Positions 1 through 55,637 of a DNA stretch of 55,637 bases are shown here, piece after piece. Source of the stretch: Candidatus Berkelbacteria bacterium. GTDB taxonomy: Bacteria; Patescibacteriota; UBA1384; DTJR01. Where the stretch lies: positions 1-55,637 of the forward strand of contig JAPLVK010000023.1 in NCBI GenBank assembly GCA_026397175.1, read 5' to 3'. The position numbers and the translations under genes were made by a program. Numbering within the stretch: position 1 is the stretch's first letter; each line of letters opens with the position of its first letter. Below the pieces are notes generated by a model. That model saw only the letters and a list, made by a program, of their open reading frames with translations. It was not told the origin of the DNA and did not search any database.

Positions 1-306
1 CAAGAAAATCCCGAAAGGATTCGGGATTTTATAAAAAAGATTGGTTCGAACTTCCGCATTGCCGACCGCACTTTGGTTTTGGATTTCAAAAATGCCTTTA
101 AAATTGCGGAAAAATACCAGGCCGAGGCGCGAAGCGCCGAGGCAACATCTTTCAATTTCGCTGAATGTAAAACTTGGCGGAGAGGGTGGGATTCGAACCC
201 ACGGATCCCTTGCGAGATCAACACATTAGCAGTGTGCTGCTATCGACCACTCAGCCACCTCTCCACTGGATACCTAATTTTCAAAAAATACACGTATCGA
301 GCGTAG
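1..306 (+). CDS. 3'-partial ORF entering from the left edge, product unknown. The frame stays open antisense across tRNA-Ser.
   Basis: Frame 1 is open from nt 1 to the TAG at 304-306. The first ~55 codons (QENPERIRDFIKKIGSNFRIADRTLVLDFKNAFKIAEKYQ...) look protein-like. The tail is simply the complement of the tRNA. Confidence 0.3.
   Translation, partial: QENPERIRDFIKKIGSNFRIADRTLVLDFKNAFKIAEKYQAEARSAEATSFNFAECKTWRRGWDSNPRIPCEINTLAVCCYRPLSHLSTGYLIFKKYTYRA
175..264 (-). tRNA. tRNA-Ser (anticodon GCU), class II with long variable arm, CCA encoded
   Basis: The reverse complement folds as GGAGAGG/CCTCTCC acceptor, GCTG-AGTGGTCGA-TAGC D arm, GCACA-CTGCTAA-TGTGT anticodon arm, a GATC...GATC variable arm, GTGGG-TTCGAAT-CCCAC T arm, then G-CCA. 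Confidence 0.92.
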
Positions 307-408
307 CTCGAATTAGCAGTCGTTTCAAGTTCCGCCCTTGAAACCTATCGACCACTCAGCCCAAGGCTGATCGGCCTAGGGCCGAAGCCACTCTCGCACT
401 CTTCCACA
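283..408 (-). ncRNA. Structured leader or sRNA upstream of tRNA-Ser containing tRNA-Ser-derived fragments (pseudo-tRNA)
   Basis: 17-nt identity to the tRNA D arm (345-361 vs 240-256) and 9-nt identity to the anticodon loop (312-320 vs 225-233). Three hairpins. TCGAGC-GTA-GCTCGA (297-311) followed by a T-run on the minus strand. Confidence 0.4.
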
Positions 409-414
409 GGAGTA

Positions 415-442
415 ATTATAACAAAATACTCAAAAAACTCAA
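415..442 (-). promoter_or_regulatory. sigma70-like promoter, TTGAGT-16 nt-TATAAT
   Basis: Minus-strand -35 at 442-437 and -10 at 420-415. It fires toward the pseudo-tRNA leader and tRNA-Ser. Confidence 0.55.
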
Positions 443-480
443 CCAATTGTCTTTGGGCAAAGTCCTATCTCTAACCAGCT

Positions 481-513
481 AAGCTCCCCGACGGATATAC
501 CGCCGGGGAGCTT
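481..513 (-). terminator. Hairpin after the amidohydrolase stop (weak T-tract)
   Basis: AAGCTCCCCG-13 nt-CGGGGAGCTT, 27 nt downstream of the stop at 540. Confidence 0.35.
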
Positions 514-539
514 GGAAGTTAGGACAAGGGGGGTCGTGA

Positions 540-1574
540 TCAGATGGCGGCAAAGACGCGTTGGTCTTCGGCGAGAGAACGGCGAGCGAACTCCCGATCA
601 ATGTTGTTGAGTTCTTCGCCGTGAGCGATCTTGTTCCAGATGTCCTCCTCGTAGAACCGAGTATCGTTGTAGACGCGCTCGAGTTCTCGGGCCAGGTCCA
701 CCCGCCGAGGGAGAGGGACGAAGATGTCTTCGATGTTGTCGGTGCCGAGGCGTAAAGGAACGCCGGCGACGATCAACTCGCGGACTCGGGCAATCGAGTT
801 GTGGGTCGGCGCACTGATCGGTCGTAGTTGGCGCATTGAGATGGCGGCGTGTGGGCAAACGATCACCCCGATTTTGTACTTGACAAGGTTCTCGACGAGG
901 CGACTGAATCTTGTCTCGTCGTACGCTGACGGTGAGATGACATGGACTGCCCAGACGGTCGGACCGCTGATCCCTTCGATCTTTGGTGCACCGAGCCAGC
1001 GCACCGCATCGATCAGCGTTTCGGTGCCACACTCCTGCGGATCGTTGGCCTGATCCACATGGATTTGCATCGGCAGGTGGTTTTCGTGGGCGATCTTAAA
1101 GAGCAGCTGGAGATGGCCGTCGAATCCGACAGTGTGTTCCGGCGCGCAGTCGCGTTCGGGCAATCCGACGAGAAACTGCGCCCGCTTAGCCGCTTCGCAA
1201 ATGAGCTCGTAGCGATCGGATCCGACTGTCTTGAACCCGAAGATCGGATAAGCGCCAACCTTCAGATCAAGTTCCGGGGCGAGTTCGGCTCGAAGCTTGA
1301 GCGCGGCGTCGAAAGCGACCAAGCCGATATCCGGCGAGGTGTCGGTGCAGGCCCAGACCTCTTTCTCGCCCGTGATCTTCTCTTCCAGAATTCCCTGCAT
1401 TCTCGCGTAGAGTTCGTCGGGCTTATACGCTGGCCCATTGTGGAGATCGCCGACGGCCTGCTGCTTGAGCGCGAGGGATGACTCCCTCACCTCTCTGACG
1501 GAACGCCCGGTGTGTTTCCAACACCCATCATCAGCGGTCCGTGCTCGATCCAAATGCACATGAGCGTCAATCAT
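540..1574 (-). CDS. Cytosine-deaminase-family (CodA-like) metal-dependent amidohydrolase, GC-rich island gene
   Basis: Motifs MIDAHVHLD (HxH), IHVDQANDPQ and GTDNIEDIFVPLP parallel CodA motifs. AGGAGG lies 8 nt before the ATG at 1574; the upstream TTG of the ORF track was rejected. Confidence 0.7.
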   Translation of the reverse strand: MIDAHVHLDRARTADDGCWKHTGRSVREVRESSLALKQQAVGDLHNGPAYKPDELYARMQGILEEKITGEKEVWACTDTSPDIGLVAFDAALKLRAELAPELDLKVGAYPIFGFKTVGSDRYELICEAAKRAQFLVGLPERDCAPEHTVGFDGHLQLLFKIAHENHLPMQIHVDQANDPQECGTETLIDAVRWLGAPKIEGISGPTVWAVHVISPSAYDETRFSRLVENLVKYKIGVIVCPHAAISMRQLRPISAPTHNSIARVRELIVAGVPLRLGTDNIEDIFVPLPRRVDLARELERVYNDTRFYEEDIWNKIAHGEELNNIDREFARRSLAEDQRVFAAI

Positions 1575-1610
1575 TTTGACTTTCCTCCTGTCCCTGGATT
1601 TCAAGGTACA

Positions 1611-1680
1611 AAAAAAATAACCCTGACGCCTAAATCATAGAACCGCTCCTTTCATTTGGCTTGGCGTGTGGTTATTTTTT
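1611..1680 (-). terminator. Long hairpin plus T8 after rplS
   Basis: On the minus strand, AAAAAATAACCACACGCC ... GGCGTCAGGGTTATTTTTTTT. Confidence 0.55.
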
Positions 1681-1694
1681 GCACTGCTATTAGT

Positions 1695-2213
1695 TTAAGC
1701 AGATGGCGGTTTGTTGTCAAGTGTAGTTAATTTTTCGCCCTTTTCTTCAACTTCTTCCTGACTTTCTTCGGCTATTTCTTCCGCATCTTCATTTTGATTT
1801 TTGGGATTTGCATTTTGAGATTCATCGCTTTCAGCGATGACCACATCCTCCCAAACCGTATCGTCTTTTTTCTCTTTTTTGAGCCGATTGGCTTTTTTGC
1901 CGATTAAGTTTCTGACATAGAAGAGTTTGGCGCGGCGAACTTTTGCCGATTTCAATTTCTCGATTTTGACAATTGATGGCAGATGAAGTGGGAAGGTTTT
2001 TTCGACTCCAACCCCGAGTGAAATCCTTCTAACTGTAAAACTGCCGTTAATGCCTTTCCCGTGTTGGTTTTTGATAATCAAACCCTCGAAAATCTGAATT
2101 CGCTCTTTGGCGCCTTCTCTGATTTTTTGATGAACTCTAACTCTGTCTCCGGCGCGAAGCTCGGGGACATTTTTTTTAAGCTGATGATGATTGTGGGTTA
2201 GATTAAGGTCCAT
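1695..2213 (-). CDS. rplS: 50S ribosomal protein L19 with acidic C-terminal extension
   Basis: [24 protein letters not shown]...[23 protein letters not shown]-like core, followed by ~55 extra acidic residues. Confidence 0.92.
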
Positions 2214-2228
2214 GATATAAATTTAAAA

Positions 2229-2726
2229 TTAATTTTTAATGCCGGTTTTCTTGCGTTCTTTGTTGATTTGGGGCATTTTGATCGGCTGCTCTTCTTTGAT
2301 AATTTTGCTTTCTGACTTTGCGTTTTTTGATTCTATATCTTCGGCAACTCTTTTTTCGATCACAATTTCTTCTTTTTTCTCAAGTTCTTTCTTAATATTG
2401 TTATTTTCCTCAACTTTTAACTTTTGACTTTTAACTTTTAACTTTGTTTCGCCAGAAACAACTGATACAAATTGCTTCGTCTTTTTGTTCGAATTGAAAT
2501 TTGTGTACAAAACTTTTTTAAAATTGACAATTCCGTCGCGAATAGCATAAAGAGTATCGTCTCCGCCTCGTTTTACGCCATCTGCTGGCATATAAAGCGT
2601 TCCGCGTTGCCTAATTATAATCTGACCACATTTGATTGGAGAACCACCAAAAATTTTGACGCCTAAGCGCTTTGATTCGGAATCCCTACCCAGTCGTGTT
2701 GTGCCTTTTGCTTTTGTATGAGCCAT
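2229..2726 (-). CDS. rpmA: 50S ribosomal protein L27 with Lys/Glu-rich C-terminal extension
   Basis: MAHTKAKGTTRLGRDSESKRLGVKIFGG...IIRQRGT core. The tail contains KLKVKSQKLKV, encoded by an aaagttaaaagt word repeat. Confidence 0.92.
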   Translation of the reverse strand: MAHTKAKGTTRLGRDSESKRLGVKIFGGSPIKCGQIIIRQRGTLYMPADGVKRGGDDTLYAIRDGIVNFKKVLYTNFNSNKKTKQFVSVVSGETKLKVKSQKLKVEENNNIKKELEKKEEIVIEKRVAEDIESKNAKSESKIIKEEQPIKMPQINKERKKTGIKN

Positions 2727-2774
2727 GCCGAACCTCCGGTTCGGAAAATCTAAATTCTAAATTCCAAATAGTTT

Positions 2775-2812
2775 TTACTTTATGAACTTTACAAACTTTT
2801 AACTTTACGAAC
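2775..2812. repeat. AT-rich word repeat, family B (aaagttcat / actttacaa)
   Basis: Same words as 33813-33851 and 36509-36606. Lies in the rpmA 5' UTR. Confidence 0.7.
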
Positions 2813-2828
2813 TCATTTGGCTTTTTAG

Positions 2829-2857
2829 ATATTAACAAAAAATTTTAAGGAGGTCAA
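2829..2857 (-). promoter_or_regulatory. rpmA promoter, TTGACC-17 nt-TAATAT
   Basis: Minus-strand -35 at 2857-2852 and -10 at 2834-2829. Confidence 0.55.
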
Positions 2858-2873
2858 GGGAATGCGCAAGCAA

Positions 2874-2902
2874 TTGACATTTTTCTCCAAATGCGCTATG
2901 TT
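2874..2902 (+). promoter_or_regulatory. Promoter of the GC-rich three-gene operon, TTGACA-17 nt-TATGTT
   Basis: Read directly from the sequence. Divergent from the rpmA promoter. Confidence 0.6.
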
Positions 2903-2955
2903 TTTGGGATCGTAAGATCTTTGAAAACTAGGAACAGAAAAAGGAGACAAAACAG

Positions 2956-3636
2956 ATGTTTAGTTATCCCGATGAAGTCGCAGCTTGTATGGAGAAAATA
3001 TGGGATCCTATCAAGCGGCTGATTGAATGGTTTGAAGTCATCAAAGGGGCGTCTCCAGTAACATTAACAAGACAGGGCATTTCGGCGGTTTACGCCGAAG
3101 TGCTGTTGGCGGGGATCGAGTTGGGTGAACTTAGGAAGTTGGTCGAAAAACTTCAGCCGGTTCCTGTTCCTCCGATCAGCGACGGAGTTCTTCGACTTGC
3201 CGAACAGATATGGGAGGACTTGGGGGAGGAAAAGAGGAAGCAATTTCTCGACAGTTTGGTGGACCCGATTTTTGCGGGGCAGAAAGTTGGCGAAGTATCG
3301 CCAATAGACGAACTCCTGCGTGATTCAGCCGAGCTGTTTTTTTCTACCCCATGCATCGGAGCACGCGGCGGCGAAAACCTGTTGATAGGTCTTCGAGTCA
3401 GGCAAGATATCAAGTTGCCGGACAGTTTCGAAGACTTCAAGGCGGAGTCAATAATGCGTCAAATTCGGGATACGAAAGTTAGAATCGGCACTATTCCGAC
3501 TGATCAGCTTGAGTTTGGCGACTATCATGGTTGTACTACGGCCGCCCTCAAAGGGGAGAACGGATCGCCGACCGAAGTACCTAGCGACATTGCGGTCCAA
3601 GAAGCCCAGGACGAAATCGCCCAACGCGGCGGATAG
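2956..3636 (+). CDS. Hypothetical protein (GC-rich island, gene 1 of 3)
   Basis: 226-aa ORF. AAGGAG lies 9 nt upstream of the ATG. No motif recognised. Confidence 0.7.
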   Translation: MFSYPDEVAACMEKIWDPIKRLIEWFEVIKGASPVTLTRQGISAVYAEVLLAGIELGELRKLVEKLQPVPVPPISDGVLRLAEQIWEDLGEEKRKQFLDSLVDPIFAGQKVGEVSPIDELLRDSAELFFSTPCIGARGGENLLIGLRVRQDIKLPDSFEDFKAESIMRQIRDTKVRIGTIPTDQLEFGDYHGCTTAALKGENGSPTEVPSDIAVQEAQDEIAQRGG

Positions 3637-3690
3637 TCCGCCTTATCAACTCGCAAACAAAAAACGGCAAAGCCAAGAAAAAGGTGAAAG

Positions 3691-4188
3691 ATGAACGAGA
3701 ATCTGCCGAAAGCATCGCCGATGGCCAACCAAGCCATTGGGGAACTTATAGCGGCAACGGTCCATGCGACCGTTTGCTCGATTCTAGAGAAAAACGGCAT
3801 GGCACCATGCTCTGTGGGTAGGCCTCATGTAAAGCTTGACGAAGAGTCCGTCATGAGTATGCTGGGTTGGGATGTTTTCTTCTATCATCCAGACAAACCC
3901 ACTAGAAGTATCAATATCATCTTCTATGTGCCAAAGAGTCCGTATTATTCTGAAGCGAAGCGGCGGGTAGAAGAACTGCTGTCTATGGTTCACGAAGGCG
4001 GATTCGTGTATCTCGATCTGCCCGAATGTATCTGCTTCAAACGACTCGAACGGTTCGGGGTTGATCTGGTTTACCACCAGAGCGAGGAAGCTGAAGTCAA
4101 AGAAGAAATCCTCCAACTCTTCGGCTGCTGCGGTGGCGCTTGCCATGAGGCAGAGGACACCGAACCACGCCGAAGCCGGACATGGTAG
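3691..4188 (+). CDS. Hypothetical protein (gene 2 of 3), Cys-rich C-terminus LFGCCGGACHE
   Basis: 165-aa ORF with a GGTGA SD. Same strand and composition as its neighbours. Confidence 0.65.
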   Translation: MNENLPKASPMANQAIGELIAATVHATVCSILEKNGMAPCSVGRPHVKLDEESVMSMLGWDVFFYHPDKPTRSINIIFYVPKSPYYSEAKRRVEELLSMVHEGGFVYLDLPECICFKRLERFGVDLVYHQSEEAEVKEEILQLFGCCGGACHEAEDTEPRRSRTW

Positions 4189-4245
4189 GACGCCTCGGCT
4201 AATCCGCCGAGCAATCAATAAACGGCAAAAGGAGAGAAACACACC

Positions 4246-4815
4246 ATGTGTGAAGTTGTGATTTCGAAAGCGCTTCGGGAACGCGCGATGGGCAAGATAG
4301 AGGATCCCGATCAAGTAAAGTCGGAGTTGATCGAGAATGTCTTGGAGGAACTAGTCCAACCCGAGGGACTAGATCTAAGGCGCTCGCAGGACGCGCGGCT
4401 AGGGGAGTATCTGCAGCAAAACTGCGATCTCGAGCTCTTTTATTTCGAGAGAGACGGTTGTCTGCGCGCTCGCTTAATGCCGAAAGCCCTAACTGAAGAT
4501 CTTGAGACGGTTTTGGGGCTTGATGTTGATACAGAGGAAGGTACGGCTAAAGTCATAAAAGTCCTCGAAGACCAAAACCGTACCCCCGCCAATCTCGCCG
4601 GAGTTGGCTTTGTGATTGATACCAGCCAATCCCCGCCGGTGGCCATGACACTGATGGAGGGAGTAGTGCTGGCCGATGCTAATTTCTTGAGCTTTGGGGA
4701 GTTTGTCAAGGCCATTTGTAGCGAGCTCAAGATTGAGCCGCCGGATCTAGCGCCTCTCTTTGAGTGTCTGAGTCAGCTGAAGCAGAAAATCAAAGAGGGA
4801 GCATCCGGTAGCTAG
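4246..4815 (+). CDS. Hypothetical acidic protein (gene 3 of 3)
   Basis: 189-aa ORF. AAGGAGAG lies 9 nt upstream of the ATG. Confidence 0.65.
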   Translation: MCEVVISKALRERAMGKIEDPDQVKSELIENVLEELVQPEGLDLRRSQDARLGEYLQQNCDLELFYFERDGCLRARLMPKALTEDLETVLGLDVDTEEGTAKVIKVLEDQNRTPANLAGVGFVIDTSQSPPVAMTLMEGVVLADANFLSFGEFVKAICSELKIEPPDLAPLFECLSQLKQKIKEGASGS

Positions 4816-4832
4816 GTAGACAACAAACAACA

Positions 4833-4886
4833 GGGCCACCCGTAGTCCCGCCATAGGCGCGGACGAAGGGTGGCCCTTTTTCTTTT
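4833..4886 (+). terminator. Intrinsic terminator of the three-gene operon
   Basis: GGGCCACCC (4833-4841) / GGGTGGCCC (4868-4876), followed by TTTTTCTTTT. Confidence 0.75.
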
Positions 4887-4916
4887 GGAAAAAAATGGTA
4901 AAAATAAGATGGTTGA

Positions 4917-5044
4917 ATAATGAATTACGAATAACGAATTACGAATGGGTTTGAAAATTAAAAATTGCAAAATTGAATGCCCGGAGGGCGAACCCGCATC
5001 CTGCGGGTGAGAAAATTGCAAAATTGAAAATTGTAAAATTATAA
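4917..5044. repeat. Composite AT-rich repeat: a family A arm, then family D arms (gaaaattg words) around a GC-rich hairpin core
   Basis: aatgaattacgaataacgaattacgaatggg, then gaaaattaaaaattgcaaaattgaa-[ACCCGCA-TCC-TGCGGGT]-gaaaattgcaaaattgaaaattgtaaaatt. Ends 1 nt before the dnaE ATG. Confidence 0.75.
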
Positions 5045-5045
5045 T

Positions 5046-8000
5046 ATGAATTTCACCCATCTCCACCTCCACACCCACTATTCTCTCCTTGACGGGCTAG
5101 GGAAACCCGAGGAGTTTATTTTAAGTGCCAAAGAAATGGGCATGAACTCGCTAGCTATCACCGATCACGGCGCCATGTACGGCGCAATCGAGTTTTACAA
5201 GGCAGCTAAAGCGGCGCAGATTAAACCGATTATCGGCGTAGAGGTCTATGTCGCGCCCCGATCATTAACTGACAAAATTTCAAAACTTGATTCTAGCCCG
5301 TACCACTTGATTTTGCTCGCTAAAAATCTTGAGGGTTATCAAAATTTGATGAAGCTAACCAGCATCGCTCATCTTGAGGGATTTTATTATAAGCCGCGCG
5401 TTGATAAAAAAATCCTTAAAAAATATTCAAACGGACTAATCGCATCTTCCGCTTGTCTTGCGGGGGAAATTCCACGCGCGCTTTTATCAAACGACGAGGA
5501 GATGGCGCAAAAAGCGCTTCTCGAATACCAAGAAATATTTGGCAAAGACAATTTCTATTTGGAGCTTCAAGATCATCCCGACATTAAAGATCAACAAATC
5601 GCCAACGAAGCCATCAAAAAATTGGCCCAAAAAACCCAAACGCCGCTCGTTGTAAGCTGTGATTCCCATTATGTAAAAAAAGAAGACCGTGAGGCGCATG
5701 ATGTTTTGGTCTGTGTGCAAACCGGCAAAACGGTTGATGATCCAAAAAGAATGACTTATGACGGCGATTTTTCGCTTCGCGACCCCAAAGAGCTGGCGGA
5801 GGTCTTTAAGGATGTTCCCGAAGCGCTAGAAAACACGCAAAAAATCGCCGATCAATGCAATCTCGAAATTAAATTTGGCGAAAACCTATTGCCCGATTTC
5901 CCGATTCCTTCAAAAAAATCGCCGGACGAATTTTTAAAAGACATTTGTCTGGTTGGTCTCAAAGAAAGATATCCCAAAGCAGACGAGAAAGAACAAAAAC
6001 AGTTGCTTGAGCGGCTTAATTACGAACTTTCGGTTATTAAAAAAATGGGTTTTGCCGATTACTTTTTGATTGTGGCCGATTATGTAAAATGGGCCAAAGA
6101 AAACGCAATTATGGTCGGTCCGGGCAGGGGCTCGGCCGCCGGTGCATTGGTTACATATTTGGCCTACATCACGGATGTTGATCCGATTCGCTACGGGCTG
6201 CTGTTTGAGAGATTCCTAAATCCCGATCGAATTGAAATGCCTGATATTGATCTTGATTTTGCCGATCATCGGCGCGCGCAGGTTTTACAATATGTTTCAA
6301 ATAAATATGGCGCAGATAAAGTGGCCGGCATTATTACTTTTGGAACAATGGCTGCGCGCGCCGCCATTCGCGACACCGGCCGCGCGCTGGGGATTTTGTA
6401 TGCGCAAGTAGATGCTATCGCCAAAATTGTCCCGCCGCCCCTGCAGGGCAAACACATTCCGCTATCAAAATCGATCGCAGAAAATAACGAGCTCAAAGAT
6501 GTTTATAAGCGCGATCCGCAAGCCAAGCGACTCTTGGATATGGCGACAAAGCTCGAAGGAACGGTGCGCCACGCCAGCCAGCACGCCAGCGCTTTCGTCA
6601 TAACTCGCGACGAGCTGCCTTGTTATGTGCCGCTCCAGAGCGCGCAAAAAGAAGGTGTTAGCCAAATCACCCAATATTCGATGTATCCGGTGGCCGAGCT
6701 CGGACTTTTAAAAATGGACTTTTTGGGACTTTCAAACCTGACCACGATCGAGCGAGCGCTTGAAATCATCGAAGCCGTCAATGGTGATAAAATTGATATT
6801 TTTAATCTTCCGCTTGATGACAAAAAATCATTTGCACTTTTAGGAAAAGCACAAACAGTCGGCGTGTTTCAATTTGAATCAAGCGGAATGCAACGCTACA
6901 TCAAGGAACTCAAACCGACTTCGATTGACGATATTGCCGTCATGGTGGCGCTTTATCGGCCCGGCCCGATGCAGTTTATTGATTCATTTATTGCGCGAAA
7001 AAATGGTCGGGAAAAAATTACATTTCCGCACGAGATGACAAAATCCGCGCTCGAGGTAACTTACGGCATTCCGGTTTATCAGGAGCAGGTGATGCAGATT
7101 TCAAAAGATATGGCCAATTTTACCGGCGGCGAGGCGGACAAACTTCGCAAAGCGATGGGCAAAAAAATCGCCAAATTGATGGCGGAAATGAAAGTTAAAT
7201 TTATTTCTGGCGCCGAAAAAAACGGTGTTTCGACCAAACAGGCCAACGAGGTTTTCGCCATGCTCGAGGATTTCGCCGCCTATGGCTTTAATAAGTCGCA
7301 CGCCGTTTGCTACGCCATGATTGCTTATCAAACCGCATATCTTAAGGCCAATTATCCCGAGTGTTTTATGGCCGCTTTGATGACCTCGGATTTAAACGAC
7401 ATTGACCGCATTGCTATTGAAATTGAGGAATGCGAGCGGATGAAAATTGATGTCTTGCCGCCCGATGTTAACGAGTCGTTTGTAGATTTTGGTGTGGTCA
7501 AGGAGTCGGGAAATATTCGCTTTGGACTGGGCGCGATCAAGGGGATTGGTGAAAATCCGGCCAGAATTATCGTCAAGGAAAGAAAGAAAAATGGGCCGTT
7601 TAAATCACTCGAGGATTTTGTGGATCGGATGATAAATTGCGAGGTGGACGGGGTCGGGGAGCGCATGATTTTAAATAAGAAGATCCTGGAGTCGCTGGCC
7701 AAATCAGGCGCGCTTGATAATTTTGCCGAGCGCGCGCAAATTTTAGCCGGCATGGAAATTATCACCAAGCGAATTCAAGACGCCTCAAAAGCCAAAAAAA
7801 CGGCGCAAATCGGGCTTTTTGGCGAAGTGCTGGCGGCCGATATTGAAATCGGGGGACTTGATTTGCCGCAAGTTGAACCGGCCACACAAGCGCAACGGCT
7901 CGCCTTCGAAAAAGAACATCTTGGCATTTATATTTCGGAGCATCCTTTGCGCGAAGTGGGCGAGATGCTAAAGCAGGCGGTTTCCCATCAAATCGGGGCG

Positions 8001-8636
8001 ATTGATTTGAATATGGACGGCAAAAGGGTGAAAATCGGGGGAATTTTGACCACGATTAAAAAAATCAACACCCGTTCCGGTCAGCCGATGGTTTTTGCAG
8101 GCATTGAGGATTTATCCGGAAAATCGGAGGTCTTGGTTTTTCCGAAATTGCTGCAGGAAAACGCCGAACTTTGGCAAAACGATAATATTTTGTTGGTTGA
8201 AGGAAAAATTTCGACCAAAGACAATCAAATTAAAATTCTAGCCGACAAGGCGGAAAAATTTGATGCGGAAAAAATTCAAAAAAATATGTCCAATGTACCA
8301 CAACACATGGTAACGGTTTCGGATGACGATGAAGTTGTCGAGATTGATTTATCCGATGAACCGGAGGCAAAAGTTGAAGAAGAAGTATTAAACGAAAAAT
8401 TCGCAAAAAACGAGTTATGTTTTGAAGATAACGGAGAGTTTAAAGTGATTTTGCCGAAGGGGACAAGCAAAGAAAAATTGGTTGAACTCAAAGAAATTTT
8501 CGAAAAATTCCCCGGGGAGTTGCCGGTGATCTTATATTACAAAAAAAATGGCAACTTCGACTCGGCAAGAACTAAAGTGCAAGTTAGTTCTGTAAAAGAG
8601 TTATTTGAGGAGATTAAGAAAGTTCTCGAGAAATAG
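5046..8636 (+). CDS. dnaE: DNA polymerase III alpha subunit
   Basis: 1196 aa. PHP domain HLHLHTHYSLLDG, polymerase core (GFADYFLIV, GPGRGSAAGALV, PDIDLDF) and an OB-fold tail. Confidence 0.97.
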   Translation: MNFTHLHLHTHYSLLDGLGKPEEFILSAKEMGMNSLAITDHGAMYGAIEFYKAAKAAQIKPIIGVEVYVAPRSLTDKISKLDSSPYHLILLAKNLEGYQNLMKLTSIAHLEGFYYKPRVDKKILKKYSNGLIASSACLAGEIPRALLSNDEEMAQKALLEYQEIFGKDNFYLELQDHPDIKDQQIANEAIKKLAQKTQTPLVVSCDSHYVKKEDREAHDVLVCVQTGKTVDDPKRMTYDGDFSLRDPKELAEVFKDVPEALENTQKIADQCNLEIKFGENLLPDFPIPSKKSPDEFLKDICLVGLKERYPKADEKEQKQLLERLNYELSVIKKMGFADYFLIVADYVKWAKENAIMVGPGRGSAAGALVTYLAYITDVDPIRYGLLFERFLNPDRIEMPDIDLDFADHRRAQVLQYVSNKYGADKVAGIITFGTMAARAAIRDTGRALGILYAQVDAIAKIVPPPLQGKHIPLSKSIAENNELKDVYKRDPQAKRLLDMATKLEGTVRHASQHASAFVITRDELPCYVPLQSAQKEGVSQITQYSMYPVAELGLLKMDFLGLSNLTTIERALEIIEAVNGDKIDIFNLPLDDKKSFALLGKAQTVGVFQFESSGMQRYIKELKPTSIDDIAVMVALYRPGPMQFIDSFIARKNGREKITFPHEMTKSALEVTYGIPVYQEQVMQISKDMANFTGGEADKLRKAMGKKIAKLMAEMKVKFISGAEKNGVSTKQANEVFAMLEDFAAYGFNKSHAVCYAMIAYQTAYLKANYPECFMAALMTSDLNDIDRIAIEIEECERMKIDVLPPDVNESFVDFGVVKESGNIRFGLGAIKGIGENPARIIVKERKKNGPFKSLEDFVDRMINCEVDGVGERMILNKKILESLAKSGALDNFAERAQILAGMEIITKRIQDASKAKKTAQIGLFGEVLAADIEIGGLDLPQVEPATQAQRLAFEKEHLGIYISEHPLREVGEMLKQAVSHQIGAIDLNMDGKRVKIGGILTTIKKINTRSGQPMVFAGIEDLSGKSEVLVFPKLLQENAELWQNDNILLVEGKISTKDNQIKILADKAEKFDAEKIQKNMSNVPQHMVTVSDDDEVVEIDLSDEPEAKVEEEVLNEKFAKNELCFEDNGEFKVILPKGTSKEKLVELKEIFEKFPGELPVILYYKKNGNFDSARTKVQVSSVKELFEEIKKVLEK

Positions 8637-8642
8637 AAGCAG

Positions 8643-8716
8643 CGAATTACGAATAACGAATTATGAATTATGAATGGGAATTCATTCTTAATTCGTAATT
8701 CATGATTCATAATTCG
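8643..8716. repeat. Family A AT-rich imperfect palindrome (gaattaYgaat / attcRtaattc words)
   Basis: Left arm cgaattacgaataacgaattatgaattatgaatggg pairs with right arm aattcattcttaattcgtaattcatgattcataattcg. A 33-nt stretch is identical to 38677-38709. Confidence 0.85.
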
Positions 8717-8725
8717 ATTTTGCAT

Positions 8726-8754
8726 TTGACTTGCCTTTTAAAAAGTGCTATTAA
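8726..8754 (+). promoter_or_regulatory. Promoter TTGACT-17 nt-TATTAA
   Basis: -35 at 8726-8731 and -10 at 8749-8754. Confidence 0.6.
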
Positions 8755-8761
8755 TAAAATA

Positions 8762-9621
8762 CTTGTAAAAGATCGTTGAAAAAAGGGAAGGGAGTGACCG
8801 CCTTTGGGCTAGTTAAGTCCGGCAAGCATGCGAGGGTGATCGGTTAGTCGACTTCCGCATAGTTGCTTTTTAGGGTTGATCCCTAGACCCAACTAGTGCA
8901 AAGCCATTCGGACCATAGAGTTCCCCGGTCATCTGTACCGTGCATCAGCGCGTTTGTCGCAACCAGCCGTTGTTCGCAGTAAACGCAGGACGGGACTAGA
9001 GGAAAAACCTGAAGGCAGTAAACTGTGCCGAGCTTCATCGGGACACCGATGAGGGCCGGCACGCCATCATCTTCATTGCGGGTTTTACTCGGACGAGCTT
9101 ATTCGGTTTGCAGAGGCGCCCTGCTGTGGGACATGTGGAAAAGAGTGTCGGTCTGCTGAACGCGGCGGATGTTAGCGCAGTGAATGCGGGGCGTCTCTGC
9201 TTTTGAATCTTCCCCAGTGGGGAAGGCCTGCTCCATCGCGGTCGCACCGGTCAAAGCTGCTCTGCTGCTTCCCCCGGCTGCAGAGCAGCCCAATCACAAC
9301 GCTCTCTGCCCTTGGGAGAGCTTGTCGCAAAGAGATCTTATCCCGCCTGATGGCGGGATAGGAAACACAACCAGGCCGGACCGCTCTCTCGCTCCCCTCT
9401 GCCGTACCCGCAAGCGCGAAGGGGGCGGTCCGGCCGCTATGACTCCTTTCCCGCTTGACAAAGCGGGAGATGTCGGATACAATGTACCCAGAAACCCTCC
9501 CTTTGACCCGTCGGGAGCGATCTTGTTCCACGGAAGATCGTCCCGACGAGACCATTCCTTGCCCCCCCTTGGGGGCAATTATCACCGGCCGGTTCGCACA
9601 GAACCGGCCGGCTTTCGTTTT
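8762..9621 (+). ncRNA. Large GC-rich structured RNA candidate (about 860 nt), class unknown
   Basis: Promoter and terminator bracket the unit. There is no protein-like ORF. Many perfect helices are present (9340-9359, 9374-9384/9425-9435, 9449-9468, 9514-9544, 9561-9576). Confidence 0.6.
9585..9621 (+). terminator. Intrinsic terminator
   Basis: CCGGCCGG - 11-nt loop - CCGGCCGG, followed by CTTTCGTTTT. Confidence 0.75.
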
Positions 9622-9630
9622 AAAATAGAA

Positions 9631-9701
9631 TCTAGAATTATGAATAATGAATTATGAATGGGAGTAGATTCGTAATTCGTAATTCAAAATTCGTAATTCA
9701 C
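9631..9701. repeat. Family A AT-rich palindrome
   Basis: gaattatgaataatgaattatgaatggg ... attcgtaattcgtaattcaaaattcgtaattc. Confidence 0.8.
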
Positions 9702-9783
9702 TCTTAGATTTCTCGACGGAGTTTACTCTAAACTTGCCGAAGGGCTCGAGATGACACAAGAAGTAGTTTGAGATGACAGAGAT

Positions 9784-11550
9784 CTATTTGACTTGAAATC
9801 CTCCCCACTCCACCATCGAGAAACCGGATCGCTCAAAGTGTGTCGTAGGGTTATAGGACGACTCAAGTTTTTCACTCATTGGTTTAAAAACCAGCCGGAT
9901 CCTATACACGCTGTCCGGTGTCGGATTGATATCAACCGGCTCAATTTTGTCAATTTCCGATCGTTCCATTAATCCAACCTGATAATATTTTGCCGCGGGT
10001 AATTTTTTAGACCAGAATTCGGCCATCTCGCGCGATTCCTTATCGTTTAGCGATAATTTTTTGCCCAAATCATTTAGCTCGTTTGATAAATTTTTTCCGT
10101 CCAAAACGACATAATTTTGGGGCATCTCGGGAATTGGTAACATGGCTTCGTAAAATAAATATGGATATTTTTTGAGCCCCGAGTAGATATTTCCGGATGG
10201 CATTGCCAAAACACTCCAACCGCTACTTTTATATTTTGGATCCGAAATGCTAATCCACCCAACCGGCGGATTTAATTTAACTTTAACCAAAGTTGGTTTT
10301 GTGGGATATAAATATATCGCTGGCTTTGATTCCGGCGTAAAGCCGCACCACGGGTCGGAAACAACCGGTTTTGACTCAAATTCAACCGCCGAAATTCCCA
10401 AGTTTGTATTTTTACCATCCGCCACGGGCAAGACCTTCGTTATCTTAGAGGCGATTTGCGGCGCATAAAGATATTTTTGGCCGTCTTTTTCAATTTGCAG
10501 CACGGGAGAACCTTCCGCATCGCCAGCGCCAACCTTCATGATTATCAACGACATCGCTTGGACATTTGACAAAAAGTCAGGCGATTTAATGTTGAAAACA
10601 TCGGGTTTGAGGTTTAATTGCTGATTATTTGAGATGTGGTTTTGTTCAAGATTGTTGCCGATTTTTCTAAAACTCGCCGTAAGCGGATTATTCTCATTGG
10701 TAAAATCAAACATTTTCTCGATATCATCTTTTTTGATTGAAGGATTTAGACCAATTATTTCTTGAAGTTTATCTTGCGTGATCGGGTCCAAAGTATCGGG
10801 CGGCATATTTTTGCGCCTTTGCTCCGACGCTTTTTTGATATCCTCGACAGATCCCCCAAGTTGTACTGCTTCTGCGACTAAATTCGGGTCGTCAACCGGT
10901 TGCAATTGTCCGCAATCGCCCAAAACATCTGTCAGGGAAAGTTGTGTTTTGTAGTTTCTGTCGGATTTTGTATCAAGAAGCGACAGCGAATTTTGCTGCA
11001 GGTAAACATCAAAGAAAACCACACCGTTTCCTTTTGTCTGCGGATTGGTTTTGGCTAAAAAGACGACATCGGCCGGTTCGGATTTGGGGGTCGAAACAAT
11101 GTTAATTTCTCGGAAATTTTTTCTTAAAATTTTAACCGGCGGCATATAGTCAGGGCTTTTGGTAGTCGCATCAAATTCTTCGCCCAGACAATCGGCCCGA
11201 TATGGTTTCAGAGCGTCATCTGTGTTGCACCTTACTCCTTCCGAGACCTTGCCCAAAGATATTGGGACTTCGCTTTGGATTAAAACATAAGTCAACGAAG
11301 TGTTTTTGTTTTTGTCGCTTTTATGGGTAAAATCAATCTGAACGGTTTTGGTTAAATCGGCTTGCACCGGCCAGCTTTGCCCCGTGTTACCCGCTGCCGA
11401 AGTCAGCGCTCCTTGGCTTGATGAACCGGTGCTTCCCGATGAGCCGCCACCCAAAGTCGTTGACCCGATTGGTGTACAGCCGGTTAACGCAATGCAAACC
11501 AAAATAGCCACAACTCCGAATAAAAACTTTTTGCCAATGTTTTTATTCAC
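9784..11550 (-). CDS. Large lipoprotein, function unknown
   Basis: A GTG start at 11550 gives [24 protein letters not shown]|C (lipobox). It overlaps the Clp ATPase stop (GTGAATAA). The longer ORF-track start lies inside the upstream gene. Confidence 0.7.
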   Translation of the reverse strand: MNKNIGKKFLFGVVAILVCIALTGCTPIGSTTLGGGSSGSTGSSSQGALTSAAGNTGQSWPVQADLTKTVQIDFTHKSDKNKNTSLTYVLIQSEVPISLGKVSEGVRCNTDDALKPYRADCLGEEFDATTKSPDYMPPVKILRKNFREINIVSTPKSEPADVVFLAKTNPQTKGNGVVFFDVYLQQNSLSLLDTKSDRNYKTQLSLTDVLGDCGQLQPVDDPNLVAEAVQLGGSVEDIKKASEQRRKNMPPDTLDPITQDKLQEIIGLNPSIKKDDIEKMFDFTNENNPLTASFRKIGNNLEQNHISNNQQLNLKPDVFNIKSPDFLSNVQAMSLIIMKVGAGDAEGSPVLQIEKDGQKYLYAPQIASKITKVLPVADGKNTNLGISAVEFESKPVVSDPWCGFTPESKPAIYLYPTKPTLVKVKLNPPVGWISISDPKYKSSGWSVLAMPSGNIYSGLKKYPYLFYEAMLPIPEMPQNYVVLDGKNLSNELNDLGKKLSLNDKESREMAEFWSKKLPAAKYYQVGLMERSEIDKIEPVDINPTPDSVYRIRLVFKPMSEKLESSYNPTTHFERSGFSMVEWGGFQVK

Positions 11551-13945
11551 TTGTTGCCTGTTCGGCCATTTTATCATTTGTCTCGTCTTGTTTTGTTTCA
11601 TCCCTAAGGAAATTTTGCTCCGTTTGATCTGTTGGTTTTTTCTCTTCCGGTTTTGGCGGTTGTGGTGCCGGATTTGCCTTTTCGTTATTATAAAAAATAA
11701 ATTTTTGATCCTTGTCCAAATCAACCAAAAGCGATTGATTTTCTTTGACGGTTTCTTTAATCATGAGCAATGATAGGGGATTTTCGATTTCGCGCTGAAT
11801 GATTCTGCGAAGCGGTCTGGCGCCGTAAACAGCGTCGTAGCCAATTTCGGCCAGCTTGAGTTTGGCTCGCTCTGAAATTTCAAGCGTAATTTTTTGCTCT
11901 TTCAGCAAGTCCTCGATATCTTTAATCATTACCGCGGCGATCTGGGCCATATCTTGTGGCCGAAGACCCCTGAAAGTTACGACTTCGTCAAATCGGTTTA
12001 TAAATTCCGGCCTAAATGTTTCAAGCAGTACATTCATTAGTTGCTTTTGCAGGTTTGGATCATCAATGTTTGATTTTTGAATCAGCTCTGTCCCGACATT
12101 TGAAGTGCAGATAATAATCGTGTTTTTAAAGTCAACCGTGCGGCCTTTATTGTCGGTTAAGCGCCCGTCATCTAGAATTTGCAGGAAAATGTTAAAAACA
12201 TCTTTGTGGGCTTTTTCGATTTCGTCAAATAAGACCACGGAATATGGGTTTTTCCTAACCGCTTCGGTCAGCTGCCCGCCTTCTTCGTAGCCGACATATC
12301 CCGGAGGCGCGCCGATCATTCTGGCGGTTGAGTTTTTCTCCATATATTCGCTCATATCAATGCGAACCATTTTATCTTCTTTACCGAACAAAACCTCGGC
12401 GAGGGTCTTGGCGAGCTGCGTTTTTCCAACGCCGGTTGGCCCCATAAAAATAAATGATCCGACCGGGCGTTTCGGGTTTTTTAGTCCCGCTCGATTTCGT
12501 CTGATGGCTTCGCAAATCACCTTGACCGCATTTTCTTGGTCAACCAAGCGCTTGTGAATTAAGTCCTCTAAATTCAACAAAACCGACGATTCGTCTTGGT
12601 CTAACTTTGTGATCGGAATGCCGGAGGTGGCCGAAACGATTTCTTTGACCAAATTAACCGTTACATCTCTGGGGTTAATATTTTTGAGCTCAATTTTTGA
12701 GCCGGCCTCGTCAATAACATCAATCGCTTTATCCGGCAGAAATCTGTCCGAAATATATCGCTCCGACAATTTAACGGCCGCTTCAACCGACTCTTCGGGA
12801 ATTTTAACCTTGTGGTGCTCTTCGTATTTTGATTTGATGCCGTTTAAAATCAAAATTGCTTGCTCGATTGTCGGCTCGTTGACCATCACTCGTTGGAATC
12901 TCCGCTCAAACGCGGCGTCTTTTTCGATATATTGGCGAAATTCCTTGATGGTGGTGGCGCCGATGGTTTGCATTTCACCTCGAGCCAAAGACGGTTTTAG
13001 GATATTGGCGGCGTCCAGTGAACCCTCGCCGGCTCCTGCGCCCATAATCGTATGTAACTCGTCAATAAACAAGATAATCGAGCCGGCCGCCGCCTTGATT
13101 TCTTTAATCACTTTTTCCAGTCGCTCTTCGAACTCGCCGCGGTGTTTGGCTCCGGCCACCATTAAGCTCAAATCGAGAATTAAAACCCGTTTGTTTTTTA
13201 GCTGATCCGGCACCTGCCCCGAAGCAATTTTTTGGGCGAGGCCTTCGACAATGGCCGTTTTTCCAACGCCCGCCTCGCCGATTAAAACCGGATTATTTTT
13301 GGTTCGCCTCGTTAGAATTTCCATCACCCGCTCGATTTCGGCGTCTCGGGCCAAAACCGGATCAAGCTGGCCCGCCTTGGCTTTGGCGGTTAAATCAATA
13401 GTGTATGTTTCAAGTTCCGATTTGGTCTGATGACCAGCATCGTTTTGGCCTTCCGTTTTTTTGTCTTCTTCGCCCGAACCCTCTTCGGTTTCCGATTCGG
13501 ATTTTTTAGCGAGTTCCTCGGCTGCTTTTTTGATTTTGTCCTCGTCAATTTTATTTTCTTGCAGCACTTTTGAGGCAACGGTTTTGTTGTCTTTGATTAT
13601 TTGCAAAATTACATGGTGGGGTTCGAGATAGTCCTTTTTTTCACTCTTGGCGATTTCGAGCGCTTTTTGAAAAAGTTCCATCGAGACGGAGGAAAATTCA
13701 CCTTGCCCGTGAAAATCGCCCCGCGGGACATCTTTAAAGACCTCGTCTTGAATTTTCTTGGCGTCCATTCCTGTGTGCTCAATTAAATTAAACCCGGATG
13801 GCGCTTCTAAAATCGCCAAGAAAATATGATCCGGATCAATATACGGAGAATTAAAAAGTTTGGCTTTTTCGACCGCGACTTTTAAGATCTCTAAAAGATC
13901 GGGTGAAAAATTAGTAAAAATATCGTCCGGATGCGTGATTAACAC
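11543..13945 (-). CDS. Class-I AAA+ Clp ATPase (ClpA/ClpC-type, two AAA modules, no long M-domain)
   Basis: Clp_N repeats, Walker A motifs GEAGVGKT and GPTGVGKT, and [12 protein letters not shown] start with a GGAGGGG SD. Confidence 0.9.
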
Positions 13946-13991
13946 TTGGCCCCTCCTTTTTTGCTCTGTTTTAAATTATACCACGAAACAT

Positions 13992-16511
13992 TTACATTTT
14001 TTTCAACTGATCTGGTCCTTCTGCCGGTTCTCCTTCTGCCGTCATCTCCATTTGATTTTGTTGGCTATCCGTTTTTTTCTTAACATCAATGTTAACCAAG
14101 TCATCCTCTTTTTCCGTTTCCTTTTTTGAGACCATTTCTTCGAGCGCTTCTTTGGCCGCTTTAAGTTTGGCTTTGACATATCTGACAATATCGGTGGCGT
14201 TATAATCGCTAACCATCATCAGAGGTAGGACCTCCTTGGTTTCCTCAAGCGCTTTCTTTTTTTGCTCAACTTGGGGCGAAATCAGACCGCTCAATACGCC
14301 CTCCAACTTTTTGACTTCGCTTTCAACCCATTCCTTTCTGCTTTTTCCCGCCGGCACCGGTGCTTCAAGAAAGTGCTTTTTCCACATCAATTTTGAATTT
14401 TGGAAGTCCTCGTCTTTTTCTAACTCATCGACAATTGAATCGGTGGCGTTTGACAAATTCTCGGCTGTCGGACTTTCCTGAAGTTTTGAGAGCTCTGCCA
14501 CAACCGCGCCTCCTTGTTCGAGCTCATCAAAGTTTTCGTCTCCGACTTTGCGTCCGGAATCAAGCACTTTTTTGAGCGCGGAATATTCTTGTTTCTCGCT
14601 TGCGTCGGCAATTTTTTCGGGATGGGCGAGTTTAAGGGCCGTTTGCGCTAAAAAGTTATTTTTGGCCAATTCCGATGGCTGGCTCATGGCCTGTTTGATT
14701 TCATTAATCGCCTTAACCGCGAGCGTGATTGTCATCTGGTTTGCGCCGCTTAATTTGTCTTGCGTTCTTGAGAGATAATCAAGCAAGGTCTTGTCCGGCA
14801 CCTTGTAGGTTTGTTGGAAAATTTTGGTGGACTGCTCGTCGCCCTGATAAATCGTGGTCAAATTTTTCTCAAAATTATTGAGGGAATTTTGATAGAGCTG
14901 ATCCGTAATGTTTGAAGATAAATAATGGGTCATATTTTTCGTAACGGCGTTATTCAAGGTTGCGGCGGTTTTGTCGCCCATGACGGATTTCATGTAAATG
15001 CTGTTTTTGATCGCGTCATATTTTTTCTGTTCGACTTTATCCGCGATCTGATCCGGATTTGAAATTTTATCAAAAACCTCTGCGGAATTTTGCAGTTTAT
15101 CTTTGTCTTGCTCGAGTCGTGAAAGCCGCGAAAGCTTGTTTTGGCTAGACGATGCCATCAATTCGCTGACATCAGGCAGGGCTCCCGCTTCGTGAATAAT
15201 TTGCGGAATTGACATTTTTTCGACAACCTTTGAGAAAATTGTCGTCGGCACATTTTTGGCGGCAGGAGTGCTGCCGGAGACAAAAGGAAGATTTTTTTGG
15301 CTGATTTCATGGGTTACAATTGGCCCGGGCGGGGTCTTGGGGCTTGGCGGCGGACTTCCATTTGTAATGTTTGAAAGATAATTCTTTAGAGCCGATTGAT
15401 TAAATGTATTGACGATTTTACTTCCGGCTTGAACCGAAAAAGTCATGATTATTCGCAAAAGTAAAAACGGCAAAATGATCGCTGCCCAAATCATCAAAAG
15501 AGCGATTAAATATCGGACGAAAGTGTCGGTTTCGGATAAATTGTTGCCCTTATCGTCTTTGCTGCTACCAATTTGTAATTTTCCACCCGTGACTCCCGGT
15601 GGCATCAAAATTATATTGGTACCCGACTCATAAGTATTGTCCGGTTTTCCGGTATCGTTGGTTCCGGTTTGCAAAGGAATGCCGCTTTTTCTGGTAACTC
15701 CGGCTGGTAAAAATGTCGGGGTGATTGAAGTTCGCTGCCAGATGTAGGGGACGGCGACCAAAAAAATGACAAAAAGCGGACCCAAGAAAAGAAAACGGCC
15801 AAATTCTCTAAGCCAAACAATCGCCACATTTCGAACGGCGCTAAAAGCAAGGCAAGGGAAAATAAGAGGGGAGAAAATGACTAAAAGCCATAAAATCACG
15901 ATTCTGAAGATCAAAACAGCCGCTATTGCGTAGTTTGTCCAAGTGGTTAATTTTACCAACATAAGGTTGGTATTGACCGATTCTTGCAGGTCGGTATTGG
16001 TATTTTTGAAGCCATGAAAGTCCTGATAATTAAAACTAACCGACAATAAGTCCTCTGCCTGAAGCGGCCTGACGGTTGGATTGCCCGCGGTGTCGTAAGT
16101 CGTGATTTTTAAAAATCTGGTTTGAAATTCGTCAGTCCATTTGATTGCGGAAACGGCAATATAAAAAGAAAAATAACTTAGCACAAAAGCCGCTAGCAGG
16201 ATAATAATTGTTCTTTTTTGCTCTTGTGCCCAACTGGCTTTCAAAATCATGCCGAAAGCCAAAATTACCAAAAGAACAAAAAGGATAATCGTGTTGAGGG
16301 TTACGATTTTTTGCCAAGCGCCCTTGATTGCCGTGCCGTTATCGGAAAATCCGGCATCTTTAAGCGTCAAAGCCCAATTTAAAATTTCGCGAGCCCTCGC
16401 GGCTGCTTTGCCAACGGCCGTAACGGTAGCATCGGGTTGGAAATCGGCAGCGTAGACCCGAGAAGTCGCAAACCCCGAAAACAACACGGAAAAAAAGACC
16501 ACAAACAACAA
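13992..16511 (-). CDS. Polytopic membrane protein with a long C-terminal soluble region, function unknown
   Basis: 839-aa ORF with several hydrophobic spans. AAAGGAGG at 16543-16550 suggests the true start may lie upstream, near 16538 (in-frame ATT). That start would give a signal-peptide-like MNAALKTKFLLFVV... Confidence 0.7.
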   Translation of the reverse strand: MLFVVFFSVLFSGFATSRVYAADFQPDATVTAVGKAAARAREILNWALTLKDAGFSDNGTAIKGAWQKIVTLNTIILFVLLVILAFGMILKASWAQEQKRTIIILLAAFVLSYFSFYIAVSAIKWTDEFQTRFLKITTYDTAGNPTVRPLQAEDLLSVSFNYQDFHGFKNTNTDLQESVNTNLMLVKLTTWTNYAIAAVLIFRIVILWLLVIFSPLIFPCLAFSAVRNVAIVWLREFGRFLFLGPLFVIFLVAVPYIWQRTSITPTFLPAGVTRKSGIPLQTGTNDTGKPDNTYESGTNIILMPPGVTGGKLQIGSSKDDKGNNLSETDTFVRYLIALLMIWAAIILPFLLLRIIMTFSVQAGSKIVNTFNQSALKNYLSNITNGSPPPSPKTPPGPIVTHEISQKNLPFVSGSTPAAKNVPTTIFSKVVEKMSIPQIIHEAGALPDVSELMASSSQNKLSRLSRLEQDKDKLQNSAEVFDKISNPDQIADKVEQKKYDAIKNSIYMKSVMGDKTAATLNNAVTKNMTHYLSSNITDQLYQNSLNNFEKNLTTIYQGDEQSTKIFQQTYKVPDKTLLDYLSRTQDKLSGANQMTITLAVKAINEIKQAMSQPSELAKNNFLAQTALKLAHPEKIADASEKQEYSALKKVLDSGRKVGDENFDELEQGGAVVAELSKLQESPTAENLSNATDSIVDELEKDEDFQNSKLMWKKHFLEAPVPAGKSRKEWVESEVKKLEGVLSGLISPQVEQKKKALEETKEVLPLMMVSDYNATDIVRYVKAKLKAAKEALEEMVSKKETEKEDDLVNIDVKKKTDSQQNQMEMTAEGEPAEGPDQLKKM

Positions 16512-16588
16512 AAATTTTGTCTTTAAGGCGGCGTTAATGTTCCTCCTTTTGTATATATTATAACTTTATTTTGGGAAAAAGGGAAAAA

Positions 16589-16677
16589 ATTAAACAATTG
16601 AACAATTAAACAATTTGTCAATTTTAGGATTTTGAATTCTTAATTGATTAATTGCCCAATTGAATAATTGATTAATT
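16589..16677. repeat. AT-rich word repeat, family C (aattgtttaattg / caattg words)
   Basis: taaacaattgaacaattaaacaatttgtcaatt ... ttaattgattaattgcccaattgaataattgattaat. Related to 40941-40983 and 46050-46121. Confidence 0.75.
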
Positions 16678-16682
16678 TTCAG

Positions 16683-16710
16683 TTGACAGGTTTCGAAAAT
16701 GTTTTATAAT
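16683..16710 (+). promoter_or_regulatory. Consensus promoter TTGACA-16 nt-TATAAT
   Basis: -35 at 16683-16688 and -10 at 16705-16710. Confidence 0.7.
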
Positions 16711-16716
16711 TAAACT

Positions 16717-17282
16717 AGCAGTAACAGCTGTAGTTCTTTGACTAAGACGAAAAGAAGGGAGGAAAGCCGAAGAAGAAATGAAACCGATGTGGATGTCTCT
16801 GGCCGCGTGAAGCATTTGGGGCTCATAGGTCGTAAAACAAGGCCGCATCTCGGGTCGCAAGAGTTGTCCCAACTGCATGAAGAGCTAGAAGCAAAGTTGC
16901 ACCGACGAAGAACCCAGCCCTGCTTGCAGAGCTGGGAAGAAAGGGCGTATGCGCATATGAACCGGTCGGCAGTCGTTCTGATGAGTGTGGAGGGCGTTGT
17001 CAGCTAGCTCTCGAATCGTAGCTTGCTGGCGAAACCTCTAAACCTGATCCGGCCTTGCCGGATCCAACGACTTCAACGGACAAGCGACGAAACGGCGCCC
17101 TCGGTGAGGCGCGCCGTTTCTGCACTAATCACGCATCGCCGTACCTTCCATCCATCCCACATATCGCTTTACCCGCAACTCTTTTTTTGTCTTCGCAACC
17201 CTGTCTTACATCCTGCAGCGCAGCGACATCGGGTTGTACAAGTGGGGGCGTTCCGAGCCATTCGGACGCCCCCCATTTTTTT
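16717..17282 (+). ncRNA. GC-rich structured RNA candidate (about 566 nt), class unknown
   Basis: Consensus promoter and a strong terminator. The only ORF is a TTG-started Arg/Glu-rich frame. Helices at 16913-16918/16931-16936, 17046-17064 and 17089-17098/17111-17120. Confidence 0.6.
17244..17282 (+). terminator. Intrinsic terminator
   Basis: GGGGGCGTTCCGA-loop-TTCGGACGCCCCC, followed by CATTTTTTT. Confidence 0.8.
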
Positions 17283-17457
17283 AGAAATTTAGAATTATGT
17301 CGATTTATCGCGAATCGTGATAGGAAACACACTAAAATGTGGTCTACATTTATTCCCGTAGCCCACATCTTCGATTTCACTCAGACCATGAGCGCAAGTC
17401 GAATGGATTTATCGTGTTTCCCCGTAGCCCACACTTCAGTGTGTTATAGAATTTAAT

Positions 17458-17919
17458 TTATGTCGGATTCTCGGGAGTTGGCGGGAGCGTAATTCCGCCG
17501 TCATTTTGTATCAGCGTGGCGGTCAAATAAGGACACGATTTATCGGTTCTGGTTTCAAGGCATTTCCAATATTTTATCGTTTGCGATAAATCAAGAGCAT
17601 TTAGTAAGTTAGCTGTGCCGGCCGTTTCGTCAACCAGATTATAATCGGCATTTACTTCTTTCCAATGGACAATTTCTGCGTTGATATCAAGACCATCCAC
17701 AATACCGTCGTCAATTGAATCGCCGGCAATTCGAGGGACAACTGGAACGGGCGGGTTCACTTGCGCCGCATTTATAGGCCTTATCGGTTTCGCCGGAGTC
17801 GGAGGCGTGGTGGAGTCGGCCGAGGGTTGGTTGGTATAAACAAAATAACTTAAAACCCCAACCAGAAGAACCAGTAAAATTGTCGAGGCAAAAGTAACGA
17901 AAATCGCTTTTTTACTCAT
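17458..17919 (-). CDS. Membrane-anchored protein with a dockerin/EF-hand-like Asp-rich motif
   Basis: N-terminal TM segment (AIFVTFASTILLVLLVGVL), a Pro-rich linker, and GDSIDDGIVDGLDIN. Confidence 0.55.
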   Translation of the reverse strand: MSKKAIFVTFASTILLVLLVGVLSYFVYTNQPSADSTTPPTPAKPIRPINAAQVNPPVPVVPRIAGDSIDDGIVDGLDINAEIVHWKEVNADYNLVDETAGTANLLNALDLSQTIKYWKCLETRTDKSCPYLTATLIQNDGGITLPPTPENPT

Positions 17920-18808
17920 TTTTTATATTGAACTTTAAATAAACGCTTGCGCCATTATTTGTCGGCAATAAATGCGCTCTTAAATATATTCTACCACTAA
18001 TTTTACTATCATTTGCAACAATTACAAATCGTTCTTGGGGCAGATTAAAGTGCGTCAGATTCAAATATTTATCAAGAAATTTTAAAACAATTGTTTTTGG
18101 AATTTTGCCCAAAGATTTTCTGGGTCTCGAGTAATAAATATCAATTTTTTCATTTTCGCCAAGCGAAAAACAAAAGTTATCCGCCCCTAGCATTGCGAGT
18201 TTCTTGATTAAAGATACAAAAATTTTTCCGTCAGGTGTCTGAATTTTTTTCGCTGCACCATTTTGATTTTTATTCGCTTCTTTTTGTTTGCGGGCGACTT
18301 TTAAAATTCGCTCGCGGATTTGCAGCTCAATTTTTTCTTTTTGAACTCTTGGCAAAATCGAAAGAGTTTTGAAGTTAAGTTTTACAGTACTCTTTTGGGG
18401 TTTTTCCGCAGTAATTGGTATCGAAACATCCTTGACTTTGATATGACTGATTTTTGTCTTTGCCTCTTTTTCTTTTTGCCTTTGCTCGAAATTTTGCTGT
18501 CGGATTTGCTCCGGCGACCTGCCCGCAAGTGTTGCCTTAAAATCCGGCATGCTTTTAAATTTTATTTCTCGGCTATTAAGCAATAACCGCGGCGTTTTAG
18601 TGCCGATCTGTTTAATAATCCGGCTTTTTCGCTCTATAATATAAAAATTGCCAAAGCCGTTTAATGTGACTCTGCCTCGTTCTTTTAGCAAATCACAAAT
18701 CGCCACATCCGCCTCAAGTAAAATATTCCTAACACGGCTCATGGGCAAATTTACCTGCCCACCAATCTTTTTAGCCATTTGAGTCCGGTTCGTAAAATTT
18801 ATTTCCAT
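17912..18808 (-). CDS. HU/IHF-family DNA-binding domain protein with a ~200-aa C-terminal extension
   Basis: N-terminus ...RVRNILLEADVAICDLLKERGRVTLNGFGNFYIIERKSR... resembles the Bac_DNA_binding fold. Confidence 0.65.
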   Translation of the reverse strand: MEINFTNRTQMAKKIGGQVNLPMSRVRNILLEADVAICDLLKERGRVTLNGFGNFYIIERKSRIIKQIGTKTPRLLLNSREIKFKSMPDFKATLAGRSPEQIRQQNFEQRQKEKEAKTKISHIKVKDVSIPITAEKPQKSTVKLNFKTLSILPRVQKEKIELQIRERILKVARKQKEANKNQNGAAKKIQTPDGKIFVSLIKKLAMLGADNFCFSLGENEKIDIYYSRPRKSLGKIPKTIVLKFLDKYLNLTHFNLPQERFVIVANDSKISGRIYLRAHLLPTNNGASVYLKFNIKNE

Positions 18809-18942
18809 TAAATATAGGATACCAGAAATAAATTAGACCTGCCTGCTACCGGGCAGGAATCGTAGACAAAATGCGGAAACAACATTAGTGTTGCATCAAT
18901 CATATATCACGAACAGCAAGAGGACAAAAGGTGAAATAGCAA

Positions 18943-19800
18943 TTATTTTAGAAATTTTGCCAATGATTTTGAGATCTCATCAGCATTAATTGTTTCCGAA
19001 AAATCTTTCCCGATCCAAATTTTTGAAGCAGCTGCTGCCTGAAAAACCATCCAATACATTCCGGAGCAAACAGTTGCGCCTTTTGCTTCGACATCGGAGA
19101 GAAACTTTGTTTTATATGGGTTGAAAATTGCATCAAAAAAATACTTCCCCTTAAGAGACTTAAACTTATCAAGAACATTTTGACTAACAATTGATTTTGT
19201 GAAGTTGGGCGACATCCCTACTGGCGTGGTATTAATTATGAAATTTGATTCGGAAATTAGCTTATACATATTTTTATCATTTAACTCGAAATACTCGATT
19301 TTGCTACCCGAAATATCACGGGAAATCTCTTTTGCTTGCTTTGTATCAATATTGATTATAGACAGATTTCTAGTTCGTTTGTAAACCTCGAAAATTACAG
19401 CCCTTGCTGCTCCTCCTGCGCCAATAACACAGACCTTTTCATCGCACCTAATTGGCTTAAGTTTTTTTTCAATTGCCTTAATTGCTCCGAATGCGTCCGT
19501 GTTGTATCCCTTTGTGATTGGGCCTTTGAATTTGATAGTATTTACCGCACCACATTTTATTGCCGATTCATCGAATTCATCGATAAATTTCATTACATCA
19601 ATTTTATAAGGCAGCGTGATATTAACACCGCAAAATCCAAGTGTTTCCAGGGCCGCTAGATACTGTGGAAGTATTTTTTTTGATTCAACATTGATTTTTA
19701 TATGACCATATTCAAATCCAAATTGTTCCCCGAGCATTCTAAATAGTTCGGGGGAAACACTGTGATCAACTGGTTTGCCTAGTAAGGCCGAATAAAGCAT
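18943..19800 (-). CDS. aroE: Shikimate dehydrogenase
   Basis: HSVSPELF, NITLPYK, GAVNTI, GYNTD and VIGAGGAARAV motifs. Confidence 0.85.
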   Translation of the reverse strand: MLYSALLGKPVDHSVSPELFRMLGEQFGFEYGHIKINVESKKILPQYLAALETLGFCGVNITLPYKIDVMKFIDEFDESAIKCGAVNTIKFKGPITKGYNTDAFGAIKAIEKKLKPIRCDEKVCVIGAGGAARAVIFEVYKRTRNLSIINIDTKQAKEISRDISGSKIEYFELNDKNMYKLISESNFIINTTPVGMSPNFTKSIVSQNVLDKFKSLKGKYFFDAIFNPYKTKFLSDVEAKGATVCSGMYWMVFQAAAASKIWIGKDFSETINADEISKSLAKFLK

Positions 19801-19802
19801 TT

Positions 19803-20345
19803 TTAATTTCTAATGTTTTTGAGTTCTACTAAATATTGTTTAGACAGATCTTTCCAAATTTGTTCATTCTTAATTTCTTTGGCAGACAAGCCAAGAAAGC
19901 ACTTTATTTTCCCTACAAGCTTTTTTCGGAATCCTATTCCTGTCGCCATTTTTATGTAAAAGCTATTAAAGTAAATATCGGCACACTTTAAAATTAAAGC
20001 ATCTTTGCCATATGATTTTACTCTCTTAAACATCTCTTTATATTTTCCATCCCAATCTTCAATGGATTGGTCGTAGGAAACGGATTTGACAAGATTTGCA
20101 ATATTATCACCGAATTCAGATTTAAGTTCGTGTTCTGTTACATCCGAATCCTCTAGAATATCATGCAAGATTGAAGCAATAATAATGTCCTCGGAGTACT
20201 CTTGCTCTAAAAGATAAAATGCTACTTGTAGTGAATGCAAAATTACCGGTTTGCTGTTGCGACCGCTTTTATTAATATTGGCAATTAAAAAACTTATCGC
20301 CTTTTCAATATTAGATGCGCTTTTTCTATCTATAATCTTATTCAT
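19803..20345 (-). CDS. HD-domain phosphohydrolase (RelA/SpoT-type HD_4-like)
   Basis: HSLQVAFYL...ASILHDILEDS. Start placed at MNKIIDRK; the upstream part of the ORF overlaps a hairpin. Confidence 0.7.
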   Translation of the reverse strand: MNKIIDRKSASNIEKAISFLIANINKSGRNSKPVILHSLQVAFYLLEQEYSEDIIIASILHDILEDSDVTEHELKSEFGDNIANLVKSVSYDQSIEDWDGKYKEMFKRVKSYGKDALILKCADIYFNSFYIKMATGIGFRKKLVGKIKCFLGLSAKEIKNEQIWKDLSKQYLVELKNIRN

Positions 20346-20411
20346 AATATAAAAATATAACATATTTAAATGCAAAACACCACGGTGTGGCTGTAGCATT
20401 TTGCGTAAGGC

Positions 20412-21362
20412 CTAACCGTGGCGCTGGAGATTAGCAATATAGTCCGCGACCAGGTGCACAGGTCCCGAAATATATTGCGGACTGGAGTTAAGCACGCCCT
20501 TGATAACTTGTTTTCTCATCTTGTAGAATTCCTCGCAATCAAGTGACGGGATATATCCCAGAAGCTCAAAGTTCGAGCCTCCAGTCATAACCGTACAAGT
20601 TGATCTTATGTAGCGAGAGAAATTCTCATTCAGGTAGAGACGAGTGACCAGAGTATCGGCAAAACAGGTGTGCAACTCCGTTTTTGTTTCGTCGACATGT
20701 AGCATGAAGGCGTTGCTGATATTGACTATACGATCTTCGGTTTCGACTCCGAGCTGTGTATGATCCACTTTCGTCTTGTCAAGCCAGCTATCACCACTGG
20801 CCGTGGGAAAGAGGTGCAACAAACGGGGCAAGTTTCTTGAGATCGACTCCCTGCGCAAGAAGAAAAACTTAGTTCCTCCTCGTGCGATAATGTTTCCTTG
20901 CCGTTCGCCTAGAATACACAAATCGTTAGCAACCAACCGTGCCGAGTGTTTTTGGCACAACTCGATTGCCAAAGTTGTTTTCCCGGATCCTTCTTTGCCA
21001 AGCAGCAAAACGCCCCGATTATCGATCGAGATACATGCAGCATGGGCGGTTAGATCACCTTGTAGTTGCCGTTGGACCTCAATTAGCGGGTAAGACAGAT
21101 AGAGAAGGGACTCGCCATCACGCATCATTTCCCATGGGTAGCGAACGATTACTTCTCCGGCAGAAAAGACGAGGTTCTCCTCGTGTGGTGAGTCAACATA
21201 TACTAACCGTGGCGTATTATCAATCTTTGCAGCTCGAGTAACCCTCATATCCGGTATATATGAATCCTTTGCAAGTGCGCAAAGGTTTGGATATAGGTCA
21301 ACACTGCTGACGAAGTTGATGATCGAGCCACAGGATTCTACTTGGCAGGTGTATCGTTTCAC
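20412..21362 (-). CDS. HPr-kinase C-terminal-domain-like P-loop protein
   Basis: HAACISIDNRGVLLLGKEGSGKTTLAIELCQKHSARLVANDL parallels the HprK catalytic-domain motif. GTG start 4 nt after the upstream stop. Confidence 0.65.
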   Translation of the reverse strand: MKRYTCQVESCGSIINFVSSVDLYPNLCALAKDSYIPDMRVTRAAKIDNTPRLVYVDSPHEENLVFSAGEVIVRYPWEMMRDGESLLYLSYPLIEVQRQLQGDLTAHAACISIDNRGVLLLGKEGSGKTTLAIELCQKHSARLVANDLCILGERQGNIIARGGTKFFFLRRESISRNLPRLLHLFPTASGDSWLDKTKVDHTQLGVETEDRIVNISNAFMLHVDETKTELHTCFADTLVTRLYLNENFSRYIRSTCTVMTGGSNFELLGYIPSLDCEEFYKMRKQVIKGVLNSSPQYISGPVHLVADYIANLQRHG

Positions 21363-21366
21363 TTTA

Positions 21367-22572
21367 TCATCGCCTCACAGAAGTACGATCAAGTACGGTT
21401 TGCAGATAGGTGTCCGACGAGAACACAAGGCCCATAAGGGCTTCGATTTCCTCGGCGGAAGCTTTCTTCTGCATATTGATGTTGACCAGCGGGGGCGAAA
21501 GCAAAGGAAACTTGTTCTTTGTCATCACGACGATGGTGCAGGCGGAGCCGAGTTGTTCGTAGATTCGTCTAGACAAAACTGCGGTCAGAGTACCGAGAAC
21601 CCTGCCAGTATGGTAAACAGGGTTTTTGCCATCCGGCGCTTCAACGGAGTGTTCTCGAAAGATCGAGATAACTCCTTGATTGGTGTTGCCGCGACCTACT
21701 ACGCCTTCTTCGCCACAGTCAATGCAGCTTCCGATAGCGAGTAAATAGTGATGGTAGCCGCCTCCGTTGTCAGGGTTAACCTTGACAGATCCCTTGTACC
21801 TTGTGCCAGAGAGGATAGATTTGCACTGTATTGCTAGTTTTTCCTCTACTGATCGGAGAGCTTCAACATACTCTTGCTGTGAACTTACTTTGGTACTGAT
21901 GACCGGAATACACAAAGTGATGTCCAGTTCGTCGCTTACCCTATTCACCATCACCTTAATGTCTTGACCAATATGGTCGTGTACTGGCACCCGAAAACCT
22001 TCTGGTCCTTGAGTCCAAAACGATTGTTCGAGTTCAAATGCACAGCGTTCGCCTAGTGTGGGGGGCCAGTGGGCAACGCAAACTGAAGTGTCATTGGCCC
22101 GTAGTGTCCCACTATTATACTCTGGTAAATCACTCACATCTCTCGGCTCGAACCAGTACGGTACCTTCGAATGCGTTGTCGAATTGCACTCCACGACCAA
22201 TTCGTTTTCGCAATCCAGATGCGGTAGTGTGTATCCGAGGTAGCGCTTGACAGCAGAGGTCTGGATGTAGGCCAGCGGAATTAGCTGACCGTTCATGGTG
22301 TTGCTTACTCGGCCGTTAATCTGGACCCGAATCGGCTTGACCATTTCTCTTTGACCGTAGTCTCTCCTGAACAGTCCAGCCCCTATGTAGAGTTTGTCCA
22401 CATTGTGATGTGGAATGGCTCCGAATTTGTCGAGACAGTACAATGAGTACGCTCTCGAAACTTCGTCAGCCAGTGCATCGGCAAGTGTGTCAGGATGACC
22501 AAGTCCTTTGCGTTCTACTATCTCAAGGGGTTGGCTTTCTGGGTTCCTCCAATTGTCGCTGATTCGTATCAC
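21367..22572 (-). CDS. Archaeal-type S-adenosylmethionine synthetase family protein
   Basis: EIVERKGLGHPD, ANDTS, GQDIKVM, GEEGVVGRGN and GKNPVYHTGR align with archaeal MAT (AdoMet_Synthase) motifs. GTG start with an AAGGAGG SD. Confidence 0.75.
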   Translation of the reverse strand: MIRISDNWRNPESQPLEIVERKGLGHPDTLADALADEVSRAYSLYCLDKFGAIPHHNVDKLYIGAGLFRRDYGQREMVKPIRVQINGRVSNTMNGQLIPLAYIQTSAVKRYLGYTLPHLDCENELVVECNSTTHSKVPYWFEPRDVSDLPEYNSGTLRANDTSVCVAHWPPTLGERCAFELEQSFWTQGPEGFRVPVHDHIGQDIKVMVNRVSDELDITLCIPVISTKVSSQQEYVEALRSVEEKLAIQCKSILSGTRYKGSVKVNPDNGGGYHHYLLAIGSCIDCGEEGVVGRGNTNQGVISIFREHSVEAPDGKNPVYHTGRVLGTLTAVLSRRIYEQLGSACTIVVMTKNKFPLLSPPLVNINMQKKASAEEIEALMGLVFSSDTYLQTVLDRTSVRR

Positions 22573-22575
22573 TAG

Positions 22576-23334
22576 TTAGCCCTCCTTCTTTGTCTGTGTA
22601 ATCAGTAGGTTTTGTATCGAAGCGTCATCGTCTTGCGTGAAATTCATTCCTCTGATGATCACAACCGGGATGCTCTCGTCTGCTTGTCCCATTAGAAGGG
22701 AAGCAGTCGCGGCAAGCTCATCTACGAGTGCGATAGTGCTGTTGGAGGGGTTGTCAAAGAGATCTCTTTGACTCCTGTTTTCCACATGGCGGATACCGGC
22801 AATACCGATTGCCATCCCGACTGAACCCTCTCTGTCCGAGCGCCCCATAGAGTCATTGATAATCACTGCTACTTTAGCTCCGGTTTTTTCAAAGATGGTC
22901 TGCCGGATCTTGCGAGCGCTCGCATCTGGGTCTCGGGGTAAAAGCACGACGATCTCTTTGTTGTGGAGAGCGACATTTGACCTGTCAACTCCCGATCCCG
23001 ACCCTATAAAGCCAAGTCGATGTCGCGTTACAACGGTTTTGCCTTTAACCAGAATTACTTCGGTACTTTCGTCAAGATAAACCTGGCAAAGACGAGCGTC
23101 TCTACCGGTTTGCTCGGCGAGTTGCCGGGCATGTTTCGTAGGAACGATTTGGGCTAGATTGACTGTTGCACCCTCTGCTTTCGAAACAATCTTCTGGGCA
23201 ACAACTAGGACATCGTTGTCGTGAACAGAATACCCTTCGGTCTTAGCGGCCTCGTGAATGAGCATTCCCAAATCGCTACCCTCGATAACTAGAGGAATGC
23301 CTGGGACAGCGCGTACAGATAATTCCCTTACCAT
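22576..23334 (-). CDS. CofE-like (F420-0:gamma-glutamyl ligase family) protein
   Basis: VVAQKIVSKAEG, GVDRSN, LLPRDPDASA, INDSMGRSDREGSVGMAIGIAGI and LMGQADESIPVVIIRG. Confidence 0.75.
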   Translation of the reverse strand: MVRELSVRAVPGIPLVIEGSDLGMLIHEAAKTEGYSVHDNDVLVVAQKIVSKAEGATVNLAQIVPTKHARQLAEQTGRDARLCQVYLDESTEVILVKGKTVVTRHRLGFIGSGSGVDRSNVALHNKEIVVLLPRDPDASARKIRQTIFEKTGAKVAVIINDSMGRSDREGSVGMAIGIAGIRHVENRSQRDLFDNPSNSTIALVDELAATASLLMGQADESIPVVIIRGMNFTQDDDASIQNLLITQTKKEG

Positions 23335-23448
23335 TGATAGCTCTCCTTTGTAATGGTATTGTACAACTCAAAGTAAAAAAACAATGTCAAAGTACAAGGT
23401 GTTATTGTACCACGCTGGCTTTTATAATCAACTAATATTGTCATAATT

Positions 23449-24570
23449 ATGAAAGAGAAGATTGCAGTATGCATACCGACCCTTAACGAGGCGTCTACGA
23501 TTGTCGATACATTGACGAGAATAGATCGAGGCCTGCACAAATATTTTAAAGAATATGAGAACTTTATTGTTAACGCGGACAATAATAGTAAGGACAAGAC
23601 GAAATTCAACTTTTTTGATACACCGACTGATTCTCGTAAAATATATATAGGCACTGGAAACTATGGTAAAGGCAATAATCTTTTATCTTTTTTTAATTTT
23701 TGTAAAGAAAATAATATAAATTACGCAGCAACAATAGATAGCGATGTAAAAACCGTAGAGCCAGAGTGGGTTAAAAAATTAATTGACCCACTAACCGCAG
23801 GTGACGCCGATTATGTTACGCCTGTCTACGAAAGAAACAGGTTTGAGGGAAGTACAACCAATCACTTCGCTTTTCCGATGATTTTTGCATTTTTTGGTGA
23901 CTGCGTAAGGCAACCTATAGCCGGTGATTTTGCTTTTAACAAAAAATATATCAATCATGTCCTAGCCAAAAAAATTTTAAAATCTACTCGAGATTACGGA
24001 ATAGATATTTTTATGACCATACACGCTCTAGGTGGGGGCTTTTCTATTAAAGAGGTTAATCTTGGAAAGAAGATTCATAGTCCGAGTTTTACTAAAATAG
24101 AATTTATGCCACAGCAAGTAATAGAGTCAGGATTGGAAGCCATCAGCCAGTATGAACCACGAAATTATAATCATAAAATTGTAAAAATTAAAACGAAAAG
24201 ATGTATACACCCATCCAGGAAATTTTCTCATGCAGAAAAAGCCAAAAAATTACTTAACGGATGTTTGAAGAATCTCGAGTTAAATCAACAGAGATTCGAA
24301 AAAATTATTCCCGGATCTCAAGCAGAAATTAACTATCTTTTAAATTTTGGTAATGCAGGGAATGATAGTTGGCCGTTTCTACTCTGTAAAGCTATTGATC
24401 AGACCAGAAAGAAATCAAATTATAAAGCGATCAGCTTAGTTTTGGCACAAATCTCATTGGCTCGAACAATCATAATTTGGCTAAAATCGAGGAAACTTTC
24501 CGCAAATGAGGTAGAAAACGAGATTGCCAGGCAAGCAATTTCCACTCGAAGGTATATACGCTCTCATTAA
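23449..24570 (+). CDS. Family-2 glycosyltransferase (GpgS/MpgS-like N-terminus)
   Basis: KIAVCIPTLNEASTIVDTL and DSDV (DxD-like). AT-rich, divergent from the CofE-like gene. Confidence 0.7.
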   Translation: MKEKIAVCIPTLNEASTIVDTLTRIDRGLHKYFKEYENFIVNADNNSKDKTKFNFFDTPTDSRKIYIGTGNYGKGNNLLSFFNFCKENNINYAATIDSDVKTVEPEWVKKLIDPLTAGDADYVTPVYERNRFEGSTTNHFAFPMIFAFFGDCVRQPIAGDFAFNKKYINHVLAKKILKSTRDYGIDIFMTIHALGGGFSIKEVNLGKKIHSPSFTKIEFMPQQVIESGLEAISQYEPRNYNHKIVKIKTKRCIHPSRKFSHAEKAKKLLNGCLKNLELNQQRFEKIIPGSQAEINYLLNFGNAGNDSWPFLLCKAIDQTRKKSNYKAISLVLAQISLARTIIIWLKSRKLSANEVENEIARQAISTRRYIRSH

Positions 24571-24654
24571 GCAATATCCAAAAACGATATTGGCGTTGAA
24601 TTAATCATGCATCATGAATGCCAAGTTTATAATGGTCGTCTACTATCAACTTAA

Positions 24655-25058
24655 TCAAATAGGGGTTACTCTAATAAACATACTGAAAGGTACTGCCAAT
24701 AACGCTGCGAGCGCAACCCATCTCGCGATATCAAGACGATTGATTTGAATCAAGGATATTACTACGGTTGCGTAAACCCAAGGAGTCAAATAGTCAAATC
24801 CTATTGCTGCTCCAGCAAGTGAAGAAACTACAGCATAAAGGATAAGTAGCAAAATTAGCCAAATACTATTTTGTGGATAATAAAATCCATTCGAACTGCC
24901 ATAGCAAGAAATAAAAATGCGAAGAGAGAGCCCGAGAGATATGGTGTCGCGTAAGTGTCATCATGGATAGTTTGCAAGAGAAGAGAGGTAACTATAAATA
25001 AAATAATCGCAACTCGCTAAAATATCTTAAAAACTTTTTTCTCTTTTTCTGTATTCAT
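24655..25058 (-). pseudogene. Degraded small membrane-protein gene (in-frame TAG plus a frameshift)
   Basis: AAGGAGG-ATG at 25058 gives MNTEKEKKVFKIF-TAG-RVAIILFIV...IHKIVFG-TAA. The hydrophobic reading then continues in another frame as the 65-aa ORF 24655-24852. Confidence 0.45.
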
Positions 25059-25098
25059 TTTCTCCTCCTTAAATATCTCGATAGATAAAAATGGTTTT

Positions 25099-25221
25099 TT
25101 ACTGTATTACTGCTGTTTGGGCGGTGGGTTTGTTGGGTTTTTGCTCAGTATGGTAGCCGACGGAGTAGGAGTCAACGGTTGGAGTAGAAACTCCGTCAGT
25201 ATTTGAAAGTGTTGTTTCGAT
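25099..25221 (-). repeat. Orphan copy 3 of the 3' end of gene 26957-27994
   Basis: Encodes IETTLSNTDGVSTPTVDSYSVGYHTEQKPNKPTAQTAVIQ*. Begins 2 nt after the hicA stop. Confidence 0.85.
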
Positions 25222-25223
25222 AA

Positions 25224-25457
25224 TTATTTTATCTTCTTTAAAATTTCGGTGTATTTCTCAACAGAAATTTCCAAAATTCTCAAGTTATTTTTAATAACAA
25301 AAACTGGAAGCGATCTATAGGTTGGCAATACTATCGGTCTTTTGAGCCCTGCTCGTTCATAAATTCTATGGCTTCCTTTTTGCCTTACAAATTCACATTC
25401 GACAAACAAGAGGAATTTTTCAAATTCCTTCCATTTGATCGCCGTAACTTTTGGCAT
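25224..25457 (-). CDS. hicA: HicA-family mRNA interferase toxin
   Basis: 77 aa with FEKFL...VRQKGSHRIYER...LPTY. Confidence 0.8.
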   Translation of the reverse strand: MPKVTAIKWKEFEKFLLFVECEFVRQKGSHRIYERAGLKRPIVLPTYRSLPVFVIKNNLRILEISVEKYTEILKKIK

Positions 25458-25458
25458 T

Positions 25459-25743
25459 TCACGCTTTTAGAGCGAGCGAAAATTTTTTGGTTTGATGTGA
25501 GATCTCGGTTGGTGGAAACCAATTTGAATCGGTCTTTTTCCAACCCAGGGAAGTCAAGACATCATTCATTGTTCCCTTGCGGTCTAATTCCTCAAAAAAT
25601 ATTTCGGTGGATTCTTCAAACATTTTATGCGCTCTTTCGATTGAACTGGCACAAGTTGATAAATCAAGCACGGGAGAATAAGCGACAAAATCGTCGCCTT
25701 CCTTAAAAATTGAAACCGGAATTGAAAAATAAATGTTTTTCAT
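25459..25743 (-). CDS. hicB: HicB-family antitoxin (UPF0150 fold)
   Basis: 94 aa with PVSIFKEGDDFVAYSPVLDLSTCASSIERA. One-nt gap to hicA. Confidence 0.75.
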   Translation of the reverse strand: MKNIYFSIPVSIFKEGDDFVAYSPVLDLSTCASSIERAHKMFEESTEIFFEELDRKGTMNDVLTSLGWKKTDSNWFPPTEISHQTKKFSLALKA

Positions 25744-25801
25744 AAGTTTATAGTACTAAATAAGAACAAAATTGCAATATTTTCGACTTACGATGTCAAT
25801 T

Positions 25802-25839
25802 TTCTGCCACTTGAACGCGATCGCGTTCAAGTGGCAGAA
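25802..25839. repeat. Perfect 38-bp palindrome with a GCGATCGC centre
   Basis: TTCTGCCACTTGAACGCGATCGCGTTCAAGTGGCAGAA. It abuts the -35 (TTGACA) of the hicBA promoter. Confidence 0.9.
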
Positions 25840-25885
25840 TGTGAATAATAAGACGAGTTCATTTTGAATTGAGAACTTAAAAAAA

Positions 25886-26026
25886 TTACTGAACCACAGC
25901 AGTGATAGCAGTAGGTTTGTTGGGTTTTTGCTCAGTATGGTAGCCGACGGAGTAGGAATCAACGGTGGGGGTAGAAGCACCATCGGTATTAGAGAGTGTT
26001 GTCTCGACTTGGAAATATCTGTATTT
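25886..26026 (-). repeat. Orphan copy 2 of the 3' end of gene 26957-27994
   Basis: Encodes KYRYFQVETTLSNTDGASTPTVDSYSVGYHTEQKPNKPTAITAVVQ*. Begins about 22 nt after the hepT stop. Confidence 0.85.
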
Positions 26027-26048
26027 AATATGCTTAAATAAACAAGTG

Positions 26049-26411
26049 CTACCGTTTGCTTGTAATGCCAAATTCGTTTTCCAGTATTTTTGATAACTGT
26101 TTTTCCAGTTGTGGTGTATGAATGGTAATTGTACCCCAAACACCTTTTAGATCAACTCCGAAATAATCGTGTATCAAAACATCACGCATACCGGCGGCTT
26201 TTTTCCACTCAACTTCCGGATGAGCTTTTTTGAAATCAGAACTGACTCGCTTTGCCGCTTCGCCAATTATTTCGAGCTGACGGATGACCGCACTTTGCAT
26301 GTAAATGTTATCAAGAAAATGTTCCTTGCCTGCCTTGCCACGAAAAGCACTGATATTATTCGCGGCCTCCAACATGTGCTCGAGAAAAAGTTGGTTATTA
26401 TTTTTTGGCAT
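26049..26411 (-). CDS. hepT: HepT (DUF86) RNase toxin
   Basis: Rx4H motif in MRDVLIHDY. 14-nt overlap with the upstream NTase gene. Confidence 0.8.
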   Translation of the reverse strand: MPKNNNQLFLEHMLEAANNISAFRGKAGKEHFLDNIYMQSAVIRQLEIIGEAAKRVSSDFKKAHPEVEWKKAAGMRDVLIHDYFGVDLKGVWGTITIHTPQLEKQLSKILENEFGITSKR

Positions 26412-26703
26412 ATATAATTTTCATGGTTTTGTGAACTTCGGTTTTCATTTTTGGATTAAGTCCGGATTCAGTTATTACATCAACGGGAGAATCAAGTTTT
26501 TTTTCTAAATTGTTTTTAATGTCAACAAGGTCATAGAGAGAGTACTCTTTTTTCGGGTCGAAATTAAGCAAGAAGTCGTAATCACTGTTGATTCGCGCCT
26601 GATTTTTTGCTCGGGAACCAAAAATCGCCGCGCTCACAACACCATGTTTGGTAAGCAGCGGAATAACTTTAATCCTTAATTGTTCTAACTCTTTGTCGCT
26701 CAT
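26398..26703 (-). CDS. mntA: MntA minimal nucleotidyltransferase antitoxin
   Basis: FGSRAKNQARINSDYDF (GS-x10-DxD). Confidence 0.8.
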   Translation of the reverse strand: MSDKELEQLRIKVIPLLTKHGVVSAAIFGSRAKNQARINSDYDFLLNFDPKKEYSLYDLVDIKNNLEKKLDSPVDVITESGLNPKMKTEVHKTMKIIYAKK

Positions 26704-26790
26704 ATTGAGTGAATTATATCACATTTTTTGAACTTTACATCTCGGCAAAGCCAAAGCTCTAGGTTGATATTTCTACAAAAAAACATAACT

Positions 26791-26824
26791 TTGCGCAAAT
26801 TGTCCGATCGGACAATTTGCGCAA
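26791..26824. repeat. Perfect 34-bp palindrome with a CGATCG centre
   Basis: TTGCGCAAATTGTCCGATCGGACAATTTGCGCAA. Confidence 0.9.
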
Positions 26825-26881
26825 GAATATAAGTATTTTATACCTTATGAGGAATTGGGGATATAGAATTTTTGATTGTTT

Positions 26882-26915
26882 TTGCGCATTTCTGGCGATC
26901 GCCAGAAATGCGCAA
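26882..26915. repeat. Perfect 34-bp palindrome with a GCGATCGC centre
   Basis: TTGCGCATTTCTGGCGATCGCCAGAAATGCGCAA. Same TTGCGCA...TGCGCAA ends as 26791-26824. Confidence 0.9.
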
Positions 26916-26956
26916 TAAGTTGATAAATTCAATAAATAAAACAAAAGAGAACTTTA

Positions 26957-27994
26957 TTATTGTATTACTGCGGTTTGGGCGACGGGTTTATTAGGTTTCT
27001 GTTCCGTGTGATAGCCGATGGAATAAGAGTCAACAGAGGGGCCAATAGTTGGAGGACAAGGAATTTCTGAACCCGGACCATCGAAGCAATGTCGCAAATC
27101 GTTACCGTTATCACTCCTGGAAAGAGTCGTTTCTACTTGTAGATACCGGTATTTTGTTTCGCCGGAGCGAGAAGTAACTAATCCAGAAATATCTAAAGCA
27201 TTTCCCGATGTTGGAGTTTGTACTGCCGACCAAGGATCAGTCCAATCAGTTCCATTTACCGATGATCTGAATCTATATGTTACTGCAGTATTAGCCGGAA
27301 CAGTTTCAGTTGGAGTAAATGTCTGCCACTGCCAGAAGTTTGTGCCGCCGTCGATTTGAGTTGCGGCAGTGGTGTGGGTACCAGGAGCAGTCGGGGGATA
27401 AAATTCTATCTCGTCAAAAAACAATGATGTAGAATACGCAGGAGTTACGCTAATTCGGACATATCTGTAAGTCATGTTGGCTGAGCCGCATCCGCCACAG
27501 TGCCAAAGACCGTCAGGTCCACCCGGAAAATGCTCATAAATTGCCGTCCAATCCGTTTCATTTGTGGATCCATAAATACTTACATCTCCTATACTTGATC
27601 CAACAAATTCATAGAAATATACACAACTGAGCTGACGATTTCCGCCAAAATCAATTTGCCAGTAGAATGGATCGCCTGTTGTTCCCATAAAAGCAGTGCT
27701 AAGATTTGCATCAACAAGGTTTAATTTAGTTGAATCAAACTTAGAGGCCGTAACTGTCATTCCCGAGGTGTCAATCTTGGGGGGAGGCAGTTGGGAAATG
27801 TTTAACGAACCCGATGACGATTCAATATTGCTTGAAACTCCAGCACTCCAATCCGAAGAGGACGATAATATTTGCGATGCGTTGCTAGCATGTACGGCAA
27901 TCTTTTGTTTAGATTTCCAAAAATATTGAACACCAGGAACAAAAGCAACAACCAAAACTATGATTATTACAAATCTTAAAACTTTATTTTTCAC
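26957..27994 (-). CDS. Secreted discoidin (F5/8 type C)-domain protein
   Basis: N-terminal TM/signal sequence. FYWQIDFGGNRQLSCVYF...YRYVRISVTP...FFDEIEFY, followed by a beta-rich domain. GTG start. Confidence 0.7.
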   Translation of the reverse strand: MKNKVLRFVIIIVLVVAFVPGVQYFWKSKQKIAVHASNASQILSSSSDWSAGVSSNIESSSGSLNISQLPPPKIDTSGMTVTASKFDSTKLNLVDANLSTAFMGTTGDPFYWQIDFGGNRQLSCVYFYEFVGSSIGDVSIYGSTNETDWTAIYEHFPGGPDGLWHCGGCGSANMTYRYVRISVTPAYSTSLFFDEIEFYPPTAPGTHTTAATQIDGGTNFWQWQTFTPTETVPANTAVTYRFRSSVNGTDWTDPWSAVQTPTSGNALDISGLVTSRSGETKYRYLQVETTLSRSDNGNDLRHCFDGPGSEIPCPPTIGPSVDSYSIGYHTEQKPNKPVAQTAVIQ

Positions 27995-28014
27995 AATTTT
28001 ATAATAACACTTTG

Positions 28015-28055
28015 GAGTAAAATAATCAGGGGCTCTCGAACGTGTCGAGAGCCCC
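28015..28055 (-). terminator. Intrinsic terminator of the GC-rich gene 28079-28645
   Basis: GGGGCTCTCGA-5 nt-TCGAGAGCCCC, followed by a T-rich run on the minus strand. Confidence 0.7.
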
Positions 28056-28078
28056 GGATTGACGATCAGCCACTCAGG

Positions 28079-28645
28079 TTACTTCGCGTAGAACATCCGC
28101 AGGGACAGCTTGATCTTGCCCTGCTCGGGAAGCTCTACGGTCAGCGAGCCGAATACGGCTGCTCGCTGGAACATCTCGTCTCCGTTGCCCTGCAGTGCGC
28201 GGATCACGACCCCGGTCGTATCCCCTGGTTCCAGCAGCACCCTCCCCTGATCACGCTTGAGGACAATAAGATCGGGGAAGGTTCTATCAAAGCAGGTAGA
28301 CGCGGGAGGCTCGTACTTGAAACACCACGCGAGGCCAGTGTAAGCATGCTGCGGTATCGCACGCCTGGAGACTCCGCCGTTGAATCGCAGGGTTCCTAGA
28401 TCAAGTACCGCAGACCTTGATCTTAACCCCTTGCGTTCTTCCTCCTCCACGGTGGATACGGCCGAGTCGTGCTTCTGGTCGTCGTTAAGGTTCTCATACC
28501 CCTCCGGCAGACGACCAGCGTGCGACCTCTCAAAAGCCTGAACAACCGGGTCGCTTGTGAGCGGTGGCGGCTTGGGGGTGGTCAACGCCAAACAGACCAA
28601 GGCCGCCGCGACTACGATCAGGATTGCAATCGTGAGTTTAGACAT
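28079..28645 (-). CDS. Membrane-anchored or secreted hypothetical protein (GC-rich island)
   Basis: ATG at 28645 with AAGGAG 9 nt upstream. MSKLTIAILIVVAAALVCLALT signal anchor. Confidence 0.7.
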   Translation of the reverse strand: MSKLTIAILIVVAAALVCLALTTPKPPPLTSDPVVQAFERSHAGRLPEGYENLNDDQKHDSAVSTVEEEERKGLRSRSAVLDLGTLRFNGGVSRRAIPQHAYTGLAWCFKYEPPASTCFDRTFPDLIVLKRDQGRVLLEPGDTTGVVIRALQGNGDEMFQRAAVFGSLTVELPEQGKIKLSLRMFYAK

Positions 28646-28832
28646 TGGGACAACTCCTTGTGCCGCGGTTAGCGGTGTGGAATAACTGCTACTCGTTAGC
28701 TGCACTCAAGCCGGCCACGAGATTTCGTACTATCTCTGTACTATCAAGGAACTACGCGAACTGCTTAGGTTTCGCCGGCTCGATGGCCGCTGAAACCCAA
28801 ACCCCGTTGAACGGGGCACAGCAGATCGGACA

Positions 28833-28861
28833 AATATACCATCTTGACACCTGTTTGTCAA
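28833..28861 (-). promoter_or_regulatory. Promoter TTGACA-17 nt-TATATT with a ~180-nt leader
   Basis: The -35 lies inside the palindrome TTGACAcctgttTGTCAA (28845-28861). The leader contains CCCCGTT-CAA-CGGGG followed by TTTGGGTTT. Confidence 0.55.
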
Positions 28862-28917
28862 TGGTTCGGCAAGGTTCATTCATTTGACAAGCTCACCACA
28901 GGTGGTTCGACTCGCTG

Positions 28918-28946
28918 TTGCTTACTCACCACGGGTGTGCTATACT
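28918..28946 (+). promoter_or_regulatory. Promoter TTGCTT-17 nt-TATACT
   Basis: Read directly from the sequence. Drives the short unit below. Confidence 0.45.
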
Positions 28947-28952
28947 TGAAGC

Positions 28953-29017
28953 AGAATCACGACGAGAGGGCACGCCCAAGGGTTAGTCCGAGGGATACTC
29001 CCTCTCTTTTCTTTTAC
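28953..29017 (+). ncRNA. Candidate ~65-nt sRNA
   Basis: The promoter is followed by a GC-rich segment ending in GAGGG-ATACT-CCCTC and TCTTTTCTTTT. Confidence 0.35.
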
Positions 29018-29079
29018 CCGTTTTTAATCCTAGCTTATTCTTCATTTCGTTTATATAAACAAAATATTCTCTGAACTCT

Positions 29080-29541
29080 CTAAGTAGCGCAGAATATCTT
29101 CTGGGGTTTGAAACAATAATTTTGTAAAGCTTTTTTGTTTTTCTGCCAGTGCTGTATTAGGCAATAAAAATCGCCATCTCCGGAAACAATTATGGCTCTA
29201 TCATAATTTGCCCATTCGATCATCGAATGAAGCACCAACTCTGCATCAATGTTACCTTTTGTAAAACTTTCTTTATTCTTGCGGTATTTTAGGGTTGGTT
29301 TGAAAATAAGTTTATAACCGTATTTTTCAAGCGATTTATATAGATCCTGATTTTTCTCGATGTAGCCAATAAAAATAAATGCCTTTTCGACTCTAAATCT
29401 ATCTTTAAGCCAAACACGAAATTTCTGAAAATCTAACTTCCAGCCCAAATCGCGAATGGCAAGGTTAAGATTCTGGCTATCTATAAAGGCGTAGTTTTTG
29501 GGATTTTTAGTCCGAGTGCGGAGTTTGGCTTTTGTTCGCAT
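29080..29541 (-). CDS. NYN-domain (LabA/DUF88-like) putative RNase
   Basis: YAFIDSQNLNL...GNIDAELVL...DRAIIVSGDGDFYCLI. ATG at 29541; the longer ORF runs into the repeat. Confidence 0.7.
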   Translation of the reverse strand: MRTKAKLRTRTKNPKNYAFIDSQNLNLAIRDLGWKLDFQKFRVWLKDRFRVEKAFIFIGYIEKNQDLYKSLEKYGYKLIFKPTLKYRKNKESFTKGNIDAELVLHSMIEWANYDRAIIVSGDGDFYCLIQHWQKNKKALQNYCFKPQKIFCAT

Positions 29542-29565
29542 AAGAAGATTATAGCAAAAAACAAG

Positions 29566-29666
29566 AATCGAATTACGAAGTACGAATAATGAATTACGAA
29601 TAATCGAGATTTTTCGTAATTCACCCATGATTCGTTATTCATAATTCTAAATTCGATCCCCAGATT
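29566..29666. repeat. Family A AT-rich palindrome
   Basis: aatcgaattacgaagtacgaataatgaattacgaataatcg ... cgtaattcacccatgattcgttattcataattctaaattcgat. Confidence 0.8.
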
Positions 29667-29717
29667 TGCTTTTTTGGGGTTTTTGTTGTCATATAATAAG
29701 TACTATTAATAACGACT

Positions 29718-31178
29718 ATGGCAACACTTTATCGAAAATACCGGCCGCAATTATTTAAGGATATTATCGGCCAAGATCACATTGTCAAAACGCTCCAAAA
29801 AGCGCTCGAAAACGATCGCTTGGCGCACGCATATTTATTTTGCGGCCCGCGCGGGGTTGGCAAAACCACAATTGCGCGGATTTTGGCCAAAGCCGCCAAT
29901 TGCTTGGACGCAAAAAATCGGCCCTGTGGAAAATGCAAAAATTGCCTGGCAATCGCGCAAGGGAAATTTATTGATTTAATCGAAATTGACGCGGCCTCAA
30001 ACCGAGGAATTGACGAAATCCGCGATCTTCGCGACAAAATCCAATTTGCGCCAAATATCGGCAAATATCGCGTTTATATTATTGACGAAGTGCACATGTT
30101 GACGCGCGAGGCCTTTAACGCGCTTTTAAAAACGCTCGAGGAGCCGCCCGCTCACACCATTTTTATTTTTGCCACGACCGAGATTCACAAAGTTCCCGAA
30201 ACGGTTATTTCCAGATGTCAGCGATTTGATTTTCATCTCGGGAAAAGCGCGCTGGTTGAGAAGTCCATCAAGCAAATTGCAAAGTCCGAAAAATTTAAAC
30301 TTTCGGATGATGTTTTGCGATTGATCGTAAAGGCGAGCGGCGGGTCATATCGCGACGCGCAGTCGCTTTTAGATCAGCTTTCGCCATATCTTGCCAAAGG
30401 CGAAATTACTCTTGCCGAGGCCCTAAAAATTTTAAATCTGGCGGCTTTAGAGCAGCTCATTGAGTTTATTGATATTTTAAAATCAAACGATCAAAAAAAA
30501 GCGATCAGTTATCTACAAAATTTGCGCGAGCGGGGTGTTGACTTTGCCGAATTTGTGAATATGCTAATTGCAAAGGTCAGGGAAGAGTTAATTGAAAAAA
30601 TCCAGGCGGGCGATGACTTAAGCTGGCACCAGATTACATTGCATCGTCTGATCGCGGCGGCGTTAGAGTCAAAATCATCGCCGATTGATACCTTGCCTTT
30701 AGAGCTTGCGGTTTTAGATATTTGCGAGGGGGAAGGCGGCGAAGATATCAAACAGGAGTCAAAACCCCAGCAAGATGCCCCCTCAAAAATTTCTGAAATT
30801 CCAAAAGATGATTTGGCCGAGGATAAAAAAATTGAGTCGAAACTTGATTTTAAGGAGGAAAAAAAAGAACCGGCAAAAACCGATCAAAAGAAATTGACGC
30901 AAATTTCCGCCGATCAAAGAAAAGCGATTATCGAAACCATTGCCACCAAAAACAAAACATTTGGCTCGCTGCTTGAAACCACCGAGTGGATTTTAGAGGG
31001 AGATCGCCTCGTAATTTTAGCCGGCTTTAATTTTCACAAAGACAAAATTATGGAGAAAAAAAATTATTCAACTTTAAAAAGTGAAGTGGAAAATGCGATG
31101 AATTGCGAGGTTGATTTGATTTGCAAAATTAAAGGGAAAGAAGATATCGCCGAAGACATCGGCAGCGTTTTTTTCTAA
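29718..31178 (+). CDS. dnaX: DNA polymerase III gamma/tau subunit
   Basis: YRPQLFKDIIGQDHIV, GPRGVGKTT, a CGKCKNC zinc module, DEVHML and SRCQRFDF. Confidence 0.93.
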   Translation: MATLYRKYRPQLFKDIIGQDHIVKTLQKALENDRLAHAYLFCGPRGVGKTTIARILAKAANCLDAKNRPCGKCKNCLAIAQGKFIDLIEIDAASNRGIDEIRDLRDKIQFAPNIGKYRVYIIDEVHMLTREAFNALLKTLEEPPAHTIFIFATTEIHKVPETVISRCQRFDFHLGKSALVEKSIKQIAKSEKFKLSDDVLRLIVKASGGSYRDAQSLLDQLSPYLAKGEITLAEALKILNLAALEQLIEFIDILKSNDQKKAISYLQNLRERGVDFAEFVNMLIAKVREELIEKIQAGDDLSWHQITLHRLIAAALESKSSPIDTLPLELAVLDICEGEGGEDIKQESKPQQDAPSKISEIPKDDLAEDKKIESKLDFKEEKKEPAKTDQKKLTQISADQRKAIIETIATKNKTFGSLLETTEWILEGDRLVILAGFNFHKDKIMEKKNYSTLKSEVENAMNCEVDLICKIKGKEDIAEDIGSVFF

Positions 31179-31185
31179 AAAAAAT

Positions 31186-33813
31186 ATGGCCAAACAAAAC
31201 GAGGCGGTTAAATTGCCGCCACAAAATTTGGAAGCGGAGCAAGCGGTTTTGGGCGCGATTTTAATAGATAAAGACGCGCTTTATAAAATTGCCGAACTCT
31301 TGCAGCCCGATGATTTTTATCGCGACGATCATCGCGAGATTTTTTCGGCCATGTTGGGGCTTTTTGAAAAAAGATCGCCGATTGACCTCGTCACCTTAAC
31401 CGACGCTCTTCGCAAAAATAAAAAACTCGATATGGCCGGCGGCGCAACCTATTTGACCCATTTGGCCAACAGCACTTTATCTTCGGCTCATATCACTAAA
31501 CACGCCGAAATCGTTTCCGAAAAAGGAATTTTGCGCCGGCTGATTAAGGCGGCGACGCAGATGATCGAGGACAGCTATTCGGAAAGAGACGAAATTCCGA
31601 TGATTCTTGATCGTTCGGAGCAGGTTTTGTTTGCCGTTTCACAAAAATTTGCGACTGATAAATTTATAGCGGTTAAAGATGTGCTGGCGGAAACATTTGA
31701 CCGCATCAACGAACTTCACGAAAATCGCGGGCAGCTGCGGGGCATCGCATCCGGGTTTAAGGGACTTGATAATTTGCTAGCCGGTTTTCAGAGATCGGAT
31801 TTAATTATTATCGCGGCGCGGCCTTCGATGGGAAAAACCGCGTTGGCACTAAATATTGCTTGCCACGCCGCCGCCAAAGAAAAAATCCCGGTTGGCGTTT
31901 TTTCTCTTGAAATGAGCCGCGACCAGTTGGTAGATCGTCTTTTGACCATGGAGGCGGGGATTGACTCGTGGCGGCTTCGAACCGGAAATTTGCGCGAGGA
32001 TGATTTTTCGAAATTAAACTACGCCATGGGGGTATTGTCAGAAGCGCCTCTTTACATTGATGATTCCGCGCTACTTTCGGTCATGGACATCAGAGCTAAG
32101 GCAAGGCGGTTGCAAGCCGAAAGCGGGCTGGGGCTGGTGATTGTTGATTATTTGCAGTTAATGGAATCAGCTCATCGCGGATATGGTGAAATCAACCGAG
32201 TTCAGGAGGTCTCTGATATTTCCCGAGGTCTTAAAGCCCTTGCGCGCGAACTCAATGTTCCGGTTATTGCGCTTTCGCAGCTTTCGCGCGCCGTTGAGTC
32301 CAGACATCCCAAAATTCCCCAGCTCGCCGACCTTCGTGAGTCAGGATGTCTGGCAGGCGACACCTTAGTTTTTGACGCCCGAACTGGGTTGATGAAAAAA
32401 ATCGCCGATCTTGAAGGTGAAAAAAAATTCAAGTGTGCCGGAGCCGATGACAAAAATAGAATAACACCTCAAAGCGCGTCAAAAGTATTTTGCACAGGGA
32501 CTAAAGAGGTTTATCTTTTGACTTTATCAAGTGGCAAACAAATTAAAGCAACAGGCAATCACAAATTCAAAACTATAGATAGTTGGGAACGACTGGATTC
32601 TTTAAACGGAGGTGATTTTATTGCAACAGCCAGAAATGTCATTGACCATGAGTTAAAAGTTGATGTTTCCGATAATAAATTGATTGTACTGGCGCATTTA
32701 ATCGGAGATGGTTGTTATCTTAAAAAGCAGCCATTGCATTACACAAATGCCGACCAATTATGTTTAGCGGCTGTCAACAAAGCTGCGGCAGAAGAATTTG
32801 GTACCAAAAACCGATTGGTGCAACAAGAAAATTGGTATCATCTATATCTTTCAGCAAACGAACCGCTCGCGCGAGGCCGAAGAAATCCGATTGTAAAATG
32901 GTTTGATGAAGAACTTGCGATTTTCGATCAACGATCGGGAGAAAAAAATATTCCAGACATCGTTTTTCGGCTGTCCAAGAAAAAATTAGCTTTATTTTTG
33001 AAATATTTGTTTGCAACTGACGGCGGTTTGACCAAATCCGCAGGGCAGTGGCGCTTGCATTATGCATCGAAAAGCCGAACCTTGATTGAGGGTCTGCAGC
33101 ACCTTCTTTTGAGGTTCGAAGTTTTTTCGATTATTAAACAAAACAGGAAAAAGGGGTATGCAACGGTTTACGATTTACAGATTACAGGTAAAGAAAATCA
33201 ACTTAAGTTTTTGAATCAGATCGGAATTTTCGGCGCAAAAGAGGCAAATGTTCAAAAAGCAATCAAGGAGTTGAGCCAGATTACGGCAAATACAAATATT
33301 GATGTGATTCCCAAACAAATCTGGGACAAGATAAAAAATAAGCTCAAGGAACGCGGGATAAATGGTCGCGATTTTCATAAAATGATGGGGTGGGCTTATA
33401 GCGGGACGCAAAGATATAATAATGGAATATCGAGAGTGCGGCTTGAAAAAATCGCTAAGACCTTAAAAGATCAAGAATTACATGATTTTGCACAGTCCGA
33501 TGTTTTTTGGGAAAAAATTGTCTCGATAGAAAAATGCGGTGTCGAGAAGGTTTATGATATAACGGTGCCCAGCGTTCATAATTTTGTGGCAAATAATGTT
33601 GTGGTGCATAACAGCATCGAGCAAGATGCAGATGTGGTGATGTTTATATACCGAGAAGAATATTATGATCCGGAGACCGAGAAAAAGAATATTGCTCAAA
33701 TCATGATCAAAAAACATCGAAATGGCCCGATTGGGGACATTGATCTATTTTTCAGCCCAGAATTTAGCCGCTTTTCGACGATAGAAAAGAGAATTCCAGA
33801 AGCAGGGGAATAA
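31186..33813 (+). CDS. dnaB: Replicative DNA helicase DnaB interrupted by an intein
   Basis: PPQNLEAEQAVLGAIL, GFKGLDNL, ARPSMGKTA, then ...ADLRESG|C...HN|SIEQDADVV... and KHRNGPIG. Confidence 0.95.
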   Translation: MAKQNEAVKLPPQNLEAEQAVLGAILIDKDALYKIAELLQPDDFYRDDHREIFSAMLGLFEKRSPIDLVTLTDALRKNKKLDMAGGATYLTHLANSTLSSAHITKHAEIVSEKGILRRLIKAATQMIEDSYSERDEIPMILDRSEQVLFAVSQKFATDKFIAVKDVLAETFDRINELHENRGQLRGIASGFKGLDNLLAGFQRSDLIIIAARPSMGKTALALNIACHAAAKEKIPVGVFSLEMSRDQLVDRLLTMEAGIDSWRLRTGNLREDDFSKLNYAMGVLSEAPLYIDDSALLSVMDIRAKARRLQAESGLGLVIVDYLQLMESAHRGYGEINRVQEVSDISRGLKALARELNVPVIALSQLSRAVESRHPKIPQLADLRESGCLAGDTLVFDARTGLMKKIADLEGEKKFKCAGADDKNRITPQSASKVFCTGTKEVYLLTLSSGKQIKATGNHKFKTIDSWERLDSLNGGDFIATARNVIDHELKVDVSDNKLIVLAHLIGDGCYLKKQPLHYTNADQLCLAAVNKAAAEEFGTKNRLVQQENWYHLYLSANEPLARGRRNPIVKWFDEELAIFDQRSGEKNIPDIVFRLSKKKLALFLKYLFATDGGLTKSAGQWRLHYASKSRTLIEGLQHLLLRFEVFSIIKQNRKKGYATVYDLQITGKENQLKFLNQIGIFGAKEANVQKAIKELSQITANTNIDVIPKQIWDKIKNKLKERGINGRDFHKMMGWAYSGTQRYNNGISRVRLEKIAKTLKDQELHDFAQSDVFWEKIVSIEKCGVEKVYDITVPSVHNFVANNVVVHNSIEQDADVVMFIYREEYYDPETEKKNIAQIMIKKHRNGPIGDIDLFFSPEFSRFSTIEKRIPEAGE
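32347..33612 (+). mobile_element. DnaB intein (422 aa) with a LAGLIDADG homing-endonuclease domain
   Basis: Cys1 in CLAGDTLV, block B ATGNHKF, LAHLIGDGCY and LKYLFATDGG, C-terminal NNVVVHN followed by Ser+1. Removing it leaves a 453-aa DnaB. Confidence 0.9.
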
Positions 33814-33930
33814 AAGTTCATAAAGTTAAAAGTTTGTAAAGTTCATAAAGTCAGAACCGAATTATGAATTTTTTTGAAAATTGAAAATTGTAAAATTGAT
33901 TGAAAATTTTAAATTCTAAATTAAAAATTG
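33813..33930. repeat. Composite AT-rich word repeats (families B, A, D)
   Basis: aaagttcataaagttaaaagtttgtaaagttcataaagt; cgaattatgaatt; gaaaattgaaaattgtaaaattgattgaaaatt. Confidence 0.75.
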
Positions 33931-33996
33931 TTATTTATTGAACCTTATCTTGCCTCGACCATCAAGGTATTTTGACAATTTAAAAACACAGGGGGC

Positions 33997-34026
33997 TTGA
34001 CAAAGTTATATAACTTGTGTTATGAT
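33997..34026 (+). promoter_or_regulatory. Promoter TTGACA-18 nt-TATGAT (a second TTGACA lies at 33972)
   Basis: Read directly from the sequence. Confidence 0.55.
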
Positions 34027-34062
34027 ATATATGTCGGATTAAGAAGGAGGGGAAAGTACTCA

Positions 34063-34197
34063 TTGGACAATTTAGACAATTACTCCGCCTTGATCAGACA
34101 CTTGCACCTTAGCATGAAACTCGTGAGTACAGCAAAAATCATATCTATCTTAGGGAATGCACAGCGTTTCTTAGGAGAACTCAACGACTTTTGCTGA
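34063..34197 (+). CDS. Possible 44-aa small protein (TTG start), or part of a ~240-nt ncRNA
   Basis: AAGGAGG at 34044-34050 lies 12 nt before the TTG. The unit has its own promoter and terminator. The coding call is weak. Confidence 0.3.
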   Translation: MDNLDNYSALIRHLHLSMKLVSTAKIISILGNAQRFLGELNDFC

Positions 34198-34202
34198 AGG
34201 AA

Positions 34203-34280
34203 AGAGCGCATGAAGGAGCGGTACATAATTTAAAAAATTTATAACCGATTACTCCTATGTACATGCGCTCTTTTGTATTT
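34203..34280 (+). terminator. Long interrupted hairpin plus T-run upstream of murJ
   Basis: AGAGCGCAT...GTACAT / ATGTAC-ATGCGCTCT, followed by TTTTGTATTT. Confidence 0.65.
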
Positions 34281-34341
34281 AAACTAATTTAGCTTTGTAA
34301 GCCATCTTTAGTTTTTAATCTTCTTCTGCTACTATCAGAGT

Positions 34342-35901
34342 ATGTTTCGGGCGATTAAAAACATATTTGCAAAAGAAAATTCGGTAAAAGGCGCGAGTAT
34401 GATTTTGGTTATCACTCTGGCGCTTTCTAATATTCTCGGAGTAATTCGAGATCATTTTTTGGCAAGCAAAATTCCGACCGACCGACTCGATATTTATTTC
34501 GCCGCTTTTCGACTGCCCGACCTCATCTTCAATGTTTTGATTTTGGGCTCGATCGCCGCTGCGTTTGTGCCGGTTTACTCCACATATCTGCGCGAAGAAG
34601 GCGACAAAAAAGCCACCGAGTTGGCCCAGGCCACAATGACCGTTGGCGTAACCGTCATCGCCGCCGCACTCGCGGTTCTTTTCTTCCTGATGCCTTATGT
34701 CATTTATTTGCTTGTCCCGAGTTTTGACATTGCCAAGCGCCAAGAAACCGTTATATTGGCCAGATGGCTTTTGATTTCTCCGCTTTTCTTTACGATTTCT
34801 TATTTTTTGGGCGGAGTTCTAAACTCGCACAAAAGGTTTTTGGCCTATTCTATCGCACCGCTAATCTATAATCTTTCAATTATTGTTGCGGTTTTCTTTT
34901 TTGCCGATCGCCTCGGCGTAAAAGCAGCGGTTTACGGAGTAATAATCGGCTCGGCGCTGCATATGCTAATTCAGCTTCCTTCGGCCTTTAAACTCGGATT
35001 TAGGTTCAAATTTATTTTTGATTTGGCAAACATCGGCGTTAAAAAAATTATCAAATTGATGGTTCCCCGCGCGATCGGTCTTGGCGCAAACCAGATTTTG
35101 TTGGTGGCTTACACCAGTTTTGCTTCTGCCTTTGCCGGCGGAATCGCCGTTTATAATTTTGCCGACAATATCCAAACCGTGCCTTCGGTGATTTTTGGAA
35201 ACTCTTTTGCCATGGCCGTTTTTCCGACTTTGGCCGGACTTTCTTTGTCTATAACAAAAGACAGAGATGAATTTCAGAGATTTTTTACAAAAACCCTACG
35301 AGCGGTCACTTTCTTTTTGGTTCCTTCAACGGCGATGCTGATTTTGCTTCGCGCGCAAATTATCAGAATCATTTTGGGTTATGGATTTTTTGGCTGGTCC
35401 GACACCAAAACCGCGGCCGCGACCTTGGGATTTTTTGCTTTAAGCATTATTGCCCAGGGTTTGATCCCGCTTTTGGCCCGAAGTTTTTACGCCATGCACG
35501 ACACCAAAACACCAATGTACTCGAGTATAATTGCAATTTTGACGAGCATAATTTTGGGATTTGTTTTTACTCGTTTGGCCACTGGCGCGGTCGGCGGCGT
35601 CTCATCTTTGGCGCTGGCGTTTACAATCGGCAGCTGGCTCAATTTCGCCCTGCTGGTTTATTTTCTTAACCGACAAGTTGATTTCGACTGGAATAACCTG
35701 ATCACATTCATTTTTAAAGTTGTTCTTTTGACTGCGGTGATGGCAACTGTTATGCAGATCGCCAAAAATGTTACGGCAAATTTGGTTGATATTGACCGCG
35801 TTCGATTTTTGGCTTTGCAAATTTTGGTGGCGCTGATTGTCGGAGCGGGAACTTATCTTGGGCTTGCTTGGTGGCTTGAATTTGAGGAAGTGAAGTCATG
35901 A
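34342..35901 (+). CDS. murJ: Lipid II flippase MurJ (MviN family)
   Basis: 519 aa, about 14 TM segments, N-terminal ...LSNILGVIRDHFLASKIPTDRLDIYFAAFRLPD.... Confidence 0.88.
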   Translation: MFRAIKNIFAKENSVKGASMILVITLALSNILGVIRDHFLASKIPTDRLDIYFAAFRLPDLIFNVLILGSIAAAFVPVYSTYLREEGDKKATELAQATMTVGVTVIAAALAVLFFLMPYVIYLLVPSFDIAKRQETVILARWLLISPLFFTISYFLGGVLNSHKRFLAYSIAPLIYNLSIIVAVFFFADRLGVKAAVYGVIIGSALHMLIQLPSAFKLGFRFKFIFDLANIGVKKIIKLMVPRAIGLGANQILLVAYTSFASAFAGGIAVYNFADNIQTVPSVIFGNSFAMAVFPTLAGLSLSITKDRDEFQRFFTKTLRAVTFFLVPSTAMLILLRAQIIRIILGYGFFGWSDTKTAAATLGFFALSIIAQGLIPLLARSFYAMHDTKTPMYSSIIAILTSIILGFVFTRLATGAVGGVSSLALAFTIGSWLNFALLVYFLNRQVDFDWNNLITFIFKVVLLTAVMATVMQIAKNVTANLVDIDRVRFLALQILVALIVGAGTYLGLAWWLEFEEVKS

Positions 35902-36518
35902 TGACAAAAAAAGAAGAAGATAAAGAATTTTATCGCGATCTAGACAAGTCGAAAAAACCAAAAAGTTCTTGCAGTCCGTTGAGCTTCATTATTTTGATGG
36001 TATTGGTTTTGATTTTAGCCGAGGTTTTGCTTTTTGCTTTTTCTAAATCCATCAAAAATTCTGCAATTCCACAAGACGCAACCACACTTTCGCAAAGATC
36101 GGACTTGGGGTTTGTTAAAATCCCCACGGTAGAAAATTCAGATCGGGGATTTCAGGTAGTGATTTCGGAGGGGGTTTTGTGCTCCAAAATCGCATTGTCT
36201 CAAAATCATCCGGCATCAGATTATTCCTGCAAAATTTCTCAAGACGGAATCGAAATTTCTGGGAAAATCGTCTCATTTTTGCCACGCAACACGAAAGTAA
36301 CGATCGTCCCAAAAGTGCAAAACGATCAGCTTAAACTCGACATCACCAAAGCGCAGATCGGTTCAATTACAATTTTAAAATTTCTGACTTCCTCTATATC
36401 GGGGGTGTTAAATGATGCCCTGCTTAAGGATGTTCCCGAACTTAAATCGGCGAAAGTGACGAGAGTTAATATGGAGGAGGGAATTATGATAGTATGGGCA
36501 GAAAAAGTAAGTTCGTAA
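35898..36518 (+). CDS. Membrane-anchored hypothetical protein
   Basis: 206 aa with one N-terminal TM segment. ATGA overlap with the murJ stop. Confidence 0.65.
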   Translation: MMTKKEEDKEFYRDLDKSKKPKSSCSPLSFIILMVLVLILAEVLLFAFSKSIKNSAIPQDATTLSQRSDLGFVKIPTVENSDRGFQVVISEGVLCSKIALSQNHPASDYSCKISQDGIEISGKIVSFLPRNTKVTIVPKVQNDQLKLDITKAQIGSITILKFLTSSISGVLNDALLKDVPELKSAKVTRVNMEEGIMIVWAEKVSS

Positions 36519-36606
36519 AGTAAAAAGTTCATAAAGTTCATAAAGTAAGTGCATAGCATTTTTATCTACTTTATAAACTTTACAAACCTTATGAACTTTA
36601 TAACTT
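36509..36606. repeat. Family B AT-rich palindrome
   Basis: agttcgtaaagtaaaaagttcataaagttcataaagtaag pairs with ctactttataaactttacaaaccttatgaactttataact. Confidence 0.8.
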
Positions 36607-36612
36607 AAATAT

Positions 36613-36795
36613 ATGAATATTCGCAATTTCTGTATTATCTCCCATATAGATCACCCCACACCGTTCCTTACTGTGAAACCTGCCCGCAGATGCTACGCAT
36701 CAGGCGTTGCAGGCGGGCGGATTACATCCTGTTATCACAGTGCGTCAGGTTGCGGGGCGGGACTCATACAACTAATGTTTGTGGAGATCTTGTGA
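36613..36795 (+). other. Duplicated lepA 5' end (42 nt) fused to a 137-nt GC-rich insert. Forms a 60-codon uORF whose TGA overlaps the lepA GTG.
   Basis: 36613-36654 encodes MNIRNFCIISHIDH, the same peptide as 36792-36833, with 6 substitutions that are all synonymous. GTGA start/stop overlap at 36792-36795. Confidence 0.8.
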
Positions 36796-38666
36796 ACATT
36801 AGAAACTTCTGTATTATCTCCCATATAGATCATGGCAAGTCGACGCTGGCCGATCGGCTTTTGGAGATCACGGAAACGGTTGAAAAGAGAAAAATGCAGG
36901 ATCAGATTTTAGACAACATGGAATTAGAGCGCGAACGCGGGATCACAATTAAATTACAACCGGTGCGCATGCTGTGGAAGCCAAAACAAACGGAAATATC
37001 AAATCCCAAATCTCAAGCTCCAAATAAATCTCAAATCCCAAATTTTGAAAATTGTGACATTGAAAATTCATTGTCCCGCGAAGCGGGATCGGCTTCTGGC
37101 CGAAAAATTGAAAATTGTAAAATTGAAAATTTAGATTCAGTTCAGTACGAACTGAATCTAATAGATACTCCCGGACATGTAGATTTTACTTACGAGGTTT
37201 CAAGATCGCTGGCAGCTGTCGAGGGCGCGATTTTGCTGGTTGACGCAACCCAAGGGGTTCAGGCGCAGACGCTGGCCAATCTGGAATTAGCCAAAAAAGC
37301 CGGCCTGGTGATAATTCCGGCGATTAATAAAATTGATTTACCCGAAGCCCGCCCCGAAGAAGTTGCCTTTGAAATCGCCGATATTTTAAATTGCGATTTA
37401 GACGACATTTTATTTATTTCGGCTAAAACGGGAGAAGGTGTCGAGAAATTAATCGAAAATATTATCGAGAAAATTCCGCCGCCAAAGGTCAATTCATCCA
37501 AATTTGCCCGAGCGCTTGTGTTTGATTCTTTTTATGATGATTATCGGGGTATTGTGGTTTTCGTCAGAGTCATGGATCAAGAGTTTAAAAAAGGCGACGA
37601 AATTACTCTTGTCAGACAAAAGAAAACGACTCAAATCAGCGATTTGGGCCGAATTGAGCTCTCCTTAAAGAGCGACGAAAAACTTGAAGCGGGAGAAATC
37701 GGTTATTTTGTAACGACATTTAAAGAGGTCGCGGAGGCGAGGGTCGGCGAGACCGTGGCTTTAAAAAGCGAAGCAAGCGAAGTTGAACTTTTAGAGGGCT
37801 ACAAAGAGCCGCGGCCGATGGTTTATGCCGAAATGTATACAAACTCCGGCGATGACTACGCTCGGCTGCGCGACGCGCTTTCCAAATTAAAGCTGTCCGA
37901 TTCTTCGATTACTTACGAGCCGACATCATCTCAAGCGTTCGGGTTTGGTTTTCGGCTGGGATTTTTGGGGCTACTCCATTTGGAAATTGTTAAAGAACGG
38001 CTCGAACGCGAGTATGATCTGGAGTTAATTATCACCACGCCGACGGTAGATTTTCAAAAAAACGCGCAAGGGGAATTTGAGGAGCCGTGGGTTAAAATTG
38101 AAATCATCACGCCGAAGGATTATTTGGGGTCGGTGATTTCACTACTTCAGGAAAGGCGCGGTGAGCAGGTTGATATTAAACATTTGGAAGAAAAAGTGCT
38201 GATTCATTACGAAATTCCGCTGTCTGAAATTATCGTTGATTTTTACGACAAAATTAAATCGGTTACTCGCGGTTATGGCTCTCTAAATTACGAGCTGATC
38301 GGTTGGCGCAAATCGGACTTGGTCAAACTTGATATTATGATCGCCGGCGAAGCTATAGATGCATTTTCGAGGATGGTTTATCGCGGATTTGTCGAAAGAG
38401 TTGCCAGACAAGCGGTCGAAAAGTTAAAGGAATTTGTGCCCAGACAAAATTTTGAAGTTAAAATCCAGGCGGCTGTGGGAGGAAAAATTTTAGCAAGCGA
38501 GCGGATTTCGCCGTTTAGAAAAGATGTAACCGAAAAACTCTATGGCGGTGATGTCACCAGAAAAAGAAAATTGCTCGAAAAACAGAAAAAAGGCAAAAAA
38601 AAGATGGCAACCGTTGGGAGAGTAGAACTTCCAACGGATGTTTTTGTGAAATTGTTGAAATACTGA
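36792..38666 (+). CDS. lepA: Elongation factor 4 (LepA)
   Basis: NIRNFCIISHIDHGKSTLADR, DTPGHVDF, NKID, and the LepA C-terminal domain. GTG start with GGAG 6 nt upstream. The upstream ATG at 36690 lies in the GC-rich insert. Confidence 0.93.
   Translation: MNIRNFCIISHIDHGKSTLADRLLEITETVEKRKMQDQILDNMELERERGITIKLQPVRMLWKPKQTEISNPKSQAPNKSQIPNFENCDIENSLSREAGSASGRKIENCKIENLDSVQYELNLIDTPGHVDFTYEVSRSLAAVEGAILLVDATQGVQAQTLANLELAKKAGLVIIPAINKIDLPEARPEEVAFEIADILNCDLDDILFISAKTGEGVEKLIENIIEKIPPPKVNSSKFARALVFDSFYDDYRGIVVFVRVMDQEFKKGDEITLVRQKKTTQISDLGRIELSLKSDEKLEAGEIGYFVTTFKEVAEARVGETVALKSEASEVELLEGYKEPRPMVYAEMYTNSGDDYARLRDALSKLKLSDSSITYEPTSSQAFGFGFRLGFLGLLHLEIVKERLEREYDLELIITTPTVDFQKNAQGEFEEPWVKIEIITPKDYLGSVISLLQERRGEQVDIKHLEEKVLIHYEIPLSEIIVDFYDKIKSVTRGYGSLNYELIGWRKSDLVKLDIMIAGEAIDAFSRMVYRGFVERVARQAVEKLKEFVPRQNFEVKIQAAVGGKILASERISPFRKDVTEKLYGGDVTRKRKLLEKQKKGKKKMATVGRVELPTDVFVKLLKY
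36991..37131 (+). repeat. Family D repeat element with a GC hairpin core, inserted in frame in the lepA G-domain
   Basis: Encodes ...NPKSQAPNKSQIPNFENCDIENSLSREAGSASGRKIENCKIENL.... The DNA has the same arm/core architecture as 4951-5044. Confidence 0.75.
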
Positions 38667-38674
38667 AAACAAGA

Positions 38675-38752
38675 CCGAATTACGAATAACGAATTATGAA
38701 TTATGAATTAATACTTATCCATTCATCATTCAAAATTCATAATTCAAGATTC
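38675..38752. repeat. Family A AT-rich palindrome
   Basis: cgaattacgaataacgaattatgaattatgaatt ... attcatcattcaaaattcataattcaagattc. Confidence 0.85.
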
Positions 38753-38816
38753 TATCTTCAATGAGGGCTTGATGGCCCCGCTTTTTAGGGCGGGGCCATG
38801 TGTGGTTGGGGAGCGG

Positions 38817-39212
38817 CTAAGGCAGGTGCTGTTTGCACCAATCGTGGGCCGCTCGGATGACATCGTACCAAGGAGAGTCGTGTGGTACTTCGTAGGCGAT
38901 ACCACCATCGAAGTAGAAGAGGCGGCGATCGCCGTGGAGTATGAGCTCGGCGGTTTTGTTGACGATCACACTCTCGAGCAACTCGCGAATCGTGATCGTC
39001 TTCGGTTCGGCGTGAGGGAGGGTGATGCTGGGGCCTCGCTTTGCGTTTATACCCAGAAGCACGCAAAGGTCGAGCGGGAAGATCTCGCAATGCGGCGCGC
39101 GTCCCAGGGTTTTCTCGAGTCCCTTTTCCCCGCCAAACTCGCCTTTGAGCCACTCGCCAAGCTGCCTCGCCGTTGAAATTACCGGCTTCGTCTTGATCTG
39201 ATCGAGGGCCAT
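38817..39212 (-). CDS. Hypothetical protein (single-gene GC-rich island)
   Basis: 131 aa. AAAGGAGGG lies 7 nt before the ATG. Has its own consensus promoter. Confidence 0.7.
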   Translation of the reverse strand: MALDQIKTKPVISTARQLGEWLKGEFGGEKGLEKTLGRAPHCEIFPLDLCVLLGINAKRGPSITLPHAEPKTITIRELLESVIVNKTAELILHGDRRLFYFDGGIAYEVPHDSPWYDVIRAAHDWCKQHLP

Positions 39213-39254
39213 TTCGCACCCTCCTTTCTTAAGATGTCAAACAAAACTATCGTC

Positions 39255-39283
39255 ATTGTAGGGTCTTATTTTCAGCTTGTCAA
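39255..39283 (-). promoter_or_regulatory. Promoter TTGACA-17 nt-TACAAT
   Basis: Minus-strand -35 at 39283-39278 and -10 at 39260-39255. Confidence 0.65.
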
Positions 39284-39357
39284 ATTTTATTTTCTGGCCA
39301 TCGTTTTGTTCTTATGATTCCATTTTGCTAATCTTGTGCGGGTATCGTGCTATGATT

Positions 39358-39436
39358 GTGAATTATGAATCTTGAATTACGAATTATGATTTATTTGATT
39401 TTATTCATAATTCATTATTCGTAATTCATAATTCGA
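39358..39436. repeat. Family A AT-rich palindrome
   Basis: gtgaattatgaatcttgaattacgaattatgat ... attcataattcattattcgtaattcataattcg. Confidence 0.85.
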
Positions 39437-39451
39437 TGCTATGATTAAATC

Positions 39452-39988
39452 ATGCTCTTTCTAATTTTTCTCGATTTTATCTGGTCTGTCTCGGCTTTTA
39501 TCTACGATTGGTCGAAATTTGCCACAATTCCGTGGTTTGTTCTGCCGTTTGTTGTTATTTGCCCGATTTATCCTTTGCTTTTGGCAATCGTGTGGATTAA
39601 AATTTTCAAGAAAAAAAATCCAAATCAATATCTGTTTACCTTCGCCACAATTCCAAGCATGATTTTTGGGTTGTTGGCCCTGATTTATTATCCGGTTGCG
39701 ATGTTTTATCAGGGATTTTCTTTAAATGCCTTTGGCCAGATTTTTTGGGTTTTGTTTTATTCTATCCAGGCCTGGTATCTTTTTTTCAAATATAAAACAT
39801 CAACCCTGCCGATTATTTTAGTGCTTTTTTATCTTTCGATTAAATTTTTTATTGATTATAAATATCTGACCTTCGGCTATCTTGATTTTTCAAATATTCC
39901 GCGAGTTCTAATTTTATATTTTACGATTATCGCTGTATCGGTTGCTTTTTGTCTTGGTACTCTTGCAATTTTTAGGAGAAAAAGCTAG
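39452..39988 (+). CDS. Polytopic membrane protein (DUF1405-like)
   Basis: 178 aa with about 5 TM segments. The family assignment is from memory of the motif pattern only. Confidence 0.65.
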   Translation: MLFLIFLDFIWSVSAFIYDWSKFATIPWFVLPFVVICPIYPLLLAIVWIKIFKKKNPNQYLFTFATIPSMIFGLLALIYYPVAMFYQGFSLNAFGQIFWVLFYSIQAWYLFFKYKTSTLPIILVLFYLSIKFFIDYKYLTFGYLDFSNIPRVLILYFTIIAVSVAFCLGTLAIFRRKS

Positions 39989-40031
39989 AATTCGATCAGT
40001 ATTGTACATTATGTTCAGGAGATGATGCCTC

Positions 40032-40388
40032 GTGGCACTAAAACTGTCTTTCGAAGAACTCTGCAAGATGGGTCTTGTGGGGCGCAAAGTCGTGTGCCGG
40101 ATTGGGCGACGGGAGTATCGCTTCTGGGTAGGCGATCAAAGGGTTTCGAAACGGGTAGGGCTCGTGCTAGAGTGCGACCCGAGGCGGAAAACACCCGAGG
40201 CAGACCGCCGGGTTGGCAAAAGACGGTTTCGGCTGCTAGAGCCGCACAAGCGTCACGGCGCCTTCTTTGTCCATGGCGACTTCGTGATTGAGCGTCGGGG
40301 CAATCTGATTGTCTGCGTTCCTCCTGCGAGGAAGAGGGGGAGCCGGAAGAAGGCACGCCATGTCGTCGTCATCGTCCTTCGGGATTAG
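40032..40388 (+). CDS. Small basic hypothetical protein (GC-rich island)
   Basis: GTG start 10 nt after AGGAG. It is the only protein-like frame. Followed by the terminator at 40412-40464. Confidence 0.45.
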   Translation: MALKLSFEELCKMGLVGRKVVCRIGRREYRFWVGDQRVSKRVGLVLECDPRRKTPEADRRVGKRRFRLLEPHKRHGAFFVHGDFVIERRGNLIVCVPPARKRGSRKKARHVVVIVLRD

Positions 40389-40411
40389 TCCGGGGGACAT
40401 CTCTTTCATAG

Positions 40412-40464
40412 GCCGCGTTTCCAAGCTCACACATTGTGAAATTGGGACGCGGCTCTTTCTTTTT
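40412..40464 (+). terminator. Intrinsic terminator
   Basis: GCCGCGT-28 nt-ACGCGGC, followed by TCTTTCTTTTT. Confidence 0.55.
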
Positions 40465-40470
40465 AAAAAT

Positions 40471-40848
40471 TTAGTTTTGCTCGCTAACGCGTGGTGCCAA
40501 GCGGATGATTACCTTAAACTTTCGCTGCTCGCCGTTAGCATCTTTGATTTCGTCGGTCTGATTTTTGGCATAATATTCCATCAACTCTACGGACAAAATT
40601 TCTCTTAAAGTATTTATTTCGTCTAAATTTGCTTTGATGTCCTCGACTAATTTCTGATTGCCCTCTTCGGACAAAAGTTCATCTTTGAGCCGTTTTTTTC
40701 TTTTGTTCAGCTCTTTGGATTGCTGCGCAACTTTTTGATATTCCAAATCGTTCTCCAAAACCGACTTAATCATTTCTTTTGATTTGCGGTTTTCTTCTTC
40801 TAAGTCCTCGACAATTTTAATTCTTTCTCTAACCACCGATAAATCCAT
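40471..40848 (-). CDS. Coiled-coil hypothetical protein
   Basis: 125 aa, Lys/Glu-rich with a heptad-like pattern. Confidence 0.6.
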   Translation of the reverse strand: MDLSVVRERIKIVEDLEEENRKSKEMIKSVLENDLEYQKVAQQSKELNKRKKRLKDELLSEEGNQKLVEDIKANLDEINTLREILSVELMEYYAKNQTDEIKDANGEQRKFKVIIRLAPRVSEQN

Positions 40849-40940
40849 AAGACCTCCGTTTAATAAATCTAAAATTATAAATTCTAAGGCAGGAAAATTA
40901 TATCAATAAATTTATGCAAAAGAAAAAAAGAGATTTTTCT

Positions 40941-40983
40941 AATAATTGCCAAATTGTTCAATTGCCTAATTGTTTAATTAATG
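40941..40983. repeat. Family C AT-rich word repeat
   Basis: aataattgccaaattgttcaattgcctaattgtttaattaatg. Confidence 0.75.
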
Positions 40984-40986
40984 ATA

Positions 40987-41014
40987 TTGACTTCTTCTGT
41001 TATTCTGCTACACT
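40987..41014 (+). promoter_or_regulatory. Promoter TTGACT-16 nt-TACACT
   Basis: Read directly from the sequence. Confidence 0.55.
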
Positions 41015-41071
41015 CAAGGGCCAAGAATTGAAGGAAAATTCTTGAGAACATTTCTAGAAAGGGCAAAAACG

Positions 41072-41437
41072 ATGCCCAAGGTACTGATTGTCGAGGATCA
41101 TGACGAGGTTGCCAGGACGGTTGGGGTGGTTATCGAGGGATTCAACGGGTGGTCGGTCGAGCGGGAAATTGATGTCGCGAAAGCGATTGAGCGGCTCCGC
41201 TCGGGCGAGTTCGACTGCGTTCTTGCCAACATGGGGAAGAGAAACCCCATGAACGGCAACGCCGCGACCATCCTGAAGGCGCAAACCGGCGTCCCGGTGA
41301 TCGTAATCACGGGCGGACTCCGGAAGAGCTTGGATGCGCTCGCCCCGCTTAAACCGGCCGTTATTTTGCAGAAGCCCTTCGACAAGAGCACGCTTTTCCT
41401 CGCTCTGGTGGCGGCCTGCCCCGCCGACAAGCTGTAG
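41072..41437 (+). CDS. Stand-alone receiver-domain protein lacking the phospho-acceptor Asp (pseudo-receiver)
   Basis: KVLIVEDHD, then CVLANMG where CheY has vISDwnMP (Asn in place of Asp57), then VIVITGG and ILQKPF. Confidence 0.7.
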   Translation: MPKVLIVEDHDEVARTVGVVIEGFNGWSVEREIDVAKAIERLRSGEFDCVLANMGKRNPMNGNAATILKAQTGVPVIVITGGLRKSLDALAPLKPAVILQKPFDKSTLFLALVAACPADKL

Positions 41438-41461
41438 CTCGACTGCTCCCGTCCCAAATCT

Positions 41462-41503
41462 AAGGCACTTTGGAGACCTCAATCCAAAGTGCCTTTTGCT
41501 TTT
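41462..41503 (+). terminator. Strong intrinsic terminator
   Basis: AAGGCACTTTGGA-8 nt-TCCAAAGTGCCTT, followed by TTGCTTTT. Confidence 0.8.
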
Positions 41504-41514
41504 AATTTAGCAAC

Positions 41515-42060
41515 TTAGACCTTGTAAAAATAAACTTTTGTAATTCTTTTGCAATTTTGCAAGGGTTTTGAAAGATACGGTTTATGGTTTTTAAATTGAA
41601 ACCCGAGAGAACAAATAATCGTCCCTGGCCTTGCCGCAGAAAAAACCATTGGCTCAATTTCTCTTAAAATCTTATCAAAAAGATAGAGATAGATAATATC
41701 GGCCTTTTTGATCTCATTTTTCGCTTTTCTAGCATCGCCAAAATAAATCTTTACATTTTTGGTATGGCCAGAAAATAAAACATTTAACTTGGATTTAAGA
41801 TAGGCGAAAGGGGAGACCTCGAACCCAATCCCTTGTGCGCCATAATTTTTAGCGGCAATTATCAAACTTCTGGCATCCCCGCATCCTAAATCCAAAACAA
41901 TTTGTTCTTTTTTAATTTTGGCCAACTTAAATATCTCGCCGATCAATCTCGAGTCAGCATAAACGGCCGGCGCGCCGCAGGCCAACGCAATTATGCCGGA
42001 AATACTCCAAACAAAAACAAAAAGAGCGAGTAACAAAAAGGAGACATCTAAATAGATCAT
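41515..42060 (-). CDS. Class I SAM-dependent methyltransferase with an N-terminal TM segment
   Basis: VLDLGCGDARSLIIAA...GIGFEVSP (motif I / post-I). Confidence 0.75.
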   Translation of the reverse strand: MIYLDVSFLLLALFVFVWSISGIIALACGAPAVYADSRLIGEIFKLAKIKKEQIVLDLGCGDARSLIIAAKNYGAQGIGFEVSPFAYLKSKLNVLFSGHTKNVKIYFGDARKAKNEIKKADIIYLYLFDKILREIEPMVFSAARPGTIICSLGFQFKNHKPYLSKPLQNCKRITKVYFYKV

Positions 42061-42668
42061 TCTTGGGAGCGTGGACTTGAACTTGAATCGTGATCCTGAT
42101 AGTCATGCGGCAAATTGAGTGCCGTTTCTTCTTTATCTTCTTTGACTAACTTAATAACTTTTTCGATCAATGTTTTAGGATCATCGTCATAAACTATTTT
42201 TGGATTTGGCCGATTGCATTCGGCGACGATTTCCTTAATTTCATCAGCGATCCCGCCTGTTCCCGTTAAAATCCCGATCGGTTTGTGATCCTCAAAAGCG
42301 ATTGTAAATTCGTTGAGAGTTCCGATCCGCCCGCAGACGGTGATAATAGCATCGGAGCTTCGTGTCAAAAGAAGATTTCGGCCCGAATAGCCAAAACCGG
42401 TATAAGTAATAATGTCAAATTGGTCAATCGGCAGCTTATATTTTTTGACATGTTCTAGCTCGGTGGCGGCGGGCGATATACCGATCGAGAAGCCCTTTTC
42501 TTTCTTACACCCTACCGCTGCCCAGTAGGGTACGCCGATTGTGGCGCCCGTTACAACGACGCCGTTTTGACGCACGATTTCACGGCCTAATTCTTCGGTT
42601 TTTTCTTTGGCGTCCGGCGCGCAATCACCGGTTTCTGCTGCCCCCGAAACACAAATCTTATACTTCAT
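42057..42668 (-). CDS. LOG/TIGR00725-like Rossmann-fold protein
   Basis: KICVSGAA...VVVTGATIGVP...AIITVCGRIGTLNEF. ATG at 42668 with an AAAGG SD. Confidence 0.65.
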   Translation of the reverse strand: MKYKICVSGAAETGDCAPDAKEKTEELGREIVRQNGVVVTGATIGVPYWAAVGCKKEKGFSIGISPAATELEHVKKYKLPIDQFDIITYTGFGYSGRNLLLTRSSDAIITVCGRIGTLNEFTIAFEDHKPIGILTGTGGIADEIKEIVAECNRPNPKIVYDDDPKTLIEKVIKLVKEDKEETALNLPHDYQDHDSSSSPRSQE

Positions 42669-42742
42669 GATTGCCTTTCTATAAAATTTACTTTGTATTT
42701 TAAATTTGGTAATTGTCTTTGAATCTTGTGTCAACAAACAGT

Positions 42743-42822
42743 GAATTACGAATTTAGAATTACGAATTATGAATGGACTTCAATATTTTAATTATCATTC
42801 TTAATTCTTAATTCATGATTCG
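42743..42822. repeat. Family A AT-rich palindrome
   Basis: gaattacgaatttagaattacgaattatgaatgg ... attcttaattcttaattcatgattcg. Confidence 0.8.
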
Positions 42823-42833
42823 GTTTTCAGAAA

Positions 42834-44192
42834 CTATATCTCCACCTCTTCCCCTTCTTTCGGAATCACCGTTTCTACTCCTTGTTCATCTTTTATCATA
42901 CTCGATAAAACCCGTTTTGATTTATCCTCACCGTGGACAATAAAACATTTTTTGACGCCTTGAATTTTAGAAAGCCAGTATTTTAGCTTCGGCTGATCGG
43001 CGTGAGCGGAATAAGCATCAATAATTTCGACTCTTGCCGCCACCGGCACTTGCTCGCCTTTAATTCTAACCGAGTGTGTCCCATCTTTTAGCATCCGTCC
43101 CATTGTTCCGGTAACTTGATAACCGATAATCAATAGCACCGTGCTAGAAACCGGCAAAAATCTTCTTTCGTGAAAAACGATTCGTCCGCCGTTTGACATT
43201 CCGGAGCCGGCGATGATGATTTTAGACGAAGCATCTTGATCGAGCTGACGCGATTCGTTTGCATCGGGAGTAAATTTTAATCCGGGAAAATTGAAAAGAT
43301 CATCCCCGCTTTTGATCTGACTTTCCGCCTCCGTGTCAAAGTCCTCGGGAAATTTTTTATAAATCTCGGTCGCTTTTATCGCTAAAGGCGAGTCAATAAA
43401 AACCGGAATTTGCGGAATTTTTTTACTTTCAAAAAGTGAGTTGAGCTCGTACAAAATTTCCTGCGTTCTCTCGAGCGCAAAAGACGGCATCAACAAGACC
43501 CCGTTTTGTTTGACGACATCTTCGATAATTTGCGCAAGGCGGATTTTGCGCTGATCTGACGGCTCGTGGATTCGGTCGCCGTAGGTTGATTCCATCACAA
43601 CGAAATCGGCTTTTTCGATAAAATCCGTGTCGCGCAAAACGGGAACCGGCGGATTGCCCAGATCGCCGGAGAAAATAATCGTTTTGCCCTCAGCTTCGAT
43701 TTCGATAATTGCAGAGCCCAAAATATGCCCGGCGTCGTAAAACTTTATCTCGATGCCCTCGGCCGGCTGAAACACTTCATAATAATCGTGTGGCTCAAAC
43801 AAATTGACGGCAGATAAAACATCACTTTGCTCAAACAACGGCTCTTGGCCCAAATCATCAGCCGTGTTTTTCATCAACTTGCAGGTGTCTTCTAAAAAAA
43901 TCTGCGCAAAACCGGCCGTCGGCTTGGTCGAGTAGATCTTGCCGTGAAAGTCCTGTTTGCACAAAAGTGGAAAGCGGCCGATATGATCAATGTGCGAATG
44001 AGTGGCGATTGCAAAATCAATTTCTTGGGGATTATACGGCAGCTTGTTCCAGTTTTTAATTTCCGTTTCGCGAGGGCCCTGAAACAGCCCGCAATCAACC
44101 ACAAATTTAACCGTTTTTCCAGCCGAGTTTACCTCGACCAAAAAATTCGATCCTGTTACTTCCTCCGTCGCGCCGCAAAAAGAAATACGCAT
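42834..44192 (-). CDS. MBL-fold beta-CASP RNA-metabolising hydrolase
   Basis: THSHIDHIGRFP (HxHxDH), ...AGHILGSA..., ESTYGDR and AYSAHADQ. Confidence 0.8.
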   Translation of the reverse strand: MRISFCGATEEVTGSNFLVEVNSAGKTVKFVVDCGLFQGPRETEIKNWNKLPYNPQEIDFAIATHSHIDHIGRFPLLCKQDFHGKIYSTKPTAGFAQIFLEDTCKLMKNTADDLGQEPLFEQSDVLSAVNLFEPHDYYEVFQPAEGIEIKFYDAGHILGSAIIEIEAEGKTIIFSGDLGNPPVPVLRDTDFIEKADFVVMESTYGDRIHEPSDQRKIRLAQIIEDVVKQNGVLLMPSFALERTQEILYELNSLFESKKIPQIPVFIDSPLAIKATEIYKKFPEDFDTEAESQIKSGDDLFNFPGLKFTPDANESRQLDQDASSKIIIAGSGMSNGGRIVFHERRFLPVSSTVLLIIGYQVTGTMGRMLKDGTHSVRIKGEQVPVAARVEIIDAYSAHADQPKLKYWLSKIQGVKKCFIVHGEDKSKRVLSSMIKDEQGVETVIPKEGEEVEI

Positions 44193-44240
44193 TAAATGCT
44201 CCTTAAATACTTATCAATATTTATCAATTTTCAATATTTA

Positions 44241-44621
44241 TCATTTAATTTTAGAATTTTCATTTAAAGAGGTTACGATTTTTTGAAAAATTAGATTTAA
44301 TTCGTGCGCCTCTTGCCATAGTATATCAACTTTTTCTATGTTTACTGTTGATTTAATTACTTTCAGCCAATATTTAGTTTCCTGACTCTCTTTTTTGCAG
44401 ATATAAATCTTGTTTCTAAAGTCCTTTTTGGAACAGGAATTGTTTGCTTCTACATAATTTGCACCAATACTCGAAGCAGATCGAATAAGCTGTATAAGCA
44501 TTGGGTAAAGCATCCTATCTTTCTCGTATAATTTACAAAAAACTAACACATTTTTAGAAAAATTAATCGTTCTTTCTTCTAGATCGAAAGTTTTTTTCAT
44601 TTTGTTTGATAATTGATTCAT
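44241..44621 (-). CDS. Four-helix-bundle protein (23S rRNA intervening-sequence protein / Avd-like family)
   Basis: FDLEERTINFSKNV...LIRSASSIGANYVEANN..SKKDF.NK..ICKKESQETKYWL. Confidence 0.75.
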   Translation of the reverse strand: MNQLSNKMKKTFDLEERTINFSKNVLVFCKLYEKDRMLYPMLIQLIRSASSIGANYVEANNSCSKKDFRNKIYICKKESQETKYWLKVIKSTVNIEKVDILWQEAHELNLIFQKIVTSLNENSKIK

Positions 44622-44672
44622 TGAAAATTAAATGGAAATTGAACTTTGAAAATTGATAAGTATTGCACTGTC

Positions 44673-45416
44673 TTATTCCTTACTTCCCGCCTTATCTTTC
44701 AGCTCTTCTTCTACTATTCCAATAATCCGAAGAGCTGAACTCGTCCCGAGCCGCGTGGCTCCTGCCTCGATCATCGCCTTGGCTTGATCGAATGTATGAA
44801 TTCCGCCTGACGCTTTTACGCCGAGCTCCGAGCCAACCGCTTCGCGCATAATTTTGATGTCTTCCGGGGTTGGAACGCGTGGGCCATATCCAGTTGATGA
44901 CTTCACAAACGCCGCGCCGGCCGATTTAGCCCGTTTACACGATTCGATCAATTCTTCTTTGGTTAAAAACCCGATTTCCATAATCACTTTTAGTTTAACC
45001 GGCGCGATCGCCTCGACAATTTGGTGAATCTCCTCTTGTACAAATTCAAAATTTCCTTCTTTGACGGCGCCGATATTTTGGACCATATCAATTTCGGTTG
45101 CGCCGTCTTTAATCGCGGTTTTACCTTCGTTAATTTTCTCTTGCGTCGTCGTAAACCCAAACGGAAATCCAATGACACAGATGATAGCTGGTTTTTTGTT
45201 GTCGTCCCGATCTCCGTTATTGTCATCTCGAGCTTGTCGAGAGATCTCCCCCAGTTCCTCCGCAGCAATTTTGACCCGATACGGCGTAACGCAAACGGAG
45301 TGAAACTTATATTTTATCGCCTCTTGGCAGAGTTCTTTAATATCTTCTTCGGTCGCATCCGCTTTGACATTGGTGTGATCAATATATTTACAAATACTAG
45401 TTCGCGATATCTCCAT
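44673..45416 (-). CDS. deoC: Deoxyribose-phosphate aldolase
   Basis: IDHTNVKADAT, VCVIGFPFG, ATEIDMV, FVKSSTGY (Schiff-base Lys region) and VKASGGI. ATG at 45416 with a GAGG SD. Confidence 0.85.
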   Translation of the reverse strand: MEISRTSICKYIDHTNVKADATEEDIKELCQEAIKYKFHSVCVTPYRVKIAAEELGEISRQARDDNNGDRDDNKKPAIICVIGFPFGFTTTQEKINEGKTAIKDGATEIDMVQNIGAVKEGNFEFVQEEIHQIVEAIAPVKLKVIMEIGFLTKEELIESCKRAKSAGAAFVKSSTGYGPRVPTPEDIKIMREAVGSELGVKASGGIHTFDQAKAMIEAGATRLGTSSALRIIGIVEEELKDKAGSKE

Positions 45417-45484
45417 TTTTGACCTCACAAATTAAGTTTTTTACTCTTCTTAATCTTATCTCGTGTCCGGTTGTTGTCAAACAT

Positions 45485-45525
45485 TTTTTATCAAATCAAA
45501 ACGGCTCCGCCGAGGCGGAGCCGTT
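45485..45525 (-). terminator. Intrinsic terminator
   Basis: AACGGCTCCG...CGGAGCCGTT, followed by TTGATTTGAT on the minus strand. Confidence 0.65.
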
Positions 45526-45550
45526 GAGCTGACCCAAAAAGTTGGGGAGT

Positions 45551-45970
45551 TCACCGGATCTCGACGCGGTAGGCATCGGACCAGGAGAGCTCGATGGTTT
45601 CGCCGTTCCAGCAGGAAACGAGCGAGACCAGAACGAAGAGCCAGGCCTTGCCCGGCTTGAGGGGGCGAACAACTGACCCATCAACCAGTAAGACGGACGG
45701 GTCGGAAGAGGCGAGAGTGATCTGGGCGGCGGCCGGAGTGGCGCGGTCTTTGAAGCAACCGCCGCGCAGTTCCTTCCACTGAATGACGGGATGAATCGCG
45801 ATCGAAGTTCTTGCGAGCGCGACACCGCCCACGATTCTCGCGCCTTCGAGGCGCGAATACGGGAAGTCGGCCGAGATGCACGAGCTATTATAGCTCGTGC
45901 GCTGCATCTCGGCTGATGCGAGAGAAAGTGATACGACGATGAGTGTGATGACAACAATTACCCTAAACAT
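45551..45970 (-). CDS. Small secreted protein with a possible Big_2-like Ig domain (GC-rich island)
   Basis: ATG at 45970 after GAGGTG. MFRVIVVITLIVVSLSLASA signal peptide. ITLASSDPSVLLVDGSVVRPLKPGKAWLFV. Confidence 0.65.
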   Translation of the reverse strand: MFRVIVVITLIVVSLSLASAEMQRTSYNSSCISADFPYSRLEGARIVGGVALARTSIAIHPVIQWKELRGGCFKDRATPAAAQITLASSDPSVLLVDGSVVRPLKPGKAWLFVLVSLVSCWNGETIELSWSDAYRVEIR

Positions 45971-46017
45971 GTGTGTCGCACCTCGCGTGTTTTTTTCTGT
46001 CAACGATCTAGCCCGAA

Positions 46018-46045
46018 ATGATACTCTAAAATAGCAAAAAGTCAA
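46018..46045 (-). promoter_or_regulatory. Promoter TTGACT-16 nt-TATCAT
   Basis: Minus-strand -35 at 46045-46040 and -10 at 46023-46018. Confidence 0.55.
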
Positions 46046-46049
46046 GAAC

Positions 46050-46121
46050 AATAATTGAGCAATTAGGCAATTTGTCAATTCCACAATTGTTTAATTGCTA
46101 AATTGATAAATTGTTTAATTA
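46050..46121. repeat. Family C AT-rich word repeat
   Basis: aataattgagcaattaggcaatttgtcaattccacaattgtttaattgctaaattgataaattgtttaatt. Confidence 0.75.
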
Positions 46122-46174
46122 TTTCTTCTTGAATTTAAATCAAAATCAGTTTAACCTAAAGATAGGTAGCAAAT

Positions 46175-46897
46175 ATGCTTATATTTTTTGGAATTTTGGC
46201 TTTTGTGGCGACTCTCTTGGGCGGATTATTCGCGCTTCGCTTCAAGGATAAACTCCATCTGATTTTGGGCTTCTCCGCTGGAGCGGTTTTGGGTGTGGCG
46301 TTATTTGATTTGCTGCCCGAATCAATCGAACTAGCCAAAAACAGCTACCAGACATCGTTTATTGCAACCCTAATCGGCATTGGATTTGTAATATTTTTAA
46401 TTCTCGATCGTATGTTTTTAATCCACGGCCATTGCGAAGATGGAAACTGCGAAAACGAGAAACACAAGTCCGGTTTTCACGGCGCGCTGACTTTGGCGGT
46501 TCACAGTTTTTTAGACGGCTTTGGTATCGGGCTGGCGTTTAAGGTTTCGCCGGCCGTCGGAATCATTGTTGCCGTGGCGGTTTTAGCACATGATTTTTCG
46601 GACGGCATAAATACGGTCAATTATATTTTAAAAAATAAGGGTCGGTCAAAAACCGCTTTTTCATGGTTGATTATTGATGCGCTGGCTCCCGTTTTGGGAA
46701 TTTTAGCGACATTTTTCTTTACTATTTCGCAAAGTACGCTCGGTCTAATTTTGGCCGTATTTTGCGGCTTCTTCCTATATATTGGCGCGAGCGATCTTTT
46801 ACCCGAAAGCCACCACCGCCACCCCAGAGCCCTAACAACCGTCATGACTATTGTGGGTATGGCCGTCATCTACACCGCAATTAAATTGGCGATGTAA
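46175..46897 (+). CDS. ZIP-family divalent metal transporter
   Basis: 240 aa, about 8 TM segments, HSFLDGFGIG and LAHDFSDG, His-rich loop HGHCEDGNCENEKH. Confidence 0.8.
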   Translation: MLIFFGILAFVATLLGGLFALRFKDKLHLILGFSAGAVLGVALFDLLPESIELAKNSYQTSFIATLIGIGFVIFLILDRMFLIHGHCEDGNCENEKHKSGFHGALTLAVHSFLDGFGIGLAFKVSPAVGIIVAVAVLAHDFSDGINTVNYILKNKGRSKTAFSWLIIDALAPVLGILATFFFTISQSTLGLILAVFCGFFLYIGASDLLPESHHRHPRALTTVMTIVGMAVIYTAIKLAM

Positions 46898-47000
46898 ACT
46901 ATTGTCTTCAAGAAACGGTTGATTTTGGTTCAAAATTAAGCTATAATTTTTCTTGGTTTCAAGCCAGTTGTTTTTGTTTTAATAATAATTGTGAATCAAT

Positions 47001-47075
47001 GGGCCGTTAGCTCAGTGGTAGAGCGTCACCCTTTTAAGGTGAGCGTCGTGGGTCCGAATCCCACACGGCCCTCCA
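47001..47075 (+). tRNA. tRNA-Lys (anticodon UUU), CCA encoded
   Basis: GGGCCGT/ACGGCCC acceptor, GCTC-AGTGGTA-GAGC, TCACC-CTTTTAA-GGTGA, GTGGG-TCCGAAT-CCCAC, then T-CCA. Confidence 0.92.
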
Positions 47076-48584
47076 GCTTCCAGTTGTTATAATTATATGG
47101 TTTGAAGTTAGTTTATTGGTTTGAGCAAAATTATAATCAGGAAACAGTTCCGTATAAAGTTTGGTCGGAACTGCTTTTTTGATTTTGCGGTCTTTTACTT
47201 CAATTTCCTCCCAGAATAGATTTAGATATGAACGCTTGAGTTCTTCAGGGGCCTCTCTATAAGCATTGCCAATGTTATTTCCCATTTGAACTAATCTCTC
47301 AAAAAGAAGAACATTCTCTTTTCTTCCGACTTCCAGCTTCGCGAGCTCATCATTAACATCCTTTATCTCCTTCTCAGCGTCGCGAGAAAGCCTTTGATAT
47401 ACCTCAAGGGGTATTTCTCTGTCTGCAAATTGAATTTCCGCGTTATGAAGCCTTTGCTCAAGTTTTTCTTTTCTAATATTGAGAATACGCCTCTCCTCAC
47501 TAACTTTTTTGTGCGATCGCCCTATAATCTCTTTGGCCTTCTCAATAATCTCAAGAATAAATTTGTCTGGTAATTTGAGGTTATCAAATAAATTTTCAAC
47601 CTGCTTCTCTAAAGCTGACACCTCAATATTTTGCTTTTTGTTGCTATGTTTTGCGGATGGACAATGATAATAGGACTTCTTGTTGGTATGATGCTCTGCC
47701 GTGTACTTATGTCCACAAATTGCGCAGCGAACAAATCCTCTTACTATAAAAGAAAACTTTCTAGATCTATCTGCTCCGCGATTATGCTCCAAGAATACTT
47801 TCTGGCACTGATCAAAGAGATCTTTAGTGATGAGGGGCTTGTGATTGCCCATCTTCTCTTCTCCTGCGAATCTCATAAATCCATAATAAAATGGATTTTT
47901 TAAAATTCTCGCAAATTCTGCACGCGAAACCCTTTTCCCCTTTTTTGTGACTAATCCCATCTTAAAAAGTTTGTCATTAATCTTCTCTGCTCCATATAAA
48001 CCTGTCGCAAACATTTCAAATGCTTTTTTAATTAAAGGTCCCTTTTCTGGATGAATTTCAATAATTCTCTCGGGTTTTTTATCGGTTCCGATATTGTTGT
48101 TTAAGAAACCTAGCGGTGCTTCCCTAGGGTACCAGCCATCCCGAAACTTTTCTTGCATAGACTTCAAAACCTTTCTTCCCGTAATTTCCGATTGAAATCC
48201 ATTAATACCAGCTACAATTAGATCAACCAGATTGCCCTCTGGAGTGTCCTCGCTTAATGATGGCTGATTAACTGCAATTATCTTAGTTCCTGCCTGCTTA
48301 AGTATCGCTTTGATCTGAAGGTGGTCTGTAGGGTTTCGCGCTAGCCGATCTGTGTCAAAAACAAGGAGGGAGTCAATATCCTTCTTTTGACATCTTGCGA
48401 TTGTGTCTGTTAAGGCCACTCTTCTCATATTTGTTGCACTTCGGCCACCATCTTCAAAAACTCCTTCTACATCATAGCCATTATCTTTCGCATACCTTCT
48501 GCAAATTTTTATTTGGTCTCCAATTGAGCGACCCTCATCAACCTGTCGCTTTGTGCTGACACGCGCGTAAATTAAGCACTTCAC
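47034..48584 (-). CDS. Large serine recombinase (integrase)
   Basis: MKCLIYARVSTKRQ (catalytic Ser), DRLARN, recombinase domain, CAICGHKY...YYHCPS zinc ribbon, coiled coil. GTG start. The last 14 codons are the complement of the tRNA-Lys 3' half. Confidence 0.88.
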   Translation of the reverse strand: MKCLIYARVSTKRQVDEGRSIGDQIKICRRYAKDNGYDVEGVFEDGGRSATNMRRVALTDTIARCQKKDIDSLLVFDTDRLARNPTDHLQIKAILKQAGTKIIAVNQPSLSEDTPEGNLVDLIVAGINGFQSEITGRKVLKSMQEKFRDGWYPREAPLGFLNNNIGTDKKPERIIEIHPEKGPLIKKAFEMFATGLYGAEKINDKLFKMGLVTKKGKRVSRAEFARILKNPFYYGFMRFAGEEKMGNHKPLITKDLFDQCQKVFLEHNRGADRSRKFSFIVRGFVRCAICGHKYTAEHHTNKKSYYHCPSAKHSNKKQNIEVSALEKQVENLFDNLKLPDKFILEIIEKAKEIIGRSHKKVSEERRILNIRKEKLEQRLHNAEIQFADREIPLEVYQRLSRDAEKEIKDVNDELAKLEVGRKENVLLFERLVQMGNNIGNAYREAPEELKRSYLNLFWEEIEVKDRKIKKAVPTKLYTELFPDYNFAQTNKLTSNHIIITTGSWRAVWDSDPRRSP

Positions 48585-49054
48585 TTGGCCCCTTCTCTTG
48601 CGATTTTAGCAGCTCGGATGCCTGCTGATATTTTTTGGCCATGCACTTTTGATTGATAATGGCCTACCGATGCGATGATCAGGTCAATCATTTTGCTTTC
48701 AGGCGTTTCATCATCACCCATTAATTGCCCAATAGAAATTATCTTTGTCCCAACTTTTGCAAGTGATATTCTGAGATTGATATAATCCTCAAAATTTCTT
48801 ACTAATCTATCCATACCTTGAACAATAATGGCAGAGATATCCTTCTCTTCTTGGCATTTTGCAATCAGATTGCTAAGGCCTGGCCTCTTAATGTTGTTTG
48901 CATCTTGTCTTACATCCTGGAAAACTCCTGCGACTGAATATCCGCAACTTTCAGAGAACTTCTTACACTCTTTAACTTGATTAATAAGGGATTTGTTCGG
49001 CCCATTATAACTTTGCATATCACCTTTTACTCTTGTGTAGATTAAGCACTTCAT
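48581..49054 (-). CDS. Resolvase-catalytic-domain paralogue lacking the nucleophilic Ser
   Basis: MKCLIYTRVKGDMQS (Lys where the Ser is expected) and GMDRLVRN. Its stop overlaps the integrase GTG (GTGA). Confidence 0.7.
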   Translation of the reverse strand: MKCLIYTRVKGDMQSYNGPNKSLINQVKECKKFSESCGYSVAGVFQDVRQDANNIKRPGLSNLIAKCQEEKDISAIIVQGMDRLVRNFEDYINLRISLAKVGTKIISIGQLMGDDETPESKMIDLIIASVGHYQSKVHGQKISAGIRAAKIAREGAK

Positions 49055-49116
49055 TTTATATCTCCAATTAATTTAATTATATGTTGTCTTCCTCCAAGAA
49101 TAAACCCGTAATTTGA

Positions 49117-49674
49117 CTATGGACCTCTTCTCTTAATAACATCACCGATTGACTCAATCCCTCTGTGAATTCTAGTGTTTTTATTGTCTTTAATACTGTA
49201 TTTACTCTCGGTTGGGCTCTTCTGTTGGTTGGTTACTTTTTTGGGAACACCGAAGTTGCCTAATTGGCCACTAATTACTTCCTTTTTAGGACTTTGGAGG
49301 TTTCTACTCAATACTCTTAATAATGTTTCTCGCGCGACAGACTTGTCAGGCATTGCCCACTCAAATGAATTGATATTGAGTTTGACCATTTTAATTTCTT
49401 GTATCCAAACAACCACCCCCTTGCCTGCAAGTGATTGAATAGTTTCTTTTATGTGTGGCAAACCGATACCCGATATTTTGGAAATCTCTGACTGGCTAAT
49501 CTTACAATTGTGCGATGATCTATTGCGGTTAACCCCAATGGTGAGCCTAACAATGATGTTAAGCACTTTATGCTCTCTAAGCGTAAAATTTGAAAATAAA
49601 ATATCTTCAAATATCTTATTCTGGATTTGTAGAAATCCGCCTCTGATGTTCATCTTCATTTGCTTTCTGTTCAA
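49117..49674 (-). CDS. Replication initiator with a lambda-O-like N-terminal DNA-binding domain
   Basis: FTLREHKVLNIIVRLTIGVNRN...KISQSEISKISGIGLPHIKETIQSLAGKGVV parallels LTKRQFKVLLAILRKTYGWNK...ITDSQLSEITKLPVKRCNEAKLELVRMNII of lambda O. Confidence 0.65.
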   Translation of the reverse strand: MNRKQMKMNIRGGFLQIQNKIFEDILFSNFTLREHKVLNIIVRLTIGVNRNRSSHNCKISQSEISKISGIGLPHIKETIQSLAGKGVVVWIQEIKMVKLNINSFEWAMPDKSVARETLLRVLSRNLQSPKKEVISGQLGNFGVPKKVTNQQKSPTESKYSIKDNKNTRIHRGIESIGDVIKRRGP

Positions 49675-49783
49675 TTTTAATTTGTTCTAAAAATAGCTCC
49701 GCCAGGCGATAGGCAAGATTATCCGAACCTTCGGCGTATTGAGTATCTCCTGTTAATTTTTGTGACTCTTCAGAATTCATTTT

Positions 49784-50119
49784 TTATCTTGTAGTTATCT
49801 TGTTCCCAAGTTAACTGACTTTACTTTTTCACTTATCCTGTAGTTATCCTGTTTTCAGGATAATTTTTAATGACTTGTTATTGACTTGTTTTAAGTCAAT
49901 CTTGCGATAAATGGATTGGCTTGTTTTTGAAATGTTTGTAGGCCAAATTTCATTACTTGTTTATTACTTGTTATCAAGAAGTGTCTTACTCATTTGCGAT
50001 ATGTTTTCGGTGCTCAACTGGCCCACTATTTTTCATCCTGTTTTCAACCTGTTTTAGGTTGAACTTATCTGAAATATTATTTTTTCATATCCTGTTTATA
50101 TCCTGTTATCAGGATATAG
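49784..50119. repeat. Iteron array (putative replication origin / Rep operator)
   Basis: Six modules, each with two tandem 11-bp direct repeats and, in five of the six, an inverted copy. Examples: TTATCCTGTAG TTATCCTGTTT TCAGGATAA (49833-49863) and ATATCCTGTTT ATATCCTGTTA TCAGGATAT (50087-50117). Confidence 0.7.
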
Positions 50120-50129
50120 ATTTTGATGA

Positions 50130-50378
50130 TCAATCCCCGTAAATCCTACTTTTAAGGACTCGGAGATTTTCAAAATATCTTCTTGCACTAACTTCCAACC
50201 TGTCGGAAAGGTAATCTTCTGTAGAAAGTTGTATTCCTTCCGACATATCAAAAATAAAAACAACCCTCTTGGGGTTTGCCTTATCTATCATCTTTAATTC
50301 AAAACCAGCGGTAACTAATGCTGCACAGCAACCTAGGTCAGAAGATTTATAGTAATTTTGTTTATTTGTGATTTTCAT
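50130..50378 (-). CDS. Small DUF5659-like protein
   Basis: MKITNKQNYYKSSDLGCCAALVTAGFELKMIDKANPKRVVFIFD...RYFENLRVLKSRIY. Family recalled from the motif pattern. Confidence 0.55.
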   Translation of the reverse strand: MKITNKQNYYKSSDLGCCAALVTAGFELKMIDKANPKRVVFIFDMSEGIQLSTEDYLSDRLEVSARRYFENLRVLKSRIYGD

Positions 50379-50481
50379 TTTGGTCTCTACTATATATGGT
50401 GAATTTTCGCCAAAAATAAAAAATCCCAAACATTAACAGGTTGGAATAATCAAAAATAATTAACTATTCTGCATAGACAAT

Positions 50482-51462
50482 TCAGCGGTTGGGGAAATCA
50501 TCAGCAGTGTACACCTCGGGCGTTTGTTCTTTCCAACTCTCTTGAATGCCCATGGGATCATCAATGTCCTCCTCATCTACTAATTGTTCAAGGCGAGTGA
50601 TAATCACAAAGCGTGTCTTATAAAGTCTTTCTCTTTTGTAATCATAAAAGGGATCTGAATCTATACCAAAAAAGAATTGTAATTTATCAGTTAGGAGCTG
50701 CTTTTGCTTCATAATTTGGTCTTTCACCTTGGTTGGAATCTTGGGGTTGTCCCAAGCTATTTCTCCACCGTGTTCAGACAGAATCTTTAATATTGTCCAT
50801 TGAAAAACAGGCTTACAATTTCTCTTGTCTTGAAAACCCATTACAGCGAAATTACACAAAAATGCTTTTTGCTTACCAATTTTTATTAGTACATCTTCTC
50901 CCGTCTTGAATTTTATTGTTATTGCTTCCCATCTAGTCCCTGGCGGTAAGCTGATTGAGTGATTATCCTTGTATGTGTTTTTCTGGTTGGATAAGTATTC
51001 TAGGTATTTTATCCTGGCTGCTTCAATTTTCAGATCTAGCGCTTCTGATCTTTTTTTCACTAATCCTTTATAGTTATCAATTGATTTATCTATCAATTTC
51101 AACACTCTCGCAGTATTGTTGTCTACCTTGCTAGTCTCTTTCCTCGCACCGCTTGATCTTTGGTCTAGCTTACTTAAAAAATTTAGAAATTCATTTTTGA
51201 AGCTATCTAACTGAAATTCAATAATCTGGAAATTGCCGATTATATTTTCTGGAAAATTAGGGAAGCTGGTTCGCAGACCTTCAAATCCTTCTTCTTGTAG
51301 CACCTCCTCGGCTCTATCTAGGAGGGTCATATAGCAAAGGTTAATTCCCCTATCTGGGATCATTACACCTCCTGCATAAACTACCTCAAGCATTTCAAGC
51401 AGTTTGCGAGTAACTATTTCAAGCCAGAATTTTTTATAAGAAAAGGAATATTTATTATTCAT
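50482..51462 (-). CDS. Hypothetical protein
   Basis: Long ORF. The ATG at 51462 is preferred over the TTG at 51480. No motif recognised. Confidence 0.6.
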   Translation of the reverse strand: MNNKYSFSYKKFWLEIVTRKLLEMLEVVYAGGVMIPDRGINLCYMTLLDRAEEVLQEEGFEGLRTSFPNFPENIIGNFQIIEFQLDSFKNEFLNFLSKLDQRSSGARKETSKVDNNTARVLKLIDKSIDNYKGLVKKRSEALDLKIEAARIKYLEYLSNQKNTYKDNHSISLPPGTRWEAITIKFKTGEDVLIKIGKQKAFLCNFAVMGFQDKRNCKPVFQWTILKILSEHGGEIAWDNPKIPTKVKDQIMKQKQLLTDKLQFFFGIDSDPFYDYKRERLYKTRFVIITRLEQLVDEEDIDDPMGIQESWKEQTPEVYTADDFPNR

Positions 51463-51499
51463 TGTAATTTTAATCTTCAACTATTTTATACACTACCAG

Positions 51500-51526
51500 T
51501 TGAATTTACACCAGTAAGGATATAAT
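51500..51526 (+). promoter_or_regulatory. Promoter TTGAAT-15 nt-TATAAT
   Basis: Read directly. The alternative -10 TAATAT gives a 17-nt spacer. Confidence 0.5.
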
Positions 51527-51533
51527 ATTAAAG

Positions 51534-51665
51534 CTGTCTGGACCGCTATAAAGTTTTTCTTAATGAAAGACCTAAGATGGTTGCGCCAATAGAAGGGCAA
51601 CCATCCGAAATCAGTAGGCACAACCTATTGCGGTCCAGACAACCTAGGGTGGTTGTCCTTTTTTG
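51534..51665 (+). promoter_or_regulatory. Structured 5' leader with a terminator (riboswitch- or attenuator-like)
   Basis: 11-bp P1 GTCTGGACCGC (51536-51546) / GCGGTCCAGAC (51630-51640). Inner hairpin GATGGTTGC/GCAACCATC (51576-51605). Terminator GACAACC-6 nt-GGTTGTC followed by CTTTTTT (51638-51664), which shares 3 nt with P1. Confidence 0.45.
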
Positions 51666-51686
51666 TATAAATAAAAGGGAGTTAAT

Positions 51687-52142
51687 ATGGAAGATGAAAT
51701 AATCAAAGAAGCAAAAGGAGTAACAGGCCAACTGTTACTTTATAAAACAAAGGTTGTGATAAAGAGGAGGGGTGTAATTTCTTTTATGAATCATGGGATC
51801 AAGGGAGACAAGGAGATACCGATAAGGAATATTACATCAATCCAATTTAAGAGAGCAGGGATGATCAATGGGTATATTCAATTTGGCATCACTGGCTCAA
51901 TAGAGAGCAAGAAGGGAATATTAGCTGCCCAGAGTGATGAGAACACAGTTGCTTTTAACACATGGCAACAGGGGCCATTCAATGAAATAAAGCAGATTTT
52001 AGATGAGAGGGTGAATAGAGAAGAGGCTCAAGGCTCATTTTCTGAAGCTGAAGAAATAGAAAAATTTCACAAATTACACAAACAAGGAATTATTACAAAG
52101 GAAGAATTTGAAACCCAAAAGAAAAAGATTTTAGGGCTATAG
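51687..52142 (+). CDS. PH-like (DUF4429-like) domain protein with a C-terminal SHOCT domain
   Basis: C-terminus EIEKFHKLHKQGIITKEEFETQKKKILGL matches the SHOCT pattern. AAGGGAG SD. Confidence 0.7.
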   Translation: MEDEIIKEAKGVTGQLLLYKTKVVIKRRGVISFMNHGIKGDKEIPIRNITSIQFKRAGMINGYIQFGITGSIESKKGILAAQSDENTVAFNTWQQGPFNEIKQILDERVNREEAQGSFSEAEEIEKFHKLHKQGIITKEEFETQKKKILGL

Positions 52143-52210
52143 AGTAGTATTGTATTTAAAATTGTTAAAAAAGGTATACAATTCACTCCCAAAGGTATAA
52201 ATAACAATAA

Positions 52211-53008
52211 ATGCTGATGAAAATGAAAAAAGAAGAAAAACCATTGCTCAAAAGAATTAAGAAATACTTATTTATTGGTTGTGGCATAGTAGCAGGTTTA
52301 TTTCTGACTATTATAATCATTGCCATGATAATTCCCGAAAAACCTTCTGTTCAAATTAAAAGTATAAAAAATGACGCTGTAATAACAGATGAAAGCCTAG
52401 AGATTAAAGGGAAGTATGCAGTAGTTGATTCGGTAAAAGTTAACAGTGAAGATGCTGGTCTTAATAAAAGCAAAAGAGAATTCTCAAAGTTCATTAAATT
52501 GACTCCTGGGGATAACATAATTAAGGTTGAAGGAATTAAAGAGGGAAAATCAGAAGCATCTCAAGAAATAAAAGTATATTTTGATTTAGAGGGTAAGCTT
52601 TATCAGGAGAAATTAGAGGCAGAAAAGAAGGCCGATGAGGATGAGCTTAAAGAGCGAGGCAGAATGCCCAACTATGAGGTTGTAAGGAAAGAAAATATAG
52701 ATAATGGGTTTTCGGCAATAATTTATATTGATGAGAATGAGGTCAGAGACTATTCGGTTAGCAATGCAATCAAAGATTTTCGCAGTAAAGATGAGAATAA
52801 AAAAACTAAAGTGATTTCGCTACTTATCTTCTCCAAGAATGACAAAAGTGAGATTGAAGCTACACTAGAAAAGGATTCCGATAAAAGCACTCTTCAAAAG
52901 GTTAGCGATAAGGGTAGAGGTGATTATGAGAAGAATGATAAAGATGAGAGTTTATTCTATTTTCCAGCTGGATTTCAAGGTGAAAAATTAGCTTTGGAGG
53001 TTAAATAA
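52211..53008 (+). CDS. Membrane-anchored hypothetical protein
   Basis: 265 aa with an N-terminal TM segment (YLFIGCGIVAGLFLTIIIIAMII). Confidence 0.6.
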   Translation: MLMKMKKEEKPLLKRIKKYLFIGCGIVAGLFLTIIIIAMIIPEKPSVQIKSIKNDAVITDESLEIKGKYAVVDSVKVNSEDAGLNKSKREFSKFIKLTPGDNIIKVEGIKEGKSEASQEIKVYFDLEGKLYQEKLEAEKKADEDELKERGRMPNYEVVRKENIDNGFSAIIYIDENEVRDYSVSNAIKDFRSKDENKKTKVISLLIFSKNDKSEIEATLEKDSDKSTLQKVSDKGRGDYEKNDKDESLFYFPAGFQGEKLALEVK

Positions 53009-53928
53009 TGAAATCAAAATATTCATTGTTGTTTGTTGTCTTGTTTGCCTGTGTCTTGTTCTTCTCAACAACAGTTTATGCCCATCCTGGAAGGACTGAC
53101 GCTAATGGATGCCACACCTGTAAGACAAACTGTACCGAGAAGTATGGTTTGCAGTATGGCGAATACCATTGCCATAACAGTGGCTCAACCAGTTCTGACT
53201 CTTCGGGTTCTGGTAGTTCTGAAACAAAAAGCACGCCTAAGACAACCCCTAAGCCCTCTACTCCTACACCCGCTTCTACGCCAACGCCAGAAAAGGTAAA
53301 GACCTCAAAACTTATAAATAAGCTTGCAAAAGATAAAGGTGCGAATAAAGATGTAATTCTTGCTGACCTTGTTCTCAAAGAGATTAATAATAGCAAGACA
53401 TCTCAAACAACAAAGACTCTAGATACTTCAAAGCCAAGTTATTCCGAACCAAAATCAGAGAAGCAAAATGGTTCAGATGTGAAGTTCTATAGTGTTATTT
53501 CTGTTACTGATGGTGACACAATCAATGTTAATATTGATGGCAAAAAAGAGAAGGTAAGGTTATTGGCAATTGATACTCCAGAGACTAAAGATCCAAGAAA
53601 AGCGGTTCAATGTTTTGGAGATAAAGCATCCCAGAAAATGCAGGAACTGGTCAGTGGTAAATACATTAAACTTGAGAAGGATACAACACAACCAGACAGA
53701 GATAAATATGGTAGGTTGCTTCGCTATATCTACTTAGAAGATGGAACTAATGTAAACGCTGAAATGGTAAAGCAGGGTTTTGCTTTCGCTTATACAAATT
53801 ATCCAACTGCTCAATTAGATGCTATGAGAAATTTTGAGAAAAGTGCCAGGGAAAGTAATCAGGGTTTGTGGGGCTCTTGTACAATAGGTCAGAATGGTTC
53901 CTACAGAAGCACAAATCCAGTTAATTAG
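53008..53928 (+). CDS. Secreted YHYH-motif / staphylococcal-nuclease (thermonuclease) fusion protein
   Basis: Signal peptide. HPGRTDANGCHTC...YGEYHCH. Ser/Thr/Pro linker. VTDGDTINV...VRLLAIDTPET...GRLLRYIY...NAEMVKQGFA. Confidence 0.8.
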   Translation: MKSKYSLLFVVLFACVLFFSTTVYAHPGRTDANGCHTCKTNCTEKYGLQYGEYHCHNSGSTSSDSSGSGSSETKSTPKTTPKPSTPTPASTPTPEKVKTSKLINKLAKDKGANKDVILADLVLKEINNSKTSQTTKTLDTSKPSYSEPKSEKQNGSDVKFYSVISVTDGDTINVNIDGKKEKVRLLAIDTPETKDPRKAVQCFGDKASQKMQELVSGKYIKLEKDTTQPDRDKYGRLLRYIYLEDGTNVNAEMVKQGFAFAYTNYPTAQLDAMRNFEKSARESNQGLWGSCTIGQNGSYRSTNPVN

Positions 53929-53944
53929 GTATAATTAATGCAAT

Positions 53945-54685
53945 ATGAAACAAAAAGGGACTAATATGAAAAATAAAAAGAGCAAAGTTCTCTTGGTAGT
54001 GGTTTCTGCGGTTGCGGTTCTTATTTTAATGGGAGCAATAGTGCTATTCTTTTTCCCTATTTATTCAATTTCGGGAAAGCTTATTGATTCAGATACAAAC
54101 AAATCAATGGAGGGAATTGAGATGTCGCTAGGTATGAGAAAAGTTAAGACATCAAACCAAGGAGATTTTACAGTTAAGAATATTGGCAAAAATAATCCTT
54201 TAATAGCTAATCTTCCTAAAGAATATGAAAAATCTGAGACTAAAATTGATTACAATTTGTCTAAAAAATCAGGGCTATTTGTTAAAAAAGTATCCATTGA
54301 TGCAAAAGCAAACCCAAATCAAGAAGAGAGAATAAAGAGAGTAAGGACAGCAGTTGAGGAGCTAATGAATGATACTAAATTTGGCAAATCTGATGCTGAA
54401 TATGACGCTCTACACCCAGATTGCCAAAAAACAATCTCCAAGGAAGATTTTATAAAGCAAAGAAAGGATGATACCTCTGGACTATCAATGACTGATTTTA
54501 AAATAGGAAATATTAAATTTCTTGATTCTTGGAAATTTGATAAGACAGGCGTTGAGTATAAAAATGTGGCGGAAGCAGAAACAACATACACTTTACAGCT
54601 ATTGGGTATGACGCAACCATTAAACAAGTTAACCCACTATGTGAATGTAGATGGAAAGTGGAGATGTTTCTGGTCTAAGGACTAA
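53945..54685 (+). CDS. Membrane-anchored hypothetical protein
   Basis: 246 aa with an N-terminal TM segment. Confidence 0.6.
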   Translation: MKQKGTNMKNKKSKVLLVVVSAVAVLILMGAIVLFFFPIYSISGKLIDSDTNKSMEGIEMSLGMRKVKTSNQGDFTVKNIGKNNPLIANLPKEYEKSETKIDYNLSKKSGLFVKKVSIDAKANPNQEERIKRVRTAVEELMNDTKFGKSDAEYDALHPDCQKTISKEDFIKQRKDDTSGLSMTDFKIGNIKFLDSWKFDKTGVEYKNVAEAETTYTLQLLGMTQPLNKLTHYVNVDGKWRCFWSKD

Positions 54686-54739
54686 TTATTGTCAGTGATA
54701 GAATATCTTGGTAACTCTTTACTGTAAAATGAGATTATT

Positions 54740-55637
54740 ATGGCGAATAAAGTTGGTAGAAATGACCCATGTTCTTGCGGAAGCGGCAAAAAATATAAAA
54801 AGTGTTGCATGAATATTGTGAAGCATGAAATATTACATACTTTAGTAAAAACCTCCGATTTGGGGTCTGCCGATCCCTTTATAGCGAGGATGTATATGCA
54901 GATTTTTGAAATCAGAGATTTAATATTTCCGACAGATAAAGACCGAAGAGAATTTGATGAATATTACACTCCCGTCCTTCAAAATTTAATGGAGGCAAGA
55001 TTAGTAAAAGATAGGTGTGTTGAGCTAGTTAATAAACATAGGCAAGATCTCAAAAGCGGAAAGGTTACAAGGGTTGAAAACAAAACCTTGACTGTTATGG
55101 AATCTATAGATGACAATTTGAACATCTGGTTTAAAGATTTTTTTATTAGGGGATATATTGCCAATCAGAATATCATCAGGCTAGCAAAATTTATTGGCTT
55201 CAAGATCTCTTTTATTTTCAAAAATGATCAAGATTTTGATGAAGAAAGTAAAAAGTTTCTCAAGAACAATCCTAATGGTGGAATGAAATTTTTAGTAGAT
55301 ATGGTGAGTAAAGATAGAAAAGAATGGTTCTCTCAGTTTGTTGAAATTCGGACTAAGATTGAGCATTCTGGTTTTCAAGTGCCATGTTTACAATATCGCA
55401 TCAATGAGAAAAGTGAACCAATAGCGCTGGAACCGACTTTCGGCGAAATGGATATTGAATCTTATATTGATTTAATGTGGAATAATCTTTTTCCATTCTG
55501 CGAAGATGTAATAGTCTTTCTATTGTCCTCAAAGCTACCTGAAGAATTTGCAGTTAAACATATACCTGTATCAGCTAGGGAAAAAAGTAAACCGATCAGG
55601 TATGTTGTAGTCCCAAAATCAGACATACCACCAGAAG
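54740..55637 (+). CDS. SEC-C-motif protein, 3' end beyond the window (not in the ORF track)
   Basis: ATG at 54740 gives [24 protein letters not shown] read the frame through to nt 55637 without finding a stop. Confidence 0.7.

Follow-up and report, generated by a model that had tools for sequence, protein, structure and literature searches.

The lepA gene in the window (the whole 55,637-nt stretch of Candidatus Berkelbacteria DNA that was analysed) carries two versions of its first 14 codons, separated by a small hairpin element, hereafter E, that also lies between duplicated gene ends elsewhere in the class. We favor, with a probability of roughly 0.55, an interpretation in which E is a mobile hairpin, the two versions are alleles from different lineages that were joined by an event bounded at E, and expression of the intact gene is coupled to the upstream open reading frame (uORF) that results. 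The features of the locus are as follows.

36613–36654, forward strand: remnant copy X′ of lepA codons 1–14, with its own ATG, adjoining the native upstream flank
36654–36758, forward strand: element E, a strand-specific imperfect hairpin (covariance model match 36651–36766, 84.5 bits)
36679–36717, forward strand: nested GC-rich hairpin of 39 nt, a second small repeated element inside E
36759–36791, forward strand: tail (spacer) of E, with a GGAG Shine-Dalgarno sequence at 36783–36786
36613–36795, forward strand: uORF of 60 codons, formed by X′ and read-through of E
36792–38666, forward strand: intact lepA with a GTG start; codons 1–14 (36792–36833) are copy X

Both copies translate to MNIRNFCIISHIDH, and they differ at 6 of 42 nt (positions 1, 6, 10, 12, 15 and 42) without changing a residue, the codon pairs being ATG/GTG at the start, AAT/AAC, CGC/AGA, AAT/AAC and CAC/CAT; at most 26 nt in a row are identical. 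The CAC/CAT difference is probably the first base of E rather than a diverged codon, because copies of E elsewhere start with that C. The 137-nt insert between the copies (36655–36791) has a GC content of 54.7%, compared with 42.4% in the window, and its GCCCGC...GCGGGC hairpin has a fold energy of −25.8 kcal/mol (z = −4.25). It also supplies the GGAG sequence for the downstream copy, and the uORF ends in a TGA (36793–36795) that overlaps the GTG of lepA (36792–36794) as GTGA. The two copies with their synonymous differences, the GC-rich insert with its hairpin, the GGAG sequence and the overlapping uORF had been pointed out in a first-pass annotation of the same DNA, and all were recovered here. 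The product of the intact gene has both hallmark domains of LepA (elongation factor 4), GTP_EFTU (PF00009, 3.3e-53) and LepA_C (PF06421, 1.3e-41). A scan of positions 36350–36900 for promoters and terminators returned one promoter-like site, where 1.4 were expected, and no terminator.

The arrangement does not stem from misassembly. A contig from a different public run covers positions 36519–36908 without a difference, and the stretch with the insert is present in runs from two studies, the best of which may include the window's own source sample. This comparison was made on contigs, and rare empty-site variants would therefore be invisible in it. The runs also contain a joint that skips 39 nt (36678 to 36718, side 26), which probably derives from the copy of E at a PrgI-family gene. 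In a genome-wide scan for repeated 9-residue peptides lying 40–600 nt apart, which yielded 32 merged pairs, the only duplicates that were anchored at a start codon and differed in nucleotide sequence were those of lepA, the PrgI-family gene and tsaD, and E lies between the copies in all three.

Without the nested insert, the core of E measures about 65 nt, and a tail of about 35 nt follows it. In alignments and folds its hairpin arms are imperfect inverted copies of each other (CTTACTG in the 5′ arm, CAGTGCG in the 3′ arm), closed by CCCC and GGGG, and 16 of the 18 base pairs show compensatory changes. Pairing is retained in 91.7% of alignment cells for the real structure, against 69.6% for shuffles and 33–53% for slid controls. 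One U·G pair is kept in 99 of 108 rows of the alignment and therefore points to folding of one strand only. The tail is common to the lepA and PrgI-family loci up to GGAGAT, a few bases before each start codon. The family covaries strongly and is absent from Rfam: at the gathering threshold Rfam 15 finds two tRNAs in the window and nothing else, a permissive scan of positions 36400–37000 and of an uninterrupted copy (L002:1400–1650) gave only chance-level matches (best over the insert 14.8–16.2 bits, E-values of at least 1.2), and a scan of 20 related loci gave no match for E.

The insert had been suggested as something to search for in the rest of the genome, and such a search identifies it as a repeated element with six copies in all, among which the copy at the PrgI-family gene is 96–100% identical to that at lepA. 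Within the class, E was found in 31 of the 61 genomes at 1–24 matches each, although these are mostly metagenome bins, many of them incomplete, and loci from relatives do not count as independent; an even sample of the phylum (151 genomes searched) includes four genomes outside the class that have it. It sits at at least 15 different genes, and its sites also include an oriC region, among DnaA boxes. Full-text literature searches returned, in the parts of the papers they exposed, no account of such an element in these bacteria, and E appears to be an undescribed, non-coding and non-autonomous mobile element. At lepA itself the comparison of relatives that had been proposed as a check does reveal empty sites: 22 of the 27 loci with a readable start are without E, while the site is filled in G000, G004, G005, G014 and G039. 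The empty lepA of G007 comes from the same genus as the filled one of G005, and the motif that flanks X′ upstream is similar to the sequence immediately preceding the start of that empty gene.

Copies of E with a duplicated flank follow a gene-end rule. In 40 of 146 copies, a duplicate adjoining the 5′ end of E is a partial copy of the end of a gene that lies intact on the 3′ side; when flanks were mismatched as a control, 3 of 435 pairs reached the same score. The intact gene is always 3′ of E, whether E stands at the 5′ end of a gene on the same strand, the 3′ end of a gene on the opposite strand, the end of a tRNA gene or the 3′ end of a 5S rRNA gene. Duplicated 5′ ends are those of lepA (five genomes), the PrgI-family gene, tsaD, typA, ychF, gatB and uvrB, and the duplicated 3′ ends of opposite-strand genes include gyrB and RNase J. 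At the PrgI-family gene, the near-identical E is accompanied by the start of that gene itself, and the gene piece is therefore not a fixed part of E. The earlier proposal that an inserted element had brought a recoded copy of the gene start stands with regard to the insertion and the restored, intact lepA; E as carrier of the recoded copy at lepA is a conjecture.

The two copies look like alleles of diverged lineages that have been joined at E rather than a decayed target-site duplication, judging from the kind of differences between them, which are mostly synonymous in protein-coding genes, compensatory in tRNAs, and bear the mark of purifying selection on both copies. Duplicates of 5′ ends show 59 synonymous and 16 non-synonymous nucleotide differences, where random change would give about 20% synonymous; the 16 fall mostly in L015 and L085. 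Duplicates of opposite-strand 3′ ends, where the remnant is not translatable with the gene, show 35 synonymous and 6 non-synonymous differences. In the lepA genes of G004 and G014, serine codons alternate between the TCN and AGY families, and the two copies have different N-terminal extensions. Target-site duplication of a simple and recent kind does not fit, as the annotation had argued from the lepA copies, and the silent differences across the E family point the same way. At lepA the two copies of G000 are equally far from the empty G007 allele (nine differences each, counted by eye). The incoming copy can be distinguished at one tRNA locus only, and not at lepA. At that locus, a tRNA-Thr gene of G004, the working tRNA lies between two inward-facing hairpins and is 96% identical to that of G000, whereas the remnant has a compensated T-stem, a different acceptor strand and a flank that resembles the native flank of G002; the 5′ remnant pairs with the 3′ remnant, and neither pairs with the working tRNA.

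We infer a recombinational origin for this arrangement. Each copy would have evolved as a working gene end in its own lineage, and a recombination or insertion event with one boundary exactly at the 5′ end of E would have placed the two side by side, such that the resident remnant is the upstream copy, next to its native flank, and the downstream copy comes from an allele that arrived with E, or was exchanged later up to E. At lepA, E lies after the His-Ile-Asp codons and was later struck by the second, 39-nt hairpin element; lepA remains intact because codons 1–14 recur directly after the tail of E. Movement of E possibly proceeds via single-stranded DNA, like that of REPIN or IS200/IS605-derived hairpins. 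Weighing against this reading, differences often reach the junction and do not cluster away from it, a pattern not expected from a simple crossover inside the remnant. The recombination reading also gives no account of how a new duplicate arises, and some duplicates are identical. Co-occurrence with candidate enzymes was surveyed for two families, Y1_Tnp and Phage_integrase: Y1 transposase domains (PF01797) occur in 30 of 61 genomes, 18 of the 31 with E and 12 of the 30 without, many of these bins being incomplete, and E-rich genomes, among them G004, G005 and G036, have none.

Expression of the intact gene would then begin in the remnant. Ribosomes may initiate at its native site, translate the open frame through E while unfolding the hairpin, terminate at the TGA overlapping the GTG, and start anew on lepA, aided by the GGAG of E. 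Among 25 5′-end cases from 14 genomes, 21 have a uORF that continues through E and terminates at the real start, always within about 16 nt of it (measured for L086 from the ATG of the duplicated peptide), and the other four have one that stops inside E; in other copies of E roughly 50% of frames are open. That the stop falls at the real start in 21 of 25 cases suggests translational coupling of the uORF to the gene downstream. The annotation had offered coupling as part of a regulatory leader peptide or RNA; the layout is suited to coupling and recurs, while the leader-RNA portion of that idea is not supported (see below). Termination and re-initiation at overlapping stop and start codons is textbook translational coupling, and lepA has the GTGA overlap, a nearby Shine-Dalgarno sequence and, upstream, a frame that passes through a stable hairpin; it departs from the textbook case in that this frame consists of a remnant of lepA itself, joined to a mobile element, rather than a neighbouring gene.

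One may postulate instead that E inserts with a long and variable target-site duplication (12–62 nt), that the surviving insertions are those in which the duplication covers the whole gene end, and that purifying selection on the uORF peptide or its translation then keeps the upstream copy protein-like. Identical duplicates of 62, 42, 26 and 25 nt do exist, the duplicated stretch opens at the start codon or immediately beside it, which selection for correct Shine-Dalgarno spacing would produce, and the frame is open in 21 of 25 uORFs. The lepA remnants of G004 and G005, which are apparently orthologous, moreover differ from each other only silently, and for this reason direct selection on the uORF peptide at 5′ ends is possible. 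The silent bias of 35 to 6 extends, however, beyond the stop codon of opposite-strand genes, and tRNA remnants carry compensatory changes; peptide selection cannot explain the remnants at 3′ ends or in tRNAs because remnants there cannot be under such selection, and coupling requires an open frame rather than a conserved peptide. Near-identical copies of E elsewhere are without long duplications, for which reason we rejected simple long target duplication as a general cause; we consider this explanation as a whole unlikely. Sets of E copies that are 93–100% identical (G039, G043, G060 and G014) have no fixed-length flanking repeat, and positions −4 to −1 before E show only a weak consensus (T 45%, T 37%, G 35% and A 55% in 148 copies). 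Two further candidates were rejected: template switching by a reverse transcriptase onto RNA 3′ ends, since several tRNA remnants meet E internally and in antisense, and a diversity-generating retroelement, since the differences are not adenine-specific.

A broader proposal can be made tentatively, and we regard it as possible rather than probable: E and related hairpins may mark a new route of DNA movement in ultra-small bacteria, in which the 5′ end of E bounds an incoming, functional gene end. The incoming piece would carry either a functional terminus of some conserved gene or, for small genes such as those of tRNAs, a complete copy; it would land in the resident homologue, disable it and take over its function, and the insertion would therefore be harmless and hard to lose. 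Gene termini would thereby be exchanged between lineages without an element-encoded integrase, and the hairpin would have evolved an open frame and a stop/start overlap such that the host gene stays expressed.

The same geometry invites comparison with integrative elements. Phages and islands at tRNA 3′ ends, and e14 at icd, interrupt a gene end and restore it when they integrate. A report on SXT (PMC2791158) describes how, at the prfC 5′ end, a partial gene end is followed by foreign DNA and then by an intact, diverged end. It could thus be argued that the lepA locus is the decayed attL–remnant–attR scar of an element whose integrase targeted the lepA 5′ end and which brought a replacement start; E does stand between direct repeats of the target gene end, one of them diverged, and at the RNase J 3′ end of G014 remnants are stacked in tandem, as at tRNA integration hot spots. 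Like SXT/R391 elements, E has a conserved gene as its target, and prfC, like lepA, encodes a translational GTPase. Elements of that type, however, span 10–100 kb, encode their own integrase and use one att site each, whereas E encodes nothing, leaves about 100 nt between the repeats, and occurs as one family at at least 15 genes, lepA and the PrgI-family gene having near-identical copies. Its presence is not matched by that of a dedicated integrase: tyrosine recombinases (PF00589) have 1–3 matches in every one of the 61 genomes, irrespective of E. We consider such a scar quite improbable.

A conserved cis-regulatory RNA of lepA, either a riboswitch or a leader whose uORF encodes a leader peptide, would account for the conserved, covarying structure at the RNA level and for a uORF layout coupled to the start codon. 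This was also the annotation's alternative, and it has been largely refuted by the distribution of E: no Rfam family matches at gathering or permissive thresholds, E is absent from 22 of 27 lepA loci of relatives and from 80 of 80 lepA loci in metagenomes (52–65% identity), and it occurs antisense to genes at their 3′ ends, in tRNA genes, by 5S rRNA and among the DnaA boxes of an oriC region, such that we see very little chance of its being correct. Ribosomal bypass from the upstream copy to the end of the downstream one, as known from phage T4 gene 60 and mitochondrial byp elements, is scarcely credible: on this view both copies would encode the N-terminus, and both have kept their coding potential, and a GC-rich hairpin follows the possible take-off site in an AT-rich genome, but the take-off codon is followed by CCC rather than a stop, with the frame open for 46 more codons, the last codons are unequal (CAC and CAT), ribosomes would have to skip 179 nt, a start and a Shine-Dalgarno sequence of its own are present at the downstream copy, and the 3′-end, tRNA and 5S cases would be left unexplained.

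Among small repeats, E resembles REPINs and mini-elements derived from IS200/IS605: it is a multi-copy imperfect hairpin of about 70 nt with two inverted half-sites, no regular target duplication and a strand-specific fold, and the weak motif (T-T-G-A) just 5′ of it may be a further parallel. It appears to depart from the REPIN/RAYT system in its weak co-occurrence with Y1 transposase domains, and REPIN and IS200/IS605-derived elements are typically extragenic and are not known to lie between duplicated gene ends. E shares with MITEs a small size, multiple copies, the lack of coding capacity and an inverted-repeat architecture, but not a short, regular target-site duplication. Rickettsia palindromic elements typically keep the reading frame and become part of the translated protein; E is likewise a small palindromic repeat inside a coding gene of a reduced genome that leaves the gene undestroyed, but at lepA the start-to-start distance of 179 nt is not a multiple of three, and the frame ends at the TGA, after which the protein restarts. 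In fungal mitochondria, according to one report, mobile introns and endonuclease elements come with a duplicate of an N-terminal part of the gene that hosts them, and its authors propose that gain and loss of such inserts exchanges gene fragments between species (PMC7315562). Those inserts are introns or endonuclease ORFs in organelles, whereas E is bacterial and has no ORF, and splicing is not indicated.

Should the allele-joining interpretation be correct, one hairpin family would account for dozens of peculiar features in the class (pseudo-starts, incomplete tRNAs and incomplete gene ends), which annotation pipelines otherwise call wrong starts, spurious small ORFs or pseudogenes. For highly conserved genes (those of translational GTPases, RNase J, tRNAs and 5S rRNA, as well as tsaD and gyrB), termini seemingly pass from one lineage to another where E forms the boundary, and such exchange matters for marker-gene phylogenies of these organisms. 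The combination of a duplicated end, a translatable hairpin and a stop/start overlap would represent a natural design for harmless insertion into an essential gene. Because sites are either empty or filled, E could also serve as a marker to follow recombination in uncultured populations.

The hairpin nested within the lepA copy of E has a distribution of its own. It is missing from the copy of E on contig C21, which is otherwise 96–100% identical to that at lepA, and partial copies with 79–87% identity are present on contigs C15, C7, C20 and C14. A similar insert occurs in G043, at a different position within a copy of E.

The start of lepA, a gene whose identity is backed by Pfam (GTP_EFTU and LepA_C domains), is doubled around an insert that carries a repeated hairpin element, which we refer to as E; the partial gene copy abutting the 5′ end of E is termed the remnant. 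The parts of this region are as follows.

36516-36607, forward-strand positions: AT-rich inverted repeat located after the upstream ORF and before the remnant start; arms of 31 nt, 81% complementary
36613-36654, forward strand: lepA remnant, translating to MNIRNFCIISHIDH
36655-36791, forward strand: 137-nt insert with E, 54.7% GC against 42.4% for the window
36783-36786, forward strand: GGAG within the insert
36792-36833, forward strand: start of intact lepA, also translating to MNIRNFCIISHIDH

The two copies share an identical run of 26 nt and differ at 6 of 42 nt (positions 1, 6, 10, 12, 15, and 42), and every difference is silent, as the first-pass annotation had claimed. Its GC-rich insert, GGAG, and uORF (the remnant start codon read through E), which spans 60 codons and ends in a TGA overlapping the lepA GTG, were each found as described. 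One public-run contig spans 36519-36908 with 0 differences and the stretch is present in runs from two studies; the arrangement is therefore not an artefact of a single assembly. Runs X7 and X8 from the same samples contain contigs of greater length and depth (4.1 and 5.7 kb; depth 30–65). These align only to window positions 36795-36835, the 41 nt at the lepA start, where they show 5 differences, and then run on into unrelated sequence. The habitat seems to be shared by a related, more abundant organism whose GTPase gene start lacks the element.

The annotation had proposed looking for the insert in the rest of the genome: a search of the window's own genome (G000; 1.01 Mb, 27 contigs) recovered six copies of E in all. 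One precedes a PrgI-family gene on contig C21 and is 96–100% identical to the lepA copy; the first 13 codons of this gene (MQYKVPQNIDMED) are likewise doubled, with 6 of 39 nt differing, all silently. A genome-wide scan for peptides repeated within 40–600 nt added a third doubled start, that of tsaD on C26 (MKNKIILAIETSCD vs MKNKFILAIETSCD). The remaining three copies lie among DnaA boxes upstream of dnaA, before another gene, and in an intergenic region. The first of these sits among TTATCCACA-type boxes (C21:39911-39987, fetched locus L010), as does a copy in the related genome G009 (L018:1501-1577); the position of E in the replication-origin region is conserved or recurrent in two genomes of different families.

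Copies of E have in common an imperfect hairpin of ~65 nt followed by a variable tail. The hairpin has CCCC/GGGG basal pairing, conserved CTTACTG and CAGTGCG in its arms, and a small apical hairpin on top; fold energies are −28.6 kcal/mol for the uninterrupted copy beside the PrgI-family gene and −67.8 kcal/mol for the 241-nt lepA region. Within the class, a covariance model built on the six copies of the own genome matched 31 of 61 genomes (1–24 matches each); when 151 genomes were sampled evenly across the phylum, only 4 outside the class had E. Covariation was tested on 111 further copies (108 distinct rows) in an alignment fitted to the model, which somewhat favours the structure: both sides changed in 16 of 18 pairs, and 91.7% of cells were paired, compared with 69.6% after shuffling and 33–53% with partners slid. 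One U·G pair is retained in 99 of the 108 rows, and this speaks for folding of one particular strand of E. No Rfam family matches E, and the Rfam check of the 137-nt insert yielded no known riboswitch or leader family. We take E itself to be closest in likeness to REPIN or IS200/IS605-type hairpins.

Flanks were fetched for 149 copies of E in 31 genomes and were usable in 146. In 40 of these, a few of which are other than insertion duplicates (e.g., repeated DnaA boxes or two adjacent tRNA-Met genes), the sequence abutting the 5′ end of E is repeated 4–60 nt past its 3′ end, a distance that reaches 275 nt in arrays. Among 435 mismatched flank pairs, only 3 scored as high. In all interpretable cases the intact gene was 3′ of E, and the partial copy corresponded to whichever of its ends is closer to E. 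The targets are listed below, gene names other than lepA, PrgI, and tsaD having been assigned from recognisable N- or C-terminal motifs rather than by searching protein families.

5′ ends of same-strand genes: lepA (G000, G004, G005, G014, and G039), a PrgI-family gene (five genomes), tsaD (two), typA, ychF, gatB, uvrB, an epimerase, deoC, and a dinB-like gene
3′ ends of opposite-strand genes: gyrB, RNase J (stacked arrays), and a sortase-like gene
RNA genes: 3′ or 5′ parts of tRNAs and the 3′ end of 5S rRNA

The 3′ end of the RNase J-like gene (...VIPVIIEA*) is a hot spot (L026 in G014:C76; also L071, L028, L125, and L137), where the last codons are stacked up to four times, alternating with E and a second hairpin type (CCCTCCTTCGC...GGAAGGG).

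The duplicates diverge silently well beyond lepA. Counted codon by codon, they show 59 synonymous and 16 non-synonymous nucleotide differences at 5′ ends and 35 and 6, respectively, at the 3′ ends of opposite-strand genes, where random change would give ~20% synonymous; the earlier argument from synonymous divergence against a recent simple target-site duplication is supported across the family. The 3′ remnants are located past their gene's stop codon, so translation of the remnant cannot account for the synonymous excess. In the lepA copies of G004 and G014, serine codon families are switched (TCG/AGC, AGT/TCA) and N-terminal extensions are unlike, with IRNF(C/S)II(S/A)HID retained. At tRNA-Thr(GGT) of G004 (L016:1440-1860), a complete tRNA with 96% identity to the G000 allele is flanked by 5′ and 3′ remnants of another allele, whose middle 25 nt are absent. 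In the 3′ remnant, one T-stem pair is compensated, the acceptor strand is different, and the downstream flank is similar to the native flank in G002. The acceptor strand of the upstream 5′ remnant can pair with the 3′ remnant's acceptor strand but not with the working tRNA, which is itself enclosed by two hairpins facing inward; the second of these is only E-like (5.5 bits). Nested remnants of other alleles also occur on both sides of tRNA-Ile (L121, G028) and tRNA-Pro (L025, G032); in G028, short spacers without the E hairpin part the inner remnant pair from the working tRNA, and allele-in-allele replacement may therefore not rest on E alone. As the remnants are undecayed and differ as orthologues do, we conclude from these comparisons that the two copies probably have separate ancestries, with a boundary of recombination or insertion at E. 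We give this overall reading of E and its duplicated gene ends a probability of roughly 55%.

Several other explanations may be considered. Duplicates without any difference occur (62, 42, 26, and 25 nt), as a regular long target duplication would produce; this reading is nevertheless unlikely given that copies of E 93–100% identical to one another occur at other sites without any flanking repeat. The geometry of E is that of gene-repairing integrative elements, e.g., SXT, which enters the 5′ end of prfC and repairs the gene it has entered (PMC2791158). A classical integrase scar is also unlikely, however, as one family occupies at least 15 targets and every one of the 61 genomes has 1–3 tyrosine-recombinase matches. 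The association of Y1 transposase domains with E is weak (18 of 31 genomes with E vs 12 of 30 without), and only a weak T-T-G-A consensus precedes it. A regulatory leader RNA of lepA, previously offered as an alternative, is largely excluded by distribution: among 27 lepA loci of relatives whose start could be read, 22 lack E, including that of G007, a congener of G005, whose site is filled, and E is absent from all 80 metagenome lepA loci.

An AAGT..AAAAGTTCATAAAGTT motif directly precedes the empty G007 start and a similar one lies in the 36516-36607 region of the window, indicating that the lepA remnant occupies the native upstream context. One type of E is common to the lepA sites of G004, G005, and G039, and those of G000 and G014 are each of a type present elsewhere in their own genome; different sub-lineages thus hold this site, and either the His-Ile-Asp codons of lepA were repeatedly targeted or E copies were converted among themselves.

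The frame from the remnant start codon is open through the whole of E in 21 of 25 5′-end cases, compared with 39–56% for single frames in other E copies, and all 21 uORFs end within ~16 nt of the real start (20 by the script's start call; in L086, the remaining one, the stop is 1 nt beyond the duplicated peptide's ATG). This would fit termination and re-initiation, in which a ribosome would read the remnant frame through E, unfold the hairpin, terminate, and re-initiate at the real start. Such coupling would explain the kept start codon and frame of the remnant, but as a putative mechanism it does not explain the conserved remnant amino acids. The geometry of E also matches that of fungal mitochondrial inserts, which bring along a second copy of the host gene's N-terminal part and are proposed to swap gene fragments between species (PMC7315562). 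New here are the pairing of a very small, non-coding hairpin with a wide set of targets, each of them the end of a conserved gene; remnants that look like diverged alleles; and a built-in uORF with predicted coupling. A full-text literature search found no description of such an element.

A 39-nt GC-rich hairpin at 36679-36717 inside the lepA copy of E is missing from the near-identical C21 copy and is thus a second element nested in E. Partial copies (79–87% identity) occur in the same genome on C15 (two), C7, C20, and C14, and a similar hairpin sits elsewhere within an E copy of G043 (L019:289-405); the 39-nt hairpin seems to represent a second family of very small mobile hairpins. In G060 (L079-L082) the E hairpin lies inside a larger repeat that is itself bounded by terminal inverted repeats (CCACTAAT ... 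ATTAGTGG), and E is therefore also a module of composite mini-elements.

Three further features lie in or downstream of lepA.

~36970-37140, inside lepA: in-frame low-complexity insert of ~50 aa in the GTPase domain, between QPVRM.. and ..LNLIDTPGH
38676-39435, directly after lepA: GC-rich island (55–62% GC, ~38750-39200)
40050-40400: second GC-rich island (54–63% GC) in AT-rich surroundings

The insert within lepA is composed partly of short direct repeats and a small GC hairpin, and its distribution is patchy: inserts occur at the same position in G000, G002, G020, G015, G039, G014, G012, and, in short form, G019, and are missing in G001, G004, G005, G006, G009, and G016. The island after lepA has ORFs overlapping on both strands, one of which (131 aa; 38817-39212, minus strand) has no Pfam match; bordered by 36-nt AT-rich inverted repeats (38676-38711 / 39400-39435, 89% complementary), it may be another inserted element.
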